Notes under the pieces: model-generated
Databases searched by the model: none
Told to the model about the DNA's origin: nothing
The model's input: only the letters and a program-made list of their open reading frames with translations
Shown: positions 1 to 32,510 of the stretch, piece after piece
Layout of the letters: the number at the start of each line of letters is the position of its first letter
Numbering within the stretch: position 1 is the stretch's first letter
Position numbers and translations under genes: made by a program
Source: an archaeon
Lineage (GTDB): Archaea > Iainarchaeota > Iainarchaeia > Iainarchaeales > Iainarchaeaceae
Assembly: GCA_005239615.1 (NCBI GenBank)
Contig: SBBR01000106.1
Span: 1 to 32,510 of the forward strand
Direction of reading: 5' to 3'
DNA length: 32,510 nt

Positions 1-2
1 CC

Positions 3-98
3 CTTGTGTAAGCTTTCATGTACGGATAGATGGCTGTCCAAAAAGGCAATAATTAGGTGAAAATATGGTATACAAATATAAGGGGTTTTCATAGATGG
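3..98. repeat. Left copy of a perfect 96-bp inverted repeat (partner 32415..32510). It contains an A/T-rich promoter-like stretch and the ATG of the vapB-like gene.
   Basis: A hand reverse-complement of 32415..32510 equals 3..98 at 96/96 positions. Identity ends one base after the ATG at 95-97. Confidence 0.95.
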
Positions 99-313
99 CA
101 AGGCTAATTAGCGTGGCGGATGACGTGTACGAGGAACTCACGGCGAGGAAGGGCAAAGAGGACAGCTTTTCGATGGTCATAAGGAATGCGCTGGGAAAAA
201 AAGAAAGCAACAGGGATGCAATTCTGGCATTTGCCGGCAAGGGCGGGGTTGACGAGAAAAAAATCAAGGAGCTGGGCAAAGAATGGAAGAAATGGACGAA
301 AAAATATGCCTAG
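95..313 (+). CDS. vapB: VapB-type antitoxin (archaeal COG1753/DUF217-like)
   Basis: 72 aa. The N-terminus MARLISVADDVYEELTARKGKEDSFSMVIRNAL matches the typical M-x-TISVSDEVYE-L...SFS-VI pattern. It overlaps the downstream PIN gene. Confidence 0.7.
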   Translation: MARLISVADDVYEELTARKGKEDSFSMVIRNALGKKESNRDAILAFAGKGGVDEKKIKELGKEWKKWTKKYA

Positions 314-672
314 ACTCCGACGTGCTGATTGGTGTACTGAAAAACGATAAGCGCGCCATAAGCCTGCTCAATTCGGTTAAAACCGTATACTGCACAACCG
401 TAATAAACGTGTTCGAAATCTGGCAAGGAAGAACTCTGGGCGACCAAACAGAACAATATCTCAGCAAAATGCCTATAGTGCATCTGAGCGAAAGCGCGGC
501 AAAGAGGGCGGCAGACATGCACAGGGAAATGAAAGCCACAGGGGATTTGCTTGACATCAAGGACATCTTTATAGGTGCGATGTGCATTGACAACGACCTT
601 GCACTAGCGAGCTTCAACAAAAAACACTTCGAGAGGCTCAGGAGATTCGGGATGAGGCTGGTGGAAATTTGA
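283..672 (+). CDS. vapC: PIN-domain ribonuclease toxin VapC
   Basis: 129 aa. It has the N-terminal acidic motif ICLDSDVLI and a C-terminal DIFIGAMCIDNDLALASFNKKHFERL typical of PIN/VapC. It overlaps vapB. The start could be the ATG at 292. Confidence 0.75.
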   Translation: MEEMDEKICLDSDVLIGVLKNDKRAISLLNSVKTVYCTTVINVFEIWQGRTLGDQTEQYLSKMPIVHLSESAAKRAADMHREMKATGDLLDIKDIFIGAMCIDNDLALASFNKKHFERLRRFGMRLVEI

Positions 673-1349
673 AGCCCATCAAGGAAAACATCTCCTCACT
701 GCGAGCAGATATTGCGCAGGTGTGCGAGCGCGTGCGCAGAAAGCCCGGTGAAATAACAATCGTCGCTGTCTCGAAAGGCGAGCCTTTGGCAACAATAAAA
801 CAGGCTCACGCCTGTGGCATTTCCGACTTCGGCGAGAACAGGGAGCAGGAACTCGCGGAGAAATTCCACTCACTATCGGCCCTGAAGCCGCGGCCGGACA
901 TCCACTTCATAGGCCATTTACAGGGGAACAAAGTAAAGAGCGTGGTGGAGATGGCGGATTACATCCACTCCGTTGACTCGCTCTCGCTGCTCCGCAAAAT
1001 CCATTACGCTGCGCTCGACATTGGCAAGGTGCAGAACATCTTCCTGCAGGTGAACACCTCCGGCGAGCCCCAAAAGCACGGTATGAAGCCGCAGGAGGTC
1101 GAATCGCTTCTGACTACCATGAAGAACCTTCCCTATGAGAACGTGAAATTCATCGGCCTCATGACGATGGCGCCGCTCACGCAGGACATGGAGGTGGTGC
1201 GCAAATGCTTCCAGAAATTGTATGACATCAAAGAGCACCTCAATTTGCACCACCTGAGCATGGGCATGAGCAACGACTACAGGGTCGCGATAGAGGAAGG
1301 GGCGACGGTGCTGCGTATCGGGAGAAGGATATTCCATGAGGGACAATAA
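669..1349 (+). CDS. yggS: YggS/PLPBP family pyridoxal-phosphate homeostasis protein
   Basis: Motifs present: VAVSKG (PLP lysine), HFIGHLQGNK and LSMGMSNDY. The TTG start overlaps the vapC TGA stop (TTGA). Confidence 0.85.
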   Translation: MKPIKENISSLRADIAQVCERVRRKPGEITIVAVSKGEPLATIKQAHACGISDFGENREQELAEKFHSLSALKPRPDIHFIGHLQGNKVKSVVEMADYIHSVDSLSLLRKIHYAALDIGKVQNIFLQVNTSGEPQKHGMKPQEVESLLTTMKNLPYENVKFIGLMTMAPLTQDMEVVRKCFQKLYDIKEHLNLHHLSMGMSNDYRVAIEEGATVLRIGRRIFHEGQ

Positions 1350-1406
1350 CGAACTCCTGCGTGGCGACTTGTTTATTCTTTAATCCCTTTGGTCAGCGTG
1401 TAGTGC

Positions 1407-2342
1407 ATGAACACTCAGCTCCTCTCACAGCTAATCCTGTTCTTCGTGCTCACGCAGGGCCTCGGCCTCTTCGTGGGAAACTACCTAATCTCACAGGACA
1501 TCCGCACGATCATTGTCAGCGACAATCCCGATGCTGTGGAGAACGGCCTGGGTCTTATAGCATGGATTCTCGGCTTCACCGCTGTGCTACTCATAATAAT
1601 AAGGCTCGCCAGCGAAAACATCCTCTTCATCATCCTAAAGGGCCTTGAGGCGCTCGCAATCTTCGGCTCCTCCCTCATTGTCCTCCTTCCCTTCGGCCTC
1701 GATGACCTTGCCATGCTTGCACTTGGCGGTGGCCTTGTGGCCGCGAGGGCCTTGTGGGAGGGGAACGTGCTTCTCAGGAATGTTTCAAGCACAGTTGCGG
1801 CTGCAGGGGCGGGGGCACTGATAGGCGCGAGCATAGGGGTGCTGCCGATTGTAGTGTTCCTGCTGCTCATGGCGGCGTATGACTACATCGCGGTGTTCAA
1901 GACAAGGCACATGGTCGTGCTGGCGAAGAGCCTCACAAAAAAGAACCTCGCATTCACCTACGCGATGCCTACCACAAAATCGGCATCCGCACAAAACGAA
2001 AATTATGCCAAGGGCAAGGGGCGGCTTAAGCGTGGATTACGATGGGGAGCTGCAGACTCAAAGATAAAGCGTGTGAAAGGGCACCAGTTTGAATTAGGCA
2101 CAGGCGACATGGTCGTGCCCCTGGCGTTCGCCGTGAGCGTGCTCGCGGCTGCTCAGAAAATTTACCTGGCGCCACTGGCTTTTGCGCCGGCTGCAGCCGT
2201 CCTTGCTGCCTCGCTAATGGGCCTCCTCTTCACTGTCCTTCAGGTGTCGAAAAAGGAAGGCACTGCGCTGCCCGCGCTGCCGATGCAGGCCTGCCTGATG
2301 GCGATTGTTTTCGGGCTGATGAGAGTTGCTGGCACAATATGA
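1407..2342 (+). CDS. Presenilin/signal-peptide-peptidase-like intramembrane aspartyl protease (A22 family, archaeal PSH type)
   Basis: Polytopic membrane protein with the three signature motifs in order: YD (AAYDYIAVF), GxGD (LGTGDMVVP) and PAL (ALPALP). Confidence 0.8.
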   Translation: MNTQLLSQLILFFVLTQGLGLFVGNYLISQDIRTIIVSDNPDAVENGLGLIAWILGFTAVLLIIIRLASENILFIILKGLEALAIFGSSLIVLLPFGLDDLAMLALGGGLVAARALWEGNVLLRNVSSTVAAAGAGALIGASIGVLPIVVFLLLMAAYDYIAVFKTRHMVVLAKSLTKKNLAFTYAMPTTKSASAQNENYAKGKGRLKRGLRWGAADSKIKRVKGHQFELGTGDMVVPLAFAVSVLAAAQKIYLAPLAFAPAAAVLAASLMGLLFTVLQVSKKEGTALPALPMQACLMAIVFGLMRVAGTI

Positions 2343-2461
2343 AAATGCAGGAGTACGGCAACTAGCCACCTGAAATGGTATGGAAGAAAAATCGCACCAG
2401 AAATAGAGAGGCGATCAGAAAATCATGGCAATTGCGATGCCGGCACACAATTTTGGTGCAA

Positions 2462-3484
2462 TCAATAATATTTAATCTTGTGAATCTTTTTGTAAACAAA
2501 GTAATTTTTTTCCTTGATGGTGTTTCCAAATATCGTGGACATCTCTTCCAGTATTTCTCGGAACTTTGAATGCCGTTCCGCCAAGAGCTCGGCCTCGAAG
2601 TCTGCATATCCGATTGTTTCGTTCACGTAAATGATGTTAGGATGAGCGTGGGCGTAACTCATTATCTCTTTGTACCTTGACCTGTCCTTTAGCCAGAAAT
2701 TTATTTTGTAATAGGTGTATCCTAATTTATCCATGTTGAGCCTTACCCTGAAACCTTTGATTACCTGCAGTTTCAGGAGTTTTTTCAGGTTGTGCTTTAC
2801 AATCATCGGTGTTAGCCAGAGTTTTGCCGATATTTCAACAGTAGGCATCCGCGCATTCCCGGAGATTACCTTCAAAATCTTTTCTTGCGTCCCGGTTATT
2901 TCAATTTTGTTACCGAATCCGACTTCAACTGCCTTTTTTTCGAGCTTTTCTTTTGGCAAAACAAACGCATAGCTGAAATCGTAGACCTTCGTGTAAACGC
3001 ACACAAGATACTTCAGGATGTGCTTCTGATATTTTTCCATTAATCCAAGCCAGAACTCCCTGAATTTATAGGCATTTTTCACCCATAGGAGTACGCCGGC
3101 GTCCCACTCGCCTTCTATGCTTCCGACCCACCATGTGCTGTCGGCATTTATAAAAAAATCCATGATTTCTTTTTCCTTTTCAGGACTGATGTATTGCCAT
3201 TTCAGATAAACCCTGTAGCCTTCAAAGCCGAGGGCAGTGGTATCAACCACCGAGTAGAAGCCGAGGATTATTTCATCGTCAACCATCTTTTTTATCCTGT
3301 AACCCACGAGGTTCTTCTTTACCCTTATCTCCTTGGCTATTTCAGAGTTAGAGCGCCTAGAATTTCGGTCCAAAGCGTGAATAAGCAATTTATCCACATT
3401 ATCAACGGTGGCCTTATTTTCCCCGGATTGGAAGATTTCACCCATTTTAACCATTGTAGCTAAAAGGCAATATAAATATATCAT
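2462..3484 (-). CDS. Lrp/AsnC-like transcription regulator with two tandem winged-HTH modules
   Basis: Two HTH_AsnC-like segments: DKLLIHALDRNSRRSNSEIAKEIRVKKNLVGYRIKKM and EKILKVISGNARMPTVEISAKLWLTPMIVKHNLKKL. The region is A/T-rich. The start may be an internal Met (MVKMGE). Confidence 0.6.
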   Translation of the reverse strand: MIYLYCLLATMVKMGEIFQSGENKATVDNVDKLLIHALDRNSRRSNSEIAKEIRVKKNLVGYRIKKMVDDEIILGFYSVVDTTALGFEGYRVYLKWQYISPEKEKEIMDFFINADSTWWVGSIEGEWDAGVLLWVKNAYKFREFWLGLMEKYQKHILKYLVCVYTKVYDFSYAFVLPKEKLEKKAVEVGFGNKIEITGTQEKILKVISGNARMPTVEISAKLWLTPMIVKHNLKKLLKLQVIKGFRVRLNMDKLGYTYYKINFWLKDRSRYKEIMSYAHAHPNIIYVNETIGYADFEAELLAERHSKFREILEEMSTIFGNTIKEKNYFVYKKIHKIKYY

Positions 3485-3539
3485 TTTGACCGATTTTTAT
3501 TACTAAATTTAGATTAAGCTAATATGAAGCGTATGTCAT

Positions 3540-4316
3540 ATGGAAACATTGGATTTGGCAAACACCTGGGATATCTGCCTGGATTTCCTCTATCCAAAGG
3601 AATACGCGGAGGGCCTTGTGGAATTCCTAAAACAAAACAAAGTGAAAAGAGTCCTTGACTGCGCCTGCGGGACAGGGTTTCCGGCGGTACACTTGCTCCC
3701 TGAACAGGATTTCTCGGTGGTCCTTTCAGACGGCAGCAAAGAGATGATTGGCAAGGCTAGGGAAAAAATCCAAAAGTACGGGTTTGATGCGACGGTCCAA
3801 AACATAAAGTGGCAGGAGCTGGACAGGCACTTCAAGGAGGAATTCGACTGCGTCCTCTGCATTGGGAATTCCTTAGTATATGTAGATTCCTGGGGAAAAA
3901 ACACGGTAAACCCAGCGAAAGCGAAAGCAGAGTTGGGAATCGCATTGAAGAATTTTTATAATGTCTTAAAAGAAGGCGGATTTTGCTACATTGACACAAC
4001 CTCAAGAAAGGAATTTGAAAATCCCTTTGGCAGCATATGCAAGCAGTTTGGGAAAAAGAAAATTAACGGCATAGAGTACAGCCTTGTCTGGCTTATGGGT
4101 CATGACAAAAAGAACAAGGTCAGGAGTTGGAATCCTCAGCTGCTTGAATGGAGGAATGGTTCTGTGGTGGGCAAGCAAAGCCATTCGCTGAAAAGTTACC
4201 TTTTGGACCATGAAGAACTCGAAGAAATGCTCCATTCTGCTGGCTTTTCGAAAGTAGACAAATACGTCAAAATAAGGGGCGAGGACCATTACGACATTTT
4301 CATAGCGCACAAATGA
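3540..4316 (+). CDS. Class I SAM-dependent methyltransferase (glycine/sarcosine N-methyltransferase-like)
   Basis: Motif I is VLDCACGTGFP, followed by an acidic post-I residue (LSDGSKEM) and FDCVLCIGNS. Substrate is unknown. Confidence 0.7.
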   Translation: METLDLANTWDICLDFLYPKEYAEGLVEFLKQNKVKRVLDCACGTGFPAVHLLPEQDFSVVLSDGSKEMIGKAREKIQKYGFDATVQNIKWQELDRHFKEEFDCVLCIGNSLVYVDSWGKNTVNPAKAKAELGIALKNFYNVLKEGGFCYIDTTSRKEFENPFGSICKQFGKKKINGIEYSLVWLMGHDKKNKVRSWNPQLLEWRNGSVVGKQSHSLKSYLLDHEELEEMLHSAGFSKVDKYVKIRGEDHYDIFIAHK

Positions 4317-4329
4317 AAGGGGGGAGAAA

Positions 4330-4554
4330 ATGGTACAGTTGAAAACGATTAAAATCACCGAAGCCCGGAAAAACGAATTTTTCTACGTCGCGGGGCTTGG
4401 GCTTCTGTTTGGCATTTGGGTGACAAAATTCGGGCTGGACACAGCGTACATTTTTTTCTTTCTGGCGTTTGCGGTGAAAGCCTCGAAATCCCTTGCGAAG
4501 AAAATGACGAGCTTGACAATGAGGTGGCTGGATGAAAATTTTTTTAAAGTCTAA
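4330..4554 (+). CDS. Hypothetical small membrane protein
   Basis: 74 aa with two hydrophobic segments (FFYVAGLGLLFGIWV, AYIFFFLAFAV). It overlaps the panD start by 23 nt. No recognisable family. Confidence 0.3.
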   Translation: MVQLKTIKITEARKNEFFYVAGLGLLFGIWVTKFGLDTAYIFFFLAFAVKASKSLAKKMTSLTMRWLDENFFKV

Positions 4555-4864
4555 AATACACCGCGCCACGGTCACTGAATCGGACCTTAACTATGAAGGC
4601 AGCATTTCAATAGATTCTTCACTTATGAAAAGATCCGGCCTTGTGGAATTCGAAAAAGTCGAGGTGTGGAACATAACAAACGGGGAAAGGATAGAGACCT
4701 ATGCAATGGCCGCACCTGAAGGCTCGGGCACAATATGCCTGAACGGAGCAGCCGCCAGAAAATTCATGAAAGGGGACAAGATAATCATAAGTGCATTTGA
4801 AATTTCTGATTCACCAAACAAGCCAAGAATTGTGTTCGTGGACGAAAAAAATAGAGGGTTATGA
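4532..4864 (+). CDS. panD: Aspartate 1-decarboxylase, pyruvoyl-dependent (bacterial PanD type)
   Basis: LKSKIHRATVTESDLNYEGSISID contains the conserved self-processing Gly-Ser site. GTICLNGAAAR is also conserved. Confidence 0.9.
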   Translation: MKIFLKSKIHRATVTESDLNYEGSISIDSSLMKRSGLVEFEKVEVWNITNGERIETYAMAAPEGSGTICLNGAAARKFMKGDKIIISAFEISDSPNKPRIVFVDEKNRGL

Positions 4865-4979
4865 TTAACCCTTGTTTTTCTGCGATTTTTTCAACTCATT
4901 TTTGAAAATGCCTTATTTTGCCTTCTTTTTCCTTTTTCTCCTTGTATTTTCCTTCATTTTCTCAACTTTTTTCGGTCGC

Positions 4980-5210
4980 TTACGCTAGACATTTTTTTCG
5001 TTCGAGTGTGACTAGTTGGTAGAGGTTGTATGCGAATGCTTTGAACATTTCTTTGATGCTTACTCTTGCAAGCGTTTTTACTAAAGTACGTGCGCCATGA
5101 AAAGTGCGTTTGATTACCGAGAATGGTCGTTCTCCCGGAGCGCGAATTCTGCTGATTGATTTGTTCCTTTTTTGTTCTCCGCCATTCAATTTTCTTCCAC
5201 GCGTTGCCAA
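4980..5210 (-). mobile_element. Remnant of an IS5/IS4-like DDE transposase (C-terminal fragment only)
   Basis: The 76-aa ORF ...ISRIRAPGERPFSVIKRTFHGARTLVKTLARVSIKEMFKAFAYNLYQL matches the typical IS5-family C-terminus (R-x-VE-x-FG-x-IK...R-x-RGL-x-K...NL). The DDE core is missing. A stop codon lies immediately upstream of the fragment. Confidence 0.55.
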
Positions 5211-5341
5211 TTTATGGTTTTATCCACAATACTTTCAGGGGTGCAGGGCAGTCAGAAAATGATAAGGCGGAAACAGCTCTATTTTCAAATGGAAAGGCCG
5301 CGCAACAGTGATACATCAGCCATCTGGCCACGATCGCGCCC

Positions 5342-6145
5342 TCACGCCGCGAACCCGAAGAGCGCCTTCAGAGCGCCTATGCCAAAGTATCCGGCGATGC
5401 CTATCCCGATGTAGCGTCCCGTCTTGCCGAGCAGAGCCGCTAAGAAGAACCTCCTCCAGTCGTAGCGGATGAGGCCGGCGCTTATCCCAATCAGGTCGAA
5501 CGGGAACGGGATTAGCGCGCCGAGGAAGATGAACCACATTCCCTGCTTGCCTATTTTCACGCGAATCTGCTCAAGATTCTCGAACTCCTTCACTCCGAGC
5601 TCCTTGATGGCCTTCGAGCCTAGGGTGCCGGTGATGTAAGCGGTCATCTCGCCGATGGCGGCCCCTGCCCCAAGCACGACAGCAACAGTAAGGACTTCAT
5701 TCAGGCCCAGCGACTCTGCGCTTGCGAGGAGCAGGAGGTCTATGGGGAGAGGCAGGAAGACCGTGGCATTGGCTATTATAGAGGCGATGAAAAGGCCGAG
5801 GAGGCCATAGCCGGTGACAAGGCCCTCCACAATGCCATGGTTCGTGAAAATCAGGTAGAAAAGCGCGAGGATTAGGGCAAGGGCACCGAGGCTCTTCAGC
5901 GACTCCCAGCCGGCAGGCTGCCCATTCTGCCCCGCCCCGGCCCAGGCGTTTTTCCACCTCGGCATGCCGACCAGAAGTAGAAGGCTCTTCAGGTTAAAAA
6001 TGGTTGCTTGGGGTGCCACGAAATCCCAATGCTCAACGCCAAACACCCATTGCCATGAATGTCTTGCCGTGGCAATTTGACAGAATTTGATTGCCCTCCA
6101 GGCAAAGGCGGAAAATTTGGCTTTTCTGCCCGGATTGGATGGCAC
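5342..6145 (-). CDS. DedA/VTT (SNARE-associated) family membrane protein
   Basis: Multi-pass membrane protein with LGLFIASIIANATVFLPLPIDLLLLA and C-terminal FLGALIPFPFDLIGISAGL...RFFLAALLGK, typical of the VTT domain. The true start is probably internal, e.g. MPRWKN. Confidence 0.6.
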   Translation of the reverse strand: MPSNPGRKAKFSAFAWRAIKFCQIATARHSWQWVFGVEHWDFVAPQATIFNLKSLLLLVGMPRWKNAWAGAGQNGQPAGWESLKSLGALALILALFYLIFTNHGIVEGLVTGYGLLGLFIASIIANATVFLPLPIDLLLLASAESLGLNEVLTVAVVLGAGAAIGEMTAYITGTLGSKAIKELGVKEFENLEQIRVKIGKQGMWFIFLGALIPFPFDLIGISAGLIRYDWRRFFLAALLGKTGRYIGIGIAGYFGIGALKALFGFAA

Positions 6146-6221
6146 CAGATTTTAGACAATGGGCAAAGCCGGAAGGCAGGGGTGAAGAAGTGCCAATTTA
6201 AAACCCTTTCAGGGTGGAAGA

Positions 6222-6632
6222 TTGATTATGGAATACGAGAGGATGCTCGACAGGCTCTACATGATGCTGCCGGAGAAGACCTCATCAATGGAGAGGTTCG
6301 AGCTGCCGATGCTTGATATCAGCGTGCAGGGCAAGAAGACGCTCATAAGGAACTTCTCCCAGGCTCTCAAGGCAGTGGCGAGGGGTGAGAAGCAGTTCTA
6401 CAAGTACGTCACCAAGGAAACGGCAACTGCCGCAACTATAGAGGAAGGCAAGCTCGTCCTCAACGGCAAATTCTTTGCCGAAAACATAAACAGGCTGTGG
6501 GCAAACTACCTCAACGAGTACGTTCTGTGCCACGAGTGCAAGAAGCCCGACACGCAGATAATTGAACGCAACGGCGTCAAGGTCCTGAAGTGCACTGCCT
6601 GCGGGGCTATGAGCGCGATAAGGAAGCTTTGA
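6222..6632 (+). CDS. eif2b: Translation initiation factor aIF2 subunit beta
   Basis: 136 aa. It contains ERFELPMLDISVQGKKTLIRNF and a C-terminal zinc ribbon YVLCHECKKPDT...LKCTACGA. Confidence 0.9.
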   Translation: MIMEYERMLDRLYMMLPEKTSSMERFELPMLDISVQGKKTLIRNFSQALKAVARGEKQFYKYVTKETATAATIEEGKLVLNGKFFAENINRLWANYLNEYVLCHECKKPDTQIIERNGVKVLKCTACGAMSAIRKL

Positions 6633-6644
6633 AGGTCGGGAGTC

Positions 6645-6935
6645 TTGTACTGCAAGTCACATTCAGTTGGCAGCGATTCCGTGCTCGCGTGCTGCGACGA
6701 GGAAATCCTCGGGAAGACTCTGGAGGACAACGACCTCCGGGTCAATGTTTCAGAGGCTTATTACATGGGCAAAAAGGTCGGTGAAGGCGAAATGGCTTGG
6801 ATGCTCAGGGAGGCAAGTAGCATCAACCTCCTCGGTAGGAAAAGCGTCGGGGTGGCGCTGAAAGAGGGTTTAATAACCGAACGAGACGTAATCAGGTTAT
6901 GCGGTGTTGAGCACGCCGTGATAGTCAGGCTATAG
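6645..6935 (+). CDS. DUF424 (COG2412) family protein
   Basis: The pattern VLACCDEEILGKTLEDNDLRVNVSEAYYMG ... GVEHAVIV, together with its position directly after aIF2-beta, is typical for this archaeal family. Confidence 0.6.
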   Translation: MYCKSHSVGSDSVLACCDEEILGKTLEDNDLRVNVSEAYYMGKKVGEGEMAWMLREASSINLLGRKSVGVALKEGLITERDVIRLCGVEHAVIVRL

Positions 6936-6983
6936 GCAATGAATTCACAAAGTTAAACTTGAAGAGTCATATTTAGGGGTGTA

Positions 6984-7346
6984 GTGTGTTTGGAAGAAGC
7001 TAAGCCAGAGTGGCAGGCAAGCGGCGAGACCGCGAAAGCGCCTGAGGGCGCTGAACAGCCAACATTCAGGCTTAGGCTCCCCCGGAGGGAAAACCTCGAG
7101 ATGTTCGGCATCGTGATGCAGCTGCAGGGCTCGAACCAGGTCAAAGTGCTCTCAGAGGACGGCAAGGAAAGGGGCTGCAGGATTCCGGGGAAAATGAAGA
7201 AGAGGACGTGGCTGCGCGAGAGGGACATTGTCATCATCAAGCTCTGGGACTTCCAGCCGACTAAGGCAGATGTAGTGTGGCGCTTTTTGGGGATGCAGGT
7301 GGAGAACCTCAAGAGGAGGGGTTACCTGAAGAACCTTCCGGTGTGA
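6984..7346 (+). CDS. eif1a: Translation initiation factor aIF1A
   Basis: The S1-like core is MFGIVMQLQGSNQVKVLSEDGKERGCRIPGKMKKRTWLRERDIVIIKLWDFQ. The GTG start is uncertain. Confidence 0.85.
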   Translation: MCLEEAKPEWQASGETAKAPEGAEQPTFRLRLPRRENLEMFGIVMQLQGSNQVKVLSEDGKERGCRIPGKMKKRTWLRERDIVIIKLWDFQPTKADVVWRFLGMQVENLKRRGYLKNLPV

Positions 7347-7377
7347 AGGGTTAAATCCCGGGAAACTCATTCTTTTT

Positions 7378-8283
7378 ATGAAGCCCGAAGAAAGGAAGCC
7401 TTTTTCCCCTGGCAATGAAGGGGACGATGAAGAAGGCCTTGTGAAGCAGGAAAATGAGGCGCCCTTTGACGGGTTCAGCGAGGAGCTGCTTGCCAGGCGC
7501 ATAGAGGACCAGCGCGACCGTCGCACCTTCCAGAAAGTGTTCGATGCCCAGACTCTTGATGCTGTGCAGGCACTCGCACAGAAAGGGCTCTTTGATGTCC
7601 TGGAACACATCATCAGCACGGGTAAGGAAGCACATGTTTTTGTTGCGCGCGACACAAATGGGAACAAGCGCGCGGTGAAAATATTCAAGAAAGAGACCTC
7701 CGATTTCAGGCGCATGAACGATTATATCGCAGGCGACATCCGTTTCAAGGGTCTCCCGCATGACAGGCGCTCGCTCGTTCTTGCATGGACGCGCAAAGAG
7801 TACAAAAACCTGCTGATTGCAAGCAAGGCAAGGCTTGCCGTGCCGCTACCGCTCGGCTTCAGGGAGAACGTTCTTGTGATGGAATTTATCGGGACCGGGC
7901 AGGAAGGCAGTCCGCGGCTAAAGGACATAAAGCCCTCCAAAAAGGAGCTCGAATCCTACCGTAGCCAAATCACGAATTTCATGGCTGGGCTCTACCTCGC
8001 AGGCTTAGTGCACGCCGACCTTTCTGAGTACAACATACTTGTCGAGCTCGGACCCGGGCGGCCCGTGGGAAAATCAACGGGTTGCGCAAAGGGGAAGAGA
8101 ATAGTTATGATTGATTTTGCGCAGGGGTTACTGACAAGGCACCCGAACGCACGCGACTTTTACGAGCGGGACGTGCGCAACGTGGCCAATTACTTCACAA
8201 AGGCCGGGCTCCCCACAAGCTATGAGGAAATGTACACGATGGTGAAGGAGCGCAAGGAAGAGCTTACGAAAGGAAAACGCTAA
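7378..8283 (+). CDS. rio1: RIO-type serine/threonine protein kinase (Rio1-like)
   Basis: Contains STGKEAHVFVA, the AVKIFK lysine, the catalytic LVHADLSEYNILV and the metal-binding IDFAQG. It sits in the conserved aIF1A-Rio-KH neighbourhood. Confidence 0.85.
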   Translation: MKPEERKPFSPGNEGDDEEGLVKQENEAPFDGFSEELLARRIEDQRDRRTFQKVFDAQTLDAVQALAQKGLFDVLEHIISTGKEAHVFVARDTNGNKRAVKIFKKETSDFRRMNDYIAGDIRFKGLPHDRRSLVLAWTRKEYKNLLIASKARLAVPLPLGFRENVLVMEFIGTGQEGSPRLKDIKPSKKELESYRSQITNFMAGLYLAGLVHADLSEYNILVELGPGRPVGKSTGCAKGKRIVMIDFAQGLLTRHPNARDFYERDVRNVANYFTKAGLPTSYEEMYTMVKERKEELTKGKR

Positions 8284-8301
8284 AAGCGGTGTGGGTCATT
8301 T

Positions 8302-8853
8302 ATGGCTAGTATGAATGTGATGGAACAATCGGAAGTCGTGATGATTCCACATGACCGCATAGGGGTGATCATCGGTAGGCACGGCGAGACCAAGCAGTGG
8401 ATAGAGAAGTTCACGGAAACAGAAATAACAATTGACAGCTCTGAAGGAGAGGTCGAAATCGCGGCAAAAGGCGACCCTCTCAAGTACTGGAAGGCCATCA
8501 AGATAGTAAAGGGTATTGGGCGGGGCTTTTCGCCGGAGCACGCGCTACGCTTGCTTTCTGATGAAATAGTTTTTGAGCTCATAGAGATACCGGAGTTCAC
8601 TGGCAAGAACGAGAGCGCAATGAAGGCGAAGCGCGGGCGTGTCATAGGCGAGCACGGCGCCGCGAGGGAGAGGATTGAGCGCGACACCGGCGCGAACATC
8701 TCGGTTTACGGCAAGACCGTGGGAATCATAGGCACACAGGATGAAGTGGACAAGGCATCGAAGGCAGTTAGGAAGCTTCTCTTGGGCGCGGGGCACGAAG
8801 GAGTCTTCCACTCTCTAGAGAGAAGGGCGAGCCAGGAAAGGTTTGAGCTTTGA
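8302..8853 (+). CDS. KH-domain RNA-binding protein (Dim2/Pno1-like)
   Basis: Two KH GxxG loops are present: IGVIIGRHGETK and RGRVIGEHGAARERIE. It sits directly downstream of the Rio kinase. Confidence 0.75.
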   Translation: MASMNVMEQSEVVMIPHDRIGVIIGRHGETKQWIEKFTETEITIDSSEGEVEIAAKGDPLKYWKAIKIVKGIGRGFSPEHALRLLSDEIVFELIEIPEFTGKNESAMKAKRGRVIGEHGAARERIERDTGANISVYGKTVGIIGTQDEVDKASKAVRKLLLGAGHEGVFHSLERRASQERFEL

Positions 8854-8876
8854 GATGGCAGTTGTTGGGTATATTT

Positions 8877-9121
8877 TTACTCGCTTTTTTGTTCCAGAAG
8901 TTTTGCGAGTTCTTCTGTTGTCATTCCGGCTTGCCTAACGATTGACTTGAATACAAAGGGATTTATGTCCTTGTTACTGTGAACTAGAACAGTTACATGA
9001 AGTATCTATTCTTCTGTGGGTTTTGTCATGTGCACATGGCTGCCTTTTTTCGAACCATGACAAAGCCATTTTTTCCAAGAGCCTTGATTATTTCTTTTCT
9101 GGACTTTAACGACATTTTCAT
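8877..9121 (-). pseudogene. hicA: Decayed HicA-family (YcfA-like) toxin gene
   Basis: Minus-strand translation gives MKMSLKSRKEIIKALGKNGFVMVRKK. It then continues in a shifted frame as GSHVHMTKPTEE*ILHVTVLVHSNKDINPFVFKSIVRQAGMTTEELAKLLEQKSE. The frameshift is in the T6/A6 run at 9045-9050 and the in-frame TAG is at 9006-9008. It is absent from the ORF track because it is broken. Confidence 0.65.
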
Positions 9122-9411
9122 CTAGACACCTTTTTATATATCCATGTTCCGTCCTGCAACAGGCATTAGAACTCCACATTGAATGCTTATCCGCAGCTGT
9201 AATTGATGAACTAAAAAAGAGGCGACTCCATAAAATAATGACAAATGTGGAAGTCGCTCTAGCGTAAAGAGCCAGATATTGGATTCAAACTCTTTAAGAA
9301 TTTCAGTTGTATGACAATTTCTTCCTCAAATAGGCATGGTAATTCTGGCAAAAAAAACCAGCGGTAGGTGCTGACGGGTTTAAAAATTATTCCAATTTTT
9401 TGGTGAATGAG

Positions 9412-11187
9412 ATGACAAAAGAGGCAAAGGAAAACGAAGAAGCCGTGCAGGCGTCTACAGAGGGCAAGGCGGAGAAGGGTCTCACCGCGGAGGAAATCGC
9501 GAAGGAGTTCAAGGAGCACTCGGTCGCGGAGTTCTTCAAGAAGAACATGCAGATGCTTGGCCTAACTGGCAAAATCAAGACCCTTACGACCATTGTGCAC
9601 GAGTATACCACCAATTCACTTGACGCCTGCGAGGAAGCAAAGATTCTGCCGGACATCGAAATCCAGATTAAGGAACTTGGAGAAGAGTACTACGAAGTCA
9701 CGGCGAAGGACAACGGCCCGGGCCTCACAAAAGAAACTGTAGGGAAAGCGCTCGGAAAAATCTTGGCCGGAACGAAGTTCCACAGGATGGTACAGATGCG
9801 TGGGCAACAAGGTATCGGCGCTTCTGGGGTCACCATGCTCTCCCAAATCACAACCGGAAAGGTAGTGCAGGTCATTACTGGCACGGGAAAGGGAAAACCA
9901 ATTAGCCTTGACATTACAATAGACCCGAAGAACAACGAACCGAAGATCGCGAACCTTACAGAGGTGAACAAGGACTTCAAGGGCACGATGATAAGGGCGA
10001 AATTCAAGGGTGTTAAGTACGTTAACTCCGAGCAGGCGCCCCTCGAATACCTTAGGAGGACGGCAATCGCGAACCCGCACGCGCAGATAACGCTGATAGA
10101 ACCATCCGGCGAGAAAATAGTGTTCAAGCGCACGCACAGGGACATTCCAGCGCGGCCCATGGAGATGAAGCCCCACCCGAAGGGAGTGAAGGTGGACGAG
10201 ATGGTAACACTAGCAAAGTACTCCAGCGAAAGGAAGGTCTCGAGCTTCCTGAAAGGCAACTTCGACAGGCTCGGCGACAAGGCGATAGAGGAACTCGTGA
10301 AGGCAGTACACTTCGACCTGAACAAGGACCCAAAGCACCTTTCTTGGGAGGAAGCGGAGGAAGTGGTGAACCAGTTCAGAAAAATGGATTTTATAGCGCC
10401 GCGCACGGACGGCCTCATACCAATAGGAGAGGCGCAGATAAGGAAGAGCCTTGAGAGTATAGTGAAGCCGGAGTTCATTTCAGTGGTCACGAGGAAGCCC
10501 TCGGTGTACAGCGGCGGCTTCCCCTTTCAGATAGAGGCTGGCATTGCCTACGGCGGGGAAGCCGGCAGAATGGGTGAGACGAACGAGGAGGGCCAGCAGC
10601 TGAGGAAAATAGAGATAATGAGGTTCGCGAACAGGGCCCCGTTGCTCTTCGACACAGGAGGTTGTGCAATCACGAAGGCCGTGCAGAGCATAGACTGGAA
10701 GAGGTACGGCATGAAGGATTACGAGAACGCGCCCCTCACTATCTTCGTGAACCTTATCTCCGTGCACATACCATACACCAGCGCCGGCAAGCAGGCGATA
10801 AGTGATGAGGAGGAAATAATGGAGGAGCTTCGCCTCGCGATGATGGACACAGGAAGGAAGATTTACACGTTTATAGGCCACCAGAGGAGGCAGGCGGAGA
10901 AGGAAGCGAAGAGGCGCATGTACTATAAGTACGCAACCGAAGTCGCGATTGCCGTTGCCGAGTTGACGCACAGGAATAAGAAGGAAATCGAGGAGGAGCT
11001 CCACGCGCTGGTCCTCAAGCACCTCAAGATGGAGGAACAGAAGGAGAAGCAGGCAGAACCCAAAGGCGAGATGAGTGAAGAGGAAATTGAAAAGGAGTAC
11101 GAGAAGCGTATGGAAAGGGAAAAAAAAGAAAAGGAAAAGAAGGGAAAGAAAGGTAAGAAGGCCGCGGTGGGGGCGGAAGAGGAGTGA
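9412..11187 (+). CDS. top6B: DNA topoisomerase VI subunit B
   Basis: GHKL ATPase N-terminus (AEFFKKNMQMLG, TIVHEYTTNSLDACEE, DNGPGL, GQQGIGASG). The ATG at 9412 is preferred over the TTG at 9400. The C-terminal ~60 aa form a K/E-rich tail. Confidence 0.9.
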   Translation: MTKEAKENEEAVQASTEGKAEKGLTAEEIAKEFKEHSVAEFFKKNMQMLGLTGKIKTLTTIVHEYTTNSLDACEEAKILPDIEIQIKELGEEYYEVTAKDNGPGLTKETVGKALGKILAGTKFHRMVQMRGQQGIGASGVTMLSQITTGKVVQVITGTGKGKPISLDITIDPKNNEPKIANLTEVNKDFKGTMIRAKFKGVKYVNSEQAPLEYLRRTAIANPHAQITLIEPSGEKIVFKRTHRDIPARPMEMKPHPKGVKVDEMVTLAKYSSERKVSSFLKGNFDRLGDKAIEELVKAVHFDLNKDPKHLSWEEAEEVVNQFRKMDFIAPRTDGLIPIGEAQIRKSLESIVKPEFISVVTRKPSVYSGGFPFQIEAGIAYGGEAGRMGETNEEGQQLRKIEIMRFANRAPLLFDTGGCAITKAVQSIDWKRYGMKDYENAPLTIFVNLISVHIPYTSAGKQAISDEEEIMEELRLAMMDTGRKIYTFIGHQRRQAEKEAKRRMYYKYATEVAIAVAELTHRNKKEIEEELHALVLKHLKMEEQKEKQAEPKGEMSEEEIEKEYEKRMEREKKEKEKKGKKGKKAAVGAEEE

Positions 11188-11219
11188 GCTAGGCACAGGC
11201 ATTCAGGAGTTTGGTTTTT

Positions 11220-12332
11220 ATGGCTAAGGAAGGAAAGCACTACGCAAAGGACTCGGAAGTCGTCGAGAAGCTTGAGAACATAGGGAAAGAAATACTCAAG
11301 CAGATAGAATCCCAAAAGAACCCGAGTTACAACATACCCATCCGGACGCTCGGGAACATCTTCTTTGACCAGAAAAGCGGGACGATAAAACTCGGGGACA
11401 AGACATCTGACAGGCAGTTCCTGAACGTCGCACACAGCAGGAAGTTTATGCAGACGGTGCTCGTCGCCGCCGAAATCCGTAAGGTAATAGAGCAGAAGGC
11501 CACAGTGAGCATCCGTGACCTCTACTACGCGCTCAAGCACACAATCGAGGGAACGCAGGAGAACACTTTCGAAGAGCAAAGTGAATCAGATCCTGTGATC
11601 GAGGACATTGAGGCAAGCCTCGACCTTCTTAGGGAGGAGCTGCACCTCGCAGCATCAGCCAAGGGCATAATTGCGGGCGATGTCCAGTTACGCGACGGCA
11701 GCGACAGCATTGACCTCACCAAAATGGGCTCGGGAGGCTGGAGCGTGCCCTCAAATGTGGAACCGGAGAATATAGAGTTCAAGAAGGTGAATGCCGAGTA
11801 CGTGCTATTCATAGAGAAGGATGCAGTGTGGAGAAGGTTCAACGAGGACCAGTACTGGAAGAAGCACAAGTGCATTATCCTCACTGGCAGGGGCCAGCCT
11901 GGGAGGGGAGAAAGGAGGCTTGCTCAGAGGTTCAACAAGGAATACGACCTGCCACTGTATGTGCTCACAGATGCAGACCCATGGGGGATGTACATTTACT
12001 CTGTCATAAAACAGGGCTCAATTTCGCTCTCCTACTCGGAAGAAAAGCTGGCGACCCCAAAGGCGAAGTTCCTCGGCCTCACTACATTGGATGTGGAGAA
12101 GTTCAAGATTCCGAAGGAAGTCACGATAAAGCTCAACGCGCTTGATGTGAAGAGGCTCAAGGAGATGGAAAGCTACGAGTGGTTCCAGAAGAAGGAATGG
12201 AAGCACGAGTTCAGCAACATGAAGGAGAAGGCTGTGAAGCTTGAGCTAGAAGCGCTGAGCAAGAAGGGCATAAGGTTCATCACCGAGGAGTATGTCCCCC
12301 AGAAGATAAAGAACGAGGAATTTTTACCGTAA
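11220..12332 (+). CDS. top6A: DNA topoisomerase VI subunit A (Spo11 homologue)
   Basis: Contains IRDLYYALKH (catalytic Tyr region), YVLFIEKDAVW, the Toprim TGRGQPGRGERR and DADPWGMYIY. An AGGAG lies 10 nt upstream of the ATG at 11220. Confidence 0.9.
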   Translation: MAKEGKHYAKDSEVVEKLENIGKEILKQIESQKNPSYNIPIRTLGNIFFDQKSGTIKLGDKTSDRQFLNVAHSRKFMQTVLVAAEIRKVIEQKATVSIRDLYYALKHTIEGTQENTFEEQSESDPVIEDIEASLDLLREELHLAASAKGIIAGDVQLRDGSDSIDLTKMGSGGWSVPSNVEPENIEFKKVNAEYVLFIEKDAVWRRFNEDQYWKKHKCIILTGRGQPGRGERRLAQRFNKEYDLPLYVLTDADPWGMYIYSVIKQGSISLSYSEEKLATPKAKFLGLTTLDVEKFKIPKEVTIKLNALDVKRLKEMESYEWFQKKEWKHEFSNMKEKAVKLELEALSKKGIRFITEEYVPQKIKNEEFLP

Positions 12333-12424
12333 ACATGCCGAAACCCATAACGGCAAATCACCTATACACTTATGTTTGGCTGACATAGGCAAACCCATAA
12401 AAGCGAAACCGGCGCAATATTGTA

Positions 12425-13036
12425 ATGCCCGGAACCATGCGGAAGTTCTTCGAGAAGCCAGTGCACCTAATCATATTCCTCCCGTTGCTTATCCTCGTTG
12501 CCTTTGTCGCGGTTAATTACTTCACATTCCCGAAGGTTGCCATGGAAACAGGCACCGCTGACGGAAAACCTCCTGTCGCATCCGGGGGCATTGAGGGAAG
12601 CGGCCCTCCAGCACAGGAGCAGAAGCCATTGTGCCCCGCGGGCTTCGAGTGCTGCGCGGAAGGGCAGTACATGGAAAGGCCATGCATTGGGGGCCAACAG
12701 TGCCTAGGGAATAGGTGCGAGAAAGCGGAATGCCCTTTCGAGTGCTGCGACGACGAGAGTTCACGCGCTGAATACGACGTGAAGGCATGCGACGGCAACC
12801 TCCTGTGTGACAACAACAAATGCGTAAAGAGACCATGCTGGAAGGAATGCTGCGCAGGCGACCCCGAGTACGAAACGCTTGCGTGCCCTGAGCCCTTGGA
12901 GTGCATAAGCAACAAGTGCGAGAAGCCTGCCTGCCCGGACAAGTACCAGTGCTGCCCGGCAGACGACAGCGCTTACAGGCCAAAGAGTTGCCCAGGCAGG
13001 GGGGTGTGCAAGTTCAGAGTGTGCAGGTCAGGCTGA
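12425..13036 (+). CDS. Membrane-anchored cysteine-rich repeat protein (4 x 6-Cys modules), function unknown
   Basis: It has an N-terminal hydrophobic anchor (HLIIFLPLLILVAFVAVNYF) and a G/P-rich linker. Four tandem repeats follow, with the pattern C-x3/5-CC-x9..13-C-x5-C-x4-C-x4, giving 24 Cys. Confidence 0.7.
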   Translation: MPGTMRKFFEKPVHLIIFLPLLILVAFVAVNYFTFPKVAMETGTADGKPPVASGGIEGSGPPAQEQKPLCPAGFECCAEGQYMERPCIGGQQCLGNRCEKAECPFECCDDESSRAEYDVKACDGNLLCDNNKCVKRPCWKECCAGDPEYETLACPEPLECISNKCEKPACPDKYQCCPADDSAYRPKSCPGRGVCKFRVCRSG

Positions 13037-13166
13037 GCTCATGAGCCCCGGCCACAAAATCACTATGGACCGAAACTAGGGCGTATGCCCATTCGCTGCT
13101 TTGGGCCAGCTGAAGCCGTGGTTTTGGTTTCGAAAGCTTAATAACCTAGAGGAATGTTCATTGATT

Positions 13167-14555
13167 ATGCGTGGCGTGAAAAGCATCGAGTGTTTTTTCA
13201 GCCCCAGGAGCATAGCAGTAATTGGGGCATCCGACAGGAAGAACACAGTAGGTTACACTATTTTCCGCAACCTGCTGGGGGCCGGCAAGAAAGTCTTTCC
13301 CGTGAACCCAAACCACCCAATTATACAGGGGAAAAAATCGTTTAGTTCTGTCAAGCATATTGACCGGGAAATAGACCTGGCTGTAATAGCAGTGCCGGCA
13401 AGGAGCGTGCCACAAGCCCTCAAGGAATGCATGGAAACCGGCGCTAAGGCGGCAATAATCATAAGCGCAGGGTTTTCAGAGACTGGCGAAAAGGAGCTGA
13501 CCGGACAAATAGCAGGTCTCATCAAAAAGTTCCCGGCAACGCGCGTCATGGGCCCGAATTGCGTAGGGATTTTGGACACTTACTCAGGGGTGGACACGAC
13601 CTTTTTCGAGAAGTCCAGGATGGAAACTCCAAAGAAGGGCGGTCTCGCGTTCATCTCGCAGTCTGGCGCGCTCGGCTCCATGATACTAGACTGGGTCGCG
13701 ACACAGGAGTTCGGGATAAGCAAGTTCGCATCCTACGGCAACGCCATGGACATTGACGAGGCCGACCTGCTGGAGTTCCTCGGCGCTGACAGCAGGACAA
13801 AAGTCATCACCATCTATCTAGAGGGAGCAAAGAACGGGAGGAAGTTTTACAGCGTCGCGGCCAGGGTCTCTCGAAGAAAGCCGATTGTCGTCCTCAAGGG
13901 CGGGAGGAGCGAGGAAACGAGAAAAGCCACTGCCTCGCACACCGGCTCCCTCGCAGGCTCTTCGAGCGTATACAACTCGGTTTTCAGGCAGGCAAGCATA
14001 ATACAGGCGGAAGACCTCCTCGACCTCTTCAGCATCGCTAAAATGCTGCAGGAAGAGCCCCTCCCTAAAGGGAACAGGGTGCAGGTGATTACCAACGGAG
14101 GAGGGTTCGGAATAGTGATGGCTGACCAGCTCCTGATGAACGGGTTGCGCCTTGCAAAACTATCCAAAGCCACCGTGATGCACCTTAGAAAGGAAATGCC
14201 GATGGCGACATTATCCAACCCAATTGACCTCATTGGCGATGCGGACGCGCAGCGCTATAGGAAGGCCATCGAGGCGTGCCTCGCGGACAGTAACGTTGAC
14301 ATTGTAGTGGTGCTGGTGCTCTTCAACCTCCCAACTCTAGAGGCGAAAAAGCTTAGCATACTCAGGAAGGCGAGGGGTAAAGCAAGGAAGCCCACCGTAG
14401 TAGTTTCAATCGGCAGCGGCTACACCCAGAAATACCTTGAAATGATAGAGCGAGCCGGGTTCACGACATTCAACTACCCAAGTGTGGCGGCCAAGGCGAT
14501 AAGTGGGATAGTTTCCTACGCTGAATACCTGAAGAAAACCGGAAAGCGGAAATAA
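13167..14555 (+). CDS. Acetate--CoA ligase (ADP-forming) alpha-type subunit / CoA-binding succinyl-CoA-synthetase-like protein
   Basis: Contains FFSPRSIAVIGAS (CoA-binding Rossmann), GPNCVGI, ISQSGALG and the phosphohistidine loop ASHTGSLAGS. A GAGG lies upstream of the ATG at 13167. There is no ATP-grasp beta part in the ORF. Confidence 0.8.
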   Translation: MRGVKSIECFFSPRSIAVIGASDRKNTVGYTIFRNLLGAGKKVFPVNPNHPIIQGKKSFSSVKHIDREIDLAVIAVPARSVPQALKECMETGAKAAIIISAGFSETGEKELTGQIAGLIKKFPATRVMGPNCVGILDTYSGVDTTFFEKSRMETPKKGGLAFISQSGALGSMILDWVATQEFGISKFASYGNAMDIDEADLLEFLGADSRTKVITIYLEGAKNGRKFYSVAARVSRRKPIVVLKGGRSEETRKATASHTGSLAGSSSVYNSVFRQASIIQAEDLLDLFSIAKMLQEEPLPKGNRVQVITNGGGFGIVMADQLLMNGLRLAKLSKATVMHLRKEMPMATLSNPIDLIGDADAQRYRKAIEACLADSNVDIVVVLVLFNLPTLEAKKLSILRKARGKARKPTVVVSIGSGYTQKYLEMIERAGFTTFNYPSVAAKAISGIVSYAEYLKKTGKRK

Positions 14556-14637
14556 ATATTTAGAGATATTCTAACGCCGACACGAAAAAAACCAAAGCCA
14601 TGAACTACCGATATTTCTGCCGGAAAAAAAATCTTTT

Positions 14638-15960
14638 TCACTTGCCGCCACGCTGGGAAGTGAGGAGCTGCATTGCTTTGTCCACTTCCTCTTCCTCAAG
14701 GAGACCAAAGAGCTCCTTTGCTGGCGGCCACTCGCCGAAATCCGTTTCAGAGAGGTTTTTCTCCAACATTTCGAGACCCATCTGTGCCACTGAAAGGCGC
14801 AACTTCTGCATCTCGCGGAGGTCGGCAATTTTCCTCTTGAAATCAATGGCGGAAAAGTTCTTAGAAATCGAGAGTATTGCCCTACCAGAGAACTCCTCGA
14901 AGATTCCTGCAAGGTTGACATCGGAGGGGGAGATGCCCCTCTTGAGCGAGCCCTTCATGTTCACCCTTACAAGCGGCTTGAGAGGAGTTTCAGTTTGCAG
15001 GCATTGAGCAATCACAGCCCTGCACTCCCGAGTCGCGGTTTCGGAATCCGCTTCCCTCAGGGTCAGCTGGCGGTAGAACATCTTCCTCTGGCGCGGCAGT
15101 GGCATGAAAGAGAGCGCACCTGAGGTTGTGTCAAAGATGTGGATGCCCTTCGGGTACTCGCATTCGAGTTTCTTTATGGAGGTCGCTATAGTCGAGCCGG
15201 CAAGAAGGAAAATGGTTTTCACTGCCGGTTCTGCACCCTTTGGCGTGTCAGTGGCATGGACACCATGGATTTCACCATCTGAATGTCGGTGTTGGCCGAG
15301 CTCCTGCCTGTTCGCCCAGTGAAGGTGACCGTTGACAATCAAGCCAAAGCCTTTTGGCAGGTCGTCGAGCGAAAGCGTGGCTACCATCTCGTCGTCAATT
15401 GCCATGAACTCTTTGAAGGACTGATGGAGAAGCATTATGTTGGCGGCCCCGGCAACTGGCTCGGATTTCCACTGCTGCATCACCGCAAGCGCCTTCTTCT
15501 CTGGCACTGCGCCAAGGCCATGCACAACCAGCTCTTCCTTCGCGTTTCCAATGCCCTTTTCCACTATTATCTCCGCAGCATGGAAATAAGTCACGAGGCC
15601 TGCAAGGTGCATGACGTCAAGCGCTGTCTTGGTCTCCTTTCCAAGGTATTCGTGATTGCCGTGTATTGCCAGTATTGGGACTCCAGAGTATGACAGGAAA
15701 GATTTTTCCCCTTCTTTTTTAAGCGAAAGCGAGACGCTGGAACTACCCTCCTTTGCCAAGGAAAATGCCCTTACTGCGTTGTAGAGTGTGTTGTGCGAGG
15801 GCACAGGAGCGTCAAACACGTCGCCACACAGCACCATTACGTCTGCACCTTCGTCGATGCATAGCCGTATGGCCTGGGCAAGGTTGTCGAAAGACTCCTG
15901 CGAGCGCTCGCCTTTCTCGTCGAAACCTAGGTGGGTGTCAGAAAAAATGCCGACCTTCAC
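14638..15960 (-). CDS. mre11: DNA double-strand break repair nuclease Mre11
   Basis: Calcineurin-like phosphoesterase motifs appear in order: FSDTHLG, CGDVFD, GNHE, NGHLH. Length is 440 aa. Confidence 0.85.
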   Translation of the reverse strand: MKVGIFSDTHLGFDEKGERSQESFDNLAQAIRLCIDEGADVMVLCGDVFDAPVPSHNTLYNAVRAFSLAKEGSSSVSLSLKKEGEKSFLSYSGVPILAIHGNHEYLGKETKTALDVMHLAGLVTYFHAAEIIVEKGIGNAKEELVVHGLGAVPEKKALAVMQQWKSEPVAGAANIMLLHQSFKEFMAIDDEMVATLSLDDLPKGFGLIVNGHLHWANRQELGQHRHSDGEIHGVHATDTPKGAEPAVKTIFLLAGSTIATSIKKLECEYPKGIHIFDTTSGALSFMPLPRQRKMFYRQLTLREADSETATRECRAVIAQCLQTETPLKPLVRVNMKGSLKRGISPSDVNLAGIFEEFSGRAILSISKNFSAIDFKRKIADLREMQKLRLSVAQMGLEMLEKNLSETDFGEWPPAKELFGLLEEEEVDKAMQLLTSQRGGK

Positions 15961-16616
15961 TTCACCAACTCCTGCAAAGCCCCTATACCAAGCCCCTTGA
16001 AGCTCTTGACGACCACATCAGCCTCGGAAAAATTGTGCGCTGAAGTGAATTTATTCGGGATGGCGACGCACCGGAGGCCGGCTGCCTTTGCCGATTCAAC
16101 GCCGATGACAGTGTCCTCAATCGCCACGCAGTTGCCGGGTCGTGCGCCGAGGAACGAAACTGCCTTTTGGTAGGTCTCGGGATGCGGCTTTGGCTCTTTT
16201 ATGTCCCTTATAGTGAGTATGGGTTTGAAGAAATTCCTGATGCCGAACTTGCTGAGGAAAAAGTTTATCGTCTCGGGAGAGTTGTTCGAGGCTATAGCCA
16301 CCCCGACACCACCTGCCTCCAGCTCTTTCAGCAGCCTATAAAGGTCCACATCAAGCTTCACCAACTTTTCCATCTCGGCATTCATAGAAGGGCCTATCTC
16401 CGCAATGAACTCGTCCCTGCCTACGCTCAGACCGTACTTGGCGTTGATGAAGTCGAGCTTCTTCTGGAACGTGTGGCCTATGAGGTGAGCGATGTCCTCA
16501 TCGCTGATTCTCGCGCGGCGCCTCCTGAAATAATTGCGCATATGCTTGAAGTAATAGGCCGGAGTGTCGACAATCACTCCGTCAAAATCGAAAACCACGA
16601 CTTCAAGCCTACTCAT
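15957..16616 (-). CDS. HAD-superfamily hydrolase (phosphatase/beta-phosphoglucomutase-like), copy 1
   Basis: DxD motif VVVFDFDGVIVDT right after the Met at 16616. Also VAIASNNS and a C-terminal CVAIEDTVIGVESAKAAG. Its stop overlaps the mre11 start by 4 nt. Confidence 0.8.
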   Translation of the reverse strand: MSRLEVVVFDFDGVIVDTPAYYFKHMRNYFRRRRARISDEDIAHLIGHTFQKKLDFINAKYGLSVGRDEFIAEIGPSMNAEMEKLVKLDVDLYRLLKELEAGGVGVAIASNNSPETINFFLSKFGIRNFFKPILTIRDIKEPKPHPETYQKAVSFLGARPGNCVAIEDTVIGVESAKAAGLRCVAIPNKFTSAHNFSEADVVVKSFKGLGIGALQELVK

Positions 16617-16644
16617 TCGCCCCAAACCAATCACCCAGTTGCGC

Positions 16645-17340
16645 CTAATGCCTGCCAAGCGCAGCGGGCTTGCTGTGGAAAAGCGACTCACACTTTTCAA
16701 CCGTGAGCTCGGCGAGAGAATCCACTACAAGGTCGGCGTCGAGCAGCATTCCCCTTTCATAGGTGTTCGTGACTGCGATTACCTTCATGCCCGCGGCCTT
16801 CGCGGACATTATACCATAGAGTGAGTCCTCGACCACGAGGCACTCCTGCGGTTTCACTCCGAGCATTTTCGCGGCGGTGAAGTAGCCCTCAGGGTCGGGC
16901 TTGCCTTTCTGCACATCATCGCCACCGAGGACAACCGCGACTTTTCCCCTGATGCCGACGCCCGCGAGAACAGACTCGACGAATGAGCGCACAGAGCTCG
17001 ATACCACTGCTATAGGATATTTTGCGAAAACCCCGGCAAAGAAAACCGAGAAGCCTTTGTAAGGCTTTATGCCTCGCGCCATTTCCGAGAGGCGGCGGTA
17101 CTTCTCGTCTACAAGCCCCTCAATCTGCCTGCCGCTCTTTCCCGGCAAAATCTTGGCAAAAGCATCTTTCGAGCGCATGGTGTCGAACCTTTCCAGCTTT
17201 TCCTTAGTGACACCGGCTCCGGCCTCATTGAGGACCTGCTCCGCGGCCTCGAAGTGCATGTCCATCGTGTCGACGATGACGCCATCCAAATCGAATATCA
17301 CTGCCCTGAGCAAAGCACCACCAAAAAGAATTAACCGCAA
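16645..17340 (-). CDS. HAD-superfamily hydrolase, copy 2 (tandem paralogue)
   Basis: Contains AVIFDLDGVIVDT, VVSSS, KGKPDPEGY and LVVEDSLYGIMSAKAAG. The TTG start is uncertain. Confidence 0.8.
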   Translation of the reverse strand: MRLILFGGALLRAVIFDLDGVIVDTMDMHFEAAEQVLNEAGAGVTKEKLERFDTMRSKDAFAKILPGKSGRQIEGLVDEKYRRLSEMARGIKPYKGFSVFFAGVFAKYPIAVVSSSVRSFVESVLAGVGIRGKVAVVLGGDDVQKGKPDPEGYFTAAKMLGVKPQECLVVEDSLYGIMSAKAAGMKVIAVTNTYERGMLLDADLVVDSLAELTVEKCESLFHSKPAALGRH

Positions 17341-17349
17341 AAGGATTAA

Positions 17350-17895
17350 CTAATCACCAGAATGTTTCTTGTAGTGCAGCAGCACCGTTCCATACTTGTT
17401 CAGCTTTTTCAACGAAACCAGGTTAAAGCCGAGGCCCCTCGCGCCACCGCCTTTCACAACACCATCAAACAACGGGAGCCCAGCCCCGAATACGAGCGGT
17501 TCTATTGTTAGGAAAATCTCGTCCGCGAGGCCAGCCTGCAGGAAATAAGTGAAGGTTTTTGTACCCCCAAGGACTGCGATTTTTTTGTAGCCGTGGCTTG
17601 TGCAATAATCCCTGATGCTAACTTCTACCGGATTTAGGTATGCAGGCCCAGCGCCTATTTCGACTGCCCCGGTCACATTATGGGTGAAAACGATGCAGTT
17701 GCGCCTTGAAAGTGGCGCTTTTGCGACCTCGTAGGTGTTCCGCCCTACAACCACCGCATCGCTCCTGTCGAGCGTTTTGTGCAGGAAATCCTTGTCCTCC
17801 TTCGAGGACCAGCCTGTCATGTGCCTTGCATGGCGGGCAATCCTGCCATCAATTGTGCAGACCGCTATCAGCGAAAATACAGGCCTTTTTCTCAC
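17350..17895 (-). CDS. RibD C-terminal domain / DHFR-like reductase (archaeal diaminohydroxyphosphoribosylaminopyrimidine reductase-like)
   Basis: Contains FSLIAVCTIDGRIA, VVVGRNTYE and IAVLGGTKTFTYFLQAGLADEIFLTIEPLVFG. I prefer the GTG at 17895. The track ORF extends to a TTG at 18018, but that poly-K N-terminus is encoded by the repeat array next to the tRNA. Confidence 0.7.
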   Translation of the reverse strand: MRKRPVFSLIAVCTIDGRIARHARHMTGWSSKEDKDFLHKTLDRSDAVVVGRNTYEVAKAPLSRRNCIVFTHNVTGAVEIGAGPAYLNPVEVSIRDYCTSHGYKKIAVLGGTKTFTYFLQAGLADEIFLTIEPLVFGAGLPLFDGVVKGGGARGLGFNLVSLKKLNKYGTVLLHYKKHSGD

Positions 17896-17953
17896 GGGGC
17901 AGATTTGGGCAGGATGCACCTTAAAACCATTGCGAGTCACTATGAATTCCCAG

Positions 17954-18302
17954 CTTTTTCTTTTCTTAAGCCTTTCGTTTCTTTTTCTTTTCGTCAACGT
18001 TTTCTTTTTCTTTCCCAAAGAAAAAGAAAAGGTTGCTGGGGTGTCAGAGCGGCTATGTACCCGCCTGCAGTAACCCTTTTCTTTCTCCTGTGGAGAAAGA
18101 AAAGGGTCCTTGCAGAATCGAAAGATTCTGCGAGGCCAAGCAAACCTAAAGGTTTGCCGGGTAGCGGAAAAGAAAGGTGTTTGCGCCTATGGCGCAGGGT
18201 TCTTTTTCTTTTTCGCAAAGGTTTTTCTTTTCCTTGCAGAGCAAGGCTCTGCGAGGCCTCGTCCCGAAAGGGACAAGGTCTTCCCAAGAAAAAGAAAAAG
18301 GT
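17954..18302. repeat. Cluster of about 10 copies, in both orientations, of a 12-15-nt CTTTTTCTTTT / AAAAGAAAAAG motif flanking and filling the tRNA-Cys intron
   Basis: Pyrimidine copies lie near 17954, 17977, 18000, 18074, 18199 and 18220. Purine copies lie near 18018, 18092, 18166 and 18286. 18000-18013 and 18017-18030 form a perfect 14-bp hairpin with a CCC loop just 5' of the tRNA. Confidence 0.85.
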
Positions 18303-18345
18303 TTGCGGTGAGCGGGCTAGGAGGGTTCGACTCCCTCCCCCAGCT
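18035..18345 (+). tRNA. tRNA-Cys(GCA) interrupted by a 240-nt intron at the canonical 37/38 position. Exons are 18035..18070 and 18311..18345; no CCA is encoded.
   Basis: Acceptor GCTGGGG/CCCCAGC with discriminator T73. D-loop AGCGGCTA. Anticodon stem CCCGC/GCGGG with loop CT-GCA-G|..|A. Variable loop CTAG. T-arm GAGGG-TTCGACT-CCCTC. The BHB has a 4-bp helix CTGC(18065-68)/GCGG(18305-08) flanked by 3-nt bulges AG|T and TG|A. The D-stem is weak (TCAG/TGTA). Confidence 0.8.
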
Positions 18346-18407
18346 TGTATTACTCACGCTACAGTATTATTCACCCATTTTTAAATAATTATGAGTAATA
18401 CAATAGC

Positions 18408-19337
18408 ATGGCTTACATGGCAAAATTCAAAAGGAATGGCAAAATCTATTTCTATCTCGTTGAAAACATCCCGCTCGGCGGAGGCAAAAGAAGGCAGATA
18501 AGGGAGTACATTGGCGACAAGCAGCCATCGGAATCAAAGCTCCAAATCCTGATTGCAGAGTTCGAAAAAAAAGTGGAAAAAGAAACCGTCAAGCTCCATG
18601 GCCGCCACTACCTCACAAATGAAGAAATAAAGGAAATTGATGAAATCAATGCGCGATTCTGGCAAAGATACAAAAAATTAAATCCGACTGTACAGGAACA
18701 ATTCGACCAGAACTTCGTAATGGCTTTCGTTTACAACACCAACTCAATAGAAGGGTCCACTCTAAGCCCAAAAGAGGTCGAACCGCTTCTCAGCGAGAAC
18801 ATCGCTCCGAACAAGCCGCTTGATGACGTGCTCGAAGCAAAGGCTGCGCAAAAAACTCTGAATTTTGCCAAAGAGTACAAAGGAGAACTCACGCAGGAAT
18901 TTATAGCGCAAATCCACGAAATGTACTTCAAGGACACCAAACCTATGATAGCCGGAAAATACAAGACTCACCAAAACATGGCCAGGGGCTCGGACTTCGA
19001 GACAACACTGCCTCACTTAGTAATAACAGACATGAAAAACTTCATCAAAGAATACCCTCAGCAAAAAAATGGACTCCACCCACTTGAGCTGTCAGCATGG
19101 GCACACTGGAAACTTATGAAAATACACCCATTCCAGGTCGGAAACGGAAGGACGGCTAGAATACTGATGAACTACATCCTGCACATCAACGGCTATGCGA
19201 TGATAGACATCAAAACCAAGGAGAAACAGCAATACTTCAACGCGCTGGAGAAATGCCACTACAACAATAATGCAAAGGCTTTGGCAACAAGACTAGTCAG
19301 GCGATTCAGGAAACAATACAAAAATGCGCTGGACTAA
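18408..19337 (+). CDS. fic: Fic-domain protein (AMPylase-type), class II with internal inhibitory helix
   Basis: Fic motif HPFQVGNGRTARILMNY. The upstream motif TNSIEG fits the inhibitory (S/T)xxxE(G/N). The N-terminus KFKRNGKIYFYLVENIPLGGGKRRQIREYIG is typical of archaeal Fic proteins. Confidence 0.85.
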   Translation: MAYMAKFKRNGKIYFYLVENIPLGGGKRRQIREYIGDKQPSESKLQILIAEFEKKVEKETVKLHGRHYLTNEEIKEIDEINARFWQRYKKLNPTVQEQFDQNFVMAFVYNTNSIEGSTLSPKEVEPLLSENIAPNKPLDDVLEAKAAQKTLNFAKEYKGELTQEFIAQIHEMYFKDTKPMIAGKYKTHQNMARGSDFETTLPHLVITDMKNFIKEYPQQKNGLHPLELSAWAHWKLMKIHPFQVGNGRTARILMNYILHINGYAMIDIKTKEKQQYFNALEKCHYNNNAKALATRLVRRFRKQYKNALD

Positions 19338-19355
19338 AACGCTCTCAGCCGCAAA

Positions 19356-19610
19356 ATGGTTTATAGCAAACCGCCCAAAAATACCGAAAAACTTTTGCGG
19401 TTTGCTATAAGGCAAGGAAAGCTAGGATGCCAAAAATCACTTGCAGAAGCCAAAGTGGACCTGAAGGACCCCTCACACATCGCAAACAGGCTCTACGGTT
19501 ACGGGCCAGACATTTCGGACAAGGAACTCGAACAATTTGGAACAGCTCTGCTCGAACCAAATGCCCCACCAAAAGAAGCCTCTCGGAACTGCATGAAAAA
19601 AATGGGGTAA
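19356..19610 (+). CDS. Hypothetical protein
   Basis: 84-aa ORF directly after fic in the same A/T-richer patch. No recognisable motif. Confidence 0.3.
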   Translation: MVYSKPPKNTEKLLRFAIRQGKLGCQKSLAEAKVDLKDPSHIANRLYGYGPDISDKELEQFGTALLEPNAPPKEASRNCMKKMG

Positions 19611-19728
19611 ACCGAGGTTTTGCGGACATTGCCTTTTATAATTTATCTGTGTAGGAATAGCTCTAGGAAAAGCCAATATTCAGGCAGGAAACGTAATTTA
19701 GTCTTAAAGGGTTTTTGGGGGGTTTTGG

Positions 19729-21768
19729 TTGATTGAACTTGATTTCGTGCTGGTCATAGGCCTGCTCTCGCTTGCCGTGGCAGCCTTCCTCGCAAGGGGC
19801 GTATGGAAGCAGGACGAGGGCACGGAGAGGATGCGCGAGGTCGCGGGATTCATCCGCGAAGGGGCGAAAGGCTTCATGAAGAGGCAGTACGCAACTATTG
19901 CAGGCCTGACAATTGTTTTCGCTGTGGCGCTTTTCGTGCTATTCACCTTTTTCGAGCCGGGCAGGGCGTTCACTTCGGCTATCTGCTTTGTAGTGGGCGC
20001 CGCGTTCTCAGCCCTCGCGGGAATAGTCAGCATGCTGATTGCGGTGAACACCAACAGCAGGACGGCATCCTCTGCGGCAACAGGTATTTCCGCCGCGCTG
20101 AGGACAGCATTCAGGGGAGGTGCGTCCGCCGGTATCATAATCGTTGCGCTTGCGCTTCTGGGGATCGCGCTGATTTACATGGCCTTCGGTCAGGATCCGC
20201 AGGAAACGCCCTTCATAATAGTAGGGTATGCATTCGGTGCATCTTTCGTCGCGCTTTTCGCCCAGCTCGGGGGCGGCATCTACACCAAGGCTGCTGACGT
20301 TGGTGCAGATTTGGTCGGGAAAATCGAGGCTAACATTCCGGAAGACGACCCGCGCAACCCCGCGGTGATTGCAGACCTTGTCGGGGACAATGTTGGGGAC
20401 TGCGCTGGAAGGGGCGCTGACATCTTCGAGAGCACGGCCGCCGAGAACATAGGCGCGATGATTCTGGGCGTGGCAATATTCTCGGCGCTTGGCACAAACG
20501 GCGTGCTCTTTCCGCTTGTGGTGAGCGCACTTGGACTGCTCGCATCCATTGCAGGCATCTTCGCGGTGAACATGAAGGAAGACGGCAGCCCAATGGCTGC
20601 AATGAACCTGGGGTTCTGGGTAACCTCCGGGATTTCTGTCGTGCTGCTTTACATCGCCACTATGGTGATGCTGGGCAGCACCTGGCTTTTCGCCGCGGGA
20701 ACTGTGGGAATCGTTACAGCCATTGCATTTGTTTACATCACGGAGCACTACACCGAGCACAAGTTCAGGCCTGTAATGAGGATAGTTGAAGGTTCGAGGA
20801 GTGGCCCCGCGACGAACTTCCTTTCTGGCTTTGCGCTGGCTCTCGAGTCAACAGGCCCTACAGTCATAGTAGTCTCCGCTGCCCTTCTGGCTTCATTTTA
20901 CTTCGGCGTACAGTCAGACGTGCCAAACGGCGGCCTGTTCGGCACGGCCATGGCGACGATGGGCATGCTCATGACAGCAGCCTACATCCTAGCAATGGAC
21001 ATGTACGGCCCCATCACCGACAATGCAGCCGGCATAGCGCAGTTTGCTGGGGCAAAGGGTGAGAGCCGCAGGAGGCTCGACAAGCTTGATTCTGTGGGAA
21101 ATACAACCAAGGCGCTCACCAAGGGATATGCAATCGGCAGCGCATCACTTGCGGCATTTCTGCTCTTCTCCGCCTACATGACCGAGGTAGCAAAGCTCAC
21201 AGGAAAGCCCTTTGACGTCGTGAACATAGCGCAAGTGCATGTATTTGTAGGCGCGGCAATGGGGGCGCTTCTTGTTTTCCTCTTCACTTCGCGCGCGGTA
21301 CGCGGGGTGAGCAAGACCGCTGAATATATCATTGCGGAAGTCAGGAGGCAGTTCGCCGACAAGGCCATAATGAGCGGCAAAAAGAAGCCTGATTATGCGA
21401 AGTGCGTTGACATAACCACGCAGGGAGCGCTCAGGAACATGGTCCTGCCAGGCCTGCTCGTGCTCATGATTCCGGTGGTTATAGGGCTGCTCCTCAAGGC
21501 GGAAGCTGTTGCCGCGCTGCTGATTGTAGGTACGATAGTCGGCATACTCTTCGCGACCTTCCTGAATAATGCAGGCGGGGCGTGGGACAACGCCAAGAAG
21601 TACATAGAGGAAGGATTTGAAGGGGGAAAGGGAAGCGATGCCCACAAGGCTGCGGTTGTAGGGGACACAATTGGCGACCCGTTCAAGGACACCGCTGGGC
21701 CGAGCATCCATGTGCTCATAAAGCTCCTTGCGACCATCACGCTCGTGCTTGCGCCGCTGTTCATCTGA
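19729..21768 (+). CDS. hppA: Membrane-bound proton-translocating pyrophosphatase, K+-independent type
   Basis: Contains GGGIYTKAADVGADLVGK, DNVGDCAGRGADIFES and GDTIGDPFKDTAGPS. GNTTKA, with Lys rather than Ala, marks the K+-independent subfamily. TTG start. Confidence 0.9.
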   Translation: MIELDFVLVIGLLSLAVAAFLARGVWKQDEGTERMREVAGFIREGAKGFMKRQYATIAGLTIVFAVALFVLFTFFEPGRAFTSAICFVVGAAFSALAGIVSMLIAVNTNSRTASSAATGISAALRTAFRGGASAGIIIVALALLGIALIYMAFGQDPQETPFIIVGYAFGASFVALFAQLGGGIYTKAADVGADLVGKIEANIPEDDPRNPAVIADLVGDNVGDCAGRGADIFESTAAENIGAMILGVAIFSALGTNGVLFPLVVSALGLLASIAGIFAVNMKEDGSPMAAMNLGFWVTSGISVVLLYIATMVMLGSTWLFAAGTVGIVTAIAFVYITEHYTEHKFRPVMRIVEGSRSGPATNFLSGFALALESTGPTVIVVSAALLASFYFGVQSDVPNGGLFGTAMATMGMLMTAAYILAMDMYGPITDNAAGIAQFAGAKGESRRRLDKLDSVGNTTKALTKGYAIGSASLAAFLLFSAYMTEVAKLTGKPFDVVNIAQVHVFVGAAMGALLVFLFTSRAVRGVSKTAEYIIAEVRRQFADKAIMSGKKKPDYAKCVDITTQGALRNMVLPGLLVLMIPVVIGLLLKAEAVAALLIVGTIVGILFATFLNNAGGAWDNAKKYIEEGFEGGKGSDAHKAAVVGDTIGDPFKDTAGPSIHVLIKLLATITLVLAPLFI

Positions 21769-21881
21769 AGCACAGCGTGCCGGCAGTCTAGGCATGAATG
21801 ACGAGTGGCCAGTTTTCAGGTTGCCGACACCCTTAAAAAATAGTGCAGGTCCTTCCGTGCCGCGCAGAAAACTTTCTGGTT

Positions 21882-22004
21882 TTACTTTCTCTTACCTTTC
21901 TTTTTCTTCTTTCCGCGGCCCTTCTTGTGCCCAGACTTGCCGACCTTCTCGAGCTTCAGGCCGAGCTTCTCAAGGGTCTTCCCGATTCTGTCTAGGTCTA
22001 TCAT
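21882..22004 (-). CDS. Hypothetical 40-aa highly basic protein (below the ORF-track cutoff)
   Basis: Hand translation gives MIDLDRIGKTLEKLGLKLEKVGKSGHKKGRGKKKKKGKRK*. A GGTGAGGT Shine-Dalgarno-like sequence lies 6-7 nt upstream of the ATG (22004-22002). Confidence 0.35.
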   Translation of the reverse strand: MIDLDRIGKTLEKLGLKLEKVGKSGHKKGRGKKKKKGKRK

Positions 22005-22111
22005 GGTTGAACCTCACCAAAACGATTTGAGAGATACAACACTTTACCCATATATAAAGGTAGTGGATTTTACGCCGAAGTGTTTTTAACTGCAAAAAAC
22101 ACAAGCGTTAC

Positions 22112-22819
22112 ATGGCCCAGATGCTTTCCAATTTCTTTGCGAGGAGGCGCCTGCAGCAGCTCGGTAAGATGGCGCAAAGGAGGCTTGGGCAACGCCCTGC
22201 TCCCGGGCCGAGGTTTCCGGGGTTTGCCGATAATCTCGTAGAGCATGTGCACAGGCAGGGCGCACAACAGCAATTCCCGGGTTTCGCCAACATCCTCGGA
22301 GGGCATGAGCGCCAGTATGGTTCTCCCAGCAACCGCCAGTACTCCAGCGCATTCATAGAGCACCAAGTGCCCCTGAACCGGAAGGAAATTGCAGGATTTG
22401 AAAGGGAAGCTGTAAGGCAGGACCCGATAGAGGCAATGCGGCAGACAGGGTTGGAGCAGAGCTTTGGTGAGGTGCAGGTAGCGCTGAACAGCCGTGGCAT
22501 CCTTGCGAGGAACAGGTCAAGTTTACCGGTGGCGCAACGCGAAGCCCATGACCTGAGGGTGCTGTTCATGCAGGCCCTGTTGGATGGCGCGATACGCAAC
22601 ACAGGGAACGAGAGAGCAATGCTCGCTGACTTCCAGCTCTACCTCAGAAGATTTTTCACCAAGATGAGACAGAACCCTGAGTTCGCCCAGTTGTACCAGA
22701 AGGACCCGCTTGTTTACGCAAACCAGGCGCTCAACAGGTTCAAGGCATCCTTCTACCCGCAGGAGTTCGTGAAGCTCGTACGTTCTGTTGAAGGGTTCGG
22801 CGAGGCAAGAAAAAGGTGA
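22112..22819 (+). CDS. Hypothetical protein
   Basis: 235-aa ORF. It is a better protein-like sequence than the overlapping antisense ORF 22108..22602. It contains a 20-aa tandem duplication (FPGFADNLVEHVHRQGAQQQ / FPGFANILGGHERQYGSPSN). No family recognised. Confidence 0.4.
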   Translation: MAQMLSNFFARRRLQQLGKMAQRRLGQRPAPGPRFPGFADNLVEHVHRQGAQQQFPGFANILGGHERQYGSPSNRQYSSAFIEHQVPLNRKEIAGFEREAVRQDPIEAMRQTGLEQSFGEVQVALNSRGILARNRSSLPVAQREAHDLRVLFMQALLDGAIRNTGNERAMLADFQLYLRRFFTKMRQNPEFAQLYQKDPLVYANQALNRFKASFYPQEFVKLVRSVEGFGEARKR

Positions 22820-22972
22820 TTTTTTGCCTTCACGCTGGATTTTCCATGCAGGGCGTTTTGGGCATTGTTTTGGTTTGCAGCTTCCCACTACCTTTTTAAA
22901 CAATTGCGGAAGAGTTAGGTAGGATTCCTAGACCTTATTTTAAGGGAATTTTGCCGTTTGCAGTTGGTTTTT

Positions 22973-23743
22973 ATGGGTTTGAGGCCGGGGCGCTGCTACA
23001 GCTCCACAAAGGACAGGGCTTTCACGAGGTACGCGGACACTGTCCAGCACAAGAACTTCATTGGAGCGGTGCCAGGCCTCAAGACAAGGCAGTTCAACAT
23101 GGGCAACGGCATGAAGGAGTTTGACACCGTGGTCGACCTGCAGGTCGTGTGCGGGCAGTTTGGGATGCAGATAAGGGACAATGCCATCGAGAGCACGAGG
23201 CTGATGGTGAACAGGCAGCTCTTCAAGGCGCTAGGCAAGGAAGAGTTCTTCCTGAAGGTCAGGGTTTACCCCCACCACATACTCAGGGAGAACAAGCAGG
23301 CGCAGGGCGCGCACGCGGACCGTATCCAAAAAGGCATGAGCCACGCATTCGGCAAGGCGATTGGAAGGGCGGTCAGGGTGCGCGACCACCAGCCAATTTT
23401 CTCGGTTTTGTGCATGGAAGACAACGCACAAAAGGCAAAGGATTGCCTTCAAATGGCGGTTTCGAGGCTCCCGTGCGGAATCAGCATTTCCATCCACAAG
23501 GACGTCAGGAGCATAGGCACGAAACCGAAGAAGACGCGCGACCTCAAGGAAGAGGAGGAAAAGGCAGCTGCCGAGGCTACAGGCGCCATGGCACCGGCAA
23601 CGGAAGCTGGCAAGGAAAGCGCGGCAAAAGCCGAGGCCGGAACAAAACCAGCCTCAGGAGTACCGAAGGTGGAGACAGTAGGCACGAAAGGCGCGGCAAA
23701 GCCGGAAGCGAAGGCAGATGCGAAGTCCGGCGCGAAGAAGTGA
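22973..23743 (+). CDS. rpl10e: Large-subunit ribosomal protein uL16 (L10e) with a long A/K/E-rich C-terminal extension
   Basis: MGLRPGRCYSSTKDRAFTRY is the classic L10e N-terminus. RLMVNRQL and VRVYPHHILRENK are also present. The last ~70 aa are low-complexity (KEEEEKAAAEATG...AKADAKSGAKK). Confidence 0.85.
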   Translation: MGLRPGRCYSSTKDRAFTRYADTVQHKNFIGAVPGLKTRQFNMGNGMKEFDTVVDLQVVCGQFGMQIRDNAIESTRLMVNRQLFKALGKEEFFLKVRVYPHHILRENKQAQGAHADRIQKGMSHAFGKAIGRAVRVRDHQPIFSVLCMEDNAQKAKDCLQMAVSRLPCGISISIHKDVRSIGTKPKKTRDLKEEEEKAAAEATGAMAPATEAGKESAAKAEAGTKPASGVPKVETVGTKGAAKPEAKADAKSGAKK

Positions 23744-23844
23744 AAGAGGCCGCACGACACCCAACCAAAAAACAACGCCCCACCATAGACCAGAGTTTTC
23801 TCCCAGAAAATTCCTATTTAATCTTTTAATCATCAAGTTTCCTT

Positions 23845-24855
23845 ATGCCAGAACTCATCGTCGACCTCTCGGAAGCAAAGGAGTTCCTGAAGGAAAAAGG
23901 CTGTCGCACCGTGATTGTTCAGATTCCTGAGGGCCTGAAGGATAGGACAACACGGATTTCGGATGAGCTCTCCGGCAGCTGCGAGAATGTTTTCATCAAA
24001 ATGGACCCGTGCTACGGCGCGTGCGACCTCCCGCTGCACGACAAGAATGTCCTGAATGCAGACGCGATTGTGCACATCGGGCACTCGGCAATGCACAGGC
24101 ACAAGGACATTTTTTACGTGCCATGCCAGTACAGAATCAGCGGGGAGGAGATGGAGGAGAATATAGCACGCTTGCTCAGGGAACTCCAAAAAAGGAAAAT
24201 CACTGCTGTGTCACTCGTGGCAAACGCACAGTATGGAACATACTTGCCTCAAATCAAGAAATCCCTCTTTGAAAACGGAGTCCAGTCATTCATAGGCCAC
24301 GGCACCTCGAGGCTCGCGGGCGAAGGCCAGATAATCGGGTGCAATTATACTGTAGTTGAAAGCGTGCTCCCTAACGTGCAGGCCTCGGTGTACTTCGGCG
24401 ACGGCTACTTCCACCCGCTTGGCCTGGTGTTCAGCACGGACAAGCCGGTGTTGGTGCTGAATCCTCTACATAAAACCGTGGAGGAAATCTCGGAGAAGAC
24501 AAAGGACAGGTTCATGCGCAAGCGATACCTCGCCATTGCAAAGGCGTCCGAGGCGAAGAACTTCGGTATCATCGTTTCAATAAAATCCGGTCAGCGGCAG
24601 AAGGAGAAGGCGCTGGAGCTGAAGAAGGCTATAGAGAGGCACGGGAAGAAGGCCTACCTGCTGGAGATGGACCTGGTGGCCGAGGGCTACATGACCGGCA
24701 CGGGCTTTGACTGCCTCGTGAACACCGCGTGCAACAGGATTGTGCTCGATGACGCGGAAAACTGGAAAACGTTAATAATAAATCCTACCGAGTGCCTTAT
24801 TGTATTAGGCGAAAAGAAGTTCGAGGAATGGAAGCCTGATGAGTTCCTGCACTGA
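23845..24855 (+). CDS. dph2: Diphthamide biosynthesis protein Dph2 (2-(3-amino-3-carboxypropyl)histidine synthase)
   Basis: Contains VIVQIPEGLK, DPCYGACD, VHIGHS and C-terminal FDCLVNTACNRI. The length of 336 aa is typical of archaeal Dph2. Confidence 0.85.
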   Translation: MPELIVDLSEAKEFLKEKGCRTVIVQIPEGLKDRTTRISDELSGSCENVFIKMDPCYGACDLPLHDKNVLNADAIVHIGHSAMHRHKDIFYVPCQYRISGEEMEENIARLLRELQKRKITAVSLVANAQYGTYLPQIKKSLFENGVQSFIGHGTSRLAGEGQIIGCNYTVVESVLPNVQASVYFGDGYFHPLGLVFSTDKPVLVLNPLHKTVEEISEKTKDRFMRKRYLAIAKASEAKNFGIIVSIKSGQRQKEKALELKKAIERHGKKAYLLEMDLVAEGYMTGTGFDCLVNTACNRIVLDDAENWKTLIINPTECLIVLGEKKFEEWKPDEFLH

Positions 24856-24864
24856 GGAGATGGA

Positions 24865-25092
24865 ATGCCAAAACCAGGAATACACCCGAGATATGGAAAG
24901 CCTTTGAAGAACACTTCCCATGATGTTATCGTAGAAATCGGGCGTATAAAATACGTGGAACGAGGTGATGGTACAATCGCAATTCTTCACGGTGGCTATC
25001 ACTACCCATTTAAAGGCAACCAAGAGCTTGAAAGGCGAATAAGAGAGACTATTGAGTTTAAAAGAAGAGGGCAAGGCCGAAGGCCAGTTTAG
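24865..25092 (+). CDS. Hypothetical small protein with weak resemblance to bacterial bL31 motifs
   Basis: 75 aa. It has an N-terminal MPKPGIHPRY and an internal HYPFKGNQ. It is tightly packed after dph2. The assignment is speculative. Confidence 0.4.
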   Translation: MPKPGIHPRYGKPLKNTSHDVIVEIGRIKYVERGDGTIAILHGGYHYPFKGNQELERRIRETIEFKRRGQGRRPV

Positions 25093-26006
25093 AAGTCAAT
25101 CTGGTAGGGGTCAGGCGGCTTGTAGTCGTCGCGGGTAATCCGCGCAGCAGATTTTTTTCTCCTTCTTCGCGTGGTTTTGGGTGTTGTAATCTCGGTTTCG
25201 GAATTGTGTTCAGATACAACAAACCCTGCATCGCTGGCGGTTTCCCTTATTAGTGTCCCCACGAAAGAGTAATCATTAATGTAATTGGAAAAATTCTGCA
25301 TGTCGTTGCCATTCAACACTACGGCGCGGATTTTACTGCGTTGGAGGATTAGGCAGCAGGCGAGGTCAAGCACGACATTCTGGCCGGGCGTGGAGCCGGA
25401 CTGCATTATGAGGCGGACAAGGTGGCCATGACTTATCTCGTCGAAGCGCCTCGCCTCTGAGTTCACTGCAGGGTCGGAATCGTAGATTCCATCCACGTTC
25501 GTGAGGTTCACGAAGGTGCCGTTTAGCGCCTCGGCAATCAGCGCGCCCACGGAATCCGTGGTGAAGAAAGGTATGTGGCCCCCGAACACTGGTATTTTCC
25601 CTGCATCGATTATCTCCTTGGCTGCGAAGAAGTCGTCGAGAACATTTTTATGGGCATTGTGGATTGCGTGCGCGACAAGCAGGGCGTTCACGCGCGTGAC
25701 ATTTATGCCAGCGAGGTCCTGCACGAAGTTGTTTGCGCCGAGGCTGCGCATCGCCTCAACATAGGAGCGCGCTGACTTCCCTCCCCCCACAACGAGCACG
25801 AACTGCTTGCCCTGCGAATGCAGCGCGGAAACAGCGTCAGCAATGACCCTGATTTTTTCAGGGTTCGGGCCGTTCTCGTCCACGATAAGGCTCCCACCTA
25901 TCGACACGACAAAAATGTTGCCATTGCCTGGGCCACTGATGGGTTGTGGTCTTTGCTGCTCGGGTTCTGGCGCGTTCATCGCTGCCTGCTCGAGGAAGTC
26001 AAACAT
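25089..26006 (-). CDS. pyrH: UMP kinase (archaeal PyrH, amino-acid-kinase fold) with N- and C-terminal extensions
   Basis: Contains IFVVSIGGSLI and VLVVGGGKSARSY, and the central region matches archaeal uridylate kinase. There is an extra ~35 aa at the N-terminus and a basic ~60-aa C-terminal tail (TTRRRRKKSAARI). Confidence 0.8.
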   Translation of the reverse strand: MFDFLEQAAMNAPEPEQQRPQPISGPGNGNIFVVSIGGSLIVDENGPNPEKIRVIADAVSALHSQGKQFVLVVGGGKSARSYVEAMRSLGANNFVQDLAGINVTRVNALLVAHAIHNAHKNVLDDFFAAKEIIDAGKIPVFGGHIPFFTTDSVGALIAEALNGTFVNLTNVDGIYDSDPAVNSEARRFDEISHGHLVRLIMQSGSTPGQNVVLDLACCLILQRSKIRAVVLNGNDMQNFSNYINDYSFVGTLIRETASDAGFVVSEHNSETEITTPKTTRRRRKKSAARITRDDYKPPDPYQIDF

Positions 26007-26095
26007 TGTGGACCGTAATGAATATGCGTTATTTGTATTTAACCGTTTCGAACGGGAAAAAGCCCAAACATGCCATTTTTATAGCTGTTTGATGT

Positions 26096-26117
26096 ATAAT
26101 TAATGCATAATTAATGC
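26096..26117. promoter_or_regulatory. Perfect 11-bp tandem repeat (ATAATTAATGC x2), a candidate TATA/operator element of the toxin-antitoxin operon
   Basis: 26096-26106 equals 26107-26117. Each unit contains the palindromic core TAATTA. It lies 20-40 nt upstream of the antitoxin ATG, just before the GGAGG at 26124. Confidence 0.5.
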
Positions 26118-26137
26118 AATTTAGGAGGTTCTTCTGT

Positions 26138-26389
26138 ATGAGAACGACTGTCCAGCTAAAGGGAATGCCAAACATAATACTCGAAAAGGCTGTTGAGCTT
26201 GGAGTGGCTCGGTCTAAAACTGACGCTATCCGGATGGGGGTTTTTTCCCTGAACAAGGAGTTCAACCTCGTCAAGGACCTCGAGATTGAGTTGGTCGCAA
26301 GGAAAATCGAAAAGCAGGAAGCGGAAATGAAGAGGCGTGGCCTGAAGTATATTGATGAGGAAACCGCACTCGCTAAATACAGAAGGTGA
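26138..26389 (+). CDS. Putative antitoxin (possibly ribbon-helix-helix-like) paired with the RelE/ParE toxin
   Basis: 83 aa starting MRTTVQLKG. A GGAGG lies 9 nt upstream. Its stop is 4 nt before the toxin GTG. No strong family motif, so the call rests mainly on context. Confidence 0.45.
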   Translation: MRTTVQLKGMPNIILEKAVELGVARSKTDAIRMGVFSLNKEFNLVKDLEIELVARKIEKQEAEMKRRGLKYIDEETALAKYRR

Positions 26390-26393
26390 ACTG

Positions 26394-26663
26394 GTGGACC
26401 TGACTCCATGGAAGCTTGGGTTCATACCTGCCTGGGACAAGCACTTCTCAAAATTTGATGAACCGACAAGGGAAAGAATACTGAAAAAACTTGAGCAAAT
26501 GAAACAGGCGCTCCTTTTCCGCGGGTTTCACTCTTCGAAATACCATGTTGAGGAAGCAGGCCAATTCAGGATTGCGTTCAAGCAGGATGAAGAAACAAGG
26601 ACAAAATACATACAATTCATCGGCAACCACAAACATTACGAAAAATGGTATAGGGAACGCTGA
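26394..26663 (+). CDS. relE: RelE/ParE-family toxin
   Basis: The C-terminal pattern YHVEEAGQFRIAFKQDEETRTKYIQFIGNHKHYEKWY fits the RelE signature (G-x-[FY]-R-[IV]...I-x-I-x-x-[IV]-G-x-[HR]-x-x-x-Y). ILKKLEQMK is also present. The GTG start at 26394 is inferred. Confidence 0.65.
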   Translation: MDLTPWKLGFIPAWDKHFSKFDEPTRERILKKLEQMKQALLFRGFHSSKYHVEEAGQFRIAFKQDEETRTKYIQFIGNHKHYEKWYRER

Positions 26664-26786
26664 ACCGCAAACCGCCAGAATCATTAGTATTTTTAAGCCG
26701 GAGTTGCCAAATATTGTTCATGGATTCAGCAGGCCTTATGGGGTTTGACTAGCCAATTTTTCTCACTAATTTTCCTAGTGATTGTT

Positions 26787-28010
26787 ATGGTTGATGTTCT
26801 GGAGTCAGGCGATTCGGACGAGGCGGTCTTCAAGAAGAAGCTCAGTAAGCTCGAGAAGTTCCAGGGAAGGGGCACCGAGCTTATTAGTGTCTACATACCT
26901 GAGGGAACAGACCGCGGGGCGGTAATGAACCAGCTCACTGGGGAGCTTGGTCAGAGTTCGAACATAAAAAGCCCCACCACACGCAAAAACGTAGGAGGGG
27001 CACTGCGAAAAATCACGGGGTTCCTCAAGCAAATCGATTTTAGGCTGCCACATAACGGTTTGGTGGTGTTCTCGGGCAACGTCTCCGAAATAGAGGGCAG
27101 GACAGACATAAGGCTTTTTACTGTCCATCCCATAAAGAACCTGCGCACCCGCCTGTACTGGTGCGACTCGAGGTTCCACCTTGAGCCCCTGATGGAAATG
27201 CTCAAGCCGACGAGCATCTATGGCCTTGTGGTTATTGACCACAGCGAAGCCACCATAGCAACCCTTATCGGGAAAAGGTATGAGATAATGGGGAAATTCA
27301 CATCAGGATATAGCGGGAAATCACGTGCGGGAGGGCAATCTAGTGCTCGTTTTCAGCGTCTACGCGAAGAGGCGGAGCAGGACTTCTACAAGCGCATAAG
27401 CGAGAAGTGCAACATGGTTTTCCTGCCTTACGGAGAGAAATTCGCGGGCTTTATCGTGGGCGGGCCGGGCATGACAAAGCAGTTCTTCCTCGAGAAGGAC
27501 CTGCTCGACCACAGGATAAAGAAGAAGGTGCTAGGCACTCTCGACACTTCATACACCGATGAGGGCGGCATAAGGGAGCTGATGCAGAAGTCCGATGCGC
27601 TGCTCAAGGACACCGACATAATGAAGGAGAAGGCAGTTATGTCAGAGTTCTTCACTGCGCTGGCAAAGGGCGGGCTCGCGGCTTACGGCGAGAAGCAGGT
27701 CATGGAGGCGCTCGATAGAGGCCAGGTCGAGAGGCTGCTCGTGAGCGAGGCCATAGAGTGGACAGTGTACAAGTTCTATGATGAAGAGAGCGGCAAAAGT
27801 GAAGTGGTGATGGACAAGGATGGCAAGTTCGAACCCAATAGCAAGGAAGGCATGGAGCTGGTTGAGGAGATGGACTTCCTGGACTTTATGACCGAGAAGG
27901 CAGAGCAGACTTCGACCAAGCTCATCGTAATATCAAAGGAAACGGAAGAAGGGGAGCAGTTCTACTCCGGGTTTGGCGGGATAGGCGCGATGCTGAGGTA
28001 TAAGATATAA
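26787..28010 (+). CDS. prf1: Peptide chain release factor aRF1
   Basis: Contains GRGTELISVYIP, the NIKS stop-codon recognition motif (SSNIKSPTTRKN) and the GGQ motif (RAGGQSSARFQRLR). The ATG at 26787 is preferred over the upstream TTG. Confidence 0.9.
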   Translation: MVDVLESGDSDEAVFKKKLSKLEKFQGRGTELISVYIPEGTDRGAVMNQLTGELGQSSNIKSPTTRKNVGGALRKITGFLKQIDFRLPHNGLVVFSGNVSEIEGRTDIRLFTVHPIKNLRTRLYWCDSRFHLEPLMEMLKPTSIYGLVVIDHSEATIATLIGKRYEIMGKFTSGYSGKSRAGGQSSARFQRLREEAEQDFYKRISEKCNMVFLPYGEKFAGFIVGGPGMTKQFFLEKDLLDHRIKKKVLGTLDTSYTDEGGIRELMQKSDALLKDTDIMKEKAVMSEFFTALAKGGLAAYGEKQVMEALDRGQVERLLVSEAIEWTVYKFYDEESGKSEVVMDKDGKFEPNSKEGMELVEEMDFLDFMTEKAEQTSTKLIVISKETEEGEQFYSGFGGIGAMLRYKI

Positions 28011-28088
28011 TCGCCATGAAAGACAAAAAATAAAAACCCCAAAGCCTTGCCCCGCAATCGACTTTGTGTTTTTTGAGTGTGTTGCGAA

Positions 28089-29354
28089 ATGACCGGCATC
28101 CTGCACTACACCACAACAACGCCCGGCATCGGAGGCGTGATAAAGCGCCGCATCACTGATTTTGCCGTGCGGGAAATAACGCCGGAAGGTAGGGTGCTTG
28201 AGAACAAGGTCTTCGGCGACTTCTGGCCGCCGGGGCACGAAGCGCTTGAGGTGCCACCGCAACCGGAGGGCAAGGACCAGCTCATTCTCGTGATGGAAAA
28301 ATTCAACCTCGACACCAACGACGCCCTGAGGAGGATTTCAAGGCAATTGAGGACATCTGGAAAAAGGATTGGTTATGCCGGCCTCAAGGACAGGAGGGCC
28401 ATTACGGCACAGCGCATTTCAATCTGGAGGCCGGACGTCGAATTGCTGAAGAAAAAGCCGAGTCTGTATGTAGGGCTGCGCGACCCGCAATGGAGCAGTG
28501 AAAGGGTTGAAATAGGGAGCCTGCAGGGCAACGAGTTTGAGATTGTTATAAGGGAAATCTCGATGCCAGCAGGGGAACTGGAAAGGGTCACAGTGGAATG
28601 TTTCGGGCAGATGAAGAATGGAGTAGCGAACTACTTCGGCGAGCAGCGCTTCGGTGGAAACCGCGAGGTCACGCATCTCGTTGGCAGGAAATTCGTTAAG
28701 GGGGACATCGAAGGCGCCGTGATGACTTACCTCACTCACCCGAGCATTGGCGAGGAGGAAGAAGTCGCGTCAGCGAGAAAGAACCTTGCGGACACTGGGG
28801 ATTTTGCGCGGGCGCTGAAAGAGATTCCCGCGAAGCTCAGGTACGAGCGCGCGATACTCAACCACCTCGTGAAGCTGCCCAAGGATTTTGTGGGGGCATT
28901 CCAGAGCCTCCCAAAGCATTTGCGCTATCTCTTCACGCACGCGTACCAGAGCTACCTCTTCAATTTGGTCATTAATGAGAGGATTGAACAGGGCATCGGC
29001 ATTAGGGCGGTTGAGGGTGATGTTTTGGATGAGGCCGGCGCCCCGATGGGACCGCTCTTCGGCGTTGATTTTCCGCTTGCCGAGGGAAAGGCCGGAGAGA
29101 TTGAAAGGGGCGTGCTGGAAAAAGAGGGCGTTGGGTTGGAGAAGTTCAGGGTGAAGGCCTTCCCGGAACTGGGGTGCTCGGGCGCGCGCAAGAAAATCGT
29201 CCTTGTGCCGCAGGGCTTGAGGCTGATTTCCATTGAAAAGGACGAGTTCAGCGAGGGAAAGCTGAAGATGAGGATTTCATTCCGACTGGAGAAGGGGAAC
29301 TACGCGACGACAATCCTCAGGGAACTGATGAAGGCAGCGCCAAGTAACTCCTGA
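28089..29354 (+). CDS. truD: tRNA pseudouridine synthase TruD/Pus7 family
   Basis: Contains GIGGVIKRRITDFAVREI, the catalytic Asp motif GYAGLKDRRAITAQ and NYFGEQRFG. Confidence 0.85.
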   Translation: MTGILHYTTTTPGIGGVIKRRITDFAVREITPEGRVLENKVFGDFWPPGHEALEVPPQPEGKDQLILVMEKFNLDTNDALRRISRQLRTSGKRIGYAGLKDRRAITAQRISIWRPDVELLKKKPSLYVGLRDPQWSSERVEIGSLQGNEFEIVIREISMPAGELERVTVECFGQMKNGVANYFGEQRFGGNREVTHLVGRKFVKGDIEGAVMTYLTHPSIGEEEEVASARKNLADTGDFARALKEIPAKLRYERAILNHLVKLPKDFVGAFQSLPKHLRYLFTHAYQSYLFNLVINERIEQGIGIRAVEGDVLDEAGAPMGPLFGVDFPLAEGKAGEIERGVLEKEGVGLEKFRVKAFPELGCSGARKKIVLVPQGLRLISIEKDEFSEGKLKMRISFRLEKGNYATTILRELMKAAPSNS

Positions 29355-29465
29355 GCACCGCGGGCTGAAGCCTCGGTGGTATCACAAGCAACCGTCGACG
29401 GAACGCAGGACGACACCATAACCAACAGCTGAAGCAACTGGTGTCCTGCGTTGGGTCTGTGAGTG

Positions 29466-30140
29466 TCATTTGCCCGCGGCACTGCAGCCTGTTATCTGCC
29501 TGAGTTCTGCGGGCGGTACAATGCCCTCGTATTTCTTGCCATCGATGACAATCGACGGGGTATTTTGTATTGAGTGCCTTTCCTTCAGGACCTCTATGAC
29601 TGGCACCTCAAGGTCTGTCGGGAGGGCGAATACCCTAACCTCCTGGCAGTCCTTTACCAGCGTATCGAGGGCAGCTGCCTGCACTGCACAGTCCTCGCAG
29701 TAGTACTTGTCAGGGTAAAAGTAAAGTATCGCCAGGACGCCGCTGGACCCGCATTCACCCCTCGCCTTCTCTAGCAGGAGGAAAAACTGGAGGTTCTGGA
29801 CAATGAACTTTTTCTTTGCGGTCTCAACGCTGGAGAAGAGAGTCTGCTTTTTCGCGGCCTCTAGCTCTCCAAGAAGCCCTATGTTTTTCTGCACCTGCAA
29901 CTCAACGCTGCGCTGGATAGCAGCGCACACCTGCCCTGTGCTCCCGTACACGGACTCATAGAACAGGAGCTGCTGGGCTGCTTCCACATCTACAGATTCC
30001 GATTCCAGTTTCTCTAGGACGCCCTTGTAGCGCGTGTCGTCGTACATGTTCACGGCAGCGAAGCCGAGTGCCATCAGCACTGCAGTCATGAGGATAGCCT
30101 TGAAGTACTTGTTCATCAAACCAGACACCTTCCTTGCCAA
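29466..30140 (-). CDS. Membrane-anchored thioredoxin-fold protein with a CxxC motif (putative extracytoplasmic thiol-disulfide oxidoreductase)
   Basis: N-terminal TM (AILMTAVLMALGFAAV). The C-terminal domain has ILYFYPDKYYCEDCAVQ (CxxC) followed by a cis-Pro-like NTPSIVIDGKKYEG. Confidence 0.5.
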   Translation of the reverse strand: MARKVSGLMNKYFKAILMTAVLMALGFAAVNMYDDTRYKGVLEKLESESVDVEAAQQLLFYESVYGSTGQVCAAIQRSVELQVQKNIGLLGELEAAKKQTLFSSVETAKKKFIVQNLQFFLLLEKARGECGSSGVLAILYFYPDKYYCEDCAVQAAALDTLVKDCQEVRVFALPTDLEVPVIEVLKERHSIQNTPSIVIDGKKYEGIVPPAELRQITGCSAAGK

Positions 30141-30272
30141 TGCTTCACGCCATCGTCAGCAACAACTAGGCCCAAAGCACAGCACTGCAATGCCCCATAC
30201 AACCATTCCACTGCCCCAAAACCAAAACCCGACGACCACGGAACCTTTCTTCCGACAAAGAAGTGCATCACG

Positions 30273-31646
30273 TCACCACGCGTATTCGCTCGAATTGATT
30301 TCCTTCAAAAAGCCATAAAAGAAGACCGCAAGGATGAAGAAGCCGTAAACCACTATGAAAACTGCTATTTCGGGGAGCTTCCTGATTCCTATATCATTCC
30401 TTGCGATGGAGTGGCTCACGTAAAGGAAGAAGATGTAGAAGCATGCTCCTATGAGGTAAAAGACGAGACTGGAGTCAAATAGCAGGAATTTTGGTGCGAC
30501 AACGCTAAGGTCTATGCCGAGAGAGTAGGACTGCGCCAGCACGCCTGCGAAGCGCGCCACGTTCTCGATGTTCGCGGCAATGAAGATGAAAACAAAGAGG
30601 ACGACGCACCACTCCACTATCACCGAAAATGGGAAGGTGAACATTCCGAACTCGCCGTACTTCGGGTTAAAGAGCATGCCGCTGTACTTGATAGTGTTGA
30701 AGAACTTGCCCCTGTACCACCTCACTCTCTGCCTGAAGAGGCGCCCTACCGTCCGAGGCACCTCCGTGTAAATCTTGGTGTCTGTGTTAGTGACTATTCT
30801 GTAGCCGTGTTCGCGCAGGCGGAAGGCAATTTCCATGTCCTCGGTGATGTTTTCCTCGTCAAACCCGCCGATTTCCCTGAGCGCCTTGGCGGTGTAGACG
30901 CTCATAGGCCCCGGTGTCACCAAGATGGCGTTGATGTCGGCAAGGACAGCTTGGAAGAAACCAAAGGCGACAAGGTACTCAACCTCCTGAATCTTCTCCA
31001 CGATGCCCTTTGTGTTCGCGGGGCGCACAAAGCCTGTGACAGCCCCAATCCTGCCGCTGCGAGGAGCAAGGCCTTTTATTTTTGCGCCCCTTGCGCCCCC
31101 ATCAATCTTGCCCATCAGCATCGGCACCATTTTAACGAGCGAGTCACTTGCAGGAAAAGTGTCGGAGTCTATTGTTGCGATGACCTCGCCATTCGCTGCC
31201 CGGATGCCAGAGTTGAGCACCGCTCCTTTCCCTGCGTTTTTCTTTTTTGCTATGAGCCTTATGCCCTTCACGCTGCGCAGGAGCCTCATGGAAGAGTCTG
31301 TCGAGCCGTCATCGACCACGATGATTTCCTTTTTTCCCTGATACTCCATCGCCTTTACAGCATCGATGCAGCGCAACAACGAGGCTTCGCCGTTGTAATT
31401 CGGAATCACTATAGACACGAAAGGCCACTTTTCCGGCACATGCCTTTTCTGCTGCCTGACCTCGAAGAACGCGAAAAGGAACACGCTGTTTATGAAGATC
31501 AGAAGGACGTTGAAGAAGACCACGAGTGCCTTGAAGGTAACGAGCTTGACGAGAAAGTAGACGAAGCCCAGCATGAGCAGGAATACCGCTATTGTCCTCG
31601 GCTTGACATTTGACAGCCTCATCCAAAGATTAGTGCCAGAAGTCAA
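30273..31646 (-). CDS. Processive family-2 glycosyltransferase (membrane-integrated polysaccharide synthase, NodC/chitin/cellulose-synthase-like)
   Basis: Contains VSIVIPNYNGE, VVDDGSTDS, IDSDT, ITEDMEIAFRL and QRVRWYRG (the Q-x-x-RW motif). It has two N-terminal and several C-terminal TM helices. Confidence 0.85.
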   Translation of the reverse strand: MTSGTNLWMRLSNVKPRTIAVFLLMLGFVYFLVKLVTFKALVVFFNVLLIFINSVFLFAFFEVRQQKRHVPEKWPFVSIVIPNYNGEASLLRCIDAVKAMEYQGKKEIIVVDDGSTDSSMRLLRSVKGIRLIAKKKNAGKGAVLNSGIRAANGEVIATIDSDTFPASDSLVKMVPMLMGKIDGGARGAKIKGLAPRSGRIGAVTGFVRPANTKGIVEKIQEVEYLVAFGFFQAVLADINAILVTPGPMSVYTAKALREIGGFDEENITEDMEIAFRLREHGYRIVTNTDTKIYTEVPRTVGRLFRQRVRWYRGKFFNTIKYSGMLFNPKYGEFGMFTFPFSVIVEWCVVLFVFIFIAANIENVARFAGVLAQSYSLGIDLSVVAPKFLLFDSSLVFYLIGACFYIFFLYVSHSIARNDIGIRKLPEIAVFIVVYGFFILAVFFYGFLKEINSSEYAW

Positions 31647-31797
31647 TTAAAAACGATGTGAGAAGGCATCGCCGCACTTCAACAACCCAAGCCAATTGGC
31701 CATGAGGCATTGGGATGCAACTGCCAGGAGGAACCATATAAGCGAATGGAGGTCAGGGCATTGGAAACATATATTTAGTTTCGGTTTCGGAGCGGCC

Positions 31798-32418
31798 TCA
31801 GATTCTCTGCACCACAGTATTGACCCTCGAAATCGCCGATTCGGCATCAGGGTAGAGGCCGCTCAGGAAGACGTAGGACACATAAGAAACGTTCTCGAAG
31901 GAGGACGGAGTCACTTCCACCCTGCCAGGGGAAAGGTATACCCTTGGGGCGCCAAGGCGTGTGTCCGGGAATGAAACAATAATAGTCACGGCATAATCAG
32001 CTGATTCTGAGAGGAGTTTCCTACATTCCTCTCCGGTGAGCTCCTTGCTTGTCCTCGCATCCCCAAGGTTGGTCTGGCATGAAATAATCTCCCCGTCCTC
32101 ACCAAGCACCCTCCCTACCGAGGTTACCTTCTTGCCATTTCCCACGAGCACAGTATTGAAGGCTGTGAGCGCGGAGGTCATGTAGGTGTTCTCAGGGCCC
32201 TTCTCGGAGAACTGGGGCGCGACAATGAAGTCCGTTGATTCGCGGATTTCCGAGAGGAGCTGCGCGGGTTCGGCGGAGTTGGAGACGAAATCCACACCCC
32301 TTGCGCTGACAATGTACCTGTACTCTGAAAAGTCGCCCTTGAATGCAATGTAGCCAAGGAGGACTATTATCAGAAAGGCCACTATTACCGTAGCGTAAAA
32401 ATAAAACCTGTTTTCCAT
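31798..32418 (-). CDS. Hypothetical membrane-anchored protein, first gene of the GT2 operon
   Basis: 206 aa with an N-terminal TM (FYFYATVIVAFLIIVLLGYIAF). The rest is predicted soluble. Its ATG and upstream region lie inside the right inverted-repeat copy. Confidence 0.5.
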   Translation of the reverse strand: MENRFYFYATVIVAFLIIVLLGYIAFKGDFSEYRYIVSARGVDFVSNSAEPAQLLSEIRESTDFIVAPQFSEKGPENTYMTSALTAFNTVLVGNGKKVTSVGRVLGEDGEIISCQTNLGDARTSKELTGEECRKLLSESADYAVTIIVSFPDTRLGAPRVYLSPGRVEVTPSSFENVSYVSYVFLSGLYPDAESAISRVNTVVQRI

Positions 32419-32510
32419 CTATGAAAACCCCTTATATTTGTATACCATATTTTCACCTAATTATTGCCTTTTTGGACAGCCATCTATCCGTACATGAAAG
32501 CTTACACAAG
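32415..32510. repeat. Right copy of the perfect 96-bp inverted repeat (partner 3..98)
   Basis: Exact reverse complement of 3..98. It includes the ATG (32418-32416) of the minus-strand gene. Confidence 0.95.

Follow-up and report, generated by a model that had tools for sequence, protein, structure and literature searches.

Archaeal tRNA introns have been reported at 11–129 nt, with medians of 12–25 nt (PMC4090602), and are elsewhere described as 'less than 100 nt' (PMC4033280); among tRNA introns removed by proteins, the reviewed maximum stands at 129 nt for archaea and 133 nt for eukaryotes. The tRNA-Trp intron of Haloferax volcanii carries a box C/D guide RNA, a passenger function that explains its length (PMC7714728, PMC4090602). 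Incomplete tRNA sets in DPANN archaea are suspected to hide disrupted genes that have escaped detection (PMC5829648). Another arrangement of interest is that of MALAT1, in which an ENE, an A-rich tract, an RNase P site and a tRNA-like structure, mascRNA, follow each other (PMC8457004, PMC6379651).

The window, meaning the whole stretch of 32,510 nt that was analysed, very probably carries a tRNA-Cys(GCA) gene that is functional, with a protein-spliced archaeal intron at position 37/38 whose extra length would be a passenger. At 240 nt this intron passes both reviewed maxima and is about twice as long as the longest archaeal tRNA intron quoted in reviews. Given the reviewed range it is therefore an unusually long form of a known kind of intron, and the exceptional length claimed in the original prediction stands. 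The gene content of the window (Topo VI A/B, aRF1, aIF2-beta, diphthamide synthase) is archaeal, the closest named relatives of its aRF1 belong to 'Candidatus Diapherotrites', and the host appears to be an uncultured DPANN-type, Diapherotrites-like archaeon. The features of the locus are listed in Table 1.

Table 1. Features of the tRNA-Cys locus, in window positions
Feature	Positions	Strand	Description	Evidence
5'-flank three-tract element	17978..18032	+	Y1 17978-17992 (TTTCTTTTTCTTTTC), loop GTCAACG, Y2 18000-18016, R 18017-18032 (AAAGAAAAAGAAAAGG)	
tRNA-Cys exon 1	18035..18070	+	36 nt, positions 1-37; 3' end CCUGCAG (anticodon GCA, then G37)	ARAGORN, orthologue alignment A2, pair counts
BHB 5' half	18065..18071	+	CUGC (central helix 5' strand), then bulge A36 G37 / U; inferred 5' cut 18070/18071	Helix paired in 5/5 aligned introns, also in L086
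Intron	18071..18310	+	240 nt, non-coding, hairpin chain	Fold z-score, no Rfam family match
Hairpin P1	18072..18107	+	Ya 18074-18089 pairs with Ra 18092-18106; with R' 18166-18177 forms the antisense three-tract element	P1 and linker-plus-R' kept in L093, L089, L087, L092
Insertion 1	18108..18163	+	CCUUGCAGAAUC-GAAA-GAUUCUGCGAGG hairpin, then GCAAACC-UAAA-GGUUUGC hairpin	Window only: gaps in 4/4 homologous introns
Hairpin UGCGCC-UAU-GGCGCA	18182..18200	+	Between R' and Y1	Common to L093; three both-sided changes (helix 7)
Sense three-tract copy	18200..18301	+	Y1 18200-18214, Y2 18222-18235, R 18286-18301; insertion 2 inside the Y2-R loop	
Insertion 2	about 18231-18281	+	CCUUGCAGAGC-AAG-GCUCUGCGAGG hairpin, then CCUCGUCCC-GAAA-GGGACAAGG hairpin	Window only (A3)
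BHB 3' half	18305..18311	+	GCGG (central helix 3' strand), then bulge U G / A38; inferred 3' cut 18310/18311	Bulge and helix in unconstrained folds of all 6 introns
tRNA-Cys exon 2	18311..18345	+	35 nt, positions 38-73: 3' anticodon-stem strand, variable loop CUAG, T arm, 3' acceptor strand, discriminator U73	ARAGORN, alignment A2, pair counts, identical in L001

The tRNA-Cys gene and its predicted splice junction

The gene was missed by ARAGORN at default settings and by an Rfam search of the window. Once the intron search was switched on, ARAGORN reported this gene alone across the whole 32.5 kb and made no false call in 40 dinucleotide shuffles of the window. The gene was labelled Ser(GCU) because the program set the 240-nt intron two bases too far 5'. 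With searches that either miss the gene or mislabel it, genomes of this lineage would appear to be without tRNA-Cys.

The exon and intron boundaries of the original prediction, and the corresponding sequences, were borne out on re-reading. Joined, the two exons were folded by ARAGORN into a 71-nt tRNA-Cys(GCA) with an acceptor stem of 7 bp, anticodon and T stems of 5 bp each, a weak D stem of 3 bp and the discriminator T73 at 18345. The spliced anticodon loop, CUGCAGA, is the same as that of an intron-less orthologue (L083), and the identity is therefore Cys(GCA). This orthologue scores 48.9 bits against the Rfam tRNA model (RF00005, threshold 29) and differs from the joined exons of the window at four positions, two of which make up one compensatory pair. 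tRNA-Ser(GCU) was rejected on the variable loop of only 4 nt and on the intron-less orthologue. While the Cys identity proposed earlier holds on the fold of the joined exons and the L083 loop, the likeness to E. coli tRNA-Cys advanced with it is irrelevant, the host being an archaeon.

In seven spliced sequences, those of the window and six relatives, every position of the acceptor, anticodon and T stems is paired (100%). Two both-sided compensatory changes were found, 7:66 from A-U to G-C in the window and 28:42 from C-G to U-A in L092, and this combination of pairing and compensatory change was matched by only 7 of 500 shuffles. Judged by the alignment, the exons thus described constitute a cloverleaf that is conserved and covaries. 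Opposed U10.U25 and G13.A22 leave a weak D stem, and this, together with the very long insert, might suggest a pseudogene or decaying tRNA gene that the insert has merely disrupted. This is highly improbable: the same weak D stem occurs in all orthologues, including the intron-less one with its 48.9 bits, the G7 specific to the window is compensated by C66, and the junction helix is intact.

At the junction, the central helix CUGC(18065-68)/GCGG(18305-08), one U.G pair included, is flanked by bulges of 3 nt each, AG/U and UG/A, on opposite strands. The full helix, CUGC/GC(A/G)G, is kept by each of the six genes that have an intron (window and five relatives); the exchange of U-A for U.G faces a fixed anticodon loop, and either form of GC(A/G)G still pairs with U33. 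Folded to minimum energy without constraint, each of the six shows the anticodon stem, the 4-bp helix and a 3-nt bulge on the 3' side. For the window gene the free fold prolongs the central helix across A36 and G37; holding it to the strict two-bulge form raises the energy by 1.3 kcal/mol (+1.3 to 4.8 across the six introns). Helix h, the anticodon stem, is perfect in the window. The outer helix h', AACC(18072-75)/GGUU(18300-03), requires an unpaired U18304 and lies +5.3 kcal/mol above the free fold; it is contiguous in L092 and has 3 bp in L086. The bulge-helix-bulge (BHB) had been called 'textbook' in the original prediction. Its helix and bulges are as claimed, but with the unpaired U18304, the U.G pair and the cost of the strict form the predicted junction falls slightly short of the textbook form and is better called near-canonical. 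Cleavage of such a junction, with its imperfect outer helix and U.G pair, might be poor if the endonuclease is strictly specific.

For splicing, the hairpins would bring the two splice sites together as a bulge-helix-bulge, the tRNA splicing endonuclease (EndA) would cleave at 18070/18071 and 18310/18311, and an RtcB-type ligase would join the exons; the excised intron would probably be circularised. The window itself contains no EndA gene. The endonuclease presumably reads the junction only and ignores the length of the loop. The same enzyme processes BHB motifs enclosing about 1.7–3 kb of rRNA (PMC7714728), a precedent by which the size of the loop sets no limit. The extra intron length would then be passenger material: copies of lineage-specific hairpin or three-tract repeats would have built up in those stretches of the precursor that are thrown away, namely the intron and perhaps the 5' flank.

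Size, content and modular structure of the intron

The same tRNA-Cys gene was found in six related archaeal assemblies (L083, L086, L087, L089, L092 and L093). Their intron lengths, in ascending order and not in the order of the assemblies named, are 0, 81, 101, 123, 127 and 143 nt, at a single shared site. This is the canonical position 37/38, just 3' of the anticodon and G37, as originally proposed, and the comparison of the locus between genomes supports the placement, L083 being the relative that is devoid of an intron. Five of the relatives carry the gene beside a shared DHFR-like/HAD/HAD/metallophosphatase/CoA-ligase/Topo VI block; in L092 it lies a few kb from this block, past the PPase gene.

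The intron is strongly structured (fold z-score −11.3). Rfam offered no family for it at the gathering threshold or at E<=10; the 32 weak matches at E<=10 are chance hits to microRNA-like or leader-like hairpins, with no group I or group II intron family among them. Neither a C box (RUGAUGA) nor a D box (CUGA) is present in the window intron, and among five homologues only L086 contains a single CUGA, by which a C/D-box host intron was rejected. A coding intron was rejected likewise: there is no credible ORF, no reading frame is conserved, and the orthologous intron lengths are not uniformly multiples of three. Motif and frame checks agree here with the original prediction, which had reported no credible ORF and no C/D boxes.

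Small group I introns of bacterial tRNAs resemble the window intron in size, in their location in the anticodon loop and in having GNRA tetraloops. They occur at position 37/38 (PMC4033280). A self-splicing group I or group II intron would therefore share with the window intron its approximately 240 nt, its place and its tetraloops, but this reading has next to no probability. No Rfam intron family matches even at E<=10, the 5' exon ends in G and not in U, and the orthologous introns of 81–143 nt have only the tract hairpins in common, with no region resembling a catalytic core. Further, the host is archaeal and the BHB is conserved. A group I intron was rejected on the missing Rfam match, the terminal G and the BHB.

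Aligned with four homologous introns (L093, L089, L087 and L092; alignment A3), the window intron consists of a core of the 143-nt type into which two pairs of hairpins, each pair about 50 nt long, have been inserted. Both insertions sit exactly in loops of the conserved core. The hairpin pair of insertion 1 recurs in the 5' flank of tRNA-Cys in L092; of insertion 2, the second hairpin recurs in the 5' flank of the L086 gene. As read from these alignments, the intron has apparently been lengthened by the stacking of small hairpin-forming repeat modules, and the graded series of 0, 81, 101, 123, 127, 143 and 240 nt would document intron growth through module insertion.

The complete 240-nt length was seen in one assembly. 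An independent Logan contig (L001) breaks within the intron at 18256; over the 55 nt of intron that it does cover, and on through exon 2 and the following gene, it is identical to the window. The locus is present in Logan run SRR6943130. The intron has internal direct repeats (TCCTTGCAGA twice, AAG.YTCTGCGAGGCC twice), and L001 ends directly after such a repeat, as might be expected if the true intron were a core of about 140 nt and one or both insertions came from mis-joined repeat modules. An assembly artefact of this kind is very unlikely. The repeats are just 10–16 nt long, below usual assembly k-mers, L001 confirms the junction of insertion 2 with the 3' end of the intron, and the same hairpin modules are found at this locus in relatives, with the insertions placed precisely in loops of the conserved core.

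Further sampling of the locus gave little. The top matches of the window H+-PPase among GTDB genomes were just 63% identical (Methanoregula), many being bacterial, and tRNA-Cys lay near none of them. A degenerate 3'-exon pattern had one match in JGI metagenomes, an unrelated locus with tRNA 3'-end fragments (L082). Exact-protein look-ups returned a 1.2-kb contig and nothing else for the Fic neighbour and no recorded match for the DHFR-like protein of the window. Look-ups based on aRF1 gave more contigs of already-sampled genomes, on which additional tRNA genes were absent. The pre-tRNA had no blastn match among plasmids and phages. A hairpin-base pattern gave at least 120 matches in IMG/VR, all of them chance fits to a gapped pattern of 16 bases.

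The three-tract element of the 5' flank and the intron

The intron core is built from an element of about 55 nt with three pyrimidine/purine tracts, which is also present directly upstream of the tRNA. In the 5' flank the R tract ends 2 nt before tRNA +1, and the distance of the element from +1 is constant in 7/7 orthologues, the intron-less one included. Y2 can form Watson-Crick pairs with R; Y1 mirrors Y2 and matches R in parallel (T.A, C.G) along its full length. Positions 18200-18304, roughly the final 105 nt of the intron, form a paralogue of some 57 nt directly upstream of tRNA +1. In both copies R is followed by GGUU(U) and then by a G, which is tRNA +1 in the one and G18305 of the BHB strand in the other, and the sense intron copy stands 3 nt ahead of the GCGG strand of the BHB helix. 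Introns of L087, L089 and L093 contain this paralogue as well; those of L092 and L086 are without the element. Neither the modularity of the intron nor the flank copy inside it had been noticed in the original prediction.

The intron contains three U5 runs, at 18203-07, 18209-13 and 18222-26, and in the orthologue comparison such runs are present solely in introns bearing the three-tract element. These runs resemble archaeal intrinsic termination signals and might lower read-through of the intron.

Sixteen good copies of the arrangement were counted in 0.25 Mb of related loci and one in 2.28 Mb of other loci, the latter in another archaeon beside a tRNA-Val gene. One copy (L095) is at an intergenic site with no tRNA gene beside it. 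The element pattern had 0 matches in IMG/VR. Polypurine matches near the PPase gene were rejected as copies, as they encode the Lys-rich tail of a small conserved ORF.

The symmetry of the three tracts would fit an intramolecular triple helix. A less probable reading, which would add to the BHB intron and not exclude it, is that the element is a functional module folding as a single strand into a U.A-U / C+.G-C triple helix in a MALAT1-like layout. The tRNA 5' end and the 3' splice site would each follow such a helix within a few nt, and it would stabilise or mark the released leader and intron. Y1 is parallel to R (T/A, C/G) over the full 11–16 nt in 9/10 copies, the antiparallel match covering 7–13 nt, and the three tracts share one strand, with the order and polarity needed for an intramolecular triplex. 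Changes in run length and at the ends shift in all three tracts together, for example in L083 (4,5 versus 5,4), in the L087 intron (CTCTTTCTTTTT / TTTTTCTTTCTC / GAGAAAGAAAAA) and in L086 and L093 (CTC.../...CTC/GAG...), and the arrangement is as frequent in related loci and as rare elsewhere as counted above. Against this, the transcribed intron holds the element in both orientations, and the antisense copy would give only a purine-motif triplex, which is weak in RNA. The 5'-flank Y1 may lie outside the transcript, TATA-like boxes, as read from the sequence, being placed roughly 73–64 and 116–107 nt ahead of the tRNA, and for the intron Y1 ordinary pairing with R' is an alternative (helix 6, 96% paired). 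The tracts are moreover of low complexity, and their mirror and direct repeats differ at few positions.

The flank copy in the intron could alternatively be a terminator-plus-promoter cassette. The 5' half (to the U5 runs) and the 3' half (from G18305) would then be two transcripts, paired via the acceptor stem, the anticodon stem and CUGC/GCGG and joined as in Nanoarchaeum or Caldivirga, and the gene would stand between the intron-containing and the split state. The paralogy of 18200-18304 with the upstream flank, its recurrence in L087, L089 and L093, the R-GGUU(U)-G order of both copies and the confinement of U5 runs to element-bearing introns are in line with this. In a related archaeon the TATA box of tRNA-Val is centred about 25 nt upstream of +1, which suggests near-leaderless tRNA transcription in the group. 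A cis-split gene is nevertheless distinctly unlikely. As read from the sequence, the intron copies have no TATA-like box, Y2, at the place of the TATA, has no TA step, and promoters in the window look canonical (e.g. CCCATATATAAAGG at 22047). The L092 and L086 introns have no element, so those genes must be transcribed as one unit. The halves are contiguous with a predicted cis BHB, and the element is also found away from any tRNA gene (L095).

More broadly, selection could have kept the element of about 55 nt as a module that forms triple strands (U.A-U / C+.G-C, as RNA or as single-stranded DNA) and is linked to the sites of tRNA processing in this DPANN lineage; it would then correspond, in an archaeon, to the triple helix and tRNA-like structure of MALAT1, and in its strongest form the module would be a terminator/promoter or end-protection cassette, with the 3' half handled independently and the gene between an intron-containing and a split tRNA. 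We regard this as doubtful. The duplicated flank element, triplex-compatible and with U5 runs, could serve the study of archaeal RNA polymerase and of splicing on long structured introns, and the flank duplication bears on whether introns can give rise to split tRNA genes. The preferred reading is still the single protein-spliced intron at 37/38.

Comparison with known systems

MALAT1 and MEN-beta have the same order as the window: U-rich tract, loop, U-rich tract, loop, A-rich tract and, within a few nt, the tRNA 5' end. In 9/10 copies the purine tract can be matched by one pyrimidine tract in Watson-Crick and by the other in Hoogsteen fashion, C facing G as in C+.G-C. Unlike MALAT1, the window has an archaeal host, A runs interrupted by G and antisense copies, and the resemblance is one of sequence symmetry only.

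Fujishima and colleagues are said to have described, in 2010, transposed or mobile tRNA introns of Thermoproteales. There, as in the window, intron modules at more than one place suggest movement or duplication. The window module copies, in contrast, mostly belong to the same locus (5' flank); the others are at one intergenic site and in the flank of one tRNA-Val gene, and none was seen as an intron of another tRNA gene.

The split and tri-split tRNAs of Nanoarchaeum equitans and Caldivirga maquilingensis are joined at 37/38, with a BHB formed from sequences flanking the halves, as in the window, where a copy of the flank element stands in front of either half. The window halves differ in being contiguous, on one strand and 240 nt apart, and separate transcription is judged unlikely. 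The 103-nt tRNA-Trp intron of the euryarchaeon Haloferax volcanii is likewise a long BHB intron at 37/38, but the window intron is without C or D box and a guide function is not evident.

From archaeal 37/38 introns in general, processed by EndA and an RtcB-type ligase, the window intron differs in its 240 nt against 11–129 nt (medians 12–25 nt; PMC4090602), in its modular, repeat-built interior and in an outer helix broken by one unpaired base. It agrees with them in its site, one nt 3' of the anticodon, in the 4-bp helix of loop bases 32-35 with the intron 3' end and the 3-nt bulges, and in being non-coding, with a presence and length that vary among close relatives.

The tRNA-Cys gene and its orthologues

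The sequence at window positions 18035–18345 corresponds exactly to the layout of the original prediction, with a first exon of 36 nt ending in CCUGCAG, an intervening 240 nt and a second exon of 35 nt running from AGCGGG to CCCCAGCT. The joined exons were folded by ARAGORN into a 71-nt tRNA-Cys(GCA) with perfect acceptor (7 bp), anticodon (5 bp) and T (5 bp) stems, a weak D stem and discriminator U73. No tRNA was detected in the 32.5-kb window by ARAGORN in default mode or by Rfam. The ARAGORN check proposed for this locus, run with introns enabled, found this tRNA as the single gene in the window, though mislabelled Ser(GCU) due to a shift of the intron by two bases; no tRNA was called in 40 dinucleotide shuffles of the window.

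The Ser(GCU) label is wrong and is contradicted by the orthologues. The left neighbour of the tRNA is a gene for a DHFR-like protein (RibD_C), through homologues of which syntenic contigs were reached in six further assemblies. The same tRNA-Cys gene adjoins the DHFR-like gene in five of these and lies a few kb away in the sixth (L092). The orthologue of contigs L083/84/85 is intron-less, scores 48.9 bits against the Rfam tRNA model (threshold 29) and has the anticodon loop CUGCAGA, which sets the spliced product as Cys(GCA). Intron lengths are listed in the table. Acceptor, anticodon and T stems are 100% paired in the seven spliced sequences, with both-sided compensatory changes (A7-U66 to G7-C66 in the window, C28-G42 to U28-A42 in L092) and three wobble changes. 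This pairing contradicts a reading of the locus as a pseudogene, and the covariation is best taken as the mark of a gene under selection.

Coordinates and lengths of the tRNA-Cys gene, its introns and the associated repeat elements.
Feature	Contig	Position	Length	Remarks
tRNA-Cys exon 1	window	18035–18070
tRNA-Cys intron	window	18071–18310
tRNA-Cys exon 2	window	18311–18345
tRNA-Cys intron	L083/84/85		none
tRNA-Cys intron	L086		81 nt
tRNA-Cys intron	L092		101 nt
tRNA-Cys intron	L087		123 nt
tRNA-Cys intron	L089		127 nt
tRNA-Cys intron	L093		143 nt
Hairpin P1	window	18072–18107		inside intron
Purine tract R'	window	18166–18177		inside intron
Insertion 1	window	about 18108–18163		window only, not in relatives (alignment A3)
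Insertion 2	window	about 18231–18281		window only, not in relatives (alignment A3)
Two-hairpin module	window	18108–18163 and 18231–18281	~50 nt	inside intron
Two-hairpin module	L092	about 6740–6790	~50 nt	tRNA-Cys 5' flank
Two-hairpin module	L086	about 3463–3510	~50 nt	tRNA-Cys 5' flank
Three-tract element	window	17954–18032	~55 nt	5' flank
Three-tract element	window	18074–18177		antisense, inside intron
Three-tract element	window	18200–18301		sense, inside intron

Predicted splice junction and make-up of the intron

Upon unconstrained minimum-energy folding of the anticodon arm plus intron, all six intron-bearing genes kept the anticodon stem, a 3-nt bulge with the 3' splice site and a CUGC/GC(A/G)G helix. 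The helix takes its 5' strand from the fixed anticodon loop, which leaves variation to the intron strand alone; this reads GCAG or GCGG, and U33 pairs with either. The junction had been described as a textbook bulge-helix-bulge (BHB). Its BHB type stands, with helix and 3' bulge present in the free fold, but the textbook form does not: the 5' bulge had to be forced, at a cost of 1.3–4.8 kcal/mol in the six genes, and the outer helix, contiguous in L092 (AACC/GGUU) and of 3 bp in L086, forms in the window only with U18304 unpaired. The modelled window junction is thus better called near-canonical. In archaea the splicing endonuclease cleaves 3' of the second nucleotide in the bulge, so cuts are predicted at 18070/18071 and 18310/18311 and would be followed by ligation.

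The precursor is highly structured (fold z-score −11.3). The 240-nt intron contains neither a C box nor a D box, as was claimed, and matches no Rfam family, group I and group II introns included, so that these two classes were rejected. A coding intron was also rejected, as the lengths of the homologous introns (81–240 nt) do not differ by multiples of three. In an alignment of five homologous introns (A3), a shared core was found consisting of P1, R', a small GC hairpin, the pyrimidine tracts Y1 and Y2, the purine tract R and the BHB strand. In each of the two window insertions a CCUUGCA...UGCGAGG hairpin comes first and another hairpin after it; in this module (CCUUGCA..UGCGAGG + CCUCG..CAAGG) conservation is seen at the stem bases and variation, with compensating changes, at the tips. 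Its copies upstream of tRNA-Cys in L092 and L086 point to movable or duplicating modules of this lineage. Given the shared core and the window-only insertions, the intron is most simply described as a 143-nt-type core plus two such modules. GGGT and TTCC are possible 4-nt duplications flanking the window insertions.

The tRNA-Cys 5' flank of L087 (4856–5018) holds a degenerate second copy of nearly the whole intron, from AAACCC to ...AAAAAGGATGCGG, beyond which the sequence faintly resembles the beginning of exon 2. This arrangement points to an earlier tandem duplication of part of the tRNA-Cys gene.

The three-tract element

Directly upstream of tRNA position +1, at a fixed distance in seven of seven genomes, lies an element of three tracts: Y1 (−57 to −43), a loop of about 7 nt, Y2 (−35 to −19), a short loop and R (−18 to −3). 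R is the Watson-Crick complement of Y2 and Y1 the mirror image of Y2, resulting in a parallel Y1-R match (T opposite A, C opposite G) over the full length in 9 of 10 copies. All three tracts change together in several lineages. The last ~105 nt of the window intron are a paralogue of this flank element, with insertion 2 in the Y2-R loop, and the same duplication is present in L087, L089 and L093. The 5' part of the intron (P1 and R') is of the same element type in antisense, so that the core looks like two outward-facing copies with MITE-like terminal inverted repeats.

Related loci (0.25 Mb) contained 18 Y-Y-R arrangements, 16 of them with both matches, and unrelated loci (2.28 Mb) contained three. 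The only good one of these three (L004 of another uncultured archaeon, 10078–10126, linker CGTTCAC) is bordered within 10047–10228 on one side by a degenerate tRNA-Val fragment (the first ~29 nt) and on the other by a TATA box (10127–10138) and an intact tRNA-Val(GAC), tying the element family to tRNA loci beyond tRNA-Cys. An extra copy without a detected tRNA gene nearby was seen in L095, from the same genome as L093, between an S-layer-like gene and a 203-aa ORF (12252–12306); the corresponding site in L217 lacks it.

An intramolecular U.A-U / C+.G-C triple helix would need just this symmetry. The series U-rich, U-rich, A-rich, tRNA 5' end recalls MALAT1 ENE/mascRNA (PMC8457004, PMC6379651). 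Against a functional triplex at the RNA level stand the presence of the element in both orientations, the possibility of conventional Y1-R' pairing in the introns and the uncertain transcription of the flank Y1, with TATA-like boxes at 17963–72 and 17919–28. The status of the TATA-like CCTTAAAACC at 17919 as intergenic depends on the uncertain start of the DHFR-like gene (17895–17940), called from 17940 (196 aa) and placed by homologues at a GTG at 17895.

U5 runs come into the intron with the element: three in the window (18203–18226), up to four in L089 and L093 and none in homologous introns without it. Such runs resemble archaeal intrinsic terminators, which puts the polymerase's route to exon 2 in doubt. 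Together with the duplication of the flank in the intron they leave room for a 'cis-split tRNA', a reading of low probability.

Neighbouring genes and comparison with known introns

Topoisomerase VI A and B, aIF2-beta, aRF1, diphthamide synthase, L10e, RIO kinase, TruD and an H+-pyrophosphatase are encoded in the window, indicating an archaeal host. The nearest named relatives of aRF1 (~69% identical) are annotated 'Candidatus Diapherotrites archaeon', closer matches being MAG or metagenome proteins, and the host was treated as an uncultured DPANN-type archaeon. In L086 (9080–14198) and L089 (5516–10887), inteins with LAGLIDADG domains interrupt the genes for Topo VI A and B, with products of 904–1114 aa; the window's genes (9400–12332) carry none.

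The DNA 3' of tRNA-Cys (window 18346–19700, L083 8799–9731, L086 2129–3070, L087 3823–4477) differs in every relative, with a Fic-domain gene in the window and L083, a tyrosine integrase in L086 and a PIN/MazE pair in L087; the 3' end of the tRNA appears to be an integration hot spot. Just upstream of the window's Fic gene (18408–19337), a perfect 12-bp inverted repeat, TTGTATTACTCA / TGAGTAATACAA, surrounds a TATA-like TTTTTAAATA (18345–18403). In L083 the Fic gene is preceded by the same arrangement in diverged form, and the repeat looks like a putative operator.

The closest GTDB species-genome matches of the H+-pyrophosphatase (19729–21768) are 57–63% identical and mix Methanoregulaceae with assorted bacteria, which suggests that the gene has been transferred horizontally and that the GTDB representatives do not include the host genome. 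A small conserved ORF (about 21885–22005, minus strand; product MIDLDRIGKTLEKLGLKLEKVGKSGHKKGRGKKKKKGKRK) lies downstream of the PPase gene. Homologues occupy the corresponding position in L083, L094, L095 and L096, and the Lys-rich tail of the ORF accounts for polypurine matches near the PPase gene. A canonical promoter, CCCATATATAAAGG, is located at 22047.

Taken together, the first reading of the locus proved real and its interpretation was supported: the gene is very probably a tRNA-Cys that looks functional, and its intron, of endonuclease type and at the canonical position, is of record-class length and built of lineage-specific repeat modules. The exceptional length claimed for it agrees with reviews giving archaeal tRNA introns as 11–129 nt with medians of 12–25 nt (PMC4090602) or as 'less than 100 nt' (PMC4033280). 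Introns in Haloferax tRNAs measure 31–103 nt (PMC7714728) and those in eukaryotic tRNAs 6–133 nt (PMC4090602). BHB motifs around whole rRNAs are handled by the same endonuclease (PMC7714728), so that a 240-nt loop poses no mechanistic problem, and disrupted tRNA genes escaping detection are already known in DPANN genomes (PMC5829648). Compared with the reviewed archaeal tRNA introns, the 240-nt intron, its full length coming from one assembly, is of a known kind and of extreme length.

What the first reader, a model, noticed from the sequence alone, without database searches (positions are those of the whole stretch)
18071..18310. The intron is a modular, highly structured RNA: two paralogous hairpins with compensatory changes plus GNRA-capped stems
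Two 28/25-nt hairpins share identical bases but differ at the apex while keeping pairing. The first is CCTTGCAGAATC-GAAA-GATTCTGCGAGG (18108-18135). The second is CCTTGCAGAGC-AAG-GCTCTGCGAGG (18232-18256). Each has the same T-G wobble and is followed by CC. Further stems are CCCTTTTCTTTCTCC/GGAGAAAGAAAAGGG (18073-18088 with 18092-18106) and GCAAACC-TAAA-GGTTTGC (18140-18157). There are also TGCGCC-TAT-GGCGCA (18182-18196) and GTCCC-GAAA-GGGAC (18261-18274). The intron 5' end (18072-18088) can alternatively pair with its 3' end (18287-18304), which would clamp the splice sites together. An internal duplication with preserved pairing argues for selection on structure, meaning a functional RNA or protein-binding platform rather than junk. 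I recognise no known RNA family.
Basis: seen in the sequence. Interest (0 to 1): 0.7.

Follow-up and report, generated by a model that had tools for sequence, protein, structure and literature searches.

The report
Repeat-filled long intron in tRNA-Cys
The 240-base stretch is an ordinary protein-spliced intron in the cysteine tRNA gene of a tiny DPANN archaeon, made unusually long by copies of a previously undescribed hairpin-pair repeat that is scattered through related genomes, so its neat structure belongs to the repeat family and not to a job done by this intron.

Summary
Positions 18071-18310 are a 240-nt intron at the canonical 37/38 site of a tRNA-Cys(GCA) gene (exons 18035-18070 and 18311-18345). 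The host is a Diapherotrites/Iainarchaeota (DPANN) archaeon. The intron folds far better than shuffled sequence (z = -10.8), and its ends can form a bulge-helix-bulge splice motif.

The two "paralogous hairpins" are not an internal duplication. Each is the first half of a roughly 55-nt hairpin doublet, [CCUUG-CAGA..UCUG-CGAGG][CCUCG-variable stem-CAAGG]. I found about 16 further distinct copies of this doublet in Diapherotrites contigs. They lie in a tRNA-Leu intron (antisense), beside tRNA, SRP RNA and rRNA genes, and between ribosomal-protein genes. Covariation across copies is strong. Each hairpin keeps a pyrimidine·purine mismatch at the same position.

Orthologous tRNA-Cys genes in three related genomes have no intron, or an unrelated 81-nt intron with the same ends. 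No Rfam family matches.

Best reading: a canonical archaeal tRNA intron used as a safe harbour by a new REPIN-like dispersed repeat. A dedicated RNA function for the doublet is not excluded.

The parts
17994..18034 (+). Leader hairpin of pyrimidine and purine tracts (CAACGTTTTCTTTTTCTTT / AAAGAAAAAGAAAAGGTTG). It abuts the tRNA 5' end and is preceded by two more pyrimidine tracts (17954-17992).
   Evidence: Inverted repeat I4, 95% complementary. The same hairpin abuts the tRNA-Cys 5' end in L006, L302 and L304, and also tRNA-Glu in L264 and tRNA-Thr in L284.
18035..18070 (+). tRNA-Cys(GCA) exon 1 (positions 1-37; anticodon at 18067-18069).
   Evidence: ARAGORN with intron search. The spliced sequence is called tRNA-Cys(gca). 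The intronless orthologues align across the junction.
18071..18310 (+). 240-nt intron at the canonical 37/38 position.
   Evidence: No Pfam hit for the chance ORFs across it. No C or D boxes.
18065..18075 (+). 5' half of the bulge-helix-bulge motif. It comprises the central-helix strand C32-C35 (18065-18068), the bulge A36 G37 | U (18069-18071, cut after 18070) and the intron-side helix AACC (18072-18075).
   Evidence: Hand pairing checked base by base. The fold of a mini-substrate gives anticodon stem, 3-nt bulge, 4-5 bp helix, 2-3-nt bulge and helix.
18300..18316 (+). 3' half of the bulge-helix-bulge motif. It comprises GGUU(U) (18300-18304), the central-helix strand GCGG (18305-18308), the bulge U G | A38 (18309-18311, cut after 18310) and the anticodon-stem 3' strand (18312-18316).
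   Evidence: The same intron ends (CAAC ... GGTTGCAGTG) occur in the unrelated 81-nt intron of L304.
18073..18106 (+). Pyrimidine/purine-tract hairpin CCCTTTTCTTTCTCC-TGT-GGAGAAAGAAAAGGG. Its 5' arm can pair instead with 18287-18304.
   Evidence: Inverted repeats I1 and I3; minimum-free-energy fold.
18108..18161 (+). Hairpin-doublet unit 1. Hairpin 1 is 18108-18135 (CCTTG-CAGAATC-GAAA-GATTCTG-CGAGG). Hairpin 2 is 18136-18161 (CCAA-GCAAACC-TAAA-GGTTTGC-CGGG, with a degenerate base).
   Evidence: Covariance model R1 scores 64.7 bits, E = 9e-16. The nearest relative is the copy in L301.
18166..18214 (+). Long hairpin in which a purine tract (18166-18179) pairs with a pyrimidine tract (18200-18214), capped by TGCGCC-TAT-GGCGCA (18182-18196).
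   Evidence: Minimum-free-energy fold; inverted repeats I6 and I22. The segment GCGCAGGGTTCTTTTTCTTTTTCGC resembles the array next to the unit in L267.
18232..18278 (+). Hairpin-doublet unit 2. Hairpin 1 is 18232-18256 (CCTTG-CAGAGC-AAG-GCTCTG-CGAGG). Hairpin 2 is 18257-18278 (CCTCG-TCCC-GAAA-GGGA-CAAGG).
   Evidence: Model R1 scores 57.3 bits, E = 1e-13. The nearest relative is the copy in L291. An almost identical single hairpin lies in the L304 leader.
18281..18304 (+). Purine tract TTCCCAAGAAAAAGAAAAAGGTT(T) at the intron 3' end. It is a near copy of the leader end at 18012-18034.
   Evidence: Direct-repeat family D3, 83%. The identical 23-mer precedes a tRNA 3' part in L010.
18311..18345 (+). 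tRNA-Cys exon 2 (positions 38-73; 4-nt variable loop CTAG; discriminator U73 at 18345).

Best explanation
The region is a canonical archaeal tRNA intron. It sits between nucleotides 37 and 38 of tRNA-Cys(GCA) in a Diapherotrites (DPANN) archaeon.

Inferred splicing route:
- The pre-tRNA is transcribed through the intron.
- The pyrimidine-tract 5' end and the purine-tract 3' end of the intron zip together.
- This presents a bulge-helix-bulge motif: the anticodon stem, the bulge UG|A, the 4-bp helix CUGC/GCGG, the bulge AG|U, and the helix AAC(C)/(G)GUU.
- The splicing endonuclease cuts after 18070 and after 18310, and RNA ligase joins the exons.

The intron is unusually long because its interior, which splicing removes whatever it contains, has been filled with lineage-specific repeat elements. 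These are pyrimidine/purine-tract hairpins and two copies of a roughly 55-nt hairpin doublet.

Each hairpin of the doublet has the base CCU-Y-G...C-R-AGG, with a conserved Y·R mismatch (U·G in the first hairpin, C·A in the second). The second hairpin base is an inverted copy of the first. The unit therefore looks alike on both strands, as a bacterial REPIN (inverted REP doublet) does.

I infer that the doublet spreads or is maintained as a hairpin-recognised dispersed repeat. The compensatory changes reflect that family-wide constraint, not a function of the tRNA-Cys intron.

Shown: the intron position, the splice-motif compatibility, the dispersed family, the covariation and the variability at the orthologous locus. 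Inferred: the splicing itself, the mode of spread, and the absence of an intron-specific role.
For: - **Host.** Topoisomerase VI subunits are encoded in the window, and homologues of the neighbouring genes are named Candidatus Diapherotrites.
- **Intron and tRNA.** The motif was checked by explicit pairing and by mini-substrate folds. By hand pairing of the sequence, the 135-nt tRNA-Leu(CAA) intron of L279 has the same layout (CUCA/UGAG helix, bulges AG|C and AG|A).
- **Orthologous loci.** The loci share the gene order Metallophos-HAD-HAD-(DHFR)-tRNA-Cys. L006-L009 and L302/L303 are intronless. L304 has an 81-nt intron of unrelated interior but the same ends, CAAC...GGTTGCAGTG against TAAC...GGTTTGCGGTG.
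- **Dispersed family.** A strict-pattern scan of metagenome contigs gave 47 loci. About 22 carry the full doublet, roughly 15 of them distinct after removing duplicate contigs. Together with the two window copies and the Iainarchaeum copy L031, that makes 18 copies analysed.
- **Positions of copies.**
  - Antisense in the tRNA-Leu intron (L279).
  - Antisense downstream of tRNA-Ala (L274), SRP RNA (L267) and 23S rRNA (L256).
  - Sense upstream of tRNA-Thr (L284).
  - Sense between ribosomal-protein genes in L031, L268 and L255, read from the sequences.
  - Upstream of nucS and beside other unrelated genes.
- **Covariation.** The stem of hairpin 2 is 5-8 bp and fully paired in 18 of 18 copies, with 2-3 pair types at each of the first five positions; shuffled partners pair 62% on average, 83% at most. 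In one search, 7 pairs change on both sides and the covariation score is 0.239 against 0.097 in shuffles (0 of 500 reach it) and at most 0.063 when partners are slid. The pair at columns 37-57 is never a standard pair, in 17 of 17 copies.
- **Symmetry.** Model R1 hits every copy on both strands.
- **The two window copies** are not each other's closest relatives.
- **Insertion signature.** A 40-nt direct repeat (93% identical) flanks the copy at the rpl22/rps3 junction in L031.
Against: - No expression or splicing data exist, and the splicing endonuclease gene was not looked for.
- The minimum-free-energy fold of the mini-substrate gives a 5-bp helix with a 2-nt 5' bulge. The textbook 4-bp/3-nt register needs a one-pair shift.
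- The intron sense strand contains T5 runs (18202-18206, 18208-18212, 18219-18223). From general knowledge of archaeal RNA polymerase, such runs can act as terminators, which would hinder read-through.
- No transposase or other mobilising gene was found near any copy, and no copy was found in viral contigs.
- Copy number looks modest: about one per selected contig and only two in this 32.5-kb window.
- Between co-directional protein genes the unit was in the sense orientation in 6 of 6 cases. The 20 nt at the base of hairpin 1 and the flanks CCUC/AAGG are much more conserved than a merely hairpin-forming element needs. Both points favour an RNA-level or protein-binding role.
- The invariance of hairpin 1 is partly imposed by the search pattern.
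Confidence: 0.65

Rival explanations
1. The hairpin doublet is a host-functional RNA motif: a binding platform for a dimeric RNA-binding protein that reads two coaxially stacked hairpins, each with a Y·R wobble three pairs from its base. The tRNA-Cys intron, perhaps as a stable circular excised RNA, is one of several vehicles that express it. Others are intercistronic regions of ribosomal-protein operons and 5' regions of genes.
For: - The hairpin bases and the mismatch position are strongly conserved while stems and loops vary freely.
- U·G and C·A(+) wobble pairs are isosteric (established RNA structural knowledge), so both hairpins would present the same geometry.
- Copies between co-directional protein genes are all in the sense orientation: L031, L268, L255, L258, L288 and L278.
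- In one subgroup (L031, L255, L265, L268, L278) a covarying closing stem (CUAUC/GAUAG, CCAUC/GAUGG, GCGCCA/UGGCGC) and a conserved joining strand GAGCNCAAGCGA enclose the doublet.
Against: - Copies are antisense to the host transcript in the tRNA-Leu intron and downstream of tRNA-Ala, SRP RNA and 23S rRNA.
- The doublet is absent from three of four orthologous tRNA-Cys loci.
- No Rfam family matches and no partner protein has been identified.
- The near symmetry of the unit weakens any argument from orientation.
Confidence: 0.2
2. The gene works like a split tRNA arranged in cis. Transcription of the 5' half stops at the T-runs inside the 'intron'. The 3' half is transcribed separately behind a copy of the leader. 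The two RNAs then pair through the pyrimidine and purine tracts and are joined by the endonuclease and ligase in trans, as in Nanoarchaeum equitans.
For: - The last 23 nt of the intron repeat the 23 nt that precede exon 1 (83%, family D3).
- The 5' end of the intron is complementary to its 3' end (I3).
- T5 runs lie on the sense strand within the intron (sequence).
- In L279 the tRNA-Leu intron starts with the same hairpin-plus-unit arrangement that follows the 3' end of tRNA-Ala in L274.
Against: - The halves are adjacent and co-oriented, so cis splicing is the simpler route.
- No TATA-like box of the kind seen before neighbouring genes (TTTTTAAATA before the Fic gene) lies ahead of exon 2.
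- T-runs also lie in the leader upstream of exon 1 in the window and in the intronless orthologues, so they are evidently tolerated near this gene.
- There are no expression data.
Confidence: 0.06
3. The intron is a self-splicing or guide-RNA-bearing intron: group I, or an intron that carries a C/D box guide like the archaeal tRNA-Trp intron.
For: Its length of 240 nt is in the range of small group I introns found in tRNA genes, and its last base is G (18310).
Against: - There is no group I hit even at E <= 10 in an 801-nt search.
- The 5' exon ends in G, not U.
- The host is an archaeon.
- There is no C box or D box.
- The interior is explained base for base by the repeat units.
Confidence: 0.01

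Closest known systems
Canonical archaeal tRNA introns cut at a bulge-helix-bulge motif by the splicing endonuclease (EndA)
   Same: The position is 37/38. The anticodon stem is followed by a 3-nt bulge, a 4-bp helix formed by anticodon-loop bases with the intron 3' end, a second bulge and an intron-side helix. The spliced product is a normal cloverleaf with the Cys identity marks GCA and U73.
   Different: At 240 nt it is, to my knowledge, several times the usual length of a few tens of nucleotides. The interior is built from dispersed repeat units. Presence and content differ among orthologous genes of related genomes.
Bacterial REP elements and REPINs/BIMEs (inverted doublets of imperfect palindromes mobilised by RAYT transposases; PMC3116915, PMC2817692)
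   Same: These are short imperfect palindromes with a conserved mismatch, arranged as an inverted doublet. They are extragenic and dispersed, occur in both orientations, and keep their hairpins through compensatory changes.
   Different: The host is archaeal. There is no GTAG or CGTC tag. The copy number looks low. No RAYT-like gene has been identified. Some copies lie inside tRNA introns. The two arms differ: one carries a conserved CAGA/UCUG and the other is free.
Intron gain and transposition among tRNA genes in Thermoproteales (related introns in different tRNAs; recalled from the literature, not read here)
   Same: Related sequence blocks occur in the introns of different tRNAs of one lineage: tRNA-Cys here, and tRNA-Leu and tRNA-Ser in L279.
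   Different: Here the shared blocks also occur outside introns and in the opposite orientation. What moves is therefore a repeat unit, not the intron as such.
LOOT RNA (Rfam RF03000)
   Same: It is a row of hairpins, including one with consensus cguaccccGAAAgggguacg that resembles hairpin 2. The match is weak: 18184-18293, 26.1 bits, E = 0.009.
   Different: The score is far below the gathering score of 46.4, and none of six other loci with the unit gives any LOOT match at E <= 1. I treat it as chance.

Membership tests
Archaeal bulge-helix-bulge tRNA intron | Interrupts a tRNA gene; removal restores a standard cloverleaf. | tested here: met
   ARAGORN with intron search finds a tRNA at 18035-18345 with a 240-nt intron. 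Joining 18070 to 18311 gives tRNA-Cys(gca). The intronless orthologues read CCTGCAGAGCG across the junction.
Archaeal bulge-helix-bulge tRNA intron | Two 3-nt bulges on opposite strands, separated by a 4-bp helix and flanked by helices, with the cut sites in the bulges. | tested here: met
   The explicit pairs 18065-18068/18305-18308, 18060-18064/18312-18316 and 18072-18073/18303-18304 are all standard pairs. The minimum-free-energy fold of the mini-substrate shows the 3' 3-nt bulge and a 5' bulge of 2 nt; the 3-nt register differs by one A-U pair. This is in silico only.
Archaeal bulge-helix-bulge tRNA intron | The host encodes the splicing endonuclease and the intron is excised in vivo. | not tested
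   The endonuclease gene was not searched for, and no transcript data are available. The host is archaeal.
Group I intron | Conserved P3-P8 catalytic core; U at the end of the 5' exon paired to G in P1. | tested here: not met
   No Intron_gpI match at E <= 10. The 5' exon ends in G (18070).
C/D box guide RNA inside a tRNA intron (tRNA-Trp type) | C box RUGAUGA and D box CUGA. | tested here: not met
   Neither motif occurs in 18071-18310.
LOOT RNA (RF03000) | Score at or above the Rfam gathering score. | tested here: not met
   26.1 bits against 46.4. No match in six other loci that carry the unit.
REP / REPIN | Imperfect palindromes in an inverted doublet, extragenic and dispersed. | tested here: met
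   The base of hairpin 2 (CCTCG...CAAGG) is the reverse complement of the base of hairpin 1 (CCTTG...CGAGG). Every copy hits model R1 on both strands. All copies are intergenic or intronic.
REP / REPIN | High copy number per genome and a cognate RAYT (Y1 transposase). | not testable with these tools
   No complete genome of the lineage could be scanned. Flanking genes examined include no transposase. There are two copies in this 32.5-kb window and about one per selected contig.
REP / REPIN | Conserved GTAG or CGTC tag at one end (PMC3733652). | tested here: not met
   Units begin with CCTTG and end with CAAGG. No such tag is conserved in the flanks.
MITE | Terminal inverted repeats and a short target-site duplication. 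| tested here: inconclusive
   The only terminal inverted repeat is CCTTG/CAAGG. One copy (L031) is flanked by a 40-nt direct repeat, which is much longer than a usual target duplication. Four other copies show no flanking duplication of this kind.
Split tRNA (Nanoarchaeum type) | The halves are encoded at separate loci with their own promoters. | tested here: not met
   Both halves are adjacent and co-oriented, 240 nt apart. Separate transcription could not be tested.

The most novel reading that the evidence does not exclude
The hairpin doublet is the first REPIN-like element described in archaea. In this reading it is a symmetric pair of hairpins, each marked by a Y·R wobble and read by a dimeric protein (a transposase or a host factor). 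It colonises the spliced-out interior of tRNA introns and the flanks of stable-RNA genes. That gives a concrete mechanism by which archaeal tRNA introns grow and diversify, and possibly by which their excised circles acquire protein-binding functions.
Probability: 0.3. Interest if true: 0.65.

Novelty: new variant of a known kind. Interest (0 to 1): 0.5.

Why it matters
Archaeal tRNA introns are usually short, and how they are gained and enlarged is still debated. Here one orthologous tRNA-Cys site is seen in three states in related genomes: no intron, an 81-nt intron, and a 240-nt intron. The large version is visibly assembled from units of a dispersed repeat. This is direct comparative evidence that an intron interior acts as a safe harbour for repeat elements.

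The repeat itself is a symmetric hairpin doublet with a conserved wobble-type mismatch. It has no Rfam family and is found so far only in Diapherotrites/Iainarchaeota, a poorly studied DPANN lineage. It is a well-defined target for finding its binding protein or mobilising enzyme.

The case also has a practical side. Default tRNA finders miss this gene, and an intron-aware run mis-assigns it as Ser(GCT).

Tried and rejected
- **Known RNA families.** Rfam gave nothing at gathering thresholds. The permissive scan gave only a weak LOOT match plus chance microRNA-like hits on the low-complexity hairpins. LOOT was rejected because other copies do not match it.
- **Group I and C/D box introns.** Both rejected.
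- **Protein coding in the intron.** Three chance ORFs have no Pfam hit at E <= 0.1.
- **Loose pattern scan.** My first collection scan used two 8-mers with a 4-30 nt gap. Only L031 (Candidatus Iainarchaeum andersonii) was a true copy. The same loose pattern, the strict pattern and a 14-mer found no true unit in viral contigs.
- **Alternative four-way-junction fold.** In this fold CCUUG pairs with CAAGG and CGAGG with CCUCG. I rejected it because double changes at the fifth pair of hairpin 2 (G-C to A-U in L256 and L274, to C-G in L264) and CCG/CGG in L267 keep the two-hairpin fold and break the alternative.
- **ARAGORN register.** ARAGORN's intron register (Ser GCT) was rejected. The tRNA has a 4-nt variable loop and U73, and the intronless orthologues read GCA.
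- **Synteny through the Fic gene.** This was unreliable because that gene sits on a cassette found in several contexts. Synteny through the DHFR-like gene worked.
- **Second copy in L255.** A supposed second copy at 2414-2430 lies inside a coding region and is a coincidence.
Full report
**What is there**

The window encodes topoisomerase VI A and B subunits, a membrane pyrophosphatase and other housekeeping genes. The closest homologues of the genes flanking the finding are from Candidatus Diapherotrites, a DPANN archaeon.

Default ARAGORN and Rfam find no RNA gene. ARAGORN run locally with intron search finds a tRNA at 18035-18345 interrupted by 240 nt. It places the junction two bases too far 5' and so calls Ser(GCT). 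Three points fix the real junction:
- the 4-nt variable loop;
- the discriminator U73;
- three intronless orthologues that read CCTGCAGAGCG across the junction.

The intron is therefore 18071-18310, between nucleotides 37 and 38 of tRNA-Cys(GCA). The joined exons are called tRNA-Cys(gca).

Both modules match a strict pattern that never occurs in shuffles. Every listed stem is recovered by the repeat finder or the minimum-free-energy fold. The fold energy of the precursor is 10.8 standard deviations below that of shuffled sequence.

The splice sites fit a bulge-helix-bulge motif, with these parts in order:
- the anticodon stem, 18060-18064 with 18312-18316;
- the bulge U18309 G18310 | A18311;
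- a central helix, C32 U33 G34 C35 with G18305-G18308;
- the bulge A36 G37 | U18071;

All these pairs are standard. A mini-substrate folds into this arrangement with a one-pair ambiguity at the 5' bulge. There are no C/D boxes, no group I signal and no recognisable ORF.

**The modules are a dispersed family, not an internal duplication**

A loose pattern scan of genome contigs was mostly noise, but it hit Candidatus Iainarchaeum andersonii (L031). There the module is followed by CC-TCGTACCC-TTGT-GGGTAC-AAGG. This is plainly the counterpart of the window's CC-TCGTCCC-GAAA-GGGAC-AAGG.

A strict scan of metagenome contigs returned 47 loci. About 22 of them carry the complete two-hairpin unit, roughly 15 distinct after removing duplicate contigs.

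The unit is [CCUUG-CAGA-stem-loop-stem-UCUG-CGAGG][CCUCG-variable stem-loop-CAAGG]. The following support the fold:
- In 18 copies the second stem is 5-8 bp and always fully paired, with two or three pair types at each of the first five positions. Shuffled partners pair 62% on average and 83% at most.
- On the 17-sequence alignment, seven pairs show changes on both sides, against 3.7 in shuffles.
- The covariation score is 0.239, against 0.097 in shuffles (0 of 500 reach it) and at most 0.063 when partners are slid.
- One position is never a standard pair in 17 of 17 copies. It is C·A in hairpin 2 and sits at the same place as the invariant U·G of hairpin 1.

The base of hairpin 2 is the reverse complement of the base of hairpin 1, so the unit is pseudo-symmetric. 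The covariance model built from it hits every copy on both strands.

An alternative fold pairing CCUUG with CAAGG is excluded, because the double changes in L256, L274, L264 and L267 break it.

Over the parts not fixed by the search pattern, window copy 1 is closest to the copy in L301 (74%) and copy 2 to that in L291 (79%). The two window copies are only 50% alike.

**Where the copies sit**

| Locus | Position of the unit | Orientation |
|---|---|---|
| L279 | inside a 135-nt canonical intron of tRNA-Leu(CAA) | antisense |
| L274 | 35 nt downstream of tRNA-Ala | antisense |
| L267 | 28 nt downstream of SRP RNA | antisense |
| L256 | downstream of 23S rRNA | antisense |
| L284 | upstream of tRNA-Thr | sense |
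| L264 | upstream of tRNA-Glu | antisense |
| L031 | between rpl22 and rps3, flanked by a 40-nt direct repeat | sense |
| L268 | between rpl23 and rpl2 | sense |
| L255 | between rps28e and rpl24e | sense |
| L265 | upstream of nucS | sense |

Other copies lie beside further unrelated genes. No copy overlaps a credible ORF, no transposase is adjacent, and none is in viral contigs.

The copies next to stable-RNA genes share the window's pyrimidine/purine-tract hairpins. The same leader hairpin abuts the 5' end of tRNA-Cys in four genomes and of other tRNAs. A second long intron in L279 (tRNA-Ser, 99 nt) also contains such a hairpin.

**The orthologous locus varies**

The gene order Metallophos-HAD-HAD-(DHFR-like)-tRNA-Cys is conserved.
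- L006-L009 have an intronless tRNA-Cys (Fic neighbour 84% identical).
- L302/L303 also have an intronless tRNA-Cys (DHFR-like protein 68% identical).
- L304 has an 81-nt intron at the same site (DHFR-like protein 66% identical). Its interior is unrelated, but its ends match: CAAC...GGTTGCAGTG against TAAC...GGTTTGCGGTG.

The splice-motif ends are therefore shared, while the interior has been replaced or expanded. The leader of L304 carries a single hairpin, CCTCGTCCCAAAAGGGACAAGG, almost identical to hairpin 2 of window copy 2.

**Interpretation**

The best-supported account is a canonical, endonuclease-spliced tRNA intron whose disposable interior has been colonised by a lineage-specific hairpin repeat. 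However, the selection acts on a repeat family that also lives outside introns and on either strand, and the intron is dispensable at this locus.

The closest analogy for the unit is a bacterial REPIN, an inverted doublet of imperfect palindromes recognised as hairpins. The defining tag, the high copy number and the cognate transposase are unmet or untestable here, so I do not file it as a member.

The main rival is that the doublet is a genuine RNA motif bound by a dimeric protein. Four observations keep this alive:
- the extreme conservation of the hairpin bases;
- the isosteric U·G and C·A positions;
- the sense orientation in all six cases between co-directional protein genes;
- a covarying closing stem in the operon copies.

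A minor rival, prompted by T5 runs inside the intron and by the duplicated leader before exon 2, is separate transcription of the two halves followed by trans-splicing. This cannot be tested without transcripts.

**Novelty and score**

The intron type is known. New, as far as Rfam and my literature searches show, are three things:
- its length and repeat-built interior;
- the hairpin-doublet family itself;
- the three-state variation at one orthologous site.

I rate it a new variant of a known kind, with interest 0.5.

Noticed in passing
window 18333-18410; L001 295-330; L011 2425-2470; L304 1013-1954: The last ~13 nt of tRNA-Cys (CCCTCYCCCAGCT) followed by TTGTATTACTCA, and an inverted copy TGAGTAATACAA just before the Fic gene, travel with the Fic gene. 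In L001 and L011 the tRNA fragment precedes Fic without any tRNA, and L011 also has an integrase and three Fic genes. In L304 a phage-type integrase sits next to tRNA-Cys in place of Fic. The tRNA-Cys 3' end looks like an integration site for a Fic-carrying cassette.
   Followed up: partly
window 17954-18034; L267 4680-4850; L274 3890-4000: Arrays of 12-17-nt pyrimidine (or, on the other strand, purine) tracts such as CTTTTTCTTTT are repeated every ~25-30 nt beside stable-RNA genes. In the window the tract at 17978-17992 (TTTCTTTTTCTTTTC) is the parallel, position-by-position complement of the purine tract at 18017-18031, which already pairs with 18000-18013. An intramolecular triplex is therefore conceivable (compare PMC4666352). 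The tracts may also simply be bidirectional oligo-T terminators.
   Followed up: no
L031 5801-6006: In Candidatus Iainarchaeum andersonii the hairpin-doublet element sits exactly at the overlapping stop/start of rpl22 and rps3. It is flanked by a 40-nt direct repeat (93% identical), so both the stop of rpl22 and the start context of rps3 are preserved. This duplication is unusually long for an insertion.
   Followed up: partly
L010 1-175: A contig end carries pyrimidine/purine-tract hairpins and the exact 23-mer TTCCCAAGAAAAAGAAAAAGGTT. It is followed by what looks like only the 3' part of another tRNA (GGGAATGAGCTTGAGACCCGGGTTCGAATCCCGGCAGGGGCGA) upstream of a Fic gene. This could be the 3' exon of another long-intron tRNA, a split-tRNA half or an integration remnant. 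The contig ends too early to tell.
   Followed up: no
L255 2130-2250; L265 6190-6330 (minus strand); L268 9480-9620 (minus strand); L278 1420-1560: A subgroup of the doublet copies is enclosed by a covarying closing stem and a conserved strand GAGCNCAAGCGA. It is followed by a further hairpin with an (G)AGCAG-type loop, just upstream of the next gene's start codon. This may be a larger structured element in its own right, such as an intercistronic regulator or stabiliser.
   Followed up: no
L279 6775-6959 and 10099-10319: One related contig carries two more long canonical-type tRNA introns: tRNA-Ser(GCT), 99 nt, and tRNA-Leu(CAA), 135 nt. Both contain the pyrimidine/purine-tract hairpins, so long repeat-filled tRNA introns appear to be a trait of this lineage.
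   Followed up: partly
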